A stretch of 64,000 bases of DNA from Bdellovibrionota bacterium (GTDB lineage Bacteria; Bdellovibrionota_C; UBA2361; CALJRW01), in contig JBGSMD010000039.1 of the NCBI GenBank assembly GCA_041740355.1, positions 1-64,000 of the forward strand. Reading direction: 5' to 3'. Positions 1 to 64,000 of this stretch are shown one piece after another (position 1 is the first letter of the stretch; each line of letters begins with the position of its first letter). Position numbers and translations under genes: made by a program. Under the pieces are notes generated by a model. That model saw only the letters and a program-made list of their open reading frames with translations. It had not been told where the DNA came from and searched no databases.

Positions 1-140
1 ATGACAAAAAATAAATTACGTATAGTTAAAATAAAGTTACTTGTTTTTTGTCATAACTATATAATTTTATTATCCCTCCGGGGGATAGATAGCTCCAAAA
101 AGTAATTTACTTACGTAATTTATTTTTTGGACTCTCTATA
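1..140. mobile_element. MITE-like element family A2 (left end cut by window edge)
   Basis: Reverse complement aligns along its length with 53063-53206; ends ...TTTTTTGGACTCTCTA-TA like family A termini. Confidence 0.75.
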
Positions 141-187
141 TTAACAGCTAGAAGCAGTACTGAAAAGTATTAATCTTTAAAGACAAT

Positions 188-1087
188 TTACAAGTTTTCT
201 AAATATTCTAAGTATTCGCTGCTCGATAAAGTCTTCGTTCCTCCAGTCTCAGCAGGTATTGTGCGCCATCTTTTATGAAACCAAACCCACTGTTCAGGAT
301 ACCTTAATAATAAAGCTTCCAAGTCTTGATGATATTTATTAATTATTTCAGTAGTTGAATGCTTTGAGGAAATTTCATTTAAATATAATTGATAATTACC
401 ATTTGGCTCTTGAAACATGAAGGCCGAAACTATTCTTGCATTTACCTTTAATCCTAATTCAATTAAAGCAGTAGGGGTCTTGCAAGGTAAATTAAAGAAA
501 TTCGTATTTAATCCTTTGGCCTTAATATCTTGATCGATTAAAACTGCCATAATTGTTTCTTTGGAGGACTCAATTAATAATTGACGAGTATCTTTTAAGC
601 TTTTTTTCCAAATTGTTTTAATTTGATATTTTTCACGCAAATGCTTGAGAAGACTTTGTAAAAGAGTTCCCCTAGCCATTCGACCAACTGTCATAATATT
701 TCCTCCACGCTTTACCACATAGGCAGCAAGCAAATCCCAATTTCCAGTATGCCCAGTTAAGGCTATTACTGGGTTGGGAGAATGAATCAGCTCCTCCCAT
801 AATTCTAGATTATTAATACTAATTTTTGATTGATGTTCTTTTAAAATTGGAAATAAATTTAATGTCTCCCAGAAATTAATTGCAAAGAAACGAAAAACCT
901 TTTTTGTGGTAACTTTAGGGGTAGGATCTTTTAATATCTTTTGTAATTGCAACTCAGCAATCCTTCGCTCTCTTTTGGCAATCATGTAAACCAAAACTCC
1001 AGTAATAACACCTAACTGCCTGCGCCAAGATAAAGGTATTTGACCTAACATTTCAATTCCAAAAATTGCTAATCTTTCTTTTATCAT
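188..1087 (-). CDS. lpxL: Lipid A lauroyl/myristoyl acyltransferase (LpxL/HtrB family)
   Basis: HxGNWD motif, DQ motif, C-terminal PEQWVWFHKRW. Confidence 0.8.
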   Translation of the reverse strand: MIKERLAIFGIEMLGQIPLSWRRQLGVITGVLVYMIAKRERRIAELQLQKILKDPTPKVTTKKVFRFFAINFWETLNLFPILKEHQSKISINNLELWEELIHSPNPVIALTGHTGNWDLLAAYVVKRGGNIMTVGRMARGTLLQSLLKHLREKYQIKTIWKKSLKDTRQLLIESSKETIMAVLIDQDIKAKGLNTNFFNLPCKTPTALIELGLKVNARIVSAFMFQEPNGNYQLYLNEISSKHSTTEIINKYHQDLEALLLRYPEQWVWFHKRWRTIPAETGGTKTLSSSEYLEYLENL

Positions 1088-1114
1088 CTGGATTATATTA
1101 TAGGGTCTTAATTA

Positions 1115-1343
1115 TATAGTAATGACAAGAAATAATTTACTGCCTGCCTAGCCGAAGCTTCAGCGAAGGCTGGTTAGTAAATTGAACAGATTCATTACGG
1201 CGAATGCAAATCTTGAATTCTTGTCGAACCAAAGCAAAAGCTACGGCGGATATCCAAGTTTACATAGCTAAAAACAACATAAATAGTGAGTTCAAGCAAA
1301 ATCCTTAGTTTTTTAAAGTATTTTATTTTTTGGACTCACTATA
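1115..1343. mobile_element. MITE-like element family A1 (225 bp plus TA flanks) with two inserted GC-rich mini-hairpins
   Basis: TA-TAGTAATGACAAG...TTGGACTCACTA-TA; aligns with 33950-34145 and with the reverse complement of 59746-59909. Confidence 0.85.
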
Positions 1344-2433
1344 TTTCCGACTCATTCTCTTTACGATTATGCTCCTCGATATTTTTGATTAAATCAAATT
1401 CACTGACTTTATCTTTCACGATCAGGCCGATAAAATTATCATCTAAATCTAAAACTGGAATAACAGTTAAGTTAGAAGCAAGAAAAATCTGAGCAATTGC
1501 TTCTAACTTTTGATCAGTACGCACTGTAATTTGCTGGCGATCGAGCATTGCTCGCAGATACCCATCTTCTGCTAAGGCAATATTTTTAATTAATTGGGAT
1601 TTACTAACAAGACCAATAAATTTCCGTTCTTGTAGAACAGGAAAAAAATCCTGGAATGAATTAACTGCTAAGTAAACTGCGGCACGTGTCGTCATTAATG
1701 CAGAGAAACAAACTAACCTTTCTTTGGGTATAATCACATCGTTTATTTGATAACGGGAAAATTCTGCAATAATTTTATTTTTTTGAATTCGACTAACACC
1801 AAAGATACTAAATAAGACAACAATTGTAATAATTAAAAGATTTCCATACTGCAGGCTAAGAAATAGGCATAGTAGTATGAAATATTGAGCCAGCTTGTTA
1901 TAGTTACTTAGCGAATCTAATTGATTTTGAGTTAATAACTTAGCTTCTAATGTTAAGTAAGCTTTAGTTGGGTATAATGGTAATAAATTAATTACTAAAA
2001 GAAGTAATGCTAAGTTTGACCATAAATTTAAAGCTAATGTTAGCTCCTGAAAAGCTTTAGCAAGATAGCCTGTTAGCAGGCAACTAACTGCTAAAATAAA
2101 AATGGCTCCAAGAAAAGCTTGTCTTTTCTGAATGTAATTTTCCTTGGAACATTTATAAACTCCCCCAAAGGCAGTGATCTCAATACTTAAAATTGAAACA
2201 CCAAGGAGGAATTTTAAAATTAAATAATAAGAAAATTCATAGATTCCCAGCGCCATAAGATAAGACATGGCTACCCACGTTGCTAATGGATAAGTATTTA
2301 GCTCAACCCAACTACTAATAAAAATTATACCTAGCATGATTGGCAAACTCATATTTAAAAAAAGTTCGAAATGCTTACTTTTTAATAGAGTTAAATTCCA
2401 AACTGATTTTTGCTGATTTTGATTTACAAACAT
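1339..2433 (-). CDS. Site-2 protease (M50)-like membrane protein with CBS domains; catalytic motifs degenerate
   Basis: TM helices, FGG motif, YEFSY in place of HExxH, NLLPLYPTK in place of NLLPxxPLDG, C-terminal CBS-like repeats. Confidence 0.7.
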   Translation of the reverse strand: MFVNQNQQKSVWNLTLLKSKHFELFLNMSLPIMLGIIFISSWVELNTYPLATWVAMSYLMALGIYEFSYYLILKFLLGVSILSIEITAFGGVYKCSKENYIQKRQAFLGAIFILAVSCLLTGYLAKAFQELTLALNLWSNLALLLLVINLLPLYPTKAYLTLEAKLLTQNQLDSLSNYNKLAQYFILLCLFLSLQYGNLLIITIVVLFSIFGVSRIQKNKIIAEFSRYQINDVIIPKERLVCFSALMTTRAAVYLAVNSFQDFFPVLQERKFIGLVSKSQLIKNIALAEDGYLRAMLDRQQITVRTDQKLEAIAQIFLASNLTVIPVLDLDDNFIGLIVKDKVSEFDLIKNIEEHNRKENESEI

Positions 2434-2523
2434 AAAAACTTAATTGATTTGACTAACTAGTATCTTCAGAAGATAACCTTAAAAGATATTAAACTATTGC
2501 AATTACTAATATAATAAACAAGC

Positions 2524-3171
2524 TTATAGAGACCGGTCTTCTAAGTAAGCCTTCAGAAACAAACTAAAATTTTGAATATTCTCATGTAATTCTTCGAAAG
2601 TTCCATTGTTATAAATGATATAATCCGAAACGCTCATTTTCTGCTCATTTGTAGCTTGGGAATGAATTTTCCTGAGAGCTAGTTCCTTACTAATTTGATC
2701 TCTAGCTAAAATACGCTCTAATGTAATTTCTGGATCCGTAAGCACCGCTACAATTAAATCAAACCTGGTCAGCTCAACCTTAGCTTCAACAAGTAGAGGA
2801 ATTAAATATAAAACTACCTTTATTGTCTTTGGTAGATTAAAAAGTTCAACTTCTAATAGTCGCTGGACTTCAGGGTGAATAATAGCTTCTAATCTGAGCT
2901 TAGCAGAAGAATCTGAAAAAATGATCTCAGCCATTCGCCTTCGATTTAGCTTCCCACTTTGATCAAGGATACTTAAACCAAAAACATCGACTATCTGCTT
3001 TAATATCTCTAAATTCTCATTAACCGCCTTTCTTGCTAAAATATCAGCATCAATTAACTTTATATTAGGTGCCTTTAAAGCTTCCGCAACAGTACTTTTA
3101 CCGGAAGCAATCCCACCTGTAATGGCTACTAGTAAAAAATGAGGTTTTTTGTTAGTGTTATCCGATATCAT
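2524..3171 (-). CDS. coaE: Dephospho-CoA kinase
   Basis: TGGIASGKS P-loop, IDAD, LEAIIHP. Confidence 0.93.
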   Translation of the reverse strand: MISDNTNKKPHFLLVAITGGIASGKSTVAEALKAPNIKLIDADILARKAVNENLEILKQIVDVFGLSILDQSGKLNRRRMAEIIFSDSSAKLRLEAIIHPEVQRLLEVELFNLPKTIKVVLYLIPLLVEAKVELTRFDLIVAVLTDPEITLERILARDQISKELALRKIHSQATNEQKMSVSDYIIYNNGTFEELHENIQNFSLFLKAYLEDRSL

Positions 3172-3182
3172 TGGAATTCATA

Positions 3183-3380
3183 TATACTCACCGCTTTTCA
3201 TTTTATGAAAAATGAAAAGCGGTGAGCGAGCAAAATCCTGTCGTAGACAGGTTTTGCCGTAGAAAATACTACCAAACCCTACGCAATTCGGCGATTAGTA
3301 TTGGTTTTTTCTTCTACAGCGTAACTTGGCCAAAGCCAAGTTAGGTGCGAACTACGCAAATTTCATCTGCGGAGGGTTTA
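3183..3380. mobile_element. MITE-like element family B copy 1
   Basis: TA-TACTCACCGC...GCGGAGGGTT-TA; reverse complement aligns with 5411-5613; several internal hairpins. Confidence 0.8.
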
Positions 3381-3398
3381 ATATTTAAAGAAAAAATA

Positions 3399-3983
3399 AT
3401 GGCAACAGAACAAGACCCGAACTCTGACAAAGACGAAAATACAGCTATTTTAGAAACAGTACAACCAGAAGAAATTATTAAAGAACTTCCCAAAAATCAG
3501 ATCGCCGATCTAGTTGAGCTAGAGCTATCAACGGCAGTTGCCGAGGAAGAAGATGAAGATAGTGAGTTAAATGACATCAGAGAAGAGTTATCTGAGTGGA
3601 ATGCAATTGAAGAATCTTCCGAGGAAAAGCCAACGGCTCAAGAGATCAATCTAAAAGGAAAAGATGATGTTTGTGATCAAATTTTCTTAAAAAATCTTCC
3701 CAAAATGTATCTAAAGAAGTCCCCACAATTAGCACCAATTTTCAAGAAAGATCTTCTTATCAATGTTGATAATAAGTATTATTATTGCTCATTTTTACAA
3801 AACGAGCTTGTTGTTACTAAAGAAAATCGCAAAGCCGAAACACAACTTAATGTTTCAGCAGAAATTTTAGAGAAAATTTTAAATTCTCAACTTAATCCTC
3901 AAATTGCTTTATTAAATAATAAAGTATCAATTGAAGGAAACTTCAGTACAGGATTATATTTTTTCAATTTATTAAATCCCTAA
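3399..3983 (+). CDS. Acidic N-terminus plus SCP2-like sterol/lipid-binding domain protein
   Basis: C-terminal LNPQIALLNNKVSIEGN resembles SCP2; ATG 3399 preferred because the 3345 start lies inside a repeat. Confidence 0.6.
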   Translation: MATEQDPNSDKDENTAILETVQPEEIIKELPKNQIADLVELELSTAVAEEEDEDSELNDIREELSEWNAIEESSEEKPTAQEINLKGKDDVCDQIFLKNLPKMYLKKSPQLAPIFKKDLLINVDNKYYYCSFLQNELVVTKENRKAETQLNVSAEILEKILNSQLNPQIALLNNKVSIEGNFSTGLYFFNLLNP

Positions 3984-4047
3984 GATCATCTAATTGTAAG
4001 CTAATCACTAGTGTAATTGATCAAAAAATATAATCGCTTAAGACACA

Positions 4048-5211
4048 ATGACTTTTGAAGAGAGCCTCAGATTAAAGAGGAAATTTCACCAATTAAAACT
4101 GACTGTTTTCGCAGAAAGCAGTAATTATCTAGACTTGTCTATAGTTAATCCTGATTTACAACCTGAAAAACAAATTATTGATAAATTATTAGAATTTAGT
4201 TTACAAAACAATGCCCACCGTTACTCCTCGGCTCAAGGTTTACCAGAGTTAAGACAAGCAATTGCCCAGCGCTACGAAAATAAATATCAAGTAAAAGTCA
4301 ATTGGGAAGAACAGGTGACGATCGCTCGTGGAACAAATGCAGCTATTTCCAATATTTTCAATCTATTTTACAAAAAACACCTTCGTAAACCTACAATATT
4401 ACTTCCCGTTCCTACGTACTCCATGCATCTAGAGCTTGCTCGGCAATCAGCTTATAATTGTTGTTTTTACAGCTTAGATTGCGATGAAGTAAACTTAAAA
4501 AATAATCTCATTAAATTAATCAATGAAAACGAAATTGATATCTTATTAATGAACTTCCCTAATAACCCTACTGGAAAAATTGTTTCCAAAAATTTTTATG
4601 ATTCGTTAATAACAGAACTACCTGATCAAAAGCTTTGGATAGTGAATGACTTTGTATATGCCGATCTCACATATGAAGCGAACTCAGCTCCAAGTCTACT
4701 TGCCAATAACACAAATAATTTTCTATTTGAAATTTTTAGCCTATCGAAAAGCCATTCTTTAGCTGGTTGGCGATTAGCATTAATCTTGGGTCATCCCGAA
4801 TTGATTAAAGAATTAATTCAAAATCAAACGGAAATTGACTATGGTAGTTACCAAGGATTTCAAAGAGCACTTGCCTTTGCCCTCTGTTCTGAACAGGACT
4901 ATTCCAGAGTTACTTGCAACACCTACCAACATCGCTGGAAGTTACTTGCTGGCCGATTAATTAATTTAGAAATCGAAATTAAGTCTGATCAATCTGGTTG
5001 TTTTCTCTGGTGTAAACTACCAGATAGTTTTGATAAAAATAGCTATCAATTTTGTGAGGAATTGCTACAGACACAAAATCTAGCCATTCAACCAGGGGAA
5101 ATTTTTGGTGAAAATTTAGAAAGGTATTTTCGTGTTGCACTAACAGCAAACGACACTCAGCTAACTCTAGCGGCAGATCGAATAGAGCAACTTCTTAAAG
5201 GATTAAGATAA
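4048..5211 (+). CDS. PLP-dependent aminotransferase class I/II
   Basis: NFPNNPTG, DFVY, SLSKSHSLAGWR (PLP lysine), PG..FG, YFR. Confidence 0.88.
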   Translation: MTFEESLRLKRKFHQLKLTVFAESSNYLDLSIVNPDLQPEKQIIDKLLEFSLQNNAHRYSSAQGLPELRQAIAQRYENKYQVKVNWEEQVTIARGTNAAISNIFNLFYKKHLRKPTILLPVPTYSMHLELARQSAYNCCFYSLDCDEVNLKNNLIKLINENEIDILLMNFPNNPTGKIVSKNFYDSLITELPDQKLWIVNDFVYADLTYEANSAPSLLANNTNNFLFEIFSLSKSHSLAGWRLALILGHPELIKELIQNQTEIDYGSYQGFQRALAFALCSEQDYSRVTCNTYQHRWKLLAGRLINLEIEIKSDQSGCFLWCKLPDSFDKNSYQFCEELLQTQNLAIQPGEIFGENLERYFRVALTANDTQLTLAADRIEQLLKGLR

Positions 5212-5410
5212 AATTTAGCGATATGGGAAAGGGTTTAATTCCATTATCTTAATCAAGTTCTACTTTCACCTTGGAAACATAGTTATAATTAAATGACTAA
5301 TCTCAACTATAATATTAGTCAATAAATACAGTAAGTTATCTCATAAACAAAATTTTCCATCTAGCCCGTTTTCTATTTGAACGTTACAATCAATAATGTA
5401 GTTAAGGTTT

Positions 5411-5613
5411 TAAACCCTCCGCAAATGATATTTGCAGAGGGCGAGCGTAGTCCTGTAGTAAACTAAGTTATGCCGGAAAAGACAAAACCAATACTCACCG
5501 CTCATTAGCGTAGAGTTTGGTAGTGTTTTCTAAGGCAAAACCTGTCCGTGACAAGATTTTGCTCGCTCACCTTACTTTTCATTTTTACTCAAAAATGAAA
5601 AGTGGTGAGTATA
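5411..5613. mobile_element. MITE-like element family B copy 2 (inverted relative to copy 1)
   Basis: TA-AACCCTCCGC...GGTGAGTA-TA; aligns with the reverse complement of 3183-3380. Confidence 0.8.
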
Positions 5614-5709
5614 TCTCTATCTCTGTTTTTGGTTAGATTGACTTTACCAAAGTCTCGACGAGACCAAGTATTTTGATGGTAGTATGTTTTGTTCATTTTT
5701 TGAGGTGTA

Positions 5710-6879
5710 ATGGTTAGTCCAGCAAAATTAAAATTACTTAGACCAGACTCTTTTCAAAAAAGAGATATCGACTTTCAAGTTGCCGAGGGAGGAAATGAGC
5801 GTTTTCATTCTTTATTTGGATTAATTAATTTATCCGAAGCATCTCGAGCTGAAATTTCTAATTATTTTATCGATCGATATTCTAGCTCTGGTGAGATCGT
5901 CCTTGATCCTTTTTGTGGTTCAGGCAACATTCCACTAGCAGTAGCATTATCGGGGCGTATACCTTATTGTAGTGACCTATATCCACTTGCTCTTTGCATG
6001 ACAGCGGCCAAACTTCAGCCAGCAGACATCACTGAAGTTACTCTTTTCTTACAATCAATTAATTTTAAAAAACCTGTAGCTTTTGATGCTAACCTTAAGG
6101 CCTTAGAAGAGTTCTATGACTCAGAAACACTTCGAGAATTAATTAACTTAAAGAAGACTTTGCTTAATTCCTACAAGCCGACGGCTCGTTTTTTAGAAGT
6201 CGTCACTTGGAGTATCTTAAATGGTAATAACAGTAGCTTTTTATCGGTTTTTACAAATCCACAAGTTAGCTTATCTCCAGAAATCCAAAAACAATTAAAT
6301 ATCGAAAGAAGACAGCGCCCGGAGTATCGTTCTGTTCTTCCAAGATTATTAAAAAAGACTGCTCATGTAACGAGTGATGGACTTCCATCAATTCTAAGTA
6401 AGATCTCGGAATTAACAGTCTTTAAGGCTACAGATGCTAGAGATTTATCGTTTCTCAACAAGCCAATTATTAATATGATTCTGACAAGTGTGCCTTTACC
6501 AGTACATGCTGTTAATCCAGCTGACCATTGGCTCAAGCACTGGTTTTCAGATTTAGATTGCGCTAAAAATACGCCTCATACATCAAGTATCGAGGAGTGG
6601 CTTGGATTTATGAATGAAACTCTCACGGAATTTGCTCGAGTTTTAATACCAGGTCGCTTTGCGATTCTCCACCTAAAAGATATTAATCATAATGCTAGGA
6701 TTGTAGATTTATCAGATCCATTAATTGCCATGATTGAAAAAGATCTTGCGTATTACTGGCAACCAGTCGAATTACTAAACAGCAAACAAAATTCAGTCCA
6801 ATTAAAAAATGCTCTTAAATCACGTTCTGACAGTATTCGCTCGCTAAGCGATCATTATTTAATTTTAAAAAGAAAGTAG
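5710..6879 (+). CDS. N4/N6 DNA methyltransferase-like protein, motif IV degenerate
   Basis: VLDPFCGSG motif I, DARDL, TSVPLP instead of TSPPY/F, ARVLIPG. Confidence 0.6.
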   Translation: MVSPAKLKLLRPDSFQKRDIDFQVAEGGNERFHSLFGLINLSEASRAEISNYFIDRYSSSGEIVLDPFCGSGNIPLAVALSGRIPYCSDLYPLALCMTAAKLQPADITEVTLFLQSINFKKPVAFDANLKALEEFYDSETLRELINLKKTLLNSYKPTARFLEVVTWSILNGNNSSFLSVFTNPQVSLSPEIQKQLNIERRQRPEYRSVLPRLLKKTAHVTSDGLPSILSKISELTVFKATDARDLSFLNKPIINMILTSVPLPVHAVNPADHWLKHWFSDLDCAKNTPHTSSIEEWLGFMNETLTEFARVLIPGRFAILHLKDINHNARIVDLSDPLIAMIEKDLAYYWQPVELLNSKQNSVQLKNALKSRSDSIRSLSDHYLILKRK

Positions 6880-6886
6880 TGGATTA

Positions 6887-8320
6887 ATGTCATCATTACC
6901 ATTGCAGCTTTCAGTCCCTAGAATATTTATTTCTGGTGTTAGTAATAATTGCTCCGCGGAACAACTTACTCTGGTTCTTGCTAACTTTTTAAAAGATCAA
7001 GGACTGGCCGTTTCTGTTGCTATCTATGGAACTCACTTTAATCTTGCACAGACTTTCAGAGAAAATTTAGGACGTTTTGTTCCTTGCTTGGAACCACGCT
7101 TGGAATCCTTCGATCAAATGTTAGTGGATCTTTATACCAGTGCAATAGGAGCTCAGATTCAATTAATTTGTTCACCAACTGGATTTTTTGACGGTCCCAC
7201 AATTGCAAGTTTTGCTAATAGTCCAGCGGAACTTGCGATTCGAACTGGTACTCCAACTATTCTATGCGTAAACTCCGAGGGTTTAGGAAATGGAATCATT
7301 CCTCAGATCAAGGGATTTAAAAGCTTTGCCAATGGACTTAGTCTTGCAGGAATCTTTAATTTGGATGCTCGTGAAAATTTAAGTTCTGATGATTTAGCAA
7401 ATAACTCAAATTCATATCGACGTCTTATTTGTGAATACTTCCCGGAGTTTATTGTAATTAACGCACCTTTAAAACTTGCTCAAGACTTTCACTTACCGCA
7501 TGGTATCAATAATCAGTTTGATTTTAAATTCCAAAGACGTGAACCGCGAATAGAATTTGCCAAAAAAATAACTGCCCAATTAGATATTGAGTCACTGTTT
7601 AATGCAGCTAGACAAGCTCCTGCCATCTTATTAAATAGCTTTCAAGCATCTCCACAAAAAAGCGTTTGCCGAATTGGAGTTGCCTTAGACTCCGCCTTTA
7701 ACTTGTTATATCAAAATAATTTAATTTTACTCAGATATTTAGGCGCAGAGCTAATTCAATTTTCTCCTCTGGTTGATAATAAACTCCCAAACAACATCTC
7801 AGGTCTTTATCTTCCTGGCATACAGTTAATGGATTACTGGAAAGATCTATTAAAATCAGAAAATTTTTATTTATCGCTAAAAAATTTTCTTGATAATGGA
7901 GGTGTAATTTATTCCGAAGGAACATCTTTTACAATACTTGTAAAACAACTAACTGACATCACAACTAAATCTGAATTACTTGCAGAACATCAAATTGACC
8001 TTAATCTTGCGATAACCTTCAAAGACTCTCAATTATACTTTTCGGAAGCCAAACTGCTAATAGAGAATTCTATTGGTAACCCAGAAGTACCAATAGGATT
8101 TTGTCTACAGAATAATGCTAAGCATTTAGAATTAGAAACGAATACCAACGTGCTATTCGATCTAGGAACTGGGATTGGTGCTGATTTGCATAATTTCCAA
8201 TTGCTAAGTAGATCTAAGACTATCTCGTCCTTTAATACCAATGGATATTTAAACTTTTCCTCTAATGCAATCATACCATTCAATTTTATCAATGCTTGTC
8301 GAGCCGCTAAGCCTGGATAG
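6887..8320 (+). CDS. Cobyrinate a,c-diamide synthase (CbiA/CobB)-like protein, degenerate
   Basis: GFFDG, SPAELA, IGVALDSAFN, LGAELIQFSPLVD, GLYLPG; P-loop GKT and glutaminase ECGG absent. Confidence 0.7.
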   Translation: MSSLPLQLSVPRIFISGVSNNCSAEQLTLVLANFLKDQGLAVSVAIYGTHFNLAQTFRENLGRFVPCLEPRLESFDQMLVDLYTSAIGAQIQLICSPTGFFDGPTIASFANSPAELAIRTGTPTILCVNSEGLGNGIIPQIKGFKSFANGLSLAGIFNLDARENLSSDDLANNSNSYRRLICEYFPEFIVINAPLKLAQDFHLPHGINNQFDFKFQRREPRIEFAKKITAQLDIESLFNAARQAPAILLNSFQASPQKSVCRIGVALDSAFNLLYQNNLILLRYLGAELIQFSPLVDNKLPNNISGLYLPGIQLMDYWKDLLKSENFYLSLKNFLDNGGVIYSEGTSFTILVKQLTDITTKSELLAEHQIDLNLAITFKDSQLYFSEAKLLIENSIGNPEVPIGFCLQNNAKHLELETNTNVLFDLGTGIGADLHNFQLLSRSKTISSFNTNGYLNFSSNAIIPFNFINACRAAKPG

Positions 8321-8380
8321 TAATCCTAGTTTTTTTTATAAAAATAGATTTCACAGATCTAAATTTTTAGTTGGATCATA

Positions 8381-10087
8381 ATGGCTCAAAAAGTAATCGG
8401 TCATCTTTCGGGACTATCCTCTAAAGAAATCAGAGAATTAGAACGTTTCTTTAGCAGAAATATCCAAACTTCGGAGATAGTCAGCCAAGATCTTGCTCGA
8501 GAATTAATATTGAAAGCGGACGAACTGAAAAGAAAGTTAGGTTTACTGATAGATCGCAATGCTCGTATTGTTAGTGTGATCGTTGGGGAGAATGACTTAT
8601 TATATTTACCAGATCTTGGAAGACTTAGAACCGCGACTGGTAGTCTAAGAAAGCTAAGGCTTGTCCAAACAGAATTCTCCAAGAAGGCGGAGGTCAAGAT
8701 ACCTCAAGATGTGCTAACAGATTTAGAAAAGTTACGACTTGATAGCGTTGTTGTTGTTAAACTAGAATCAAATCAGGTAAAATTATCCTGGGCCTGGCTC
8801 GTTCCGAGAGAGTCAAACGAGCAAGCGACCTATGATATCCAAGAAGAAGTATTTTTACATCAACTAGATTTTAACTATCTCGAATGGATTCAAGATCTCG
8901 AACAGGAATTAAGCTCCACAAGAACAAAGTCTAAAAGTAACCTAACGGATCGAGCTCTGATTATTGGTGTTTACTCTAAAGGCAGAGTTAATATTCCAAG
9001 TCGCATGTTGGAAATGAGAGAGTTAGCCAGAACAGCTGAAGTTGAGATTGTTGGGGAATATCTTCAGCAACGAAAATTGGATCCAAAAACTTTAGTAGGT
9101 AAGGGTAAATTAACAGAAATCACCTTAGAAGCTTTACGACTTGATGCCAACTTATTAATTTTTGATCGAGAGCTAACACCAGGTCAGTGGCGAAGTATCA
9201 ACACTTTGACAGACTTAAAGGTAATTGACCGTAGTATGTTAATCTTAGATATCTTTGCGCTACGTGCGAAAAGCAGTGATGGTAAATTACAAGTAGAGCT
9301 CGCTCAGTTAAAATATAATCTACCTAAATTAACTGATATGGATAGCGGTATGTCTCGACTAACTGGAGGAATTGGAGGTAGGGGACCGGGTGAAACCAAA
9401 CTGGAAGTTAGTCGCCGTTATTATCGGGATCGAATTAAACTTCTGGAAGATCAAATTGACAAGTTAGGTAATCAAAGAGAACTACGTCGACAAAAAAGGG
9501 TCGGGAAACCAGTTCCACTAGTCGCCCTTGTTGGCTATACCAATGTTGGTAAATCATCACTCTTTAATGCCTTATCAAAAGCCGAGGCTCTAGTTGAGAA
9601 TAAGTTATTTGCAACGCTCGATCCAACTCAACGCCGAATATTTCTTGAGACACCAGAAGATTCAGAAGCCTATCAAAATGGTTCGTATGGGCAAAATCTG
9701 GTTTTAATTGATACGGTTGGGTTCATTCGTGAACTTCCACAGGAGTTAAAGAAAGCTTTTCGTGCGACACTGGAAGAAATCGGGAATGCCGATCTTATTC
9801 TTCATATTCATGATGCTAGTGATCCAGAAATTCAAGAACGACATCAGGCGGTGGAACAACAAATCGCCGATGCTGGTTTTGGTGATATTCCTAAAGTTAA
9901 TATCTTGAATAAAATTGATCTAACCGAAGAAGGGGAGCTGAAGGATTTAATACAAGATTGGTCAGCAATCTGTGTTTCGGCAATTGAGAGAACAAATTTT
10001 CAAGAATTACGCTCCGAGCTATACAAGACTTTTAGCAAGGAAACTTACCAGACTACAGTCAAACCCGAAAAAGAGGATTGGGAGTAA
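8381..10087 (+). CDS. hflX: GTPase HflX (long N-terminal form)
   Basis: GGIGGRGPGETKLE, GYTNVGKS, LFATLD, DTVG, NKID. Confidence 0.95.
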   Translation: MAQKVIGHLSGLSSKEIRELERFFSRNIQTSEIVSQDLARELILKADELKRKLGLLIDRNARIVSVIVGENDLLYLPDLGRLRTATGSLRKLRLVQTEFSKKAEVKIPQDVLTDLEKLRLDSVVVVKLESNQVKLSWAWLVPRESNEQATYDIQEEVFLHQLDFNYLEWIQDLEQELSSTRTKSKSNLTDRALIIGVYSKGRVNIPSRMLEMRELARTAEVEIVGEYLQQRKLDPKTLVGKGKLTEITLEALRLDANLLIFDRELTPGQWRSINTLTDLKVIDRSMLILDIFALRAKSSDGKLQVELAQLKYNLPKLTDMDSGMSRLTGGIGGRGPGETKLEVSRRYYRDRIKLLEDQIDKLGNQRELRRQKRVGKPVPLVALVGYTNVGKSSLFNALSKAEALVENKLFATLDPTQRRIFLETPEDSEAYQNGSYGQNLVLIDTVGFIRELPQELKKAFRATLEEIGNADLILHIHDASDPEIQERHQAVEQQIADAGFGDIPKVNILNKIDLTEEGELKDLIQDWSAICVSAIERTNFQELRSELYKTFSKETYQTTVKPEKEDWE

Positions 10088-10566
10088 AATCTTCAAAAAA
10101 TATTTGCGAAGCAAATAAAAGATTATGAAGATTTTATCACGTCGAAGCTCTTAATTGACTTCATGACTTTAAAACATCTTCTAGCGACGACGGATTAAAT
10201 GCTATTTATCCAGACTTTTGATAGAAATTATTTGCGAAGCAAATAATAGATTACGAAGATTTTATCGCGCCAGAGCCCATAGCTATCTTCTTTATACTTA
10301 TGATCTTCTGGCGACGACGGATTGCCTGTCCAAGTTCGAACTCCATGGAGCAACCCGTCGTCGCCAGAAATTATTTAACAGCAAGAAGATATTTGGGGGC
10401 TATGACGAGGTAGAATTTTAGTTAATTAATTCGCAAGGCGAAGGTCTTCCTTTTACATACAATCCGCCGTCGCTAGAAATTAATCAGCAACAAGTAGTTT
10501 TTTACAGGCTCTGGCGCGATAGAATTTAACTACAAATTCGCCTTGCGAATTTGTAGTTAAATTCTA
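10085..10566. repeat. Four-unit (2 direct + 2 inverted) palindromic repeat cluster, family C
   Basis: Repeated motifs TATTTGCGAAGCAAATA, ATCGCGCCAGAGCC and CTTCTRGCGACGACGGATT with their reverse complements; perfect 22-bp stem at 10520-10566. Confidence 0.85.
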
Positions 10567-11574
10567 CACCCATCTCTTTTTGCGAAAATAGGTAAGGAGT
10601 AGGATAGTTGTAAGAACCATCATCGAAACAATAAAGAAAAATCCATAGTGTCGATCCGCAAAGGGGATTCGATCAAAGTTCATCCCATAAATGCCAGCAA
10701 TTACATTTAGTGGAGCTGTAAGTGTAGTAATAACAGCCAAGACACGCATAATGTCATTTAATCTAACGTTAGATACCGCCAAGTAAACATCGCGCACACT
10801 CCCTAAGTTATCGATCAATCGTTGCAAGGACTGCATCGTCGTACTCATTCGATCTTCAATATTTTTATAATAACGACGAATCTGTCGGCTACTTACTAAG
10901 TTAGGCTCTTGTGAAAGTCTAGAGAAAATTGTTTTCTGATCGCGGGCAATCGATATCAAAATGTTCAAGTCACGTTTGATATCTAAAAGATTTAACATAT
11001 CAAACTTTTCAGGTCTTTGGATAATGTCATCTTCAATCAAGTCGATTTCGTCTTCAAAGTAATTAACTCCACGAAGAAATCGGGAGGAGAGGGTATTACA
11101 GATCCGAAGCGCCAAATCTTGTGGGTTAAAGTTTTCGTAAATCTCAGGGCTATTCTTAAATTGTCTTAAAAAGGCATCTAACCAAGACACTTCATATAAG
11201 CGGTGGGTAATAATGAAATTCTTACCCAAAAAAATACCAATACCACGAGTTAATTTCTCGGAGTTATATTCTTCATCGAGTTCTTCACTATTTCGAATCT
11301 CTTCTATTTCAGCAGTATTCTTCAGTCCTCGAATCATTAAGAAGAGGCAATTATTGAATTCTTCCAATTTAGGAAAGTGACCAATAGTAAAACAGTCTTC
11401 TATGGCCAATTCGTGTAATTGAAAAAAATTAGCCAGTTCATCTAAGTCTTCTGGCTGATCAGTTTCCACGTCAACCCAAATTAAATCATTCTCTGCTACT
11501 TGTGCCAGACAGGACAAATCTTCGTAGATCTCAATTTTAGAACCAAATTTTTTAAGATAAATTGTTAAATCCAT
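10564..11574 (-). CDS. corA: Magnesium transporter CorA
   Basis: LHELAIED, GIYGMNF motif, two C-terminal TMs. Confidence 0.93.
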   Translation of the reverse strand: MDLTIYLKKFGSKIEIYEDLSCLAQVAENDLIWVDVETDQPEDLDELANFFQLHELAIEDCFTIGHFPKLEEFNNCLFLMIRGLKNTAEIEEIRNSEELDEEYNSEKLTRGIGIFLGKNFIITHRLYEVSWLDAFLRQFKNSPEIYENFNPQDLALRICNTLSSRFLRGVNYFEDEIDLIEDDIIQRPEKFDMLNLLDIKRDLNILISIARDQKTIFSRLSQEPNLVSSRQIRRYYKNIEDRMSTTMQSLQRLIDNLGSVRDVYLAVSNVRLNDIMRVLAVITTLTAPLNVIAGIYGMNFDRIPFADRHYGFFFIVSMMVLTTILLLTYFRKKRWV

Positions 11575-11864
11575 TATTTTCCTAACAAGCCACTCGATAT
11601 CAGGGTCAATTTATATAATAATCTTAGTTTAGTACAGGCTATAAATAACTTGCTGTCTGTTTAATTGTTATTTAGCAAATAATAAATTTCAATAAATGCT
11701 TCAAAAATAATACTTAGTAGGATTGGCTAAAAACTCAAAATTGCAACTTTACTTTTAAGATTCCGCTATATTGCTTTGCGAAACAATACTTTCGTTCAAG
11801 TCAAATAATCCAAGTGACAATATTTGAATTATTTAGGTTTTTATAGTATTAAAACTTAACTTAA

Positions 11865-11938
11865 GGCGACGTAGCTCAGATGGTTAGAGCGCAGCATTCA
11901 TAACGCTGAGGTCGGTAGTTCGATCCTACCCGTCGCTA
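11865..11938 (+). tRNA. tRNA-Met (CAT), probably elongator; CCA not encoded
   Basis: GGCGACG/CGTCGCT acceptor stem, TAGCTCAG-TGG D arm, TTCATAA anticodon loop, GTTCGA T loop; Ile2 not excluded. Confidence 0.9.
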
Positions 11939-12052
11939 CACTCCCCTCTAAATTTCAATCTATCTCCCATTTACAAGCTCCATAAGTTATTTATGGAGCA
12001 CTCTCATTTTTTCTGAGTAGCCAAAAATCAGATATTTTAGTATTTTACGGAA

Positions 12053-12622
12053 ATGTCAGCTGTAATAAACTATTATTCAATTCTTGGTGTAAGCCAGACA
12101 GCAAAGAAACGTGAGATAACGATTGCTTATCGAAAATTAGCTCTGAAGTATCACCCAGATCTAATAAAATCAAATGAAACGCTAATTGACTTTAGTGAAA
12201 TCAATGAAGCTTACAGGAATCTTTGTGACTCACAATTACGAGCTAAATTGGATCAAGCCTTAAAGGTTTCCATTAATCAAAATTCAGGAATTAAAGCTCC
12301 TAAGCAATTCTCTCCAATCAATCAGATTAAGAATATTTATTGGCCAACAATTATCCAAAAGCTTAAGAAATTTACTAAAGTCGATACTAATAGCTTTTAC
12401 TCCGACTTGGAACTTAGTAAGTCTTTTGCAGAAGAGGGCGGTTACCAAGAATTTGCCTTTCAAATTATCAATCAAGATTCTCTTGGTAACGAAATCAGAA
12501 AAGAAAAGAAATTAAAGATCTCTATCCCAGCTAAAATCAAGGATGGTACCATTCTTCACCTCAAAGGATTTAAAGATGAATACATTGATGAGATTCATTT
12601 TAAAATTAAAGTAGTTAATTAA
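12053..12622 (+). CDS. DnaJ-domain protein (CbpA-like)
   Basis: NYYSILGV, KYHPD J-domain, C-terminal IPAKIKDGTILHLKG. Confidence 0.85.
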   Translation: MSAVINYYSILGVSQTAKKREITIAYRKLALKYHPDLIKSNETLIDFSEINEAYRNLCDSQLRAKLDQALKVSINQNSGIKAPKQFSPINQIKNIYWPTIIQKLKKFTKVDTNSFYSDLELSKSFAEEGGYQEFAFQIINQDSLGNEIRKEKKLKISIPAKIKDGTILHLKGFKDEYIDEIHFKIKVVN

Positions 12623-12699
12623 TAACTAGCAATCTGAAGTTGTGCCTTATTTTTTAGTGTTTGCTTGAAAAAGTGACTAATCATGCTTACAAGTTAAGT

Positions 12700-15339
12700 A
12701 TGAATCAAGAAAAACTTACTTACCACACAAACGAAGTCCTTACTAAGGCTCAGGCTTTAGCACTCCAAAATAATCACCAAGAAGTACGATTGGAGCATTT
12801 AATATTAGCTGCCCTAGACACTGAAAATAATATTATTACAGCTGTACTTAGCAGGATTGGAGTTCCGCTAAATGATTTTAGATCTGCTATTAAATCCGAG
12901 TTTGATAAGATTCCACAGATTACTGGTTCTGGAGCTGAAGCTAATCAACTTATCTACAGTAACAGTTTAAATAAGATCCTATTAAAATCTGAACTTCAAG
13001 CAAAAGCTTTAGGTGATGAACTATTAGCTGTCGAGCATTTCTTGTTACAATTCTTAAAAGACAAGCAACCTGATAATATTTATCAGATATTTTCAAATTT
13101 TAAGATTTCAGAACAAAGATTTCTAGCTGCTTTAAAGGAATTTAGAGGCACACGGAAGGTGACCTCTCAAAATGCGGAAGAAACCTATGACGTACTTAAT
13201 AAATATGGGCGAGATCTAGTTTTAGAAGTCAGTAACGGAAAAACAGACCCAGTAATAGGTCGAGATGAGGAAATTCGCCGAGTAATTAAGATTCTATCTC
13301 GTAAGACCAAAAACAATCCAGTCTTAATTGGGGATCCCGGTGTTGGGAAAACTGCGATTGCCGAAGGGCTAGCCCAAAGAATTTATCGAGGAGATGTCCC
13401 TGAGGGATTAAAAGATAAGACTATTTTCTCGCTAGATTTAGGAGCGTTGGTAGCTGGTGCTAAATTCCGAGGTGAATTTGAAGAAAGGCTTAAAGCAGTG
13501 CTTCATGAAGTAACAGCATCGGAAGGTAAGATTATCTTATTTATTGATGAACTTCACACCATCGTCGGAGCAGGTCGGTCAGATGGGGCACTGGACGCCG
13601 GCAATATGCTAAAACCATTACTAGCTAGGGGAGAACTTCACTGTATTGGAGCGACAACCCTAGATGAGTATCGCAAGTATATTGAAAAAGACAAAGCACT
13701 AGAAAGAAGATTTCAAACAGTATTAGTCGATCAACCGACAGTAGAGGATACGATCTCAATCTTAAGGGGAATTAAAGATCGTTTTGAAGTCCACCATGGA
13801 GTACGAATTCAAGATAAAGCTCTGATTGCGGCGGCAGTTCTATCAAACCGCTACATTTCTGATCGTTTTTTACCTGACAAAGCAATTGACCTAATGGACG
13901 AAGCTTGTGCTTCAATTCGGATTGAAATTGACTCTCTTCCAGCTGAATTAGACATTATTAACAGAAAAATTACTCAATTAGAGATTGAAGAGCAGGCACT
14001 TTTGAAAGAACAGGATGCAGCTAGCCTGGAACGTTTAGCGAAATTGAAAGAAGATCTTTCTACACTGAAAGAACAATCTCAAACCATGAGTATCAAGTGG
14101 TTTGGAGAAAAAGATAAGCTAACTCAGATCAAGGAATTAAAGGAGAATATTGATCAAACTAAACGTCAAATTGAAGCTGCCACAAGGATTTATGATTTGA
14201 GCAAGGCTGCTGAATTAACACATGGAGTCTTGCCTGAATTAGCAAAAAAACTAGCACTACTTGAAGCTAATCAAGAAAATATGACTCCCGAAAGCCATCT
14301 TTTAAAAGAAGTTGTTACTGAAAATGAAATCGCCGATGTGGTTTCTAAATGGACAGGCATACCATTAAGTAAACTTGTAGAAGGCGAAAAGAAAAAATTA
14401 CTTAACTTAACTACTGAACTTGGATCACAGGTAATTGGACAAGAAGAAGCTGTGCAGTTGGTGGCCGATGCTGTTGTTCGAGCTAGAGCGGGGATTAAAG
14501 ACCCACGAAGACCAATTGGATCATTCATTTTCTTAGGCCCTACTGGAGTTGGTAAAACAGAGTTAGCCAAAGCAATTGCTAGGACCTTATTCGATGCTGA
14601 AGACAATATCATCCGAATTGATATGTCAGAGTACATGGAAAAATTCGCTGTTTCCCGTTTAATTGGAGCCCCTCCGGGATATGTGGGTTACGATGAAGGG
14701 GGACAATTAACGGAAGCTGTCAGACGCAAACCATATTCTGTGATTCTATTTGATGAGATTGAAAAAGCTCACCCCGATGTTTTTAATATCCTTTTACAGA
14801 TACTAGATGATGGTCGAATAACTGATAGCCAAGGTCACTTGGTAGATTTTAAAAATACTATTATTATCATGACTTCGAATTTGGGCTCTGAATATTTACT
14901 TCATGGTATTGATCAAAATGGAAAGATTAAAGAATCAACTAGACAAGAAGTTATGGGAACACTGCGACAAGTTTTTCGTCCCGAATTTTTAAATCGAATT
15001 GATGAAACAATCCTCTTTAAGCCATTATTACCTAATGAAATCAAACAGATAGTCGATCTGCTAATTTCTGATTTGAGCACTAGATTAGAAGATCGAAACT
15101 TAAAAATTCAGATCAGTGAAGAGGCTCGAGAGCATTTTGCAAAAGTTGGATACGATAGTGTTTATGGTGCAAGACCACTTAAAAGATATCTACAAAGAGT
15201 CTTAGAAACAAAGATTGCTCGAAAACTTTTGGAGTCGGAAAAAGTTACCGGACAAACAATTTGGGTGGAATTAGTTGGCGATCAAATTGAAATCAACTTA
15301 CAAAACGATCAACTGGGACATGGATTTGAAATGCATTAG
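12700..15339 (+). CDS. clpB: Chaperone ClpB
   Basis: Two AAA modules ([16 protein letters not shown]), coiled-coil middle domain; ATG 12700 preferred over TTG 12661. Confidence 0.96.
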
Positions 15340-15570
15340 CCCGCCAAGCTAGGCAACTTTCTGGGGAAGTTCCAAACTTCCCCAGACCTCCCTCAAAAAA
15401 ATATTCATATTTCGAAAAAAAAACATATTGCCAAGCATCAAAGTCGATGTCATTATCAACTTTAGTGATACCGAACTAGTTTCGGTTTTTAAAAAACTTA
15501 TCAAACGTTTGTTTAGTTTGATTTTTTATACAAAAGTTTTTTGTATAATAATTAATGGAGAAATTTAGTC

Positions 15571-15813
15571 ATGGCCACTAAAAAACCAGCTGCTAAGAAA
15601 CCAGTAGCTAAAAAAACTGTTGCGAAAAAACCTGCTGTTAAAAAAGCTGTTGTAGCTAAAAAACCAGCGGTTAAAAAAGCTGTTGCAAAAAAACCAGCTG
15701 TTAAAAAAGCTGTTGTAGCTAAAAAACCAGCTGCTAAGAAAAAAACAGTTGCTAAAAAAGCTGTTGCAAAAAAACCAGCTGCTAAGAAAAAAACAGTTGC
15801 CAAGAAGAAGTAG
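15571..15813 (+). CDS. Histone H1-like Lys/Ala/Pro-rich nucleoid protein
   Basis: Repeated KKPA(V/A)KK; GGAG SD upstream and terminator downstream. Confidence 0.8.
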   Translation: MATKKPAAKKPVAKKTVAKKPAVKKAVVAKKPAVKKAVAKKPAVKKAVVAKKPAAKKKTVAKKAVAKKPAAKKKTVAKKK

Positions 15814-15834
15814 TTAATTCTTTCTTGTCATGTT

Positions 15835-15862
15835 AAAGCCCTATTTATAGGGCTTTTTTTTT
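15835..15862 (+). terminator. Rho-independent terminator
   Basis: AAAGCCCTAT-TT-ATAGGGCTTT followed by a T run. Confidence 0.85.
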
Positions 15863-15989
15863 GCCAAAATCCCTTTTCGATTTTTCCTGTAGCAGGATCA
15901 ATTCGATACTGCTACAGATCTCAGTAAGCATAATCTTCTCAAAAAATTGAATTTCAATATTTTGAATCATAGTATTTCGATAATTTAGG

Positions 15990-17525
15990 TTGGCAAAAAA
16001 TCTGATGGCACTATTAAGATCTCTACTGATTCCAATAACCTGTTTGATAATTGCCTATCTATCACTAGTTTGCTTTCAGATGTCTGGAATGGCTGATGAT
16101 CCAGGACTTGGCTGGCATCTAGCAACTGGAAAGTGGGCAGTTAACAATAACTTCCTACCACCGAACCATGATCCATTCCTAGCTAATTCTGAGCCAAGAA
16201 AATGGATCTCCGATCAATGGATTTGTGACATCATCTTATATTTGACTCAAAATTATTTGGGATGGGAAACATTGTATGCTTTAGTTACAAGTATTTTCAT
16301 AATAGTTTTTACTGTCACTTGCTTTTACACCTGTTCATACCGAAAGATTAGTCCTGCTTTCGCTTCGATTGCTTACTTATTTGGACTAAAACTAGCTTCA
16401 GTGCATTTTATTGTTCGTCCTGTAATCTTTAGCTTTGCTTTATTTGCGGTTGTCTTTTTATTTTTAATCAAAATACATTCACGTCAGAGAGTTACTATCT
16501 GGGAATGGATTTTCTGCCCTTTAATTTTCCTACTCTGGGCAAATTCTCACCCTTCGTTCATTCTTGGATTGGCCATGATCGTCTTAATGGCAGTAAGCTT
16601 AATAATTGAAAAGTTCTTTACCAAAGACTTAGAATGTCGAAAGGAACTGATACCCCAGTTGCTGATCTTAACATTAGCTTGTCTGTTTATATCATTTCTA
16701 AACCCATATGGATCAGAACTCCATAGGAGTATTTTATACCTTTCAAATAGTACTTATTTTTTAAACCTCAATGAAGAATGGAAATCTCTATCTTTACAAA
16801 CGGCGGAGGGTCAATGCTTTACCTTTATCTCTTCTGTAATCATTATGGGACTCTTTATTTACGGTCGTCAAAACCTCAAATATCGAACATTTGAAGCCAT
16901 TTGTTGTCTAATTTTTGCTTTCTTAAGCCTTCGGTCTGTTCGCTTCTTGCCATACTTTGCGATCTGCCTAATTCCACTACTTGCGGCAACTATTGAAGTG
17001 TTTTGGACTAGCAAAGTTAGAAAAGTATTCTCAGTGAATTTAGTAAGAAGCTATCAAATGAGTGTGCTTATTTCCTGCTTGCTATCCCTTACCATCACAG
17101 TCAATGCCATACAAAACCAAAAGATCTTTGGTTATCAAGATAAATTTGGCCTTAGTGCAGAAAAATTCCCAGAGAAGGCCCTCCAAGAGATTAAAAGTCT
17201 AGAAGGTTTACCAAAAACAATTCTATCTACTCCAAATTGGGGAGGTTTTATTATCTGGCAAGGCAAGGGGACTATAAAGCCAGTCATTGACGATCGAAAT
17301 ACTCTCTTAGGCGAGGAGTTCTATCGGCGGTTTTTTAAGGCCAAAAATCGACCGAAGGATTTTATTAATTTAGCACACGAACTAAATGCCACTTTCATTC
17401 TACTCCCGATGGAAGACGAGCTAATTAAAGATTTAATACGAGCTAGGCAAGTAAAAGTTATCTTTCAAGATAATCATGCTATTCTTTTTCAACTAGTTAA
17501 ATCTGCACAAATAGATAGTAAATAA
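15990..17525 (+). CDS. Multi-TM membrane protein, probable GT-C glycosyltransferase
   Basis: DDPGLGWHL early loop, about 10 TM helices, LWANSH, soluble C-terminal domain. Confidence 0.55.
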   Translation: MAKNLMALLRSLLIPITCLIIAYLSLVCFQMSGMADDPGLGWHLATGKWAVNNNFLPPNHDPFLANSEPRKWISDQWICDIILYLTQNYLGWETLYALVTSIFIIVFTVTCFYTCSYRKISPAFASIAYLFGLKLASVHFIVRPVIFSFALFAVVFLFLIKIHSRQRVTIWEWIFCPLIFLLWANSHPSFILGLAMIVLMAVSLIIEKFFTKDLECRKELIPQLLILTLACLFISFLNPYGSELHRSILYLSNSTYFLNLNEEWKSLSLQTAEGQCFTFISSVIIMGLFIYGRQNLKYRTFEAICCLIFAFLSLRSVRFLPYFAICLIPLLAATIEVFWTSKVRKVFSVNLVRSYQMSVLISCLLSLTITVNAIQNQKIFGYQDKFGLSAEKFPEKALQEIKSLEGLPKTILSTPNWGGFIIWQGKGTIKPVIDDRNTLLGEEFYRRFFKAKNRPKDFINLAHELNATFILLPMEDELIKDLIRARQVKVIFQDNHAILFQLVKSAQIDSK

Positions 17526-17552
17526 TACAAAGCTTACCCAAAACTCAGGTTA

Positions 17553-18839
17553 ATGATTTATATGCCAAATTTTACTTCTAAATTTCTATTACTCAGCATC
17601 TCGTTACTCATCTCAATATTCATTATAACTCCACTCAACTTAATCGAGATCGATAACGGCACACTTATTATGTCTGATTTTGCCAACTATGTTACACATA
17701 TTGGTGAATTCTGGTTCAATGGTAAAATCAATTTATATGATCTAGCGACTCAAGAAGAAATCAATTCCTCGATTGCTGGATTCGAAGTTATTGGAGCACT
17801 TCCTTTAGGAATTACACCAATTGCAACATTTGTATTTTTACCATTTTCACTTATTGCACAATACGATCTTAAAATTTCACAGATTTGCTGGGTAACTATA
17901 TCCCTCTACCTATTTCTATCCACAATATTTCACCCTTTGATTTTGATATTTAAAAAAAATAGCTTCCGTGAGAGAGCCATTATTTTGACTGTCCTGACTA
18001 TCGGATTAAACTCCGCAGTAATGTATGTTTCAATAACTCTTGGGCAGACATCACTCATAGCTGCTGCGCTTATTTTACAATTGCTAATATTAACGAGATC
18101 TCCTCGTAATAATTTATACACAATTTGTTCATTTGTTTGTCTTAGCATCAAACCAACATACGCAATCTTTGGGGCAGCAATACTAATCGCTCAAGGTCGC
18201 TTCAAAACAGTCCTCCTAGGATTATGCACCTGCATCATTCTAACTTTAATATTTACATTTTTTGCAGGAACTTCTTGGCCAACTGAGTACCTCGAAAACA
18301 TCATGACTTTCTCAAATCATGTAAACTACAAAAGTTATCAAAACCCTTTTCTATCTGGCACATCAAATGTGATTAGAAATATATTGGTCGATTATTGGTC
18401 GGCAGAGTATGCCTTAAAAATCTCACAAATTCTTTTTTATCTAGGTCTTGCGATTGTGATGATAGGAGCAACAATAGTTGTCTTGTTCCAAAAAAATTAT
18501 AAAATCGATTCCCAAAAATATCTATATTTATCGATAACATTTATTTATTTTTATCTTTTATTTGCTACCTATGTTGGTTTTTACGAAGATTTAATCTTAT
18601 TTGCGCTAATGTTCTACACTCTTAAAGTTACTATTGATTCCGAAGTGAAACCTTTTAGTAAAGGCTTATTACTATTATCTTTGTTTACAAGCTTCCTAGT
18701 TTTTAATTTCGCTTTTCTTCAAAACTGCCCTAGCATAATATTTTGGTTCTCTAAGTTGATTTTGATTTTGTCTTTTCAAATAATTCTTTTTTCACGTTTA
18801 AAATCGCTGAAAATTCCGACCATTCAATCTAATGTATAA
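17553..18839 (+). CDS. GT87/DUF2029-like membrane glycosyltransferase
   Basis: SDF..Y, LGQ, SIKP motifs, multiple TMs. Confidence 0.6.
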   Translation: MIYMPNFTSKFLLLSISLLISIFIITPLNLIEIDNGTLIMSDFANYVTHIGEFWFNGKINLYDLATQEEINSSIAGFEVIGALPLGITPIATFVFLPFSLIAQYDLKISQICWVTISLYLFLSTIFHPLILIFKKNSFRERAIILTVLTIGLNSAVMYVSITLGQTSLIAAALILQLLILTRSPRNNLYTICSFVCLSIKPTYAIFGAAILIAQGRFKTVLLGLCTCIILTLIFTFFAGTSWPTEYLENIMTFSNHVNYKSYQNPFLSGTSNVIRNILVDYWSAEYALKISQILFYLGLAIVMIGATIVVLFQKNYKIDSQKYLYLSITFIYFYLLFATYVGFYEDLILFALMFYTLKVTIDSEVKPFSKGLLLLSLFTSFLVFNFAFLQNCPSIIFWFSKLILILSFQIILFSRLKSLKIPTIQSNV

Positions 18840-18849
18840 AAATAAAGTG

Positions 18850-19551
18850 TTATATTTTTCTTGCGATTATGAAAAGGGAGCTCCCAAATCTAGTGTTAAT
18901 AATATAATTTTCGACTGAAAAATACCAAACAAGTATTAGATTTAAAAAACTTGGAAGTAATATTGTTTGTTTTGTATCATTTTGATTTTTTTCAATAAGT
19001 AAAAACAATTTTTTTAAGAAATAGAGGCTAGCAAATAAATATCGAGATTCAAGAATTTGGAAACCATGGCTACGAAATAGTGTTTCAATTGCCTCACGCT
19101 GATACCTGCGATAATGAAGATTGATATCGTCGTGTTTGGACCATAGTGAATTGTAAGCGGGAACATTGATTAAGATATGTCCTTGTTTATTTAAAAGCTG
19201 GCCAAGCCTGATGAGCGCACCATTATCATCTTCAATATGCTCAAGCACATCAAGCATCACGATCAAATCATAAGTTTCCGTTGTGTTAAATCTGAGTAGA
19301 TCACAATTATGGATTTTAACATCAGGTATTTGGATTTTTTTAAACAAATCTAGGTCAGGTTCAATAGCTGTGACCTGACCATACCTTCTTAATTCTTTGG
19401 TAACAGTTCCTGAGCCACATCCAACATCTAAGATCTTAATTTTATCGAGCAAAAGGCCTTTAACCTTTCTCATAACAAAATTATTTCTACTATTCCACCA
19501 CCAATGGGTTTCGCTTAAAAAGTGATACTTCTCAACATAGCTCTTCTTCAT
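18850..19551 (-). CDS. Class I SAM-dependent methyltransferase
   Basis: HWW..R, LDVGCGSG, DVLEH, VPA..LWS.HD, HYRRY. Confidence 0.85.
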   Translation of the reverse strand: MKKSYVEKYHFLSETHWWWNSRNNFVMRKVKGLLLDKIKILDVGCGSGTVTKELRRYGQVTAIEPDLDLFKKIQIPDVKIHNCDLLRFNTTETYDLIVMLDVLEHIEDDNGALIRLGQLLNKQGHILINVPAYNSLWSKHDDINLHYRRYQREAIETLFRSHGFQILESRYLFASLYFLKKLFLLIEKNQNDTKQTILLPSFLNLILVWYFSVENYIINTRFGSSLFIIARKI

Positions 19552-19555
19552 TGAA

Positions 19556-20506
19556 TTACATATTTATTTTTTGATTAATTATAAATTGAGGTCGTCGTTT
19601 AACTTCTTCATAAATACGACCAATATATTCTCCAATAATTCCAAGAATAAAGAGGGTAACGCCAAAAAGACTTATTATGATAAAAATTAATGATGTATAT
19701 CCAACTGGCGTAGAATGCCAGACGTACTTGGCAACTAGAGTATATAATATAAAGCAACTAGACATTAAAATTAAACCTAAACCCAAGAGGCTAGCTAACC
19801 TAAGTGGTAATAATGAGAAAGAACAAAGTCCACTACTTGCGAGTAAGATAAGTTTTAATAATGAATATTTACTTTGACCAGAGTAACGAGAATGCCTTTC
19901 TAACAAAATGCCCGTCTGTTTAAATCCAACCCAAGCTCGCAAACCACGAATATACTTATAGGACTCAGGAGCATCGGCAATGAAACGACAGATCTTCTGG
20001 CTAAAGATGGAAAAATCACCCGCGTCTAAGGGCATTTCCTGATAAGAAATTAGATTTAAGAAGCGATAGTATACAAAATACATAATCCGCAAACGTAAGT
20101 CTTCCTTACGCTTAGTACGAATTGCGTAGACCACGTCATAGCCTTCTAGATATTTATCTAAAAGTATCCTTAGATCTTTTGGATGATCCTGTAGATCAGA
20201 ATCCATCACAACGACAGCATCACCTTGGGCGTATGTTAATCCACAATTTATTGCTTTCTGATGACCAAAATTTCTAGACAGAGACAAGCACTTAATTGAT
20301 GGGTTTGACTCCGCTAGCTCTTGGATAATTCTTAGTGAACTATCGGTACTGCCGTCATCAACCAAAATAATTTCATAAGTATGAATTAACTCAAAGGAGA
20401 GCTCATTAAGATTATTTACCAATTCAGACAGAAACTCCTTAATCAGATCTTCTTCATTGAAAACAGGTGAAACAATGCTTAGGAATAGGGGTTTTGGGTC
20501 TGTCAT
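19556..20506 (-). CDS. GT2 polyprenol-phosphate glycosyltransferase (GtrB/ArnC-like)
   Basis: PVFNE, VDDGSTD, RNFGHQ, MDSDLQD, two C-terminal TMs, GEYIGRIY. Confidence 0.9.
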   Translation of the reverse strand: MTDPKPLFLSIVSPVFNEEDLIKEFLSELVNNLNELSFELIHTYEIILVDDGSTDSSLRIIQELAESNPSIKCLSLSRNFGHQKAINCGLTYAQGDAVVVMDSDLQDHPKDLRILLDKYLEGYDVVYAIRTKRKEDLRLRIMYFVYYRFLNLISYQEMPLDAGDFSIFSQKICRFIADAPESYKYIRGLRAWVGFKQTGILLERHSRYSGQSKYSLLKLILLASSGLCSFSLLPLRLASLLGLGLILMSSCFILYTLVAKYVWHSTPVGYTSLIFIIISLFGVTLFILGIIGEYIGRIYEEVKRRPQFIINQKINM

Positions 20507-21102
20507 TTAGCAACTCCTTTGAAATAAATCATTTCCCATAATTTAATAGGCCCTAGTTTTAAATAATATCTTTCTTGTTCTAGTCTACTTAAAAAACTAG
20601 TAAAGATATCTGCCCATTCATGATACTTTCTAGGAAAATTGCCTCGATCTAACCTGGCTAATATCGTTGGAATACTAAACCTTGATGGAAGTACTAAGTC
20701 AAAAATAAAGACTACCGCGTTTGGATTTAACCTAGCTGGTAATTTACTTAATAGGTCATTTACTTGAGTGGTATCCAAATGATGCATCAGGCTATTGATT
20801 AAAATTAGATCATATGTCGATTCATCTTGGTCCAAAAAAGTATTAACATCTGAACAAATTAATACTCGATCACTAGCTTTTTCAATACTCTGAATATATT
20901 CTAAGCTTAAATCAACTCCAGTATAATGATGCCACGCAAAAAAACCGATATTTGTTCCAGGGCCACATCCCAAATCTAACACACGCAGAGAACGATTAGC
21001 TGTTTTCAGATAATTTACAAGGTGGTAAACTTTTTGTTTATAAAATGGCGCTTGCCATAAAGAATATACAACGGGAATATCTAATAAGTTAGCTAACTTC
21101 AT
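20503..21102 (-). CDS. Class I SAM-dependent methyltransferase
   Basis: VLDLGCGPG, GVD, LMHHL; ATG 21102 chosen to avoid overlap with the divergent gene. Confidence 0.8.
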   Translation of the reverse strand: MKLANLLDIPVVYSLWQAPFYKQKVYHLVNYLKTANRSLRVLDLGCGPGTNIGFFAWHHYTGVDLSLEYIQSIEKASDRVLICSDVNTFLDQDESTYDLILINSLMHHLDTTQVNDLLSKLPARLNPNAVVFIFDLVLPSRFSIPTILARLDRGNFPRKYHEWADIFTSFLSRLEQERYYLKLGPIKLWEMIYFKGVAK

Positions 21103-21105
21103 TTC

Positions 21106-22953
21106 ATGACTAATATAAGGCGGTTTAATAATCTTAACTTTAACCACTCATTTTTACTATCTTTAATGATAGTAGGTCTATACTGTTTTTTCATATCTCC
21201 ATATTACTGGGTAAGTTTTGATGAAGGTCAACTTGGTCACTCAGCGGAACGAATTTTAAATGGCGAGAGACCTTTTATTGATTTTGATGAGCCTTACACA
21301 GGTGGATTAGCATACATTCATGCCTTTATTTTTAGTTTATTTGGTGAACGTTTAATTTACCTCCGATATTCATTAGTTCTTTGTATTCTAATAACTGTTT
21401 GGCCAGTCTTTTGCATTTTAAAAAACTATTATTCTTCTTTTCAAACATTAATATTAACGACTTTAGTATTCTTACTGACATTTCCTAGTTACTTTAGTGC
21501 TTTACCAAGTTGGTATATGAGCTTAATTACCCTATGGGTAATTTATCTAAATTTTATTTATATTAAAACTTCCAATTTATTATCCATAGCATTTACAGGA
21601 TTTCTAATCGCGCTAGCAACACTGTTAAAAATAAATGGTATTTTTATATTATTTGCTAGCATCTTTTTTATATTCAACTTGAAGGTTTCCCAATTAAATT
21701 CGATAAATTCCGATACTCCAAATAGAAGTAATATTTTACCAGTAATATTCATATCAATAGCAATTATTGCTTTAATATCTTTCCTATATTCACTATCAGC
21801 TAAGATTGCAATTGCAATGAACCTGACATCTGTACTGTTATTTTTATTACCAAGTTATTTTTTAAGCTATTATACAATTTCAAATTTAATTTCTAAGAAA
21901 CGGCTGATTAACCTAATAACAATTCTTCAGATTATTAGTCCAATTCTAGTCTTACTGATAACATTTACCTTTGTAATCTTAATTTATTTTCTATTGATTT
22001 ACGATCTAAGTGAATTGCAAATATTTTTTCAGGGTGTTTTTGTCGCTCCCCAAGAAAGAATAAAATTATACAATTCGCTCCCACCCAGTATATTACTTTA
22101 CATATTTTTAGCAGTAATCTTTCTGATCATAAAAAGATTGCAGCATCATAACTTACTAACGATACCTACAAAGATTATCAATATTTCACTGTTCTTGATC
22201 CTATTACTTTTACTCTTTAATGATTTAACATATTTATTTTATGTGAGTATAACTTTTTGGTGCCTAGTTTTAATTCTTAATTCTTTAATATTTTCCGATG
22301 ACACTGAAGAAATATCCTTAATGATTGGTGTCAATTATTGCTTGTTTTCACTATTACAGTTCCCATACTTTGATATTATTTACATGATATATCCGCTACC
22401 ATTATTATTAGTTTATTTTTTTATAAAGAAAATCTCATTTTGCACATCATTATTCAAACATAAATATTTGTGCGTATTCTTAATTTTCTTTTTGCTTTTT
22501 AAAACCACTGCTATTCTTACTGGCGGCAAAAATGGTATTTTATCCAGTGTTAATCCATTTAAAATAGAGGATGTTCAGGAATTGACCCTTAAAAACTCGG
22601 GACTTTGGCTTCATAGACATCAAATTTCAGAAATGGAACTACTAAATGAAACACTAAATGAAGACTTTGCACATAAAAAAATATTAGCAACACCCGATGC
22701 TACTGATGTCTATTATTTTTCAAAAATAAAAAATCGTACAAAAATATTCTATGATGACTTATCTTTTCCTACTATAGAAGATCAAATAAATTATTTTAAA
22801 TCATTTAAATTTGATGTGATCGTAATCAATACTCGATCGTATAGATATTTTAAATACAATGCTGACATACTTCTAATACATCCATACGTGAAAAGTAATT
22901 TCAAATTTCATAAGACAATAGGGCGTTTCCAAATCTACGTTGCTAGGCACTAA
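21106..22953 (+). CDS. Multi-TM GT-C (ArnT/PMT-like) glycosyltransferase
   Basis: DEG motif after the first TM, more than 12 TM helices; start uncertain. Confidence 0.55.
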   Translation: MTNIRRFNNLNFNHSFLLSLMIVGLYCFFISPYYWVSFDEGQLGHSAERILNGERPFIDFDEPYTGGLAYIHAFIFSLFGERLIYLRYSLVLCILITVWPVFCILKNYYSSFQTLILTTLVFLLTFPSYFSALPSWYMSLITLWVIYLNFIYIKTSNLLSIAFTGFLIALATLLKINGIFILFASIFFIFNLKVSQLNSINSDTPNRSNILPVIFISIAIIALISFLYSLSAKIAIAMNLTSVLLFLLPSYFLSYYTISNLISKKRLINLITILQIISPILVLLITFTFVILIYFLLIYDLSELQIFFQGVFVAPQERIKLYNSLPPSILLYIFLAVIFLIIKRLQHHNLLTIPTKIINISLFLILLLLLFNDLTYLFYVSITFWCLVLILNSLIFSDDTEEISLMIGVNYCLFSLLQFPYFDIIYMIYPLPLLLVYFFIKKISFCTSLFKHKYLCVFLIFFLLFKTTAILTGGKNGILSSVNPFKIEDVQELTLKNSGLWLHRHQISEMELLNETLNEDFAHKKILATPDATDVYYFSKIKNRTKIFYDDLSFPTIEDQINYFKSFKFDVIVINTRSYRYFKYNADILLIHPYVKSNFKFHKTIGRFQIYVARH

Positions 22954-23139
22954 TTTTTTCATTATTTTGACTAATTTAAGTGTTTCGCTATTTATTGCCT
23001 TAATTATGATCAATTAATATTCAAAGTTCAATTTATGGTATTTAATATTCTTACTGTCCCTTTGTAATTAAATTAAGTTATTTGCTTAAATCAAAATAAT
23101 TGCTATATTAACATACTTAATTTTACCGATTAACAAGCC

Positions 23140-23697
23140 ATGCGTGCAAATAATTTACGAAAAGGGAATGTCGTTTTATATCGTAACGAACCATATCGAA
23201 TTATGGATTTCCATCATGTTACTCCAGGAAAAGGAAATGCAGTTGTTCAAACAAAGATGAGAAATTTGCTTACTGGTAACCAAACAGAAGCTCGTTTTAT
23301 GTCCACAGAAGATGTTGAAATTGCCGATGTTTATACATCAAAGGCTACGTATCTTTACCAAGATACTGATAATTACTGCTTCATGGATACAAGCTCTTAC
23401 GAGCAATTTTCACTTAGTAAGACTTTCTTAGGGGACGATATTTATTACATTCAAGAAAACATGGAAGTTGGTGTTACAATTTATAATGAATCTCCAATAG
23501 GTATAGAATTACCAACTACAGTCACACTTACTGTTATTGAGACTGAGCCTGAATTAAGAGGTGCTACTGCTAGCAATTCGCCAAAACCCGCTAAGACTGA
23601 TACTGGATTACAATTAACCATTCCGCCATTTGTGAAAGAAGGTGAGAAGATTATTGTTAATACCGCAGATGGCACTTACATGAGTAGAGCAGACTAA
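23140..23697 (+). CDS. efp: Elongation factor P
   Basis: PGKG loop, YLY, FMD..YEQ, KPA..TG, YMSRA. Confidence 0.96.
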   Translation: MRANNLRKGNVVLYRNEPYRIMDFHHVTPGKGNAVVQTKMRNLLTGNQTEARFMSTEDVEIADVYTSKATYLYQDTDNYCFMDTSSYEQFSLSKTFLGDDIYYIQENMEVGVTIYNESPIGIELPTTVTLTVIETEPELRGATASNSPKPAKTDTGLQLTIPPFVKEGEKIIVNTADGTYMSRAD

Positions 23698-24830
23698 TAA
23701 CTCACTAATATTCTCGGATTATTTCTTAGATAGTTTCTGTAAATTAATATAAAAATTATTGGCGCAAGATAATACATAGTTCCCCCCAATCCTCTTAATA
23801 AGTGTCCATCGAAGATGGAAAAGGCAATTAATAATATTAAAAAAATATGTTCTCCATAATTAAACCGCCTTTGATTAATCATATATCCTAAAGGAATTAT
23901 CAATAAACAAAGATCATGTATCCAATAGTATGGAGAAAAAAGTAGAGAAAGCGCTACAACTACAGGGAATTGCTGACTGTAGTTAAGCTGCCTTTTCCTA
24001 ATTACCACTGAAAAAACAATTAATGATAAGAACAAATTCAAATAAGAAATATTTTTAAAGTCATAAATCTTCTCCAGTTGGCTAGCGAAACTTGCAGTTA
24101 CCCAATATTCTCTTGGTGGCTTAATTTGAAATAACTCTGAGTAATTACTCCAAATATTAGGCATATAAAGCGTAACAAAGAAAGCTAAGCCTAAAGTAGT
24201 TAGAATAAAACCACCCACAATTCGATAATCTTTGGTTTTAATTACAATTAAAAATTCGTATAGATATATCAAATACAATACGTGAGGCTTAATCAGCGAA
24301 AATGATAAGCAGACACCCGAAAACACTGGAAAATCTTTCCGGGCTATGAAGTATAAAAGGAAAGTTAATAAGATAATAAGATTAATTTGACCCCAGTATA
24401 ATTGGGTGAGAATAAAAGGAAATCCAAACATGAGGGCAAGAATTAAAATGCGATCGTATAACTTCCTCGTGTCAAAAAAATAGAAAATTAATGATAAAGT
24501 AAGAATGCTAAGCGTATAGTAAAAAACTTTTGCAATTTCAAAACTTACAAATTTAAAATAAAAAATTAACGGTAAAACAATCGGTGGATTATACATAATC
24601 GAGATTGCATTCGATTTATCATTACTTAGATTGACTAATAAATGCGGGTAAGGAGCTTGGATGTTTTCCAACAGGCTAAGTTCATAAGGGTTTTGATTTG
24701 AAAAAAACAATTTGCTTGCTGACCAGTACTGCAATAAGTCAGTGCCAGGAAATTTATTAGCAAGAAAATAATTTGTACATAAGAATGTTAATGATATCCA
24801 ACTGAGGTGAAATAAATTCCTAATATTCAA
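23694..24830 (-). CDS. GT87/DUF2029-like membrane glycosyltransferase
   Basis: D..QYW, NPY, YNPP, WGQ, IKPH, HD motifs. Confidence 0.7.
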   Translation of the reverse strand: MNIRNLFHLSWISLTFLCTNYFLANKFPGTDLLQYWSASKLFFSNQNPYELSLLENIQAPYPHLLVNLSNDKSNAISIMYNPPIVLPLIFYFKFVSFEIAKVFYYTLSILTLSLIFYFFDTRKLYDRILILALMFGFPFILTQLYWGQINLIILLTFLLYFIARKDFPVFSGVCLSFSLIKPHVLYLIYLYEFLIVIKTKDYRIVGGFILTTLGLAFFVTLYMPNIWSNYSELFQIKPPREYWVTASFASQLEKIYDFKNISYLNLFLSLIVFSVVIRKRQLNYSQQFPVVVALSLLFSPYYWIHDLCLLIIPLGYMINQRRFNYGEHIFLILLIAFSIFDGHLLRGLGGTMYYLAPIIFILIYRNYLRNNPRILVSY

Positions 24831-25158
24831 AATATTTAATAAATTCGACTTAGTAGTAGAGATTATGGTTATTTCAAAAATGCAGCAAGGCTAAAATTAA
24901 ATCGAATTGTTTTTTTTGAAATGTAAGATTTTTGTTCCGAATTCATGCAAAAGACTTGCACTTAAACAGATTTGTATATCTTTGGGGCATACTAAAATTC
25001 CTAATGTAATTTGAGATCTGGGAACAGTAGCTCATCTATAAACAAACCTACGGCGTTCTATAAAACTCACCTATGATTTTTACCTGTTTTAGTATATTTA
25101 TTTTCTACAGCTTAAAATGCTAAAGAAATCTTTGATTTCCCACTTTTTCCCCAACCTT

Positions 25159-26913
25159 TTAAAAACCAGTATCGACAGTAGCTCTTTCTCTACTAATAAC
25201 TTCAGTTCTTAAAAAAGAATTAAAGGATTGTGAAGCAGAGAAAAGGAAGCGGGGGTCATAAGCCTCTGTGCCATCTGGTCCATCTCTCATTGGAAAAGCG
25301 ACATCAAAACGGAGAACTCGGGAACCAGAGGAGCGGGGGAGTCCAATCCGTAGTCCAAATCCAACATCAGAGTAAACCTCATCCTGTATGGCAGTACTTA
25401 GTGAGTCAGTAGTTGAAGTACCAACGTCAATAAAAAAAACTGTTCCTAAACTAATTAATTTCCAAACATCCTCTTTCCAGTGAATTCGATCTTCTAAATT
25501 AATGGCAATCCGTTTATCTCCAGAAAAAGTTCTGGCGCTATAGCCACGTAAAAAGTTATCGGCGCCAAGTAAAAACTCACGGTCTCGATCAAGCTTTTGA
25601 GCATAGTCCATGGTGAAAGCAGCAGCTAAGGTATGATTTCCAAGTGATAAGCCACCAATTTTTTTATTACCTAAAAGATTATAATATCTGAGATCGCTGC
25701 GAATAATAGAATTTTCTAAAGTACCTTCTTCTTCCAAGTACCTAGTACCAACTCCAATCTCTCCACGAAGAAATGACTCTGGAGTGAATAGCCATCCTGT
25801 GCCAGTTGAGGCTGAGAAAAGTAGGGCATCTGCATCGGAACCTAAGGCTTCAGGGGCTAATTGGAACTTCATCGAAGATTGATTTCCAAGGTTATAATCA
25901 TCAAAACGATCGAAACGATCAATGTAGTTTTTGGAGATAAACTGAGGTTGAATGCTCTCAAAAGCAAAATATGGTCCAACAAAACGACGATCTTCCGGTA
26001 GTTCCACATCCTCTAAGGTAACTTCATCAAGATCTATTCCCAAATCATCATAATCATCGGCATCAGCATCACTGAAGTTATTTTCAAAATAGTTATATCC
26101 AAACGAGTACCTACGAGACTGTATTTCGGGTTGACCTTTAACAAAGGTATAAAAAATATCAAAGTCCGTATTCTTATCACGATAAACATATCGCTCTTCG
26201 TTGTTTCTAAAAAGTCTTTCGGCGGTATCACCATATAAGAAACTAACACCAAAGGACTTATCATCAAAAAGAGTTCGAAGAGGGCGCTCTAAGGAAATTT
26301 GATGGATATCACCATCGGATCTTTGAAATTGAGCTAATTCAAATTGATTCTCAGAACCAAAAAACCGACGATCATCATAAACAGTTTGAGTAGTTTTTCG
26401 GCCGTCATCATCTTCCACAAGAAATTCTAGCCGTTTACCTAGACCAAATAAATCACTCTCAGCCAGGCCAAAACTTTGCTTATTTCGGCCGTCGCCACTT
26501 GAATAACTAACTTGTGGAATCAAGGTCCAAGTATCTTGAACTTCTACATAAACATCGATTGTTTCGGCATCGATAATGATTGGCTTGATATCAACACGTC
26601 TAATAAAGTCTAAAGTTCTAATATTACGTGAAGATTCCCGAATGTGGAAATTAGTTATCTCCATACCAGGTTTAAATGTTAACTCACGAAGGATAACTGG
26701 ATCTTGGGTGGTATATTTCCAACCGTTAGCTTTGCGGTAAAGCCAACTTAAATCTTCTTCGGCCGGAAAAATATCTTTGACGTTTACATAGATCTGGCCA
26801 ATTTTACGGCCAGTTAATATTTTAGAATAATCTACTGCTTGAGCGGGATCATCTGCGGAGACTGCAGTAGCAACTAATATTAATAAAAGGAGGCAGAAAA
26901 ACCTAGAAAACAT
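25159..26913 (-). CDS. Omp85 (BamA/TamA-like) outer membrane protein
   Basis: Signal peptide, POTRA-like VILREL, LRGY loop-6 motif, GFGLR, terminal F. Confidence 0.8.
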   Translation of the reverse strand: MFSRFFCLLLLILVATAVSADDPAQAVDYSKILTGRKIGQIYVNVKDIFPAEEDLSWLYRKANGWKYTTQDPVILRELTFKPGMEITNFHIRESSRNIRTLDFIRRVDIKPIIIDAETIDVYVEVQDTWTLIPQVSYSSGDGRNKQSFGLAESDLFGLGKRLEFLVEDDDGRKTTQTVYDDRRFFGSENQFELAQFQRSDGDIHQISLERPLRTLFDDKSFGVSFLYGDTAERLFRNNEERYVYRDKNTDFDIFYTFVKGQPEIQSRRYSFGYNYFENNFSDADADDYDDLGIDLDEVTLEDVELPEDRRFVGPYFAFESIQPQFISKNYIDRFDRFDDYNLGNQSSMKFQLAPEALGSDADALLFSASTGTGWLFTPESFLRGEIGVGTRYLEEEGTLENSIIRSDLRYYNLLGNKKIGGLSLGNHTLAAAFTMDYAQKLDRDREFLLGADNFLRGYSARTFSGDKRIAINLEDRIHWKEDVWKLISLGTVFFIDVGTSTTDSLSTAIQDEVYSDVGFGLRIGLPRSSGSRVLRFDVAFPMRDGPDGTEAYDPRFLFSASQSFNSFLRTEVISRERATVDTGF

Positions 26914-27079
26914 TAAATTTTAGATGCTTTAAAATTAAATAAGATACAATTTCATACAATTATTGAAAAAGCTATCAATCGCATCGGCATTAAGTAACGG
27001 GATGATTAAATATAAGTAAAGGCTTGGTCAGATCAGTCGCCAAAGTTCCCGCCATTTACTAGACAAATAACAATTTAGC

Positions 27080-27116
27080 TTGCCCTGTGTGTCGTTTTTT
27101 GATAAAATGACACACA
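27080..27116 (+). promoter_or_regulatory. Putative leaderless sigma70 promoter overlapped by a 13-bp inverted repeat
   Basis: TTGCCC-17-TAAAAT-7-ATG; TGTGTGTCGTTTT/AAAATGACACACA. Confidence 0.55.
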
Positions 27117-28282
27117 TGGTAGCCAGAATCTTATTTGATAAAATCGCGAAATCGTCCAAAAGTGTCCTTTTACTTGGACCAAGACAAGTTGGTAAAAGTA
27201 CTTTATGCCAACAACTTAAACCAGATCTAACAATCAATCTATCTGACCAAGAGCAATTTAACAAACATCTACGAGATGTTAGCCTGATTAAACGTCTTGT
27301 ATCAGATTCCGAGAAAAAATTAATTGTAATTGATGAAATTCAACGACTACCTGAGATGTTAAATACAATTCAATTTTTAATTGATAATAATCCAGACAAA
27401 CGCTTCATACTAACTGGATCCAGTGCTAGAAAACTGAAGCGGGGAAATGCGAACCTGTTACCAGGGCGAGTACTTGTCATGAATCTATCTCCGTTAGTCT
27501 ACTGGGAAGTTGTTGAGAATTTTGATTTATTAAAAGCCTTAACTAGAGGAATGTTGCCAGAGATTTATTTAAAGAAAGATCTTGAGCAAGTTTTATACTC
27601 TTATACCAATACTTATTTGCGCGAAGAAATCCAAGCTGAGGCATTAACTAAGAACTTGGCGGCCTATAGCAGATTTTTAGATTTAGCTGCTGTTCAATCA
27701 GGTTTACAGATTAATTATACCAAACTAGCTTCCGATGCTGAAATCAACAAAGAAACCACTAGGCGCTATTTTTCAATCCTAGAAGATACATTAATTATAG
27801 AAAAAATTCCTAGTTATACCTCCGTTCAAAGTAAGCGTCGTGCTCAACAAAAAGAGAGATTTGTCTTTTTTGACTTGGGGGTGTGTAATGCAATTTTGCG
27901 AAGAGTTAATAATCACTTTTCTGATACTGAGTTAGGCAAGCTTTTTGAGCAGTGGTTTGCTCTACAGTGTATTTACTATAATAAGATGATGTTTTGTAAC
28001 TGGAGCATTACAAGTTTTAGAACTGATGCTGGAGATGAAGTAGATTTACTTATTGAAACGCAAGATCGAATAATCGCTATAGAAATTAAATACTCTCAAA
28101 TCTTAAGAGAAGAATCTACGAAAGGACTTAAATTCTTTTCCTCTGCCGCAAAAAGCTTTAATGCTAAGAAAAAAGTTGAAACATATATTGTTTACTTAGG
28201 AGCTGATAAACAAGTTTTTGCTGACGGTACAATTGCCGTTAATTACCAAGACTTTCTAATTAATATTGAGAATCTTGTTTAA
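27116..28282 (+). CDS. AAA_14 ATPase with DUF4143 domain
   Basis: GPRQVGKS, IDEIQ, LTGSS, FFDLG, EVD...IEIK PD-(D/E)xK tail; ATG 27116 preferred. Confidence 0.9.
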   Translation: MVARILFDKIAKSSKSVLLLGPRQVGKSTLCQQLKPDLTINLSDQEQFNKHLRDVSLIKRLVSDSEKKLIVIDEIQRLPEMLNTIQFLIDNNPDKRFILTGSSARKLKRGNANLLPGRVLVMNLSPLVYWEVVENFDLLKALTRGMLPEIYLKKDLEQVLYSYTNTYLREEIQAEALTKNLAAYSRFLDLAAVQSGLQINYTKLASDAEINKETTRRYFSILEDTLIIEKIPSYTSVQSKRRAQQKERFVFFDLGVCNAILRRVNNHFSDTELGKLFEQWFALQCIYYNKMMFCNWSITSFRTDAGDEVDLLIETQDRIIAIEIKYSQILREESTKGLKFFSSAAKSFNAKKKVETYIVYLGADKQVFADGTIAVNYQDFLINIENLV

Positions 28283-28313
28283 ATAAGCTACCTAGTATTT
28301 AACCACCCCTAAA

Positions 28314-28341
28314 GGTACATAGAATTATAGTACTATGTAAC
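28314..28341. other. Putative dif-like tyrosine recombinase site (11-6-11)
   Basis: GGTACATAGAA-TTATAG-TACTATGTAAC, arms 9/11 inverted; half-copies at 29174-29193 and 31757-31774. Confidence 0.6.
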
Positions 28342-28482
28342 TAGGGATAGGCATGATTAACCTACTCAATATAAACTTAACTAGCTTATCGGAACAAACC
28401 TTAATTTCAATTAAGAAATGATTGAGGTTTTTTACGCTAGTTAAATAGTTAAAGTTTATTATTACATTGTCGATATTGTTTT

Positions 28483-28923
28483 ATGAATTTCAGACAATCA
28501 GGATTTTCTCTAGTTGAACTTCTCGTTACAGTTGCGATTATTGGTATACTAGCGGCAATAAGCATTCTTCAATACGAGCAATTTAAAAACCGTGCCAACG
28601 ATTCCAATGCAATAAGCAACCTGAGAAATTCTATAGTAGCTCAAGAAGCTTACTACGTTGATCATCACACCTATGCCCACCCATCTTTTGGCAATGATTT
28701 ACAGCCATATGATACACCACACCCTCTCTCAGTTTATGGGTATGAGCCATTAGTTGGAATTTATTTTAAATATTCTGGAAATAATAATTTTTTTATAAGT
28801 GGATCACTTCACGAAAAAGGAACCCGCACATATTGCTACAGCAATCATCCATTTGCTAGCGTGGGTAAAGATGGCTTTTATGATAGGCCTCTAAATTATG
28901 ATTTTGATAGCGTCTGTGATTAA
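28483..28923 (+). CDS. Type IV pilin-like protein
   Basis: Class III signal QSG/FSLVELLVTVAIIGILAAI, C-terminal Cys pair. Confidence 0.88.
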   Translation: MNFRQSGFSLVELLVTVAIIGILAAISILQYEQFKNRANDSNAISNLRNSIVAQEAYYVDHHTYAHPSFGNDLQPYDTPHPLSVYGYEPLVGIYFKYSGNNNFFISGSLHEKGTRTYCYSNHPFASVGKDGFYDRPLNYDFDSVCD

Positions 28924-28931
28924 TCTGTTAA

Positions 28932-29173
28932 TTAATAGTCCAATTTAAGTCTAGGTTTGTCTTCGATATCCAGTCGTCGCTTATCATAGACATCAACCAT
29001 CTGAGTTGACGAATGCCTAGAAAACTTTTGGACAAACTTGTGATCAAAGCCATCAGTTAAAAGTTTAGTTATCGCGGTAGCTCTTGTGGAGTCCGTAGTT
29101 GCGTAATGACTAGCCCCTACCATTTGACAATAACTTTTGAAAAGTTTGTGCATACCACTTTCAGACAAAGCTT
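28932..29173 (-). pseudogene. Duplicated 3' fragment of the tyrosine recombinase gene
   Basis: Aligns with about 30588-30829; 89 bp identical core; PHSAR changed to TDSTR; no 5' part. Confidence 0.9.
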
Positions 29174-29193
29174 TTATAGTACTATGTAACTAG
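29174..29193. repeat. 20-bp direct repeat of spacer plus right arm of the dif-like site
   Basis: TTATAGTACTATGTAACTAG identical to 28325-28344. Confidence 0.9.
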
Positions 29194-30389
29194 AGATTGG
29201 AGTTATTAAAGGTCATCCGAAGCCCTTCGCTCCAAGGCATAACTTTTATCTGGCCAATTGAGTATGGTAATGGAGTATTACAAAAGCAAAGAGTCTGAAT
29301 TTCAGGAAATTCTTCCCTAATTAATTCTAGGGATCTTAGGTCCTCAATCTTAGGGGCACTTGATGACTTTATCTCTATGGCGTAGATCGGTGGTGCTGAT
29401 TTCTTTCGTGAAAGAACCAAATCTACTTCTGCCCCATTTAATGTTCTCCAATAACTCAATCTAAATCCATTATTTAAATAATCATTATATCTAATTGCTT
29501 CATTAATAATGAATGTCTCAAATAAATTACCATATCGAGTTGTTGCCTTTTTAAGCTCACTTCTTTCCTCTCCACAGATAGCATTCACTACCCCACAGTC
29601 AAAAAAATAAAACTTATTAGATTTAGTCAACTGCTTACGAACAGAGTAATCAAAAGCTGGAAGTAATGTTCCAACTAAAGTATCGGAGAGGATTTCAAAA
29701 TATTGCTTTACTGTTGTATCTGCTACTTTAATTTGCTTAGCGATACTGGAGTAGTTAATAATTTCAGAATTTTGCTGCCCAGCAACTTCTAAAAATTTAT
29801 AAAAGGCTGGAACATTTCTAGTTAATGCTTCTTGCTGAATCTCCTCTTTTAAGTATGTTTCCACATAACTAGTTAAAAATTCATGGCGTCTTTTCGGATT
29901 AAGATAAATCCTAGGAAGACATCCAAACTGCAAAGCTTTATCTAAATCAATTTCTAGTTCAAGTGAACAAAATGGATATAATCTTTTAGAAATAGCCCTG
30001 CCTGCTAATAGATTTACTCCACTTCTTTTAATCTTTCTTGCACTAGAACCGGTTAATAAAAAACTAACTTTTCCTTTAAATTTTTCAATCAGTAAATGAA
30101 TATAATCCAGTAGCTCGGGAAGTTTTTGAATTTCATCAACTAATACAATGCATGGGAACGACTTTGAGCTATTAATTTGCTCTTCAATATCCTTTTTAAA
30201 TTGACTAGGATCAGAATTATATCTTCTAAAAGTTTGAATATCCAAAAGAGAAATACTTACAGAAGACCCCTTGAAACCTTTTAGAATCTCCTCCGATAAA
30301 AATGTCTTACCAGTTCCACGCGGCCCTAATAATAAAATAGAATAACTATCTAATAAGATTGACTTTAGATCTAAAATTCTCTTTGCCAT
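29190..30389 (-). CDS. AAA_14 ATPase with DUF4143 domain
   Basis: GPRGTGKT, VDEIQ, LTGSS, YFFDCG, EVD...IEIK. Confidence 0.9.
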   Translation of the reverse strand: MAKRILDLKSILLDSYSILLLGPRGTGKTFLSEEILKGFKGSSVSISLLDIQTFRRYNSDPSQFKKDIEEQINSSKSFPCIVLVDEIQKLPELLDYIHLLIEKFKGKVSFLLTGSSARKIKRSGVNLLAGRAISKRLYPFCSLELEIDLDKALQFGCLPRIYLNPKRRHEFLTSYVETYLKEEIQQEALTRNVPAFYKFLEVAGQQNSEIINYSSIAKQIKVADTTVKQYFEILSDTLVGTLLPAFDYSVRKQLTKSNKFYFFDCGVVNAICGEERSELKKATTRYGNLFETFIINEAIRYNDYLNNGFRLSYWRTLNGAEVDLVLSRKKSAPPIYAIEIKSSSAPKIEDLRSLELIREEFPEIQTLCFCNTPLPYSIGQIKVMPWSEGLRMTFNNSNL

Positions 30390-30425
30390 ACACCGAATAT
30401 TAGCCTAATATTCGGTGTATGTACA
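30387..30425 (-). promoter_or_regulatory. Putative leaderless promoter with a perfect 17-bp palindrome covering the ATG
   Basis: CATACACCGAATATTAG-C-CTAATATTCGGTGTATG; minus strand TGTACA-17-TAATAT-7-ATG. Confidence 0.55.
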
Positions 30426-30587
30426 GAAATTTATCGCAAATTTGAGTTTTATTGGTAATTTCTCAAGCCTTCAACGTTTGATTGCCTAAACTACCCCCCC
30501 CCATTGGTAACATTATAATTTTATTGGCTATATTTATTCTTATGCAAGTAAAATCTAGGCATAGCTCCTAGGATTTACTGGTATAAA

Positions 30588-31631
30588 TTAATAATCAAGT
30601 TTCAGTCCTGGGTTATCCTCAATATCTAGTCGCCGCTTATCATAGACATCAACCATCTGAGTTGACGAATGCCTAGAAAACTTTTGGACAAACTTGTGAT
30701 CAAAGCCATCAGTTAAAAGTTTGGTAATCGCGGTAGCTCTTGCTGAGTGTGGCGTTGCATAATGGCTAGCACCTACCATTCGGCAATAACTTTTAAAAAG
30801 CTTGTGCATTCCGCTTTCAGAAAGTGCCTGCTCAGTTGAAATTGTACCGCCACGCCCCCGAAATCCCGTGAATAAAAAATCACCGGAAGCAGCTCCAAGT
30901 TCTTCTCTTGATTTAACCAAAGGCTCTAAATGTTCGACAGCCCAAGTTGGCAAAGGTTGATCGGCATCTTTGTTGCTTTTAGTCGCCCGTAACCGCAAGT
31001 AAACTATTCCCCCCTGAGATTTTCGAACATCACCTAAGCGTAAACTTAGAACTTCATTCTTTCGGAGCCCTGCGGAGAACATAATTGCCAGCAACGCTCG
31101 ATCCCGAATCCCCTTTGGCGTTTCAGGATCTGGCGCATTTACAATCTCTTTTACCAAATTAAAATCTATCATTTCTGTTGGTCTTTTCTGTCCAGATCGT
31201 GCTTTGGGCGCTTGGACTTTATCAGGATCAAACGGATTAGTTTTAATTCCCAAATCAGCACTAACTAACATGCGATACATTCTTCTTAGTGCAGCAACTT
31301 TCTTAGCGATTGTAGAATTAGCGAGGTTACTCTCCAGTCCACTTTTCTTGGTTTTCTTACTGGATGTATCAGACGAGTTTTTTTTGATTAGCCGAGGTTC
31401 ATGTCCGGCCTGTTTTCCCTGCCAATTGATGTAGCTGATTGCTTCTAAATCCGTCACTTCAAGTAATGCTGTTGCTCCTGACTCCGTATTTTTCTCTGCC
31501 TTTACAAAGTCACACCACTCATTAATAATCCCTGAATAAGTTTTCTGTGTATTAGGACTTTTAAGTGATAAAAAAGCTTCAATTCGAATCCAGACTTGGT
31601 TGGTTTTGATAGGAGTTTGCATAGGTAACAT
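30588..31631 (-). CDS. Xer-family tyrosine recombinase
   Basis: RDRALL..GLR (R), TK (K), PHSAR (HxxR), RHSS (H), VYD (Y); N-terminal SPNT..TY core-binding domain. Confidence 0.92.
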   Translation of the reverse strand: MLPMQTPIKTNQVWIRIEAFLSLKSPNTQKTYSGIINEWCDFVKAEKNTESGATALLEVTDLEAISYINWQGKQAGHEPRLIKKNSSDTSSKKTKKSGLESNLANSTIAKKVAALRRMYRMLVSADLGIKTNPFDPDKVQAPKARSGQKRPTEMIDFNLVKEIVNAPDPETPKGIRDRALLAIMFSAGLRKNEVLSLRLGDVRKSQGGIVYLRLRATKSNKDADQPLPTWAVEHLEPLVKSREELGAASGDFLFTGFRGRGGTISTEQALSESGMHKLFKSYCRMVGASHYATPHSARATAITKLLTDGFDHKFVQKFSRHSSTQMVDVYDKRRLDIEDNPGLKLDY

Positions 31632-31717
31632 TTCATCAAGTAACCCGTCCTAATTTTATTGAATATGGCATAATAGCAATGCTCAAAACTTACTTTTCAA
31701 TAAAATTTAGGACGTGG

Positions 31718-31774
31718 TTAGATTTAATAGTTAGTTGTTAAACTAACTATTAAATCTAATTCTATGTACTTTTA
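31718..31774. repeat. Perfect 19-bp inverted repeat abutting an inverted copy of the dif-like left arm
   Basis: TTAGATTTAATAGTTAGTT-GTTA-AACTAACTATTAAATCTAA; reverse complement of 31757-31774 matches 28310-28327 at 17/18. Confidence 0.85.
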
Positions 31775-31789
31775 ACATTTCAGCAAGAT

Positions 31790-32581
31790 ATGAATTTTAA
31801 CATCACAAACTATCAAGGAATTATCTTCGACTTAGATGGTGTGATCTATAGTGGTAATAGCCTAATTCCTGGTGCCAAAGAGCTTACTTCCTATTTACAA
31901 CGTGAGAGAATACCTTTTATCTTTCTAACTAATAATTCCTCCAAGTCCGTTGAGCAAATTTCAGAAAAACTGACTGCGCTTGGATTAAATAACATCAATA
32001 CTAATCAAGTACTAAGCAGTGCTGTCGCAGTTGGTCTTTGGCTTACTAAAAATATTTCTATTGACCAAAAGATATTTATCTATGGGATGAATGGTCTACG
32101 CGAACAAGTACTCAGCCTTGGCTATCAGCTTACTGAAGATCAAGATGCCGATCTTATCCTTGCTGGACTCAACATGGATATTACTTATGAAAAGTTAGCT
32201 CGAGCTAGTTTAGCAATCCAAAATGGTGCTCGTTTGGTAGCCTCAAATGCCGATCTTACCTATCCTACAGAAAGAGGACTGCTCCCCGGAGCAGGAAGTA
32301 CACTTAAAGCTTTGACTTCTGCTTCAGGAAAAGAACCAGAAGTTGTTCTAGGAAAACCAAGTAAAGAATTTTTTGCCTTAGCAGAAGATTTGCTACAGGT
32401 GACGCCTAGTAAAATTTTAATGATTGGGGATCGACTGGATACAGATATTTTGGGTGCCAAGCAAGCTGGTATGAATACCCTATTAGTATTAACTGGAGTG
32501 ACCAAAAAATCAGAATTAGCTAGTTCTGAAATTAGACCAGATTATATTCTTGAATCATTACTAAATATTGAGATCAAGTAA
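31790..32581 (+). CDS. HAD-IIA hydrolase (NagD family)
   Basis: FDLDG, LTNN, GKP, IGDRLDTDI, VLTG. Confidence 0.92.
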   Translation: MNFNITNYQGIIFDLDGVIYSGNSLIPGAKELTSYLQRERIPFIFLTNNSSKSVEQISEKLTALGLNNINTNQVLSSAVAVGLWLTKNISIDQKIFIYGMNGLREQVLSLGYQLTEDQDADLILAGLNMDITYEKLARASLAIQNGARLVASNADLTYPTERGLLPGAGSTLKALTSASGKEPEVVLGKPSKEFFALAEDLLQVTPSKILMIGDRLDTDILGAKQAGMNTLLVLTGVTKKSELASSEIRPDYILESLLNIEIK

Positions 32582-32592
32582 TTAATTCATGA

Positions 32593-33912
32593 CTAAAGTG
32601 AATTTAGGAAAAGTAATAAATCATCCCTTTCAGCTTTACTCAGATTTTTAAATAGTTGCTTAGAAAGCTCCGCTTCACCACCATGCCAAAGAATTGCTTC
32701 TTCAATTGATCGGGCACGTCCGTCATGAAGAAATACTGGATTTTTCAAAGAAGGAGAAATTTCTTGAAAATATCCTAAACCCCAAAGCGGACTAGTTCTC
32801 CACTCACTACCTAGAGCATCAAATTCAGCATGCTGATCGGCAAGCTCTGGTCCCATATCATGAAGTAACATGTCAGTGAATGGATGGATTACTTGATTTT
32901 GTAATTCGGGATCAACATGAGTGCCTGTAGTTACGGTCATAGTGTGACAACTGTCACAACCAACTGCTTTAAAATTTTCTTTTCCAAAAAGAACTCTAGT
33001 ATCACTTTGGTTTCTAGCGCGTGGTACACCACCTATTCTTTGATAGATTGCTAGGCGGAATAAGGCATCATCAGAAACTTCGATCTTTCCATCTCCCGGA
33101 AAGAGCGAATTTTGAACGCGCATATCACTAAAAAACGCTGCGGCAGATTGTTGCTCCACAGTTGTATGGGTAGCTTTAAAACCAAATTTACCAATCCCCT
33201 TAATTCCTTTTCGAACATCAGGAACATAATTAACTTTGCCTGAAATCCCATCCTGATTAAGATCAAAAGGATCGCTCATTGCTAGAATCGTATCATCTGA
33301 TATTGCCTCCATTAATCCCATTCCAATAACTGGTGGAGTCATCCGAAGTGAATGAACAATTCTGCGAGGAATCATTCCATTGATGAAAAATTTTAATCTA
33401 GGTTTTCTAAGTTGATAGCTTGTACCATCTGGATAGCTACCCTCAAGATACTTCCATCTTAATCTTATATTATGTATATTTGTTTTATTACCTAAGGAAT
33501 GATTTCTTAACTGTTCCCCCACCCCTGGAATATTCCTAGTGGATCCATCAGCATTAAGTTTTGGTCGGCTAACCTTAATTACCATTGTTGTTCGCCTATC
33601 CGGAGCAAACGAGCCAATTGGTCCTCTGCCATTATTTAGGTGGCACCCATTACAGGAAGAATTAATAAAAGTAGGTCCTAAGCCTAATTTTTTGTTAAAA
33701 TTGCCATGAAAAACTCCAAATCCACTTCCTTGTAATGTTCTTCTCTCTATAGTTTGTATATTTGGAGCACCAACTTGAATGGAGTTTTTACCAATTAAAT
33801 CTGATGTTAAATCACCTCCAATTGAAGTTAGATCTTGAGCTGTAGCCCTAAAAGAACAAAGTAATATACAGAAAAAAACGGTTCGTAGAACTAATTCTCT
33901 TTTATTATTCAA
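32593..33912 (-). CDS. Di-heme oxidoreductase (DHOR) family protein
   Basis: CNGCH and CDSCH heme motifs, GLGP, LHDGRAR, AILWHGGE. Confidence 0.88.
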   Translation of the reverse strand: MNNKRELVLRTVFFCILLCSFRATAQDLTSIGGDLTSDLIGKNSIQVGAPNIQTIERRTLQGSGFGVFHGNFNKKLGLGPTFINSSCNGCHLNNGRGPIGSFAPDRRTTMVIKVSRPKLNADGSTRNIPGVGEQLRNHSLGNKTNIHNIRLRWKYLEGSYPDGTSYQLRKPRLKFFINGMIPRRIVHSLRMTPPVIGMGLMEAISDDTILAMSDPFDLNQDGISGKVNYVPDVRKGIKGIGKFGFKATHTTVEQQSAAAFFSDMRVQNSLFPGDGKIEVSDDALFRLAIYQRIGGVPRARNQSDTRVLFGKENFKAVGCDSCHTMTVTTGTHVDPELQNQVIHPFTDMLLHDMGPELADQHAEFDALGSEWRTSPLWGLGYFQEISPSLKNPVFLHDGRARSIEEAILWHGGEAELSKQLFKNLSKAERDDLLLFLNSL

Positions 33913-33949
33913 TATTTAGCGAAATTAAAAAAACTGTCTAATGACATAA

Positions 33950-34145
33950 TATAGTAATGACAAGAAATAATTTACGTTAGTAAATTTAACAGAGTCATTA
34001 CGGCTAATGCAAATCTTGGAATCTTGTCACGCCAAAGCTTTAGCGTCGGCGATTATCCAAGTTTGCATAGCTAAAAACAACATAAATAGTGAGTCCAAGC
34101 AAAATCGTTAGTCTTTTAAAATAATTTATTTTTGGACTCACTATA
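33950..34145. mobile_element. MITE-like element family A1 (192 bp plus TA flanks)
   Basis: TA-TAGTAATGACAAG...TTGGACTCACTA-TA; aligns with 1115-1343. Confidence 0.85.
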
Positions 34146-34529
34146 TAAACCCAAAAATGCAATTTGCATTTTTCTAAGCAGTTTATCTAAAAACATAGTC
34201 AATTCTATTTTAACATATCAAACTTATTACTAAAATAGATTAAAGCCCATTTAATTGGCTTTAAAGGGATTGTTATTAGTTTTTGTATGTCTTACCTACT
34301 TATCTGACGTAAAGTATCGTCTGATTCTTCTAGATATCTTAGATTTATCAAATATTATGCCCAAACCTTTCTACAACGAAATTAAATATTAATTAAAGTG
34401 GCAAAATCTTGAATCGGCCAAATAGCTCTTAAACTCTCACAGGAGCGTCTTTCAGAAGCATAACTTTTTATAAGGCAAAGTTATGAATCATCATGACAAT
34501 ATGCCTAAAGGTTTTGCTACATTCGGCCG

Positions 34530-36191
34530 ATGATACTATCTATGGCAAGGACGCTAGTAGGTTTTATTCTTATAATCTTCATCTTTTCAGGATCAGCTCT
34601 AGCTGAAACCCTAGCTGGTTGGTCACACCTTAGTCCAGTTAATAATTCTACTGAAAAATCCGGAGTACTACTAAATGGTAATGCTGTAAATTATAGTTCC
34701 CCTAGAAGTGCAAACTTAGATGGCGATCCAACAAATGGACTAGAAACAGTTGTTGCCACTTCCGATGCTGTTGTTAATGCTGTAAGTGCCGATGGTAAAT
34801 TACTATGGTCTACACAACTACCAAATCATACCTGCACTGAAGCAAGTGCTGAAAATAAGCTTTTTTCTTCGGCAGCTGTCGGTAATATTTATGGTGATGG
34901 AAATATCCATGTTGTAGTTGGATATGGTGGTATAGGTGGCATCCCTTGTGGTGGCGGAGTACTGGCTCTTGATGGAAGAACTGGTCAACAGCTTTGGCAT
35001 TTTGATTTAAAAAAATTTGCCAAAGAACGTAATTTTGGAGCACCAATTGGTCATACAGTTTTTTCTTCACCTGTACTTAAAGATATTAATCGTGATGGAA
35101 AAATGGAAATTGCCTTTGGTAGTTATGATCGAAATATCTATGTTCTAAATACATATGGCGAGGCGGTTTGGTATTATCAAGCAGCCGATACAGTCTGGTC
35201 CTCAGGCTCATTTGCCGACATCGATGGGGATGGTCGTGATGAGCTAATTATTGGAACTGATATTTCTGAGAATAAATTCTTAACACCGGCAACTGAAAAT
35301 GGTGGTTATGTCTACGCCTTCAAAGTCAGAATAAAAAAGGAAAAGGCTCGCAAACGACAAGGATCAAGAAGACTTTTTAGTAAAAATTTAAAATTTTTCA
35401 ATTTTCAGAATCCAAAAGCATATTTTTGGAGAACTCATTTTCCACAAACTATTCACTCCACACCAAGTATTGGAGAACTAATTCCAGAAAATCCAGGCTT
35501 AGAAATTGCTGTTGGTACAGGCTGTTATTTCCCAGAAAACAATGACATCAAAGAAGGTCGTTGGATTAAAATTATCAGCTTGAAGACAGGTGCCGTTTTA
35601 AGAACATTAGATACTCCGGCATGCATGACTTCTTCCCCAGCAATTGCTGATATTGATGAAGATGGATTAAATGATGTTGTCGCTTATGCCAGTGGAAGTA
35701 AATCAATAGGTGCAGATGGTAAAAGTAAAGTCATGGCTTGGAATCCGAGAACGTCAACTCTATTATGGGAGACAAATCCCTTAGCTCAATCATTTAATGA
35801 TATTTGGGGGGGGCATTTCTCTTCACCAATAATCGCAGATTTGGATGGCACTGGATCATTGGAAGTTGTTGTTGGTAACATTAATGACTTAGTCATATTA
35901 GCAGGTAAAACAGGCGAACATTTAACTTGCAAAGCTGCAAATTGTGGAGATACAAGTAGATTATCAACTGGTGGTTTGATTCGAGGAACTCCGGAAGCAA
36001 TTGATTTGAATGCTGATGGAAAATTGGATTTAGTAATAGCTAGTCGTCGCAAATATTCATCCGCGATTTATGGTGCTCTGTTTGCCTGGACAAACCTAGA
36101 AGAAATAATAGATAGTGCTGACGGAATTCATCCTCCGTACTCTACACCATGGTCAATGTATAAAAATACGGTTCAAGGCAATGGTATCTAA
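34530..36191 (+). CDS. Secreted FG-GAP/VCBS repeat beta-propeller protein
   Basis: Signal peptide; repeated SSP..ADxDGDG motifs. Confidence 0.8.
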   Translation: MILSMARTLVGFILIIFIFSGSALAETLAGWSHLSPVNNSTEKSGVLLNGNAVNYSSPRSANLDGDPTNGLETVVATSDAVVNAVSADGKLLWSTQLPNHTCTEASAENKLFSSAAVGNIYGDGNIHVVVGYGGIGGIPCGGGVLALDGRTGQQLWHFDLKKFAKERNFGAPIGHTVFSSPVLKDINRDGKMEIAFGSYDRNIYVLNTYGEAVWYYQAADTVWSSGSFADIDGDGRDELIIGTDISENKFLTPATENGGYVYAFKVRIKKEKARKRQGSRRLFSKNLKFFNFQNPKAYFWRTHFPQTIHSTPSIGELIPENPGLEIAVGTGCYFPENNDIKEGRWIKIISLKTGAVLRTLDTPACMTSSPAIADIDEDGLNDVVAYASGSKSIGADGKSKVMAWNPRTSTLLWETNPLAQSFNDIWGGHFSSPIIADLDGTGSLEVVVGNINDLVILAGKTGEHLTCKAANCGDTSRLSTGGLIRGTPEAIDLNADGKLDLVIASRRKYSSAIYGALFAWTNLEEIIDSADGIHPPYSTPWSMYKNTVQGNGI

Positions 36192-36281
36192 TTCTCCCCT
36201 TTTAGACCAACCCCCATTACTACAGTTATAGTCACAGAAACAGGGTCTCAAGAGAGGAGAACCAAATTATGAAAAGTTCGT

Positions 36282-37718
36282 TTATTCTTTGATGAATAAG
36301 AATAAATTCCCACCCTTCCGTTTGATTGTTAAGCGAATCCCCTTTTTAAGATCTAATTTTTCAATTGAAGAATAAAAATTATTAGCAGATTTAATTTCGT
36401 CGTTATTAATCTTAAGAAGAACATCTCCTTTACTTAATCCATTAAATTGAGCCAAACTTCCAGGCTGAACTTGCGTGATAACAACTCCGTTATCCTCTTC
36501 TAAACCCATACGAGCTTTAAGTTGAGGATCAATATCACTCACTTGAACTCCCAGATTATTCTCATTAATCTTTTCGGAGACACTAGGCATAGGACTTTCA
36601 TTTCCCAGCAGACCTACTTTCATTGATAATTCCTTGAATTTACCTTCGCGGAAAACTTTTAATGCCACAGATTTCTCCGGACTTGTCTGTCCAACTAAGT
36701 TTCTAAGTTGACTTGGGTCTTTAATTTTATGACCATCAAATTCAACTATAATGTCACCGGCATGAACTCCACCAATTTCTGCTGGGCCACCAATATTTAC
36801 TTCAGAAACTAATGCACCATCAGTTTCTTCAAAGGCAAAAGAGGCCGCCATATCTTCATCCAGTTTCTGGATCATCACACCTAAGAATCCACGAACTACT
36901 TTTCCATCTTTAATTAAGCTATCCATGATAGAACGAACCATGTTTACTGGAATTGCAAACCCAACTCCCATATATCCACCACTCTTAGAAAATATTGCCG
37001 TGTTAATTCCAATGACATCTCCGTTTAAGCTAACCAGAGGACCACCGCTATTCCCTGGATTAATTGCAGCATCAGTTTGGATAAAGTCTTCATAATCAGC
37101 AATCCCCACGTTAGAACGTCCAGTAGCACTAATAATTCCAGCAGTAATAGTTTGTGTTAAGTTAAATGGAGCACCAGCAGCAACTACCCACTGTCCAACT
37201 TTTAAGTCATCAGAGTTACCCAATTTGGCAAATTTCAAATCTTTTTGATCGATTTTAATTACTGCAATATCACTTTTAGGATCGGCTCCTACTAATTTAG
37301 CATCGTATTTTTTTTCATTATACATTACAACTTCAATCTCATCTGCTCCTTCAATCACGTGGTTGTTAGTCAAGATGTAACCATCATCGGAAACAACTAC
37401 ACCACTTCCCATTCCTCGACTAGGTGCGCCACTATCAGGCATTTGCTCAAAAAATCTTTCTAAAAACTCTTCATTAAAAAAATTATCAAGCGGTGCTTGG
37501 CCAGGAGCTTGAGGCGACTTCTTCATATTATTAGCTATTTTTTTAGCTTTCTTAATTGAGCTAATAGAAACAACGCTCGGTTTAATTACATTACTTACTC
37601 GTTCAAATGCGGAAGAAAGATTGTCAATTAACTTTAGCTCTTCGGCAACTTCAGACTCTTCGGCAAATAATGGAAAAGAAAAGCAAAGTAAAAATAGGAA
37701 AATAAATTTAATTTTCAT
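36282..37718 (-). CDS. Periplasmic serine protease DegP/DegQ (HtrA)
   Basis: LTNNHV, DIAV, GNSGG, two PDZ domains. Confidence 0.94.
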   Translation of the reverse strand: MKIKFIFLFLLCFSFPLFAEESEVAEELKLIDNLSSAFERVSNVIKPSVVSISSIKKAKKIANNMKKSPQAPGQAPLDNFFNEEFLERFFEQMPDSGAPSRGMGSGVVVSDDGYILTNNHVIEGADEIEVVMYNEKKYDAKLVGADPKSDIAVIKIDQKDLKFAKLGNSDDLKVGQWVVAAGAPFNLTQTITAGIISATGRSNVGIADYEDFIQTDAAINPGNSGGPLVSLNGDVIGINTAIFSKSGGYMGVGFAIPVNMVRSIMDSLIKDGKVVRGFLGVMIQKLDEDMAASFAFEETDGALVSEVNIGGPAEIGGVHAGDIIVEFDGHKIKDPSQLRNLVGQTSPEKSVALKVFREGKFKELSMKVGLLGNESPMPSVSEKINENNLGVQVSDIDPQLKARMGLEEDNGVVITQVQPGSLAQFNGLSKGDVLLKINNDEIKSANNFYSSIEKLDLKKGIRLTIKRKGGNLFLFIKE

Positions 37719-37929
37719 AAAAACACAAATATTTAAATTTTAATAAGACTTGATAACGTAGACGACAAACTGGATTTTCTATTCAGTCAAATTTAGGACG
37801 TAACTACTATCAAAAATTTATGCGGAATTAACTAATGATCCTATTATGGCTTAAACTAATTCCAGATTGTATACAAAACAGGCACATTTTGAAGAGCCTT
37901 GATTCTATATAAACCGAGATAACAAAATA

Positions 37930-38235
37930 CTATATAACTGTTAAGTTAACAATTAGGTCTTTATTATCGGAATCCGAGATCAAGTTAAAAATTGATTTTT
38001 TACATTTTCGGCAAGAGAAAAGGAGTTTTGCTGGTTGCCCCCCAACCAACTTTACCCCAATAGCATCCATTAAACCTTGACAACTTGCCTCTCGATCCCC
38101 CGGGAAATTTAAATCAACATGTTTTGAAGTCAGGCAATTTGGGCAATGATTAGTATATCCAGATCCACTTACTTCCTGCCCACAGGATTCACAGATAAAA
38201 TTTTCTTTGCGTTTAATAAATCCTCTGCTGATCAT
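37930..38235 (-). CDS. RNHCP domain zinc-binding protein
   Basis: FICESCG, TNHCP..CL.SKHVD, PGDR...C.GLM. Confidence 0.85.
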   Translation of the reverse strand: MISRGFIKRKENFICESCGQEVSGSGYTNHCPNCLTSKHVDLNFPGDREASCQGLMDAIGVKLVGGQPAKLLFSCRKCKKSIFNLISDSDNKDLIVNLTVI

Positions 38236-38367
38236 TTTTGAAAATAATAAGTATAATTAAAGCAGGATGGGGTTATTTTATGGGGCAAAATAACTTAGCT
38301 AATATTTTATTTGCCCGCCGTCATTCATTTTATGTCAAAAGGAATAAAGCTTGGTTTAAATAACAAA

Positions 38368-39378
38368 CTACCTTTCTCGATCTCTTAAATAAACATACAA
38401 ATCAGAAACAGGAAAATCTCTACTAGCATTCTTTAGTCCATAGGCTGTTTCGGCGGAAGCGTTCGTATCAAACTGATAGTAATAAAACCGATCCACTCTG
38501 GCAATTTTGTCCTGTAGATATGGCCAAGTTTTTTCTACATAGGACAACTGTTTATTATAACCTTGCTCTCCTGATTCTGTAACCCAAATGCGCTTACTTA
38601 GTCCATTTAAAAAGTCAGCAATTCCATTATCGTCAATCACTCGTTCATACTGTTCTCCATAGTAATGGATGGCAAAAACATCTAAATAATCCTCAGCGCC
38701 AATTTCAATTAAACGCTTATTATAATTAAGAGTTGTCCGATAATCCTGATTAATAGCTGTAGTTGCAGCATTGACAACAAGCTTGGATGGAGCAATGTCT
38801 TTGGTGATGCTGAAGGCACGAGCTAGCATTTCTAAATAATTTTCAGGAATTGTTGCTATTTCAAGTACTGCATTTTCTGAATTAGCAACCATATTAGGCT
38901 CATTCCAAACTTGGTAGGCCGTAACTCTAGGATTATCTTTGTATCGATTGACGACTTTTTTATACCAAAGATCAATAAAGGTACTACGAATATTCCCATC
39001 GGAGCTCCAGTTGGCACTAGAATTCATCCATGAGGGTAGACCATTTACAACAAGTAAAGCCTCCGCGCCAACAGGCAAGCAATTAATTAGCTCATCATAG
39101 AAGGAAAAATTTGGATTAGAATTACGACTCGGCTGAACCGAATCATTCCAGTTGATTAAAACTCGATAATATCTCAGGTCAAGACTATTCTTAATTTCTG
39201 CATACTGCTGACAAGCGGTACCAAATTCACTGTTATTTCCAAAAGCATTGATTCCCATTTTAGAGACATCAATCTTCTTGCGATCAACACCATCAATAAC
39301 TTCTACTAAATCCTTAACCTCAGAAGAATCACATGCTAAAAAAAAGAATAAGAATATTAATAAGAGTTTATTTTTCAT
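38368..39378 (-). CDS. Clan GH-A glycoside hydrolase lipoprotein
   Basis: Lipobox LAC, WNEP acid/base, H.Y, WVTESG nucleophile. Confidence 0.75.
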   Translation of the reverse strand: MKNKLLLIFLFFFLACDSSEVKDLVEVIDGVDRKKIDVSKMGINAFGNNSEFGTACQQYAEIKNSLDLRYYRVLINWNDSVQPSRNSNPNFSFYDELINCLPVGAEALLVVNGLPSWMNSSANWSSDGNIRSTFIDLWYKKVVNRYKDNPRVTAYQVWNEPNMVANSENAVLEIATIPENYLEMLARAFSITKDIAPSKLVVNAATTAINQDYRTTLNYNKRLIEIGAEDYLDVFAIHYYGEQYERVIDDNGIADFLNGLSKRIWVTESGEQGYNKQLSYVEKTWPYLQDKIARVDRFYYYQFDTNASAETAYGLKNASRDFPVSDLYVYLRDRER

Positions 39379-39422
39379 AGGCTACTAATCTATATAATTT
39401 ATAATGTTCGGACAAGGTCTTA

Positions 39423-40334
39423 CTATACCAAGATGGATTGGAGTGGCTTGGCTTGAAATTCGTTAATTATGTCATTTAAAGTCTGATCCAATGGAATGCT
39501 TGGAGACCAAGCCAAATCAGTTTTAACTTTTTGATTGTCACCCATCAAAATTGGAAGATCGTTTTTTCGATAAAGTGTTGGGTCAACCTCAATTTCTACT
39601 TTCAAGTCTAGAATATTAATTACCCTATTTAACAAATCGTTAATACTTATAACCTTGCTAGAGCAAAGATTATAAATACCAGCACCCGCAGTTAGTGCTA
39701 AACAATAAGCCTTAACAATATCGCGTACATCGGTAAAATCACGCTCGGCTGATAAGTTTCCTACTTTTAAGATCGGTTCTTGTTGCTGATTTTTTATGGC
39801 TACTAACTGGCGAACGAAGTTGGGTAAAACAAAGGAAGGATTTTGTCTGGGACCAATATGATTAAAGGAACGAAAGATGACTATCGGAACTTGGCTTTCT
39901 CGTTGGTATTTTAGAACTAACTCTTCCGCCATGAACTTTGTAATTGCGTAATTATTATCTGGTCGAACAGGAGAAGTTTCAGTTAATGGCACATCTGCTG
40001 CACCTACAATACCATAAACATTTGCGGTACTAATAAAAATAATTCGAGGAGCTTTAGCGAGAAGCTGGGCTGATTTAAGAATATTATATGTTCCTGTGAC
40101 ATTAACTGCTATAGCTTCTTCAAAGCTCTCCTCACAGGTTGGAACGTGCGCTAATGCCGCAAGATGGTAAATTGCATCCGGATTAAAATTAGTAATTAAA
40201 TGACTTACCGCGGAAAAATTCCGAATGTCACAAGTGTGGCAATCGAGAGAAAGAATCTGATGCCCAAGCGAAGTTAGTTCTTCAAAAAGATATGACCCAA
40301 CAAATCCTGTTCCACCTGTAATTAGAATTTTCAT
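39423..40334 (-). CDS. rmd: GDP-4-keto-6-deoxy-mannose reductase (Rmd-like SDR)
   Basis: GGTGFVG, YAITK, FNHIGPRQ, RDFTDVRD; adjacent to gmd. Confidence 0.75.
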   Translation of the reverse strand: MKILITGGTGFVGSYLFEELTSLGHQILSLDCHTCDIRNFSAVSHLITNFNPDAIYHLAALAHVPTCEESFEEAIAVNVTGTYNILKSAQLLAKAPRIIFISTANVYGIVGAADVPLTETSPVRPDNNYAITKFMAEELVLKYQRESQVPIVIFRSFNHIGPRQNPSFVLPNFVRQLVAIKNQQQEPILKVGNLSAERDFTDVRDIVKAYCLALTAGAGIYNLCSSKVISINDLLNRVINILDLKVEIEVDPTLYRKNDLPILMGDNQKVKTDLAWSPSIPLDQTLNDIINEFQAKPLQSILV

Positions 40335-40364
40335 ACTTAAATATCAACTCTTTCCAAGGGTGCA

Positions 40365-41336
<972 letters not shown>

Positions 41337-41473
41337 TCATCTTAATAAAATGTTGGCAAATGTTACCTCAAACTTGTAAAAAGTACAATTTAACTAATGC
41401 AATAATCAAAAGTTTTTGTTAAGTTTTAGCTATTATAAGCCTCTGGATTTAAGTTTCTCTAAATTCTAAGCAG

Positions 41474-42541
41474 TTAGAGTAAATCGGAACGATTCATTCT
41501 CTGTAACTCCATAACAATCTCTTTAACGCTTTGAGCATCTTGTTTTTTACAGACTAAAAGTGCTTCTTCGGTATCAACAATTATTAAATCATCAATACCA
41601 TATAAGGCAACTAACTTTTTACTATCTGATACCTTAATCATATTATTACTAGATTTAAGACAAACTGCCTGGCCTTGAATTGTATTGGCATTCACGTCAG
41701 GTGCGTGAAAATCTGCCCAAACATCCCAAGAGCCTATATCACTCCACCCCAAATTGTGTGCTTGAAAGAGTGTTAGTGATTTAGTTTTTTCAAGTATGCC
41801 ATTATCGATGGAAATTGAAGGTACTGCTTCAAAAAACTCACGAGTTATTTCAAATTCTTGATCAGTACCAATTGAATTTTGTAATCTTGGTATCCAGTTG
41901 CCAATTTCCGGTAGACACTCATGAAAAGCCTTGATTAACTGGCTAACTTTCCAAATAAAAATTCCGGGATTCCAGAAAAAATTACCCGCTAGGACAAATT
42001 TCTTTGCAGTTTCTAAGTCTGGTTTCTCTAAGAATTGTCTAACTTTAAAACAGTCTTTGATAGTTTCGTCGGCTGCTTCAATATAACCATACCCAGTATT
42101 TGGAAATTCTGGAGGAACTGCCACAAGGCCTAAAGTTTCGTTTTTTTCTATATAGTTAACAGCCAGATTAATTACTCTTTGGAACTCAGCTTCATTTTTG
42201 ATAGCCGCATCAGACCAAGTTGTTAACATCAAAGCATTCGGATCGATCTTAGAAAGAATTGCGGCTGCTAATGCAATTGGTGCTGCCGTATTTTTTGCTA
42301 TTGGCTCAGTAACTATCTTTGCTTTCGGCAAATGTTCGGCGCAAAGTTCGGCATGGTTGGCACTTGTCACAACTAGTATTTGTTCTTTAGTGACCAAGGC
42401 CATTCGTTCTGCTGTTGCTTGAATTAAACTATGACTACCATCCCCAAATTTTAAAAATTGCTTTGGCAAATCTTTACGACTCATTGGCCAAAAACGTGTT
42501 CCGCTTCCTCCAGCAATTATTACAGGATAAATCTTACTCAT
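41474..42541 (-). CDS. manC: Mannose-1-phosphate guanylyltransferase
   Basis: AGGSGTRFWP.SR..PKQF, GYGYI, EKP, WSDIGSW. Confidence 0.92.
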   Translation of the reverse strand: MSKIYPVIIAGGSGTRFWPMSRKDLPKQFLKFGDGSHSLIQATAERMALVTKEQILVVTSANHAELCAEHLPKAKIVTEPIAKNTAAPIALAAAILSKIDPNALMLTTWSDAAIKNEAEFQRVINLAVNYIEKNETLGLVAVPPEFPNTGYGYIEAADETIKDCFKVRQFLEKPDLETAKKFVLAGNFFWNPGIFIWKVSQLIKAFHECLPEIGNWIPRLQNSIGTDQEFEITREFFEAVPSISIDNGILEKTKSLTLFQAHNLGWSDIGSWDVWADFHAPDVNANTIQGQAVCLKSSNNMIKVSDSKKLVALYGIDDLIIVDTEEALLVCKKQDAQSVKEIVMELQRMNRSDLL

Positions 42542-42542
42542 T

Positions 42543-43418
42543 TTATTGTTGAAAATTGATTTGTTTTAAATGTGAAAGCAGACCATCTCTCCAAGTAATT
42601 GGTGGGTATCCTAAAATATCAGCCAATTTAGTACTATCTAAAGCAGAAAATTCTGGTCGCTTTGCTGGACGATTAAAATTAGCCGCAGAAACTGGGTTAA
42701 GTTTAAAATCTTTTTTTATCCGTGGATTGTGTTCTTTGGATAATTCAAGGATTGCTTCAGCAAAATCATACCAAGTAAGCGCCCCCTCGCCTGCTGCATG
42801 AATAATCCCACTAGCTCTAATCCTTGTTAAATCAAGAACCATTTCTGCTAACCAACCAGCCCAAGTTACGGTCATAAATTGATCGTTAACGATATCTAAT
42901 GAATTCTTCTCTTGAAAGAGTCGCAACATGGTATGCACAAAATTATTTCCTCTTTGTCCATGTAAAGATGAAGTTCTAATAATTAAAGCCTTATCACCTA
43001 AAATCTCCAAGGCAACTTTTTCGCCAGCTAGTTTTGATTTGCCATAAACATTTAGAGGATTTGTATCATCTGTTTCTTGATAAGCTGAACCTTTTTTGCC
43101 ATCAAAAACATAGTCCGTAGAAATTGAAACTAAATAAGAATTATTTCTAGCCACTGCCGTAGCAATATTCTTAACTCCTAATTCGTTAATCTCAAATGCT
43201 CTTTGTGGTTCGGTTTCGGCGAGATCCACTGCTGTATAAGCCGCACAATTGATCACAACATCTGGTGTAAACTTTTCTACTAAGAAATCGACTTGCTCGG
43301 CAAGTGTAACATCGACCTCAGATGTTACTGGAGAAATAATTTTAAAATTTAAATCTTTACAGCGCGAGATGATTTCGTAACCTAACTGGCCTGAACCTCC
43401 GAAAAGTAATAATTTCAT
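42543..43418 (-). CDS. rfbD: dTDP-4-dehydrorhamnose reductase
   Basis: GQLG, AAYTAVD, STDYVFDG, YGKSK. Confidence 0.93.
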   Translation of the reverse strand: MKLLLFGGSGQLGYEIISRCKDLNFKIISPVTSEVDVTLAEQVDFLVEKFTPDVVINCAAYTAVDLAETEPQRAFEINELGVKNIATAVARNNSYLVSISTDYVFDGKKGSAYQETDDTNPLNVYGKSKLAGEKVALEILGDKALIIRTSSLHGQRGNNFVHTMLRLFQEKNSLDIVNDQFMTVTWAGWLAEMVLDLTRIRASGIIHAAGEGALTWYDFAEAILELSKEHNPRIKKDFKLNPVSAANFNRPAKRPEFSALDSTKLADILGYPPITWRDGLLSHLKQINFQQ

Positions 43419-44437
43419 AGAGATTTACCATAATGCTTTTGATAAAAATCTAGGTATTCCCCAGACTTAATTTTAGTCCACCAATCTTGGTTCTCTAGAT
43501 ACCAGTTAACTGTTAATTCTAGGCCCTTTGGAAAATCAACTTTGGGTGTCCAACCGAGATCATTAGAAATCTTGCTTATATCAACGCAATAACGACGATC
43601 ATGTGCCAAACGATCTTCGACCCGCTTTATTAGAGATATCGGCTTATTTAAAACTCTCAAGATTTCTGTTGTTACCGTTAAATTCGCTAACTCCGATTCT
43701 TCTGGGCCGCCAATATTATAAACTTCTCCAGTTATACCTTTTTCAGCGACTAAAATTAATGCTTCACAATGATCTTTGACATACACCCAATGACGAATTT
43801 GTTGGCCATCGCCATATACTGGTAAAGCTTTATCCTCTAAGGCATTAGTAATAAAAAGTGGAATTAATTTCTCCGGAAATTGATACGGACCATAGTTGTT
43901 GGTACATCTTGTTACTAGGGCATCAAATCCATGAGTTTTAGCCGCAGCTAAAACTAATAAGTCGGAGGAGGCTTTAGATGCTGCGTAAGGACTTGTTGGA
44001 TCTAGTGGAGTAGTTTCATGGAACTTACCAGTTGCTCCTAATGCACCATAAACTTCATCCGTAGAGATATGAATAAATCTTTTAACCTTAGAATGTCTAG
44101 CCGCATCTAGTAAGTTTTGTGTTCCAAGCACATTGGTTGTAACAAATTCTGCAGCACTATGAATAGAACGATCCACATGAGATTCAGCTGCTAAATGAAA
44201 AAGATACTCAATTGAATTCTTATTAAAAAATTCGCTTACAACCTTAGGATCAGCAATATCAATTTTGTGAAAGGTAATTCTATCGTCCCTAAGTAAAGGA
44301 GCGATATTCTCCATATTTCCTGCATACGTTAAGGAATCAAGCAGATAAATCCTCGCAGTTGGATAACGTTCACTTACTAAATAAGCTAAGTTACTTCCAA
44401 TAAAGCCTGCTGCTCCCGTTATAACAATATTATTCAT
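43415..44437 (-). CDS. rfbB: dTDP-glucose 4,6-dehydratase
   Basis: LTYAGN, AAESHVDRSI, STDEVYG, PYQFPEKLIP. Confidence 0.95.
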   Translation of the reverse strand: MNNIVITGAAGFIGSNLAYLVSERYPTARIYLLDSLTYAGNMENIAPLLRDDRITFHKIDIADPKVVSEFFNKNSIEYLFHLAAESHVDRSIHSAAEFVTTNVLGTQNLLDAARHSKVKRFIHISTDEVYGALGATGKFHETTPLDPTSPYAASKASSDLLVLAAAKTHGFDALVTRCTNNYGPYQFPEKLIPLFITNALEDKALPVYGDGQQIRHWVYVKDHCEALILVAEKGITGEVYNIGGPEESELANLTVTTEILRVLNKPISLIKRVEDRLAHDRRYCVDISKISNDLGWTPKVDFPKGLELTVNWYLENQDWWTKIKSGEYLDFYQKHYGKSL

Positions 44438-44525
44438 TTTAATTAATTAAATTTTAACTTAGATAATTTGTGGATAATTTATAGTTTTTTAATATTGAAT
44501 GCAATCCATGCTAATGCACTTTCTA

Positions 44526-47084
44526 CTAATTACTTGCCGCATTTGGATCCTGTAATAGTGAAAAACCTTGATTTAAAGCCCCTAAGCCTTTTAAGGTAAT
44601 TGTTGCGATGAAATCTTTTGAATTTGGATTAATCCTTTCTCTAAATCCTAAATCTAAATCCCAGCAATTACACTCACTACTAATTCTCAAGGCAAACTGA
44701 TTATCAATAAAATCATTTTTACTTTCATTATATCTGGCGTAATAACCTAGACGAAGCCTTTCATTAATCAGAATTTCGATATTTCCCTCTAGCTGACTGG
44801 TGTTACCTTCTGATTCGCTAGTTTCCTCTTCTAAATACGAATAACGTAATCGTAAACTATCACCCCGATCATCATAGAAATGTGTTCGAGTTCCCCAAGA
44901 GGAAAAATCTTGTTCCTCGGTGTTGAAGTTGGAATCAAACATCAGAGCTAAATAATTACTTGGATATAAACCAAAAGTATTTCCTAAATCTGACCAGGGA
45001 GAAGCCGCAGCCTCGGGATCGTCGACAGCTATGTCTCGGTCTGCATCACCTAAATAATTATATGTTTGATACAGGGACAGGCTTGCTAACTCGCGGATCG
45101 CAGCTCGATTTAAAACAGGCTTTGGTAAAATTTCACGGGAAGATCCCGAAACCCCAGGATATGAAAGTGTTTCAAGTGAGCTAACGGCAGGTACACTTCC
45201 GATTTCTGGAGCAAGTTCAGGAATTGAATCAGCAACTGTGTTAATTGGTTCAAATTTACCATAAATACTACTTCGGGCTTGCATTCCAACTAATTGTCTT
45301 TCCCTAATTCGGTCGACCGAATCAAATAATGGTAAACTATTTTGATCTTCATCTGGAACATAGGTAAAAGTAAGTCGTGGTTCTATCGTCTGCTTTATTC
45401 TTGTTAGACGTGTAGTTTGATGTGTACGACCAATTGATGTTAGCCAAGTAAGAGGTGAAGACTTACCAATATCAGAGACTCGCTCAACTTCCGTTCCAAC
45501 GTTTGCGGATAATGTATAAACATTTCGAGTATCTTCACTAACAATACTTTGAGGATCTGCGGGATCAAGATTGTTGTCTAAACTATAACTAGTTGAGTTA
45601 TAGCTGCTACGCAAATCCCCATTAAGAAAGTTCTTATAGTGATAAGGGATTTTTAACGATGGATTCAGATCAACACGCTGACCCTCATAACCAGTATTTC
45701 GTGTGAAATTGACTGCTTGGATATTATTTGCAGCCACTAATTTAAGACCTAATAAATTCTGCCCCAAAGGGCTCATAACTTTTTGCGATCTTAGATTTAC
45801 TTCAGGTGCTCTTTGAAAAATTAGATCCTGATCTGTCTGGAAGGCCTGGTTGTATTCACCTGATAATTCAGCTGATAATAATGGATCGATATTCGCTCGC
45901 ACCACAGATCGGCTTGTTGTAAAACGAGAATTATACAGACCTAACTGCGGATCATCAAATTCCCGAAGAAATAAACTATCACTTACCAAATGAATATTAG
46001 AATTCCAAGTTACAGGTGTTTCACTCTGGGTTGGATTACGCCATTGATGGGTCAAGAATCCTGCCATTCTTTGATCGTCAAATGTTTTATCAAATAAGTC
46101 ATCCGTATTTGTTCCCCGATTTTCTCCATCTCGAATCGATTCATCGGAGAAGTAAAAGCGACTGGCTAATTTACTACGAGTAGAAAACTCTTCATTGTAG
46201 TCAACGGCAACTCCATTACGAGTGCGACTTTCGGTAAAAGGGCGGATAATCAAATCTGTACTATCATCAACATCATAGAAATATGGGATCGTAAACATTG
46301 TTCCGTTTACGTTACTATAACCAAAACGAGGAACTAAAAGACCAGATTGTCGCTCACGCTTAAAAGGAAAAATAACTTTTGGTAAATAAAGTGCCGTTTT
46401 TTGGTTAATCTTGAATCTGAAATCATTAGCTTTTCCATATCCCTCTTCTCTTACCTTTAAATCAGAACATGTAATTGACCAAGGCTGACTTCCATCTGCG
46501 CATTGACATGGGGATAGCTCAGGTTGCTTGAAGTAATAATCAAACTCAGACACTTTACTGACCTGTTCTGCTTTAATGTTAAAATCACTCTCTTCGGCAA
46601 TTAATGTCGCATTTTTAAATGTGCCAGTTTCAGTCTCAAGATCGACTTCGGCAGAATCAGAGGCAATCGAGCCAGTCGGCCAGCCAAAAAAAACATTTCC
46701 TTTAACCTTGGCTTTTTGCTCTTCCATATCATATTGCCCCTGATCGGCTTGGATTTGCACATCTCCTCGACTTAATACTAAACCATTTTCTAATTTAATT
46801 TTATTTTGACCAGGTTGGTATTTTAAATCTGTGGAAGAAATTTGTAAGTCATTGTTAGCAGGTTGATCACTTTTTAGAATGGATTCTTTTCTTTTAGTTT
46901 TAATTCTTTGGTAGTTAGCAGTATCTTGTAAGAATAAACCATCAGGGTTTGGGGAATCTACTTGAGCAAAAGAATCTATTGCCGAAAATAAAAGACTACT
47001 AAATAAAACTAATATAAAACTAGTATAGAAAGTATCGCTCTTCTTTTTGGGAGATTTGTTTATTGAAGTTACGATATAATTCAC
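44526..47084 (-). CDS. lptD: LPS assembly protein LptD
   Basis: OstA-like N-terminus, RQSGLL.P, IEP...Y, C-terminal CNCW and LKGLG. Confidence 0.85.
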   Translation of the reverse strand: MNYIVTSINKSPKKKSDTFYTSFILVLFSSLLFSAIDSFAQVDSPNPDGLFLQDTANYQRIKTKRKESILKSDQPANNDLQISSTDLKYQPGQNKIKLENGLVLSRGDVQIQADQGQYDMEEQKAKVKGNVFFGWPTGSIASDSAEVDLETETGTFKNATLIAEESDFNIKAEQVSKVSEFDYYFKQPELSPCQCADGSQPWSITCSDLKVREEGYGKANDFRFKINQKTALYLPKVIFPFKRERQSGLLVPRFGYSNVNGTMFTIPYFYDVDDSTDLIIRPFTESRTRNGVAVDYNEEFSTRSKLASRFYFSDESIRDGENRGTNTDDLFDKTFDDQRMAGFLTHQWRNPTQSETPVTWNSNIHLVSDSLFLREFDDPQLGLYNSRFTTSRSVVRANIDPLLSAELSGEYNQAFQTDQDLIFQRAPEVNLRSQKVMSPLGQNLLGLKLVAANNIQAVNFTRNTGYEGQRVDLNPSLKIPYHYKNFLNGDLRSSYNSTSYSLDNNLDPADPQSIVSEDTRNVYTLSANVGTEVERVSDIGKSSPLTWLTSIGRTHQTTRLTRIKQTIEPRLTFTYVPDEDQNSLPLFDSVDRIRERQLVGMQARSSIYGKFEPINTVADSIPELAPEIGSVPAVSSLETLSYPGVSGSSREILPKPVLNRAAIRELASLSLYQTYNYLGDADRDIAVDDPEAAASPWSDLGNTFGLYPSNYLALMFDSNFNTEEQDFSSWGTRTHFYDDRGDSLRLRYSYLEEETSESEGNTSQLEGNIEILINERLRLGYYARYNESKNDFIDNQFALRISSECNCWDLDLGFRERINPNSKDFIATITLKGLGALNQGFSLLQDPNAASN

Positions 47085-47136
47085 TTATTTAATTTTAAGG
47101 ATTACAATTAATTTAAGTAAAAGCTTAGCTTTTACT

Positions 47137-47175
47137 TAAATCCTCCGCATATTAAATTTGCAGAGGGTGAGTATA
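47137..47175. repeat. Minimal 39-bp derivative of MITE family B
   Basis: TAAATCCTCCGCA...TTTGCAGAGGGTGAGTATA joins both termini of family B. Confidence 0.65.
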
Positions 47176-47176
47176 A

Positions 47177-48031
47177 TCAGTTACCAAATCCGAAATTTGT
47201 CAAGATTAAGGCAATCTCTTCCCTTAACTTCGCTCTAGTAACAATACGATCAATCATACCATGTTCCAACAAAAATTCTGAACGTTGAAAACCTTCCGGT
47301 AATTTTTGTCTAATAGTTTGTTCGATCACTCGTGGTCCCGCAAATCCGATTAAAGCTTTTGGCTCCGCGAGAATTACATCGCCTAGCATAGCAAATGATG
47401 CAGCAACACCGCCAGTGGTTGGATCAGTTAATAATGAAATATATGGGACTCTAACTTGACCCAAACGAGCAAGAGCAGCACTAACTTTAGCCATCTGCAT
47501 TAATGAAAAAATTCCTTCTTGCATTCTAGCACCACCAGATGCTGAAATAATAATTACAGGACGCTTTTCTTCAATTCCCAGCTCGACCAGTCTCGTTAGT
47601 TTCTCTCCAACAACTGAACCCATGCTGCCACCCATGTAACTGAACTCGAAAACTCCCAACATTACTGGTACATTAAGAATCCTAGCACGACCAGTGATTA
47701 CAGCTTCATTAGAACCACTACTCTTTTCTGCAGCTTTAATTCTTTCTTTGTATTTTTTGGAATCTTTAAAACTTAAGGGATCGCTTGACTTGAGATTGCG
47801 GTCTAACTCCACAAAGGAGTGCCGATCAACCAATAATGGAATTCTTTCGCTTGATTTTAGGCGAAAATGATAACTACAGTGACTGCAAACCCCAAAGCTA
47901 CGTCGAAGATCACGAGTGTATAATACTGCCTGACAAGATGGACATTTTGACCAAATATCATCAGGAATCTCTAACTTTTCATTTTGCTCCAGAACAGGTC
48001 TTGGAGCTTTGCTTCTTGTAAACCAACTCAT
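47177..48031 (-). CDS. accD: Acetyl-CoA carboxylase carboxyltransferase beta
   Basis: MSWF start, WSKCPSC zinc finger, GGSMG, SGGARMQEG, GFAGPRVIEQT; the longer ORF start lies inside repeats. Confidence 0.96.
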   Translation of the reverse strand: MSWFTRSKAPRPVLEQNEKLEIPDDIWSKCPSCQAVLYTRDLRRSFGVCSHCSYHFRLKSSERIPLLVDRHSFVELDRNLKSSDPLSFKDSKKYKERIKAAEKSSGSNEAVITGRARILNVPVMLGVFEFSYMGGSMGSVVGEKLTRLVELGIEEKRPVIIISASGGARMQEGIFSLMQMAKVSAALARLGQVRVPYISLLTDPTTGGVAASFAMLGDVILAEPKALIGFAGPRVIEQTIRQKLPEGFQRSEFLLEHGMIDRIVTRAKLREEIALILTNFGFGN

Positions 48032-48069
48032 AGTTGCGCTAACATATCGCTTAACAAAAAATGTGTAAA

Positions 48070-48160
48070 GTGACACTGAATTTTGAAAAAATTCAGTGTC
48101 ACCACGCCGTAGCCGAAAGGCGTAGGCGGGTTCATCACGCCGAAGTATTAGCGAAGGCGG
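48070..48160. repeat. Perfect 15-bp inverted repeat followed by two tandem GC-rich mini-hairpins
   Basis: GTGACACTGAATTTT-GAA-AAAATTCAGTGTCAC; CACGCCGTAGCCGAAAGGCGTAGGCGG and CACGCCGAAGTATTAGCGAAGGCGG. Confidence 0.75.
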
Positions 48161-48200
48161 TTCCTTCACTAAATTTAGATTTTATCTATTCTGCACCACA

Positions 48201-48959
48201 ATGAATATTTGGCAATTAAATCAGGCAATTAGTAACTTCCTTGAAACCTCAGAATATCCGGATGATTCTGTAAATGGATTACAAGTCGAAAGTAAAAATA
48301 CCTCAATCAAAAAAATTGCCTTAGCGGTGGATTCTGGTCTTTCTATTATCCAAGAAGCAGTTGATAGAAAAGCAGATCTTCTAATAGTACATCATGGACT
48401 TTTCTGGGGGCAGTCCAGCTCGATTACAGGTTTATTAGCAAAAAAAATTGATACTCTGCTAGCTAATTCCTGTTCATTAATTGCTCAACACCTTCCTCTT
48501 GATGGAAATCCATTTGTTGGAAATAACTATGAACTTGCTCGACTTTTTGAACTTGAAGAAATCATAGGCTTTGGTCCTCTCTCTGGAAATAAATACTATG
48601 GCTGTGCTGGTAAATTTTTTGAACCGAAGAAAATTGAACATTTCCTCAGTAAAGCTAATCAACTAGTTGGTTTTGACTACAAATTATCACTTCCCTTTGG
48701 CAAATCTGAAATCTTTACTTGTGCGATAGTTAGTGGCAGTGGAAGTTTTGCTATGGAACAATGTTATCATAAATATGATTTATTTATCTCTGGGGAACCA
48801 AAGCAGTCTGTTTTTCATGATTCCAAGGATAATCAGCAAAATGCCTTGTTTTTGGGACACTATGCCACAGAAACTATTGGAATTAAGGCCCTTGGTAAAT
48901 GGATTAATGATAATTATCAGATTGAAACTTTCTTTATTGATCAGCCAACACATATCTAG
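48201..48959 (+). CDS. Nif3/YbgI dinuclear metal-center protein
   Basis: NGLQV, VHHGLFW, HLPLD, GHYATE. Confidence 0.92.
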   Translation: MNIWQLNQAISNFLETSEYPDDSVNGLQVESKNTSIKKIALAVDSGLSIIQEAVDRKADLLIVHHGLFWGQSSSITGLLAKKIDTLLANSCSLIAQHLPLDGNPFVGNNYELARLFELEEIIGFGPLSGNKYYGCAGKFFEPKKIEHFLSKANQLVGFDYKLSLPFGKSEIFTCAIVSGSGSFAMEQCYHKYDLFISGEPKQSVFHDSKDNQQNALFLGHYATETIGIKALGKWINDNYQIETFFIDQPTHI

Positions 48960-48964
48960 TTGCG

Positions 48965-49996
48965 ATGAAAGAAATCAAAATATCAGCACCAGGAAAAATA
49001 CATTTAATTGGTGAACACTCGGTTGTTTATGGTGAACCTGCTATTATTACTACTGTAAATCTCCATACCAATCTAATTTTTGAAGAATCTGAAAATATAA
49101 AAATTCAAATCAGTGAACAAAAATTTCAATATATTCAGGAAGAACTTGTGATCCTTGCGGATCAGGCAATGGAACTCTGGCATTTAGGCAAAGAAACAAA
49201 TAATTTTAATAATCTATTTAATTTATACAACAACAATCCACTTAATTTTTTAAAGATTGCCTTAGGTAACCTAATTAATAAATTTAAGGTCACAAAAGGC
49301 TTTCAGATTAAAGAAACTTCGAATCTTCCCCTAGGATCGGGTCTAGGTTCTTCCGCCTCATTTGCCGTAGCTTTAGCTGCTGGTTTCGAGAAGTTTTTTA
49401 CAGATACTTTTAATTTAGAAACAATTAATCAAAATGCTTTTAGTCTAGAACAAATAGCAAATGGTAATCCCTCAGGAGGTGATAATGCTTGCTGTTGCTT
49501 TGGAGGATTAATTAATTTCCAAAAACAGCCTGACTCCGAACAAGCAATAATTAAGCCCTTAAAAATAAATTTATCGCAAGAAAGTAATAAATTTATTTTA
49601 ATTAATACCGGAAAACCAGAAAAAACTACTGGAGAATTAGTGCAACAAGTTTCTTTATTAGATCCATTTTTTAGGAAGGAACGTTGTCAGTTAATCACCT
49701 CGTATATTTCACCCCTGCTTCTAGCACTAGAAAACAACGATCCTGATTCGATCTCTTTATGCCTTAATAATACCCATTCACAACTAAGCGAATTAGGTGT
49801 TTCAACATCGTTGCTAAACAAGCTGCAATCAGAAATTAAAAAGATTGGAGGGGGAGCAAAGCTTTGTGGTGCAGGTGGTGGTGGAATTCTTTTAGCATAT
49901 CATCAAAATCCCGAAGAATTAATTACTATCGCTAACAAGAATAAACTAAAGTATTACCAAGTCATGCTGGCGACTGAAGGAGTTTGTTTTTCATAA
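48965..49996 (+). CDS. mvk: Mevalonate kinase (GHMP family)
   Basis: [37 protein letters not shown]. Confidence 0.85.
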
Positions 49997-50000
49997 TTCT

Positions 50001-50639
50001 ATGTCTCAAAAAAATATTAAACTATTAAGCCATACTTTCCTTCCACAAATCTCTCATCACTATCAGGAAATAATAGACTTAATTGGAGAAGACTCCTCAC
50101 GCGAAGGATTAATTAAAACTCCGGAAAGAGCCTCTAAGGCAATCCAGTTTATGACGAGTGGCTACGAACAAGATGCCGAAGCAATCCTCAAATCAGCAAT
50201 CTTTAAAGAAGAATATCGCAACATGGTAATCGTTAAGGACATTGAGTTTTACTCTCTATGCGAACATCACCTTTTACCCTTTTTTGGAAAAGCTCATGTT
50301 GCCTATATCCCTAATGGCCAAATTGTAGGACTAAGTAAAATACCTCGAGTAATAGATGTATTTGCTAGACGACTTCAAGTTCAGGAAAGACTGACAAATG
50401 AAATTGTTACTTGCTTGCAAAAAACTTTAGAACCACTTGGAGTAGGAGTTATAATTGAAGCACAACATATGTGTATGATGATGCGTGGTGTACAAAAGCA
50501 AAATTCAATTACTAAAACAGCAGCCTTAACTGGAGTATTTGAAAGAGAAGAAGTTAGGATGGAATTCTTATCTTTAATTCAAAAAAAAGAATTGCAGAAT
50601 ATGCAAAAAACTAATCGGCGCAAAATTTTTAGGGAGTAG
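50001..50639 (+). CDS. folE: GTP cyclohydrolase I
   Basis: KTPER, SLCEHH, GLSK, RLQVQE, HMCM.MRG. Confidence 0.95.
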
Positions 50640-51582
50640 CAATTTCTTGATACCACTTCCAGAATTTTGTTAGACCTTCCTCTAAATCAACCTTTGGTTG
50701 ATAATCAAATAATTTTTGGGCCTTAGTAATATCAGCAAAAGTTCTAGGAACTTCACTCTGTGGGGTTGGCACATTTTTAATAATTGCGGCTTTGCCAATA
50801 ACATTCTGGATGACTTGCATAAAATTATTTAAGGATACCGGATTACCTCGACCTAAGTTGACGATTTCGTAACCTTGCGGGCGATCAATTGCGGCAATAA
50901 AACCCTTAACTAAATCATCAACGTATGTCCAATCTCTTTCCATCTCGCCTTGACCAAAAATTGGAATCTCTTCCTGATTAAGAATTGATTCTGTAACACG
51001 ATATGGCATCATGTCGGGGCGACCTTTCGGTCCGTAGACATTAAAGAAACGCAGAGATGTAAAATTTAACCCATGTATATTATTATAGGCATGTCCTAAT
51101 AACTCAGCGGACTTTTTAGTGGCAGGATATGCTGCGAGTGGTGAATCGGATTGATCTGTTTCTTTAAAGGGAACAATGTCTCTCGCTCCATAGATCGAGC
51201 CAGTCGAGGCAAAAACAAAATTCTTAGCTTGATGTTCAACAGATAATTCTAAAAGGTTATTAGTTCCGGAAATATTTACATCAATAAAGACTTGTGGATT
51301 CTTTACAGAATAACGAACATTCGCCATGGCACCAAGATGGGCGACAACATCAGGCTGAAAACTTTCAAAGGCCTTGCTAAGCTTTAATCGATTACAAAAA
51401 TCAAGCTCTGCTAGCAGGCAATTTTCAAATGCTAATAATTCTTTAATATTACGACGTTTGAATTCTGGATTGTAATAATCGTTAAAATTATCAACTAAAA
51501 GTACGGAGTCACCCCGTTCCAATAATTTTTGGGCAAGGCTGCTACCAATAAATCCAGCACCACCAGTAACGAGAATCTTCAC
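50629..51582 (-). CDS. UDP-glucuronate 4-epimerase-like SDR
   Basis: [27 protein letters not shown]. Confidence 0.85.
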
Positions 51583-51585
51583 GTT

Positions 51586-52992
51586 CTACTTTTCCCACTC
51601 CGTATGAAAAGTTCCCTCAATATCTTTTCGTTGGTAGGTGTGTGCACCAAAGAAATCACGCTGTGCCTGGGTTAAATTTTGTGGCAAATTAGCAGAACGA
51701 TAACAATCATAATAAGATAAGGCTGTAGCCAGAGCCATTACTGGAACTCCACCTAAACAGGCATCGGATACAACTTTACGTAAACTTGGGATGTTTTTCT
51801 CTAATTCCTTAGTCATAAAATCCGCTAACATTAAATTAGCAATGTTTGGATTTGCTTGATAGGCTTTGGTAATATCACCTAGGAATTTAGCACGTATAAT
51901 ACAACCACCCTTCCAAAGAGCAGCAATCTCGTCAAGCTTTAAATCCCAGTGATATTGATTGGATGCTTCTTGTATAAGAGCCATTCCCTGAGCATAGGAA
52001 ATAATCTTGGCCGCATACAAAGCATTGTGCACTTCGGCTGCAAATTTATCTTGATCCAAATCCGTTATTTGAGTTAAGGCCGGAAGAATCTTGGAGGCCA
52101 CGACGCGCTGATCTTTAAAACTACTTAATGTTCTAGCTGTAACAGCGGCGGCAATAGTCGGAACAGGTATACCAAGTTCTAAGGCAACTTCCGAAGTCCA
52201 TTGTCCCGTTCCTTTTTGCCCGGCACGATCTAAGATTTTATCAACTAGAAATCCTTCCCCTTCCGGATCCTTAAATTTAAATATTTCAGTAGTAATTTCA
52301 ATTAAGAATGAACTTAAAACACCTTGATTCCATTTTTCAAAAGTTTTAGCGAGCTGTTCCGGTTTAAATCCAGCTAAGTCAGTTAAGGTTTGATAGCATT
52401 CGGCAATCAATTGCATGTCAGCATATTCAATTCCATTACGTACCATCTTTACAAAATGACCTGCACCATCTGGACCAATATAATTAGTACATGGTCCATC
52501 GACATTGGCAGCAATTTTAGAAAACATCTCAGCAACTTTTTCCCAAGCATGTTTTGGTCCACCTGGCATAATACTTGGGCCATTTAATGCACCAGTTTCT
52601 CCACCAGAAATTCCTGCTCCAATAAAATTAACCCCTATTTTAGCCAAAAGATCTACTCTTCTTTTAGTATCCTTAAACCAAGCATTACCTCCATCGATTA
52701 AGATATCACCAAGTTCTAAAAAGGGTGTTAAGCCTTGAATCACAGCATCCGTTGGTTCACCAGCTTTGACCATCAAGATAATCTTTCTTGGTTGTTGAAT
52801 ACTTTGGACAAATTCTTGTAATCCTTCGGTACCAACAAATTTTAGATTAGAAAATTCTTCAATAAATTGCTCTGTGACGCTAGCAGTTCGGTTGCATACT
52901 GAAACCTGATATCCACGACTCTCTAAGTTACGTGCCAAATTTGAGCCCATTACGGCTAATCCATATAATCCAACATCTGATTTTTTTTGCAT
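51586..52992 (-). CDS. gnd: 6-phosphogluconate dehydrogenase (NADP, decarboxylating)
   Basis: GLAVMG, DGGN, SGGE, QKGTG, AQRDFFGAH. Confidence 0.95.
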   Translation of the reverse strand: MQKKSDVGLYGLAVMGSNLARNLESRGYQVSVCNRTASVTEQFIEEFSNLKFVGTEGLQEFVQSIQQPRKIILMVKAGEPTDAVIQGLTPFLELGDILIDGGNAWFKDTKRRVDLLAKIGVNFIGAGISGGETGALNGPSIMPGGPKHAWEKVAEMFSKIAANVDGPCTNYIGPDGAGHFVKMVRNGIEYADMQLIAECYQTLTDLAGFKPEQLAKTFEKWNQGVLSSFLIEITTEIFKFKDPEGEGFLVDKILDRAGQKGTGQWTSEVALELGIPVPTIAAAVTARTLSSFKDQRVVASKILPALTQITDLDQDKFAAEVHNALYAAKIISYAQGMALIQEASNQYHWDLKLDEIAALWKGGCIIRAKFLGDITKAYQANPNIANLMLADFMTKELEKNIPSLRKVVSDACLGGVPVMALATALSYYDCYRSANLPQNLTQAQRDFFGAHTYQRKDIEGTFHTEWEK

Positions 52993-53062
52993 TATCTTAT
53001 TCCCAAAAAATATTTGTGTATGAGTAGTCCCACCACTTAGTGCCTAAAGGCAGAATCAATTA

Positions 53063-53206
53063 TATAGTAAGTCCAAAAGTAATTTCCGTAGGGAATTACT
53101 TTTGGGGGCTTATATCCCCCGGTGGGATAATAAAATCATATAGTTGTGACAAAAATCACAAAACTTACTTTTAAATATTCGGAAAGTATTTTTTGTCATA
53201 ACTATA
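53063..53206. mobile_element. MITE-like element family A2 (140 bp plus TA flanks)
   Basis: TA-TAGTAAGTCCAAAA...TTTGTCATAACTA-TA; inverted homologue of 1-140. Confidence 0.8.
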
Positions 53207-53211
53207 AGTTC

Positions 53212-53955
53212 TTAGCTGGACGTTTGTAACTCTAGAACTTCAACCCTTTTTTTACCTGATTTAACTTGAAAAACCAAATTCTGAGTTAGCTCCACGCAGC
53301 TAAGCATGTTTCCATAAACTAGCCCCGTATCTATCCCTAGCTTACTAGGATAATCATTAAAAATTGTTTTGAATGGTGTATGACCAAATACTATTGTTTT
53401 ATCAAATGAGTGTTGGCTCATAATAAATTCATCCCGAATCCAAAACAAATCTTCATCTCGCTGTGAAGTTAAATCTCGCAGTGGATTTAATCCAGCATGC
53501 GCCACGATAAATTTATCGTAACAAACAATCTTTCTTAAATTTTGAAAGAACTCAATGTGATTTGGGGGAAACTTGGCAAAGATTTCATTAACATCATCTT
53601 TTTGATCAAATCCATAACTAATTAATGTTTGGGCTCCCCCATTTCTAATAAAATTAGCTCCGAATGTCCCGCCTAGTCCCATGAAATCTAAAAACATATC
53701 TTCATGATTTCCCTTTAGAAACTTAGTATTTGGAAAATCTTTGGCAAAATCGATTAAAAAATTTACCAGTGAGCAAGATTCATAGCCACGATCAATATAA
53801 TCCCCAACAAAGACAACTTGATCTGACTGATTTAAAGTTTGTTTTTTCTGAAGATGATCTAATAAGCTAGCTGTCTCTGATAATGTGCCATGAAGATCTC
53901 CAACAACAAAAAGTCTTCCTTCATATGTTTCAATTTTACTTACTTGATCATTCAC
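53212..53955 (-). CDS. Ser/Thr phosphatase-like metallophosphoesterase (PPP)
   Basis: GDLHG, GDYIDRG, GNHE, HAG, GHTP, IDTG. Confidence 0.9.
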   Translation of the reverse strand: MNDQVSKIETYEGRLFVVGDLHGTLSETASLLDHLQKKQTLNQSDQVVFVGDYIDRGYESCSLVNFLIDFAKDFPNTKFLKGNHEDMFLDFMGLGGTFGANFIRNGGAQTLISYGFDQKDDVNEIFAKFPPNHIEFFQNLRKIVCYDKFIVAHAGLNPLRDLTSQRDEDLFWIRDEFIMSQHSFDKTIVFGHTPFKTIFNDYPSKLGIDTGLVYGNMLSCVELTQNLVFQVKSGKKRVEVLELQTSS

Positions 53956-54019
53956 AATAATTACCTTTCATCTGGACAGAGCTAGGGCAGATTAATACAC
54001 TACTTTAAATTAATCTAGA

Positions 54020-55825
54020 CTATTCCTCATTCAACCTTAAAACAGCTAGAAATGCCTCCTGCGGAATCTCCACTTTACCGACACTCTTCATCCGTTTTTT
54101 ACCTTTTTTCTGCTTGTCCAACAATTTACGCTTTCGACTAATGTCACCGCCATAGCACTTTGCTGTTACATTTTTACGTAATGCTTTAACCGTACTTCGA
54201 GCAATAATCTTAGCTCCGATGGCAGCTTGGATTGCAACATCAAACATCTGTCGATCAATAATTTCTTCCAATTTTTCAGTAAGAATTTTTCCTCGGTGAA
54301 ATGCTTGATCCCGGTGAATAATAATTGATAAGGCATCAACATTTTCCCCATTAAGCTTAATATCAAGCTTAACAAGATTATCTTGGCGATAGCTCTTAAC
54401 TTCATAATCAAATGAAGCATAACCACGAGTTCGACTCTTAACACGATCATGAAAATCTAAGATTACTTCACTAAGTGGTAATTCATAAACTAAAACAGCA
54501 CGAGTCTCACCAAAAAAATCCATACTAATTTGAATTCCACGCTTTTCTTCGCAGAGTTTAATTAGATTACCTAAATATTCCTTAGGCGAGTGAATTGTAA
54601 CATGAGCAATAGGTTCTTCAATAAAATCAATATCTCCTGGATCGGGCATCTTAATCGGAGTATCGACATTAATGACTGTTCCGTCATTATGTCTTACTCG
54701 GTAAACAACACTTGGCGCCGTTGTAATTAGATCTAATAAAAATTCACGCTCTAATCGCTCTTGAATAATTTCCATGTGCAAGAGTCCGAGATATCCACAA
54801 CGAAAACCAAATCCTAAAGCAACAGAACTCTCTGGTTCAAAAGTAAAAGAGGCATCATTTAAACTAAGTTTTTCAAGCGCCGTTCTTAAGCTTTCATAAT
54901 CAGCAGCATCAATCGGAAAAAGTCCACCAAAAACCATTGGCTTAACTTCTTTATATCCAGGTAATGCTTCCACTTCAGCTTTTGCAAATGTAACGGTGTC
55001 TCCAATCTTTACATCATGTAGATCTTTGATTGAGGCTGATAAGTAACCAACTTCGCCGGAAGATAGACTAGCAACTTCTTTAGCATGCGGAGTGAACATC
55101 CCAAGTTTATAAACTTCGTATTCCGCACCGGTTTGAATAAATTTAATTTTATCACCCTTTTTGATTGCCCCATCAAAAACTCGTACTTGAATTAAGACAC
55201 CAAGATAGGAATCAAACCATGAATCATAAACTAGAGCTCTTAGTGGTGCATTAACATCCCCTCGAGTTGGAGGTGGGACTCTTTTAACAATAGCTTCCAA
55301 CATTTCTTCAATCCCGATTCCAGTTTTACCACTTACATGTAGGGCTTCACTGGCATCGATTCCGATCACATTCTCAATTTCTTCAGCAACACGATCAGGA
55401 TCCGCACTATTTAAATCAATTTTGTTAAGTGCTGGAATAATTTCTAAATTATTATCAATTGCTAAGTAAACATTGGCCAAAGTTTGCGCTTCTACACCTT
55501 GAGTAGCATCAACAACTAACAATGCTCCCTCACAGGCAGAGAGACTTCGGGAAACTTCATAACTAAAATCAACGTGCCCAGGAGTATCAATTAAGTTCAA
55601 ACGGTAAGTAATTCCATCTTTCGCTGGATAATTAATACAAACTGTTTGAGCTTTAATAGTAATCCCACGCTCTCTCTCAATATCCATTTTATCTAAAAAT
55701 TGAGATTGCATTTCCCTAGAAGTTAGCGCTTTGGTAAATTCCAAAATTCGATCAGCGAGTGTCGACTTACCATGGTCGATGTGGGCTATGATACTGAAGT
55801 TACGTATTAGTGATTTATTGTACAT
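54020..55825 (-). CDS. lepA: Elongation factor 4 (LepA)
   Basis: [32 protein letters not shown]. Confidence 0.97.
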
Positions 55826-55829
55826 ACTA

Positions 55830-55931
55830 CTAGGAAAAAAATGCTGTTTGCTCGTTTAAGCGTTTGAAATTTTTACAAAAAATTTCATCGGCAATGATAC
55901 TGAAGTTACGAATGAGACTCTTATTATACAT
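55830..55931 (-). other. 33-codon uORF / displaced lepA 5' end
   Basis: Translates to [33 protein letters not shown]; first 14 aa identical to LepA. Confidence 0.75.
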
Positions 55932-56012
55932 ATGGGTACAAAACTATATTCTTGGCATTTAAAGCATTTCAAGTTAACGAGTGCGAAATGATATCACAAC
56001 TAGTAATTTAGT

Positions 56013-56136
56013 GTAAGCTTTCAAGTTTATTCGAGTTCTAGGAAGAAGGTTCTTCTCAAGCGCAGCTGTACTTGGAGTACAGCGAGCATTGAGAGGGTTC
56101 TTCTGACGTCGAAATCGGATAAAATTGAAAGCTTAC
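56013..56136. repeat. About 124-bp imperfect palindrome (ERIC/RPE-like MITE)
   Basis: GTAAGCTTTCAA...TTGAAAGCTTAC ends, central GCTGTACT-TGG-AGTACAGC. Confidence 0.75.
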
Positions 56137-57053
56137 TGATGACTGGCAAACCACTGATAAGTGTCTTGAAGTCCGGAGGCTAAATCTAATTTTGGAGACC
56201 AGCCCAGTAATTCTTTAGCTCTTGTGGAGGTAATTACACTGCGTTCCTGATCCCCTGCTCTTTGAGGCCCATAACTGGCTGGAATATTAAAGTTACCAGC
56301 TTTTATAATTTGCTGGTAAAGTTCATTTACTGAAGTTTCAATTCCAGTGCCAATATTGAAAGTATTAGTTATCCGTTGCTCTATAACAGATTCAATTGCC
56401 GAAACAACATCTAAGACATTCACATAATCTCTAGTAAATTTACCTGTGCCATTTATTGTTGGAATTTCACCACTAAGTAACTTCTTCAAAAATATTGCTA
56501 CAACTCCAGCTTCACCATGAGGATTTTGTCGAGGTCCATAAACATTAGCTAAGCGCAAAACTGCATACTTGAGTCCATAAACTCTCTGCCAAAGTGCTAA
56601 GTATTGCTCCACCACTGCTTTTGACTGACCATAAACACTTGTTGGTCGTAAAGCATGATCTTCTGGTGCAGGAAAAACATCTTGTTCTCCATATAGAGCA
56701 CCACCAGTGGAAATAAAAACAAAGAAAGGAAAATTATGTTTATCTAAGGCATTCAGTAAGTTTACAGTACCTTGCACATTGACTTTCACATCATGCAAAG
56801 GATCTTTCATGCTATCACTTACGGACATCTGAGCAGCTGTGTGAATAATAATATCTGGCTTAAAATACTTTATGGTATGAGCCGCTTCGGCATCGCAAAT
56901 ATCTTGTTGGAAAAACTGTGCCCGATCAGACAAATTATCAAGTGACCCGCTAGACAGATCGTCAATCACTGCAACTTCAAAGTTTTTTGCAACTAAACGA
57001 TCCACTACATGCGAACCAATAAACCCTGCTCCTCCAGTAACTAATGCTCTCAT
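56133..57053 (-). CDS. UDP-glucose 4-epimerase-like SDR
   Basis: [35 protein letters not shown]. Confidence 0.88.
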   Translation of the reverse strand: MRALVTGGAGFIGSHVVDRLVAKNFEVAVIDDLSSGSLDNLSDRAQFFQQDICDAEAAHTIKYFKPDIIIHTAAQMSVSDSMKDPLHDVKVNVQGTVNLLNALDKHNFPFFVFISTGGALYGEQDVFPAPEDHALRPTSVYGQSKAVVEQYLALWQRVYGLKYAVLRLANVYGPRQNPHGEAGVVAIFLKKLLSGEIPTINGTGKFTRDYVNVLDVVSAIESVIEQRITNTFNIGTGIETSVNELYQQIIKAGNFNIPASYGPQRAGDQERSVITSTRAKELLGWSPKLDLASGLQDTYQWFASHQ

Positions 57054-57982
57054 TACATTCTTGCTTTAAAATCACTAATTGTTTTGCCTAATCCGGTTTC
57101 TAAATTAATAACTGGCTCCCAAGCAAGTTCACTCTTAGCTAAACTAATATCAGGCTTACGACGCATTGGGTCATTCACTCGAAAATCTTGATAAACAAGT
57201 TCGGACTTGCTTTCGGTCATAGCAATTACTTGCTGAGCTAATTCTAAAATAGTCATCTCCTTAGGATTTCCTAAATTCACAGGTCCACTAAAACCATCTT
57301 TATTCATCGTCGCAATAATTCCATTTACTAAATCACTACAGTAACAAAAAGACCTAGTCTGCGATCCATCACCATGAATTTCAATTTTTTCATTATTAAG
57401 CGCTTTCACAATAAAATTAGAAACTACTCGACCATCATCAAATAACATCCGTGGACCATAAGTATTAAAAATACGAATAATTTTGGCATCTACACCATTA
57501 TGAATTCGGTAATCATTAGTTAATGTTTCCGCCACACGCTTCCCTTCATCATAACAACTTCTTGGACCAACTGTATTTACATTTCCATAATATGATTCAC
57601 GTTGAGGGTGCTCTAGCGGATCGCCATAAACTTCAGAGGTCGAAGCCATTAAAAATTTTGCGCCAACGCGCTTGGCAAGTCCCAACATATTGATCGTCCC
57701 AATTACACTAGTTTTAATAGTCTTAATTGGGTTGTATTGATAATGAACAGGTGATGCTGGACAGGCCATGTGATAAATCTCATCAACTTCTAGCAAAATT
57801 GGCAATGTTACATCATGACGAATAAATTCAAATTTAGAGCTTTTTTCAGCATCAACTAAATTTATTTTTCTTCCCGTAAATAGGTTATCCAAAGCTAGTA
57901 CTTCATGACCTTGCGATAAAAGCTGATCACATAAGTGTGAACCAATAAAACCGGCTCCACCGGTAACTAGTATTCTTGACAT
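57053..57982 (-). CDS. uxs: UDP-glucuronate decarboxylase (UDP-xylose synthase)
   Basis: [32 protein letters not shown]. Confidence 0.92.
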
Positions 57983-57986
57983 TGAA

Positions 57987-59312
57987 TTAAACTCCTAAAA
58001 CTGTTGCGCGACCGATAGAATGATATGTTAAACCAAAATTGGCAACCATCTCGGGATCAAATAAATTTCTGCCGTCAAACATCACTTTGTCTTTAACCTT
58101 ACTTGCTATTATCTTAAAATCCGGATTACGAAATTCGTTCCATTCAGTACATACAATTAAGGCATCAACATTTTCTAATGCTTGATAACTTTGCTCAAAA
58201 TAGCTGATGGCATCGTTTTGCCCAAAGTATTCAGGGAATGTTTTTAGTGCTTCCGGATCGTATGCTTGAATCTTAGCTCCACGACCAATAAGTTCACGAC
58301 AAATTGTTTGGGCAGGAGCTTCTCGCACATCATCTGTCTGTGGTTTGAAAGCTAAGCCCCAAACAGCGAATGTCTTGCCACAGATTTTTTCATTACCATA
58401 GTGACTTAAGATTTTTTTAATAATCAACTGCTTTTGTAAATAATTCACATCCTCCACCGCCGTAGCAATTTTAAGATCCACTCCATTATCCTTAGCAGTT
58501 CTAACTAAAGCCTGAACATCTTTTGGAAAACAAGAGCCCCCGTAACCAATACCTGGAAAAAGAAAGCTCATCCCAATTCGAGCATCTGTTCCCATGCCAA
58601 GTCTAACTTTAGTAACATCAGCGCCAACTTTTTCGCAAAGCAGAGAAATCTCATTCATAAATGAGATTCGCGTTGCTAACATGGCATTGGCGGCATACTT
58701 AGTCATTTCAGCGGAAGCAACATCCATGAAAATTATTGGATTGTTAGTTCTAACAAAAGGAGCATAAAGCTCTTTCATGATTTTAGTAGCTCGCTCACTT
58801 TCCACGCCGACTACAACTCGGTCAGGCTTTAAAAAATCATCAAGTGCAGCTCCTTCCTTAAGAAACTCAGGATTAGAGACAACATCAAATTCTTGATCAC
58901 TGTATTCCGCAATTACAGCTTTAACTTTGGCCGCAGTTCCAACTGGTACCGTTGATTTATCAACAATAACTTTATATCCATTAAGATTCTTCCCAATTCC
59001 TTCCGCAACTTTTAGAACATGTTGTAAATCAGCCGCACCATCTTCATCTTGTGGCGTACCAACAGCGACAAATATTACGGTAGAATCTTCAACGCCTTTT
59101 TTTAGATTACTTGTAAAAGTTAAACGCTTTTTACCAATATTCCTAGCTAATAAATCACTTAGTCCTGGCTCATAAATTGGACATTCGCCATTATTCAATT
59201 TGGCAATTTTATCTTCATTGATATCAACACCGATAACCTGATTACCATGCTCCGCAAAACAAGCAGCAGCGACTAAACCAACATATCCACTTCCGATAAC
59301 ACAAATATTCAC
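57987..59312 (-). CDS. ugd: UDP-glucose 6-dehydrogenase
   Basis: [27 protein letters not shown]; GTG 59312 is the likely start. Confidence 0.94.
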
Positions 59313-59594
59313 GGGCCCCCCAAAGTAGTTCGAATAAATCAGCAAAATCAATCGCTTACTGATTTTTTCTAAACCGTAATAAATCTTTGTTAATTTATTA
59401 CACTTTTTTACAGATAGTGGCTAGTAGTCTGCTTTTTTGTCTTTGACTGCTAATTATTGGTTTTTCTAGCATATCTCAATTTAGTTTATTCCCCATTTTT
59501 TAAATTTTAAGAACAACTAAAAGCCACTATTTTCGATTCACAAGTGCAAATTAAGTAACTCCATTATTGAATAATAGATACGGAATAAACTATA

Positions 59595-59948
59595 ATGAAA
59601 TTTAAAGAGATGATAAAGCTAATTGAAGCAGATGGTTGGATTTTAGTAAGAACAAAAGGTAGTCATCAGCAATTTAAACATCCAGTTAAAAATGGAATTG
59701 TGACTGTTGCTGGTAAAGGTATTTCCGAGATTGCACCAGGAACATTATAGTGAGTCCAAAAAATAAATTACTTTAAAAGACTATCGACTTTGCTTGGACT
59801 CACTATTTATGTTGTTTTTAGCTATGCAAACTTGGATAAAACCAAGATTTGCATTAGCCGTAATGACTCTGTTCAATTTACTAACGTAAATTGTCTTGTC
59901 TTTACTATAAACAGCATACTTAAACAAGCAGGACTGAAAAATGATTAA
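59595..59948 (+). pseudogene. hicA: HicA toxin interrupted by a MITE
   Basis: Removing the 160-bp element and one TA restores MKFKEMIKLIEADGWILVRTKGSHQQFKHPVKNGIVTVAGKGISEIAPGTLNSILKQAGLKND* (63 aa). Confidence 0.9.
59746..59909. mobile_element. MITE family A1 (160 bp) with TA target-site duplication
   Basis: TA-TAGTGAGTCCAAAA...TGTCTTTACTA-TA; the empty site can be reconstructed from the hicA frame. Confidence 0.92.
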
Positions 59949-60162
59949 AAAATATTTAGTAATTATTGAAGAAACAAACACCGGATATTCCGCTTATTGC
60001 CCTGATTTACCAGGATGCATTGCCACTGGAAAGACTAATCGAGAAGTTGAAAAAAACATGACCGAAGCAATTGAATTTCATTTAAAAGGTTTAATAAACA
60101 ATGGTTTCAGAATTCCTATACCTAAGAGTTACTCAACCTATCATGAAGTTAAAGCAGCCTAA
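59941..60162 (+). CDS. hicB: HicB family antitoxin
   Basis: Y.VIIE...GYSAYCPDLPGC.ATG.T..E...EAI..HL; overlaps the hicA end. Confidence 0.9.
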   Translation: MIKKYLVIIEETNTGYSAYCPDLPGCIATGKTNREVEKNMTEAIEFHLKGLINNGFRIPIPKSYSTYHEVKAA

Positions 60163-60180
60163 AATCAAATGACCTAATCA

Positions 60181-61584
60181 CTAATAAGCATTTTTATTGA
60201 TTAGACCCTTAAAAAAGGTCATGAGTAAAATCTTAATATCAAAAAATAGCGACCAATTGGTAATGTAGTAGAGATCAAATTCTATCCGCTTATCAATGGA
60301 AGTGTTGCCTCTCCAACCATTAACTTGTGCCCATCCAGTGATTCCCGCAGGAACTTTATGACGAAGCATATAATTAGGAATCTTATGGCGAAAATCCGAG
60401 ATATAAACTGGACGTTCCGGCCTTGGCCCAACTAAGGACATGTCCCCTCGAAAAACGTTAAACAACTGAGGAAATTCATCCAAACTAGTAGAACGTAAAA
60501 TTTTACCGATCCAAGTTACTCGACAATCGTTTTTTGTTGTCCAGCCAGGACCTTCCTGTTCGGCATCAAACGTCATGGTCCTAAATTTATAAATATTGAA
60601 GGTCTTGCCATCAAGACTAGCTCGCTCTTGCTTGTAAAATACGGGACCACGAGAAGAATATTTAACTATAATAGCAATAAGCAAAAATAGCGGAGAAAGT
60701 ATAAGTAAACCAATAAATGAAGAAACTAGATCAAAGAATCTTTTTGCTTGAAGATTAATCCCATTTAAAGGTGAATCTTGAATGTTAATAACAGGCAAAC
60801 CTTCAAACTCTTCAATTGACCCACCGACGCTAACAAAGCGATAAATGTCCGGAATAATTTTAATATCCACTAAAGAATCACCAGTTCGTTCTAATATCTC
60901 AGTAAGCAAATAATGATCTTCTAGTGGTAGTGCTATCACGATTTGATCAATTGCTTTCTCTTCCAAGAGGCGATCTAAATCATAGTAAGAACCTAAAACA
61001 GGCATCCCCCACGGTCCCTTTTCCTCAGTCCCAGTTTTAGATATACATCCAATTAATTGAATTCCTAGCTCACGGTGCAACCTAACTCGACTAGCAATAT
61101 CAGCTGCTACCTGACCAGCACCTACAATTAACATGTAACGTAAGTTGTAGCCTTTACGGCGAACTTCTCGCAGGAAAAACCTTAAGAATAATCTTTCTGC
61201 AATTGAAAAAATTGTTGCTGCGACCCCAAAGTAAATAAAAACTAACCTAGAAAAGGCAATTTCCTTTTCTTTTAATAAAAATGTTAGTGCTATTAAAATC
61301 AATACTGCAACTAAATTGGCATTAATCAACAACAGTATTTCTTTTGTGCGACGAACACCCCGCATCGGCTTATACAGTCCGGTTCGTTTATATACCGTTG
61401 CCCAAATTACCCAAATATATACCATCATGAATAAATATTCAGTGAAGGATGGTAATCCATAATATACTGGGACCCAGCCACTATGGAAGCGGAGCCAAAA
61501 AGCAAAAATCCACGCGATGCTAATGACGATCAAATCGGCAATTACATAAAGGATCTCAAAAAATTGTCTTTTTTGCTTAAGCAT
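60181..61584 (-). CDS. Undecaprenyl-phosphate glucose phosphotransferase (WcaJ-like)
   Basis: KR.FD, YKFRTM, SLDEFPQ, MSLVGPRPE, GITGWAQ. Confidence 0.92.
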   Translation of the reverse strand: MLKQKRQFFEILYVIADLIVISIAWIFAFWLRFHSGWVPVYYGLPSFTEYLFMMVYIWVIWATVYKRTGLYKPMRGVRRTKEILLLINANLVAVLILIALTFLLKEKEIAFSRLVFIYFGVAATIFSIAERLFLRFFLREVRRKGYNLRYMLIVGAGQVAADIASRVRLHRELGIQLIGCISKTGTEEKGPWGMPVLGSYYDLDRLLEEKAIDQIVIALPLEDHYLLTEILERTGDSLVDIKIIPDIYRFVSVGGSIEEFEGLPVINIQDSPLNGINLQAKRFFDLVSSFIGLLILSPLFLLIAIIVKYSSRGPVFYKQERASLDGKTFNIYKFRTMTFDAEQEGPGWTTKNDCRVTWIGKILRSTSLDEFPQLFNVFRGDMSLVGPRPERPVYISDFRHKIPNYMLRHKVPAGITGWAQVNGWRGNTSIDKRIEFDLYYITNWSLFFDIKILLMTFFKGLINKNAY

Positions 61585-61595
61585 TAATAGTGATT

Positions 61596-62750
61596 TTATC
61601 GTTTTGTGCTGAGATGTCCAGACTCAATTAAAGTTTTAATTAGAGCATACCAACTAGTTCTAAAATGTTCTAAGTCAAACTTTTTGGCTTGTAAGCGACA
61701 ATCTTCTGCTAGAAATGATTCTTCCTGGCTAATAAAACATTTAACACCTTCGTTTATTTCATAAACTAGATTTTCATATTTATAACGAAAGAAAACACCT
61801 GTGCGCTGTCCACATTGGTCTGAGATATCTTCCCAATATTTAAGATTTTCTAAACTTTCTCTTAAGGCGCCAGTGTAAGGGGCAATAACTGGTAAACCAC
61901 AAGCTAAACTTTCCACAGGTATTAAACCAAAATCTTCTTTAGCAGCAAAGATTAAAGCTCGTGATTGCTGATAGAGTTCCGCCAATTGCTTGTCACTTAC
62001 TTTTCCCAGAAATTTGATATTAGCTTTGCTGATACTTTGCAATTTTTCCCTCTGAGGACCAGTACCAGCAATTACCAAAGGAAGACCGTTCAAATTAAAT
62101 GCTTCCACAATTTGAGTCACATTTTTGTATGGGACCAAAGCACCCGCGTATAAAAAAGATTGATTCCGACGATTCTCATTGCTAAGTTCTGGCTCTAACC
62201 AAAAATCTTTAATAGGTGGATAAATTACAACCGAGGTTCTCTTATAAAAACATCGAATGCGTGCGGCTACAAACCTACTAATTCCAACAAACTGAGTTAC
62301 TCCTTTGACACAATAGCGATCCCAAAAACGAAGTGTTAAAAGAATTGGCGCAAAAAAATAGCTAAGCCAGCCAAAGTAATTTAACATTTGATCCCAGGCA
62401 TAACGCATCGGCGTAAAACAATAGCAGACATGACAAGCTGGAGCTTTAACTAAAACATTTTTTGCCACGGCATGGTTTAGTGAAATGACTAAATCATATC
62501 CCTCAACTTTTAGATTACGAACAGCAAAAGGAAATAATGGTAATAGCCACCGATAAATCAGGGCGATGTACGGAATTTTATTTAAAAATGAAACTTGCTT
62601 AACCCGAGCATCAATTTGAGAATTTGTAGTCCCAGGAATATGAATTAGAGTAAAAATATCAGCTTCAGGGTAGAGATTAAGAAATTCCTCTAAGCAACGC
62701 TCCCCACCTCGCATCCCTGTTAACCAATCATGTACTAATGCTACTTTCAT
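61596..62750 (-). CDS. GT4 glycosyltransferase
   Basis: HDWLTGMRGGE, TPMRYAW, EDFGLIPVE. Confidence 0.9.
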   Translation of the reverse strand: MKVALVHDWLTGMRGGERCLEEFLNLYPEADIFTLIHIPGTTNSQIDARVKQVSFLNKIPYIALIYRWLLPLFPFAVRNLKVEGYDLVISLNHAVAKNVLVKAPACHVCYCFTPMRYAWDQMLNYFGWLSYFFAPILLTLRFWDRYCVKGVTQFVGISRFVAARIRCFYKRTSVVIYPPIKDFWLEPELSNENRRNQSFLYAGALVPYKNVTQIVEAFNLNGLPLVIAGTGPQREKLQSISKANIKFLGKVSDKQLAELYQQSRALIFAAKEDFGLIPVESLACGLPVIAPYTGALRESLENLKYWEDISDQCGQRTGVFFRYKYENLVYEINEGVKCFISQEESFLAEDCRLQAKKFDLEHFRTSWYALIKTLIESGHLSTKR

Positions 62751-63852
62751 TACTTAGGATTTTTCTATAATAATCTAGTAATTTATCAGATAAACTTAAA
62801 AGATCATAATTACTTAATTCATAACTATACTTCTTCCTACTATCCTGCTCATAGAATTTAAGAATTGCCTTTGCTAATGATTCCTGGCTAAAATCCACCG
62901 CAACGACATCTCCATTACCAATTAATTCTTGAATCGCTGGAATTGGACGAACAATCACTGGTGTGCCTTGGCTATGTGCTTGAAGAACTGGCAAAGAAAA
63001 CCCTTCCACTAACGAAGGGACTACTAAAGCTTCGGCTTGTGCCATTGTGCTTACTAATTCCGCATCAGATAAAGCACCTAAATTAATAATTTGCGGGTAA
63101 TCCCGTAATATTTTTTGGACATGAGGATTTGTAACTTTTTCTAGCTCCTTACCCACTAGTACCAAATAAAAATCCTTAGGGATTTGCTGCTTGAGAATTA
63201 ACTGACTAAATACTTTTAATAAATCAAGACAACCTTTATGAGGTTTTAAATTAGAGAAAAGTGCCATGATAAATTTCTTGGCTTCGATTCGTGGATTTTT
63301 AATCGTCGAAACTTCTTTACTGGACTCCCTGAAATTTTGACTAATTACATTTGGAATAATAGTTAGCTTATTGGCTACAAATTGATGGAAATATTTTTTA
63401 ATGATTCCGGCAGATGACTTACTAACAGTTAAAACTCCAGTAGCCTGCTTAATTGAATTTCCAATAATTAGTTTGGCTATAAGTGGATAATAAAACTTTT
63501 CAGGATGAGTGATTTGAATTAGATCGTGGATTGTAATCACGCTGGGGATCGGCAAATTACGCGGTATTGTTATGAATGGCGTATGATAAAGATCAAATTC
63601 TGTAAAATCTATTCTTTTGGTAAGATTAAAATACTCGTCTAAGGAAAGTACTTTTGCCAAATCTTCTTTCCAGTCCACCAAATTTAACCAAGAAAAATTT
63701 TCAGCTAAGATTTTATTTTTTTGATGAGGATTAATTAACAAGCAAAGTTTAAATTCAGTGCTTCGCGCAAGTGCTTCGATTAAATTTCGGGTATAAACTC
63801 CAATACCACCATCAAATATCTTACGAGCATCAAGTATTAGTCGGATCGTCAC
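62728..63852 (-). CDS. GT4 glycosyltransferase
   Basis: GGIG.Y, TIHD, PHKG, PSLVEGFSLP. Confidence 0.88.
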   Translation of the reverse strand: MTIRLILDARKIFDGGIGVYTRNLIEALARSTEFKLCLLINPHQKNKILAENFSWLNLVDWKEDLAKVLSLDEYFNLTKRIDFTEFDLYHTPFITIPRNLPIPSVITIHDLIQITHPEKFYYPLIAKLIIGNSIKQATGVLTVSKSSAGIIKKYFHQFVANKLTIIPNVISQNFRESSKEVSTIKNPRIEAKKFIMALFSNLKPHKGCLDLLKVFSQLILKQQIPKDFYLVLVGKELEKVTNPHVQKILRDYPQIINLGALSDAELVSTMAQAEALVVPSLVEGFSLPVLQAHSQGTPVIVRPIPAIQELIGNGDVVAVDFSQESLAKAILKFYEQDSRKKYSYELSNYDLLSLSDKLLDYYRKILSNESSIST

Positions 63853-63855
63853 TCG

Positions 63856-64000
63856 TTATTTGATTGCAGCCTGTCTTGACCAAGTTGATTCAGCAGTCTG
63901 GCTAAGAACACTTTTCTTGCCAGGCTCAATAAATCTTCGAACTGAATAAATACTTTTATTCTGAGACTCATAATATGTTCGAGCTAATACTTCGGCTAAA
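63856..64000 (-). CDS. C-terminus of a probable GT2 glycosyltransferase (partial)
   Basis: Reads LAEVLARTYYESQNKSIYSVRR...*, typical of ArnC/DPM-like GT2 tails. Confidence 0.5.
   Translation of the reverse strand, partial: LAEVLARTYYESQNKSIYSVRRFIEPGKKSVLSQTAESTWSRQAAIK

Follow-up and report, generated by a model that had tools for sequence, protein, structure and literature searches.

A dif-like site accompanying an Xer-like tyrosine recombinase gene in an uncultured bacterial order: a candidate module for chromosome-dimer resolution

The window, meaning the whole 64,000-nt stretch analysed here (contig C39, JBGSMD010000039.1, of a 3.27-Mb Bdellovibrionota assembly), carries a tyrosine recombinase gene, a dif-like site and several accessory genes (Table 1). 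On the forward strand, positions 28314-28341 read GGTACATAGAA-TTATAG-TACTATGTAAC, with two 11-nt arms complementary at 9 of 11 positions around a 6-nt spacer, exactly as a sequence-only reading of this DNA had described. On the recombinase strand the 28-mer is GTTACATAGTA-CTATAA-TTCTATGTACC, flanked by CCCTAG and TTTAGGGG. It is present once in the assembly when up to three mismatches are allowed, which settles the question of uniqueness raised by that reading.

Table 1. Coordinates and strands of the features at the locus (window positions)
Feature	Position	Strand	Remarks
AAA_14-DUF4143 ATPase gene 1	27080..28282	+	inserted 31 nt left of the site; not in the locus of sister species G001
Conserved site region, 46 nt	28306..28351	-	28-mer core at 28314-28341
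Type IV pilin-like gene, 146 aa	28483..28923	+	N_methyl motif, 34.9 bits; TIGR02532; not at the G001 locus
Dead recombinase-gene 3' fragment, last 80 codons	28932..29173	-	Pfam Phage_integrase, 32.6 bits
Partial site copy (spacer, one arm and CTAG)	29174..29209	-	exact over 29174-29193; 86% over 36 nt
AAA_14-DUF4143 ATPase gene 2	29190..30389	-	partial site on one side, recombinase gene on the other; not in the G001 locus
Perfect 17-1-17 palindrome (I13)	30387..30421	.	spans the start codon of AAA gene 2
Tyrosine recombinase, 347 aa	30588..31631	-	Phage_integrase, 90.9 bits; Xer-like
Perfect 19-4-19 palindrome (I7)	31718..31759	.	abuts the arm copy; absent from G001
Arm copy, 17/18	31757..31774	-	126 nt upstream of the recombinase start

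By itself, the palindrome is not unusual. The window holds 23 sites of 11-6-11 layout with at least 9 of 11 complementary arm positions, against a mean of 18.6 (range 12-26) expected from 30 Markov-1 simulations of the window, so the case for its reality comes from the comparison of genomes and not from the palindrome count. In the sister species G001, a 46-nt block containing the site is identical at 45 positions, with neighbouring genes at 74-82% identity. The G001 site lies 100 nt beyond the recombinase stop codon, with a 584-aa gene about 100 nt away; the 28-mer had been expected next to orthologous recombinases, and here it was found. This conservation and an exact 20-nt repeat of part of the site are far beyond chance. 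A pattern built from the window arms recovered the same-genus copies and one further contig, C60, the remaining matches occurring at the control rate. No Rfam family matched the element, and a hairpin-RNA reading was dropped when RNAalifold gave no consensus structure.

The 347-aa recombinase scores below every curated Xer cut-off: 88.3 bits against 329.6 on the XerD model TIGR02225, so that it does not qualify as a canonical XerD, 79.1 against 335.15 on TIGR02224 (XerC), 51.3 against 267 on NF003462 (XerS), 74.5 against 220 on NF040815 (XerA) and 31.9 against 265 on TIGR02249 (integron integrase). The catalytic set (R190, K218, H295, R298, H321 and Y330) is complete and invariant in 20 aligned orthologues. 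In a PDB sequence search, the closest solved structure was E. coli XerD (E 6e-12), and XerH chains gave no match at E<=0.001. The protein is single-copy in 36 of 41 relatives from 21 families, with 45-57% identity outside the genus and 95% in G001. Of the 91 order genomes, 77 carry it as a single copy; outside the order, it was found in 3 of 33. It is also kept in reduced genomes of 1.5-2.3 Mb. This distribution points to vertical inheritance in single copy. Neither the 20-mer nor the recombinase protein had a match in metagenome scans.

Within-genus comparison, the only level at which it emerged, revealed a family of sites with an 11-6-11 layout and the core AGAA-CTAGAA-AACT. At E<=0.001, the site model R1 matches 57 of the 91 order genomes, 56 of these 57 having a single copy, and none of the 33 from outside it. 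The exact 14-nt core is present in 15 of 41 genomes, always as a single copy. When the register was tested on 38 distinct elements, 55.7% of cells were complementary in the 11-6-11 arrangement; in six registers slid away from it, the share was 22-33.5%. Changes on both sides were seen in 7 of the 11 pairs. Some properties fit the main reading less well. Conservation in the family peaks in the central 6 bp, opposite to what the excerpted text of PMC2731167 describes for classical dif. The window 28-mer is the best R1 match in the 64-kb window on both strands (minus strand, full length), yet it scores weakly, at 11.8 bits (E 0.73); other family members share its spacer CTATAA and inner arm TTCT. 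Under standard filters, R1 had no match in family f1. Crude palindrome scans of orthologue flanks showed nothing shared, their output being swamped by runs of N.

The site family also follows the recombinase gene. The two share a contig in 42 of the 57 genomes with an R1 match, and tabulation of these matches against recombinase positions places the site upstream of the gene and on its strand in all 42. The gap is at most 250 nt in 23 cases; 9 cases have 0.5-1.1 kb, and the remaining 10 have 1.7-12 kb. In the other 15 genomes, the site is on another contig or the recombinase gene was not found. One match near the recombinase gene of G002, which falls inside an ORF, was rejected; a better site exists on another contig of that genome. 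An R1 match is found in 56 of the 77 order genomes with a window-type recombinase, compared with 1 of the 14 without. The pairing of site and recombinase as a module, put forward from the window sequence, is thus borne out by G001 and by the order-wide family. The genus of the window departs from the pattern, with the site downstream of the gene, unlike the 42 upstream cases, which tells against the main reading. On this comparison, the 28-mer would be the genus-specific form of an order-wide single-copy site that accompanies the window-type recombinase.

A trace of the upstream arrangement may be left in the window. The stretch 28310-28327 recurs inverted, with 17 of 18 identities (pair I11), at 31757-31774, as had been reported, and the 18-mer is found only in these two places of the assembly at up to one mismatch. 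The position and orientation of the copy match those of the full site elsewhere in the order, and G001 partly keeps it, with one more substitution. It is probably a relic of an ancestral upstream site or an operator, the former being the most likely. Both partial copies had been described as half-sites broken at the border of arm and spacer; this holds for the one at 29174, but the copy at 31757 includes 3 spacer bases.

The repeat of 28325-28344 at 29174-29193 is exact over 20 nt and begins with the first spacer base, in agreement with the earlier description. Similarity extends to 36 nt at 86% (family D2), and this 20-mer of spacer and arm has only two copies in the assembly at up to three mismatches. 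The partial copy and the second AAA gene overlap at the stop codon of the latter, and the junction of the copy is spanned without differences by contigs from two further sequencing runs. A direct repeat of 236 nt (D1; 28930-29165 and 30586-30821, 88% identity) had been missed; it is a duplication of the recombinase gene's 3' end and terminates at the partial site. The dead fragment there is identical to the resident gene at 209 of 242 nt and to the G001 gene at 189 of 242, carries Asp where the H-x-x-R motif has its conserved His, and runs up to the partial copy.

The full and partial sites, in direct order, bracket an 849-bp insert that contains the pilin gene and the dead fragment, with the 20-nt repeat around it. 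A candidate Xer-exploiting element (IMEX), the insert has no replication or transfer genes and no recognisable mobile-element genes. We infer that a past recombination at the border of spacer and arm left this arrangement behind. An excised form, an empty site or a joint skipping the insert was not seen among contigs of three runs labelled as hot-springs metagenome, contigs being prone to lose rare variants. Loose contig ends in these runs fall at 28087, 28761, 28794 and 29932; the sole joint listed (26348 to 33946) was distrusted, one of its sides comprising just 25 letters. The proposal that the interval collects cargo holds for this genome in comparison with G001, but not for the relatives, where the genes scanned between site and recombinase are mostly ordinary metabolic ones.

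A third copy, full and site-like, was overlooked by the sequence-only reading. It lies on contig C60, is identical at 26 of 30 positions and shares additional flank, and C60 is joined to C58, a T4SS contig, as a fragment of a conjugative element. The 20-nt repeat around the insert and this mimic together suggest that mobile or foreign DNA also uses the site.

In several relatives, the site lies near a change in GC skew, the probable replication terminus. In G020, it lies at 66.6 kb, with the cumulative skew maximum at 70.7 kb and a gene-strand flip at 60-70 kb; in G028, it lies at 55.7 kb, with the maximum at 61 kb, where the contig ends. The candidate site of G009 is 29 kb from the skew maximum. 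In the closed genome, with dnaA at 864,980 of 2,283,970, the site at 1,831,703 coincides with the first flip of both GC skew and gene-strand bias. Other distances tell against the main reading: the global cumulative skew maximum of the closed genome is 115 kb from the site, and that of G021 is 40 kb away. The contig of the window is also unfavourable, its GC skew showing no sign change across the 28 kb that lie to the left. A strand classifier built on hexamers, correct for 309 of 336 held-out windows, assigns 15-30 kb of this contig the same polarity as the right side, and a flip near 20-30 kb appears in gene-strand bias only. Leftward extension failed because the left end of C39 overlaps several contigs through a common 132-140-nt repeat, and an 8-mer polar-motif search gave a single usable word. 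The suggested coincidence with a GC-skew switch has support from relatives; on the contig itself, no such switch was seen within 28 kb to the left.

The recombinase had been called a lone one, a claim that does not survive. The assembly (G000) has four further tyrosine-recombinase loci, consisting of a second Xer-like gene, an integron integrase and phage-type integrases; a single Xer-type recombinase is found in some relatives (family f8, closed genome). The second Xer-like protein (331 aa, G000:C16:9713-10705) is class-wide, occurring in 106 of the 124 genomes of the phylum sample. It outscores the window recombinase on the XerD model (125 against 88 bits), which counts against the main reading, and it matched XerH chains at E<=0.001 in the PDB sequence search. 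The XerD cut-off was reached in 0 of the 124 genomes. No conserved motif was found flanking the second gene. This protein could be the real dimer resolvase or a joint one. The genome also encodes an FtsK with a gamma domain.

Comparison with known systems places the module among gene-linked dif/Xer systems, to which it is a probable addition. XerS/difSL of streptococci and lactococci, as outlined in the excerpted text of PMC5357621, combines one recombinase gene beside its site, a terminus location and an FtsK-type translocase. The present locus resembles it in the linkage of an Xer-like gene to a dif-like site and in the encoded FtsK, and differs in the NF003462 score given above, in a central region of 6 bp instead of 11, and in the second conserved Xer-like recombinase. 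XerH/difH of Helicobacter and Campylobacter is also a single-recombinase system, with difH 16-1981 bp from xerH according to the table of PMC2731167; here, XerH chains do not match the window protein at E<=0.001 and the arm sequences are unrelated. The 11-6-11 layout and the best solved relative recall the classical dif of XerC/XerD, whereas the failure of all 124 genomes of the phylum sample to reach the XerD cut-off, the linkage of gene and site and the highly conserved central region do not.

A parallel to the insert comes from Legionellales, where, in the extracts of PMC9765430, the lineage-specific single recombinase XerL acts with a dif whose distance from the skew inflection ranges from 89 bp to 79 kb. 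The element LME-1 carries a partial dif (22 of 29 bp), and its integration leaves one intact and one modified site (PMC9765430, same extracts). Judged by description, the full site and the 20-of-28 copy around the insert, together with the conjugative-element mimic, are alike, although the insert has just 849 bp and no recognisable mobile-element genes; the linkage of the site to the recombinase gene in the present system may be a further difference from XerL/dif. The gonococcal genetic island, a T4SS-bearing element whose degenerate dif keeps one arm and the central region (PMC5357621, excerpted text), parallels the partial copy at 29174 and the C58-C60 element.

Overall, the site and the 347-aa recombinase are fairly likely to form a dif/Xer-type chromosome-dimer-resolution module of the gene-linked kind, located in the terminus region, and the lineage site is probably where joined sister chromosomes are separated. 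Recombinase monomers would bind both arms, and the two sites of a dimeric chromosome would be brought together at the septum, probably by the encoded FtsK. Tyr330 would cleave where each arm meets the spacer, at points 6 bp apart, and the chromosomes would be separated after two strand exchanges.

A system of two recombinases, in which the window-type and the 331-aa proteins take one arm each as XerC and XerD do, is unlikely but has points in its favour. Both proteins are conserved and single-copy (36 and 33 of the 41 relatives), the arms are unlike in most sites (dyad symmetry of 2-6 of 11 in 18 of the 28 listed family rows), and R1 matches are commoner with the second protein (55 of 77 order genomes, against 2 of 14 without it), a count that runs against the main reading. 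However, the site family is missing from all 33 genomes outside the order, yet 29 of them have the second protein, and an R1 match occurs in just 1 of 10 order genomes with the second protein and without the window type. The closed genome (G081, the same as G041) and G022 retain site and window-type gene without the second protein, and their sites (row L116 for the closed genome) are asymmetric even so. G009 yielded one tyrosine-recombinase candidate in one search, and 1 to 5 across four. The lack of a conserved motif beside the second gene argues in the same direction.

It is quite improbable that the pair represents an integrase, since domesticated, and its attachment site, or the locus a gene-capture hotspot, with an incidental proximity to the terminus and no part in dimer resolution. 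Accessory genes take up the 2.2 kb that separate site and gene and a further 1.25 kb on the opposite flank, and all of them are missing in the sister species; the second copy of the recombinase 3' end hints at movement of whole modules, a conjugative element carries a site mimic, and the second Xer-like protein is available for dimer resolution. Against this stand the single site in 56 of 57 genomes, the recombinase-gene flanks, which vary from one related locus to another where read, the mostly metabolic genes that intervene where scanned, the terminus proximity in several independent genomes, and the retention of the gene in reduced genomes. Still more remote, to the point of being very hard to credit, is the idea that the conserved sequence serves the recombinase gene merely as an operator or promoter element, or that the window pattern arose by chance. 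Such palindromes are common by chance in an AT-rich window, and 23 of the 42 same-contig sites lie within 250 nt upstream of the start. But the other 19 lie 0.5-12 kb off, with other genes between, often on the opposite strand; 15 of 57 genomes have the site elsewhere or no recombinase gene found, the window genus has its site downstream, and neither the exact repeat nor the 45/46 block is compatible with chance.

More tentatively, the order may harbour two independent Xer-like systems that are being reciprocally lost in different families, which would be a replacement of dimer resolution in progress. The old system would be the ancestral class-wide recombinase, with no linked site, and the new one an order-specific recombinase paired with a terminus site of its own. 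There are families with the new one alone and families with the old one alone, and one family shows neither. Were this true, the new module may have arrived as a mobile unit of site plus gene. The order includes genomes with both Xer-like recombinases, with either one alone and with none, a natural comparison that could test how dimer-resolution systems get replaced.

If the dimer-resolution reading is correct, the module would be another lineage-specific, gene-linked dif/Xer system after XerS, XerH, XerA and XerL, and would allow the replication terminus to be located in draft genomes from this uncultured order. The partial copy and the conjugative-element mimic suggest that here, too, the site is exploited by mobile DNA.

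The 347-aa tyrosine recombinase of the window (the window-type protein) is encoded in single copy in 36 of 41 relatives from 21 families, with 45–57% identity outside the genus. Within the order 77 of 91 genomes have it, against 3 of 33 in the rest of the phylum sample, and it is vertically inherited. The catalytic residues R190, K218, H295, R298, H321 and Y330 are unchanged across 20 orthologues. At the sequence level the protein is classed as Xer-like, outside every curated family: it scored 88.3 bits with the XerD model (cut-off 329.6), 79.1 with XerC (335), 51.3 with XerS (267) and 74.5 with XerA (220). The closest solved relative is E. coli XerD (E 6e-12), and none of the 124 genomes of the phylum sample reached the XerD cut-off. 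Two genomes, G008 (contigs C199, C229) and G100 (C137, C149), carry two recombinase copies and/or two site matches; in G008, one site match adjoins the second gene copy.

A site family accompanies this gene in the order. Comparison of two species of one genus revealed a 45-nt non-coding block upstream of the gene, 91% identical and containing a near-perfect palindrome, and the core AGAA-CTAGAA-AACT precedes the gene at many loci, on the gene's strand every time. In its exact form the 14-nt core has a single occurrence in 15 of 41 genomes, and no genome has two. Among 38 distinct elements, 55.7% of cells are complementary in the 11-6-11 register, against 22–33.5% in six slid registers, and 7 of the 11 arm pairs are altered on both sides; arm symmetry spans 11/11 (G021) to 2/11 (G003). 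R1, a covariance model built on the family, matched 57 of the 91 order genomes (E<=0.001), with a single match in 56, and 0 of 33 genomes outside the order at the same threshold. Matches were found in 56 of the 77 order genomes with the recombinase vs. 1 of the 14 without it. Site and gene share a contig in 42 of the 57, the site being upstream on the same strand in all 42 tabulated cases, with gaps of <=250 nt in 23, 0.5–1.1 kb in 9 and 1.7–12 kb in 10. No Rfam family matches the element, and RNAalifold gave no consensus fold for it.

Sequence comparison places the window site in this order-wide family weakly but consistently. The best R1 match in the 64 kb, with both strands searched and filters off, covers it (11.8 bits, E 0.73) on the recombinase strand, at full length and in register; the site of the sister species, G001, scores 11.7 bits. 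Read on that strand as GTTACATAGTA-CTATAA-TTCTATGTACC, the site has a spacer also found in G022, G032 and G033, and an inner arm, TTCT, also found in G006, G019, G021, G032 and G002, the last from the same family as the window genome. The window's genus is unusual in two ways: its full site is downstream of the gene, and at the position of the site in other genomes, 126 nt upstream of the start, only the arm copy remains, which may be a relic or a retained operator. The sequence-only reading had made its module depend on a motif conserved beside orthologous recombinases, and such conservation was observed, both in the family linkage of the 42 same-contig cases and in G001, where 45 of the 46 nt around the site next to the gene are identical, against 74–82% in the flanking genes.

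The 28-mer, the 20-nt exact repeat and the inverted arm copy described in that reading were all re-found. A palindrome of 11-6-11 form is by itself ordinary in the window (23 with >=9/11 pairing, against a mean of 18.6 in 30 Markov-1 simulations); the repeats are unusual. Uniqueness of the full site, proposed as a check, was confirmed across the assembly (3.27 Mb, 74 contigs), with one occurrence of the 28-mer at <=3 mismatches. The spacer-plus-arm 20-mer has two copies only (28325-28344 and 29174-29193; <=3 mismatches) and the arm-plus-flank 18-mer two places only (<=1 mismatch). A third site-like copy, on contig C60, had been overlooked.

Coordinates of features in the window and on other contigs of the source assembly (G000)
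Feature	Position	Strand	Description
Palindrome pair	3193-3220; 5575-5602		Perfect 11-6-11, 2.4 kb apart; arms nearly alike (CTTTTCATTT / AAATGAAAAG)
584-aa ORF	25159-26913	-	Kept in sister species; no Pfam family
AAA_14-DUF4143 gene 1	27080-28282	+	
Best R1 match	28291-28358	-	
Full site	28314-28341		GGTACATAGAA-TTATAG-TACTATGTAAC, 11-6-11 form
Pilin gene	28483-28923	+	
Direct repeat	28930-29165; 30586-30821		236 nt at 88%
Dead 3' fragment	28932-29173	-	
Partial copy	29174-29209	-	Exact repeat of spacer, right arm and CTAG (29174-29193); similarity extends to 36 nt at 86%
AAA_14-DUF4143 gene 2	29190-30389	-	
17-1-17 palindrome	30387-30421		Perfect, over start codon of AAA_14-DUF4143 gene 2; could serve translation occlusion or as operator
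Window-type recombinase gene	30588-31631	-	
Arm copy	31757-31774	-	Inverted repeat of left arm with flank, 17/18
Third-best R1 match	56285-56321	-	10.5 bits, E 1.7; arms CTTTACCAG / CTGGTAA, longer centre; possibly chance
Third site-like copy	C60:1428-1457		26/30 identical; CCCCTAAAGG flank common to both
C16-type gene (L127)	C16:9713-10705		331-aa Xer-like protein
Integron integrase (L004)	C13:94854-95723		TIGR02249, 294.7 bits on part scanned

In G001, whose recombinase is 95% identical, the site lies between the 584-aa gene, about 100 nt away, and the recombinase stop codon, 100 nt away on the other side. This locus lacks the pilin gene, the two AAA_14-DUF4143 genes and the recombinase fragment, which indicates insertions in the window of 2.2 kb between site and gene and of 1.25 kb to the left of the site. 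G001 partly retains the upstream arm copy, with one further substitution, and lacks the 19-4-19 palindrome next to that copy.

The 236-nt direct repeat, also overlooked at first, is a dead duplicate of the 3' end of the recombinase gene (last 80 codons). The fragment is identical to the resident gene at 209 of 242 nt and to the sister species at 189 of 242, has Asp for the His of H-x-x-R, and its homology reaches 29173, abutting the partial copy. Other DNA may have used the site: full site and partial copy, in direct order, flank 849 bp with the pilin gene and this dead end. Where spacer and arm meet, the identity of the partial copy breaks off, and a 2-nt microhomology is possible there. Judging from its sequence, the segment may have originated by integration of a circle or by trimming of a tandem module. 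The arrangement resembles that of LME-1, whose att (22 of 29 bp) produces an intact dif and an altered one (PMC9765430), and that of the gonococcal island, which retains one arm and the central region (PMC5357621). No empty form was found among the contigs of three coded runs, where the junction is kept. Contigs of runs X1 and X2 diverge at 28087, 28761, 28794 and 29932 (AAA gene 1, pilin gene and AAA gene 2), suggesting strain variation around the site. Shared 110–141-nt repeats are common at contig ends of the assembly, such as the left end of C39, the window's contig, with 150 end overlaps detected, and the assembly is broken at this dispersed repeat.

C60 joins C58 through a unique 89-nt overlap, and together (loci L133, L227) they form a ~12-kb fragment of a conjugative element encoding VirB9-, VirB10- and VirB11-like proteins, a TraF-type peptidase, a coupling protein, AbiEii, HEPN, DUF6994 and an HNH protein. 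The C60 site mimic and an extra arm copy sit between AbiEii and HEPN. The proposal that the interval beside the site collects cargo holds for the window, whose pilin and AAA genes are absent in G001, but not for relatives, where most genes in the interval are ordinary (such as E1 dehydrogenase, adenosine deaminase and phosphatases), so that cargo capture does not characterize the module in general.

Coincidence with the GC-skew switch, a check proposed in the sequence-only reading, was found in relatives only. In G020 (233-kb contig), the site is at 66.6 kb and the cumulative skew maximum at 70.7 kb, and the plus-strand gene fraction drops from 0.88–1.0 to 0–0.33 over 60–80 kb; in G028, they lie at 55.7 and 61 kb, with the contig end at 63 kb. 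The candidate site of G009 is 29 kb from a sharp switch; a XerD-model search of that genome gave one tyrosine-recombinase candidate, of window type, and other searches 1 to 5. In G021, the skew reaches zero at the site, with the maximum 40 kb beyond. In a closed genome (2,283,970 bp; dnaA at 864,980), the site (1,831,703) is at the first flip of GC skew and gene-strand bias, 115 kb from the global maximum (1,946,546), which is displaced by an opposite-polarity block at ~1,854–1,918 kb. As a benchmark, PMC9765430 puts the distance of Legionella dif sites from the skew inflection at 89 bp to 79 kb. The window's own contig extends 28 kb left of the site, where GC skew is weaker and of the same sign; a hexamer classifier (309/336 held-out windows correct) assigns 15–30 kb to the polarity of the right side, and gene-strand bias alone flips, at 20–30 kb.

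The description of the recombinase as lone did not survive a search of the genome, in which Pfam Phage_integrase has six matches: the window gene, its dead 3' fragment, the C13 integron integrase, phage-type proteins on C19 and C52, and the C16-type protein. The C16-type protein is encoded in single copy in 33 of 41 relatives and in 106 of the 124 phylum-sample genomes, 29 of these being among the 33 outside the order, and outscores the window type on the XerD model (115–135 bits). The flanks of its gene hold no conserved motif, and the site family is absent where this protein alone is present, with matches in none of the 33 genomes outside the order and in one of 10 within it. The two genes have been lost in different families: the window-type gene is kept and the C16-type missing in the closed genome, in family f8 and in G022, and in family f3, with neither protein, no site was found. 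The two proteins could nonetheless conceivably act jointly on the site, since R1 matches are commoner where the C16-type is present (55/77 vs. 2/14 where absent).

No description of this site and recombinase family was found in the literature on Bdellovibrio dif/XerD, single-recombinase Xer systems or Bdellovibrionota tyrosine recombinases. Site architecture, copy number, gene linkage, recombinase co-occurrence, intact catalytic residues and, in relatives, terminus proximity were observed, and the genome encodes an FtsK that has a gamma domain. In the proposed mechanism, the window-type protein would bind both arms and cleave at the arm/spacer borders, FtsK would activate it, and the outcome would be dimer resolution.
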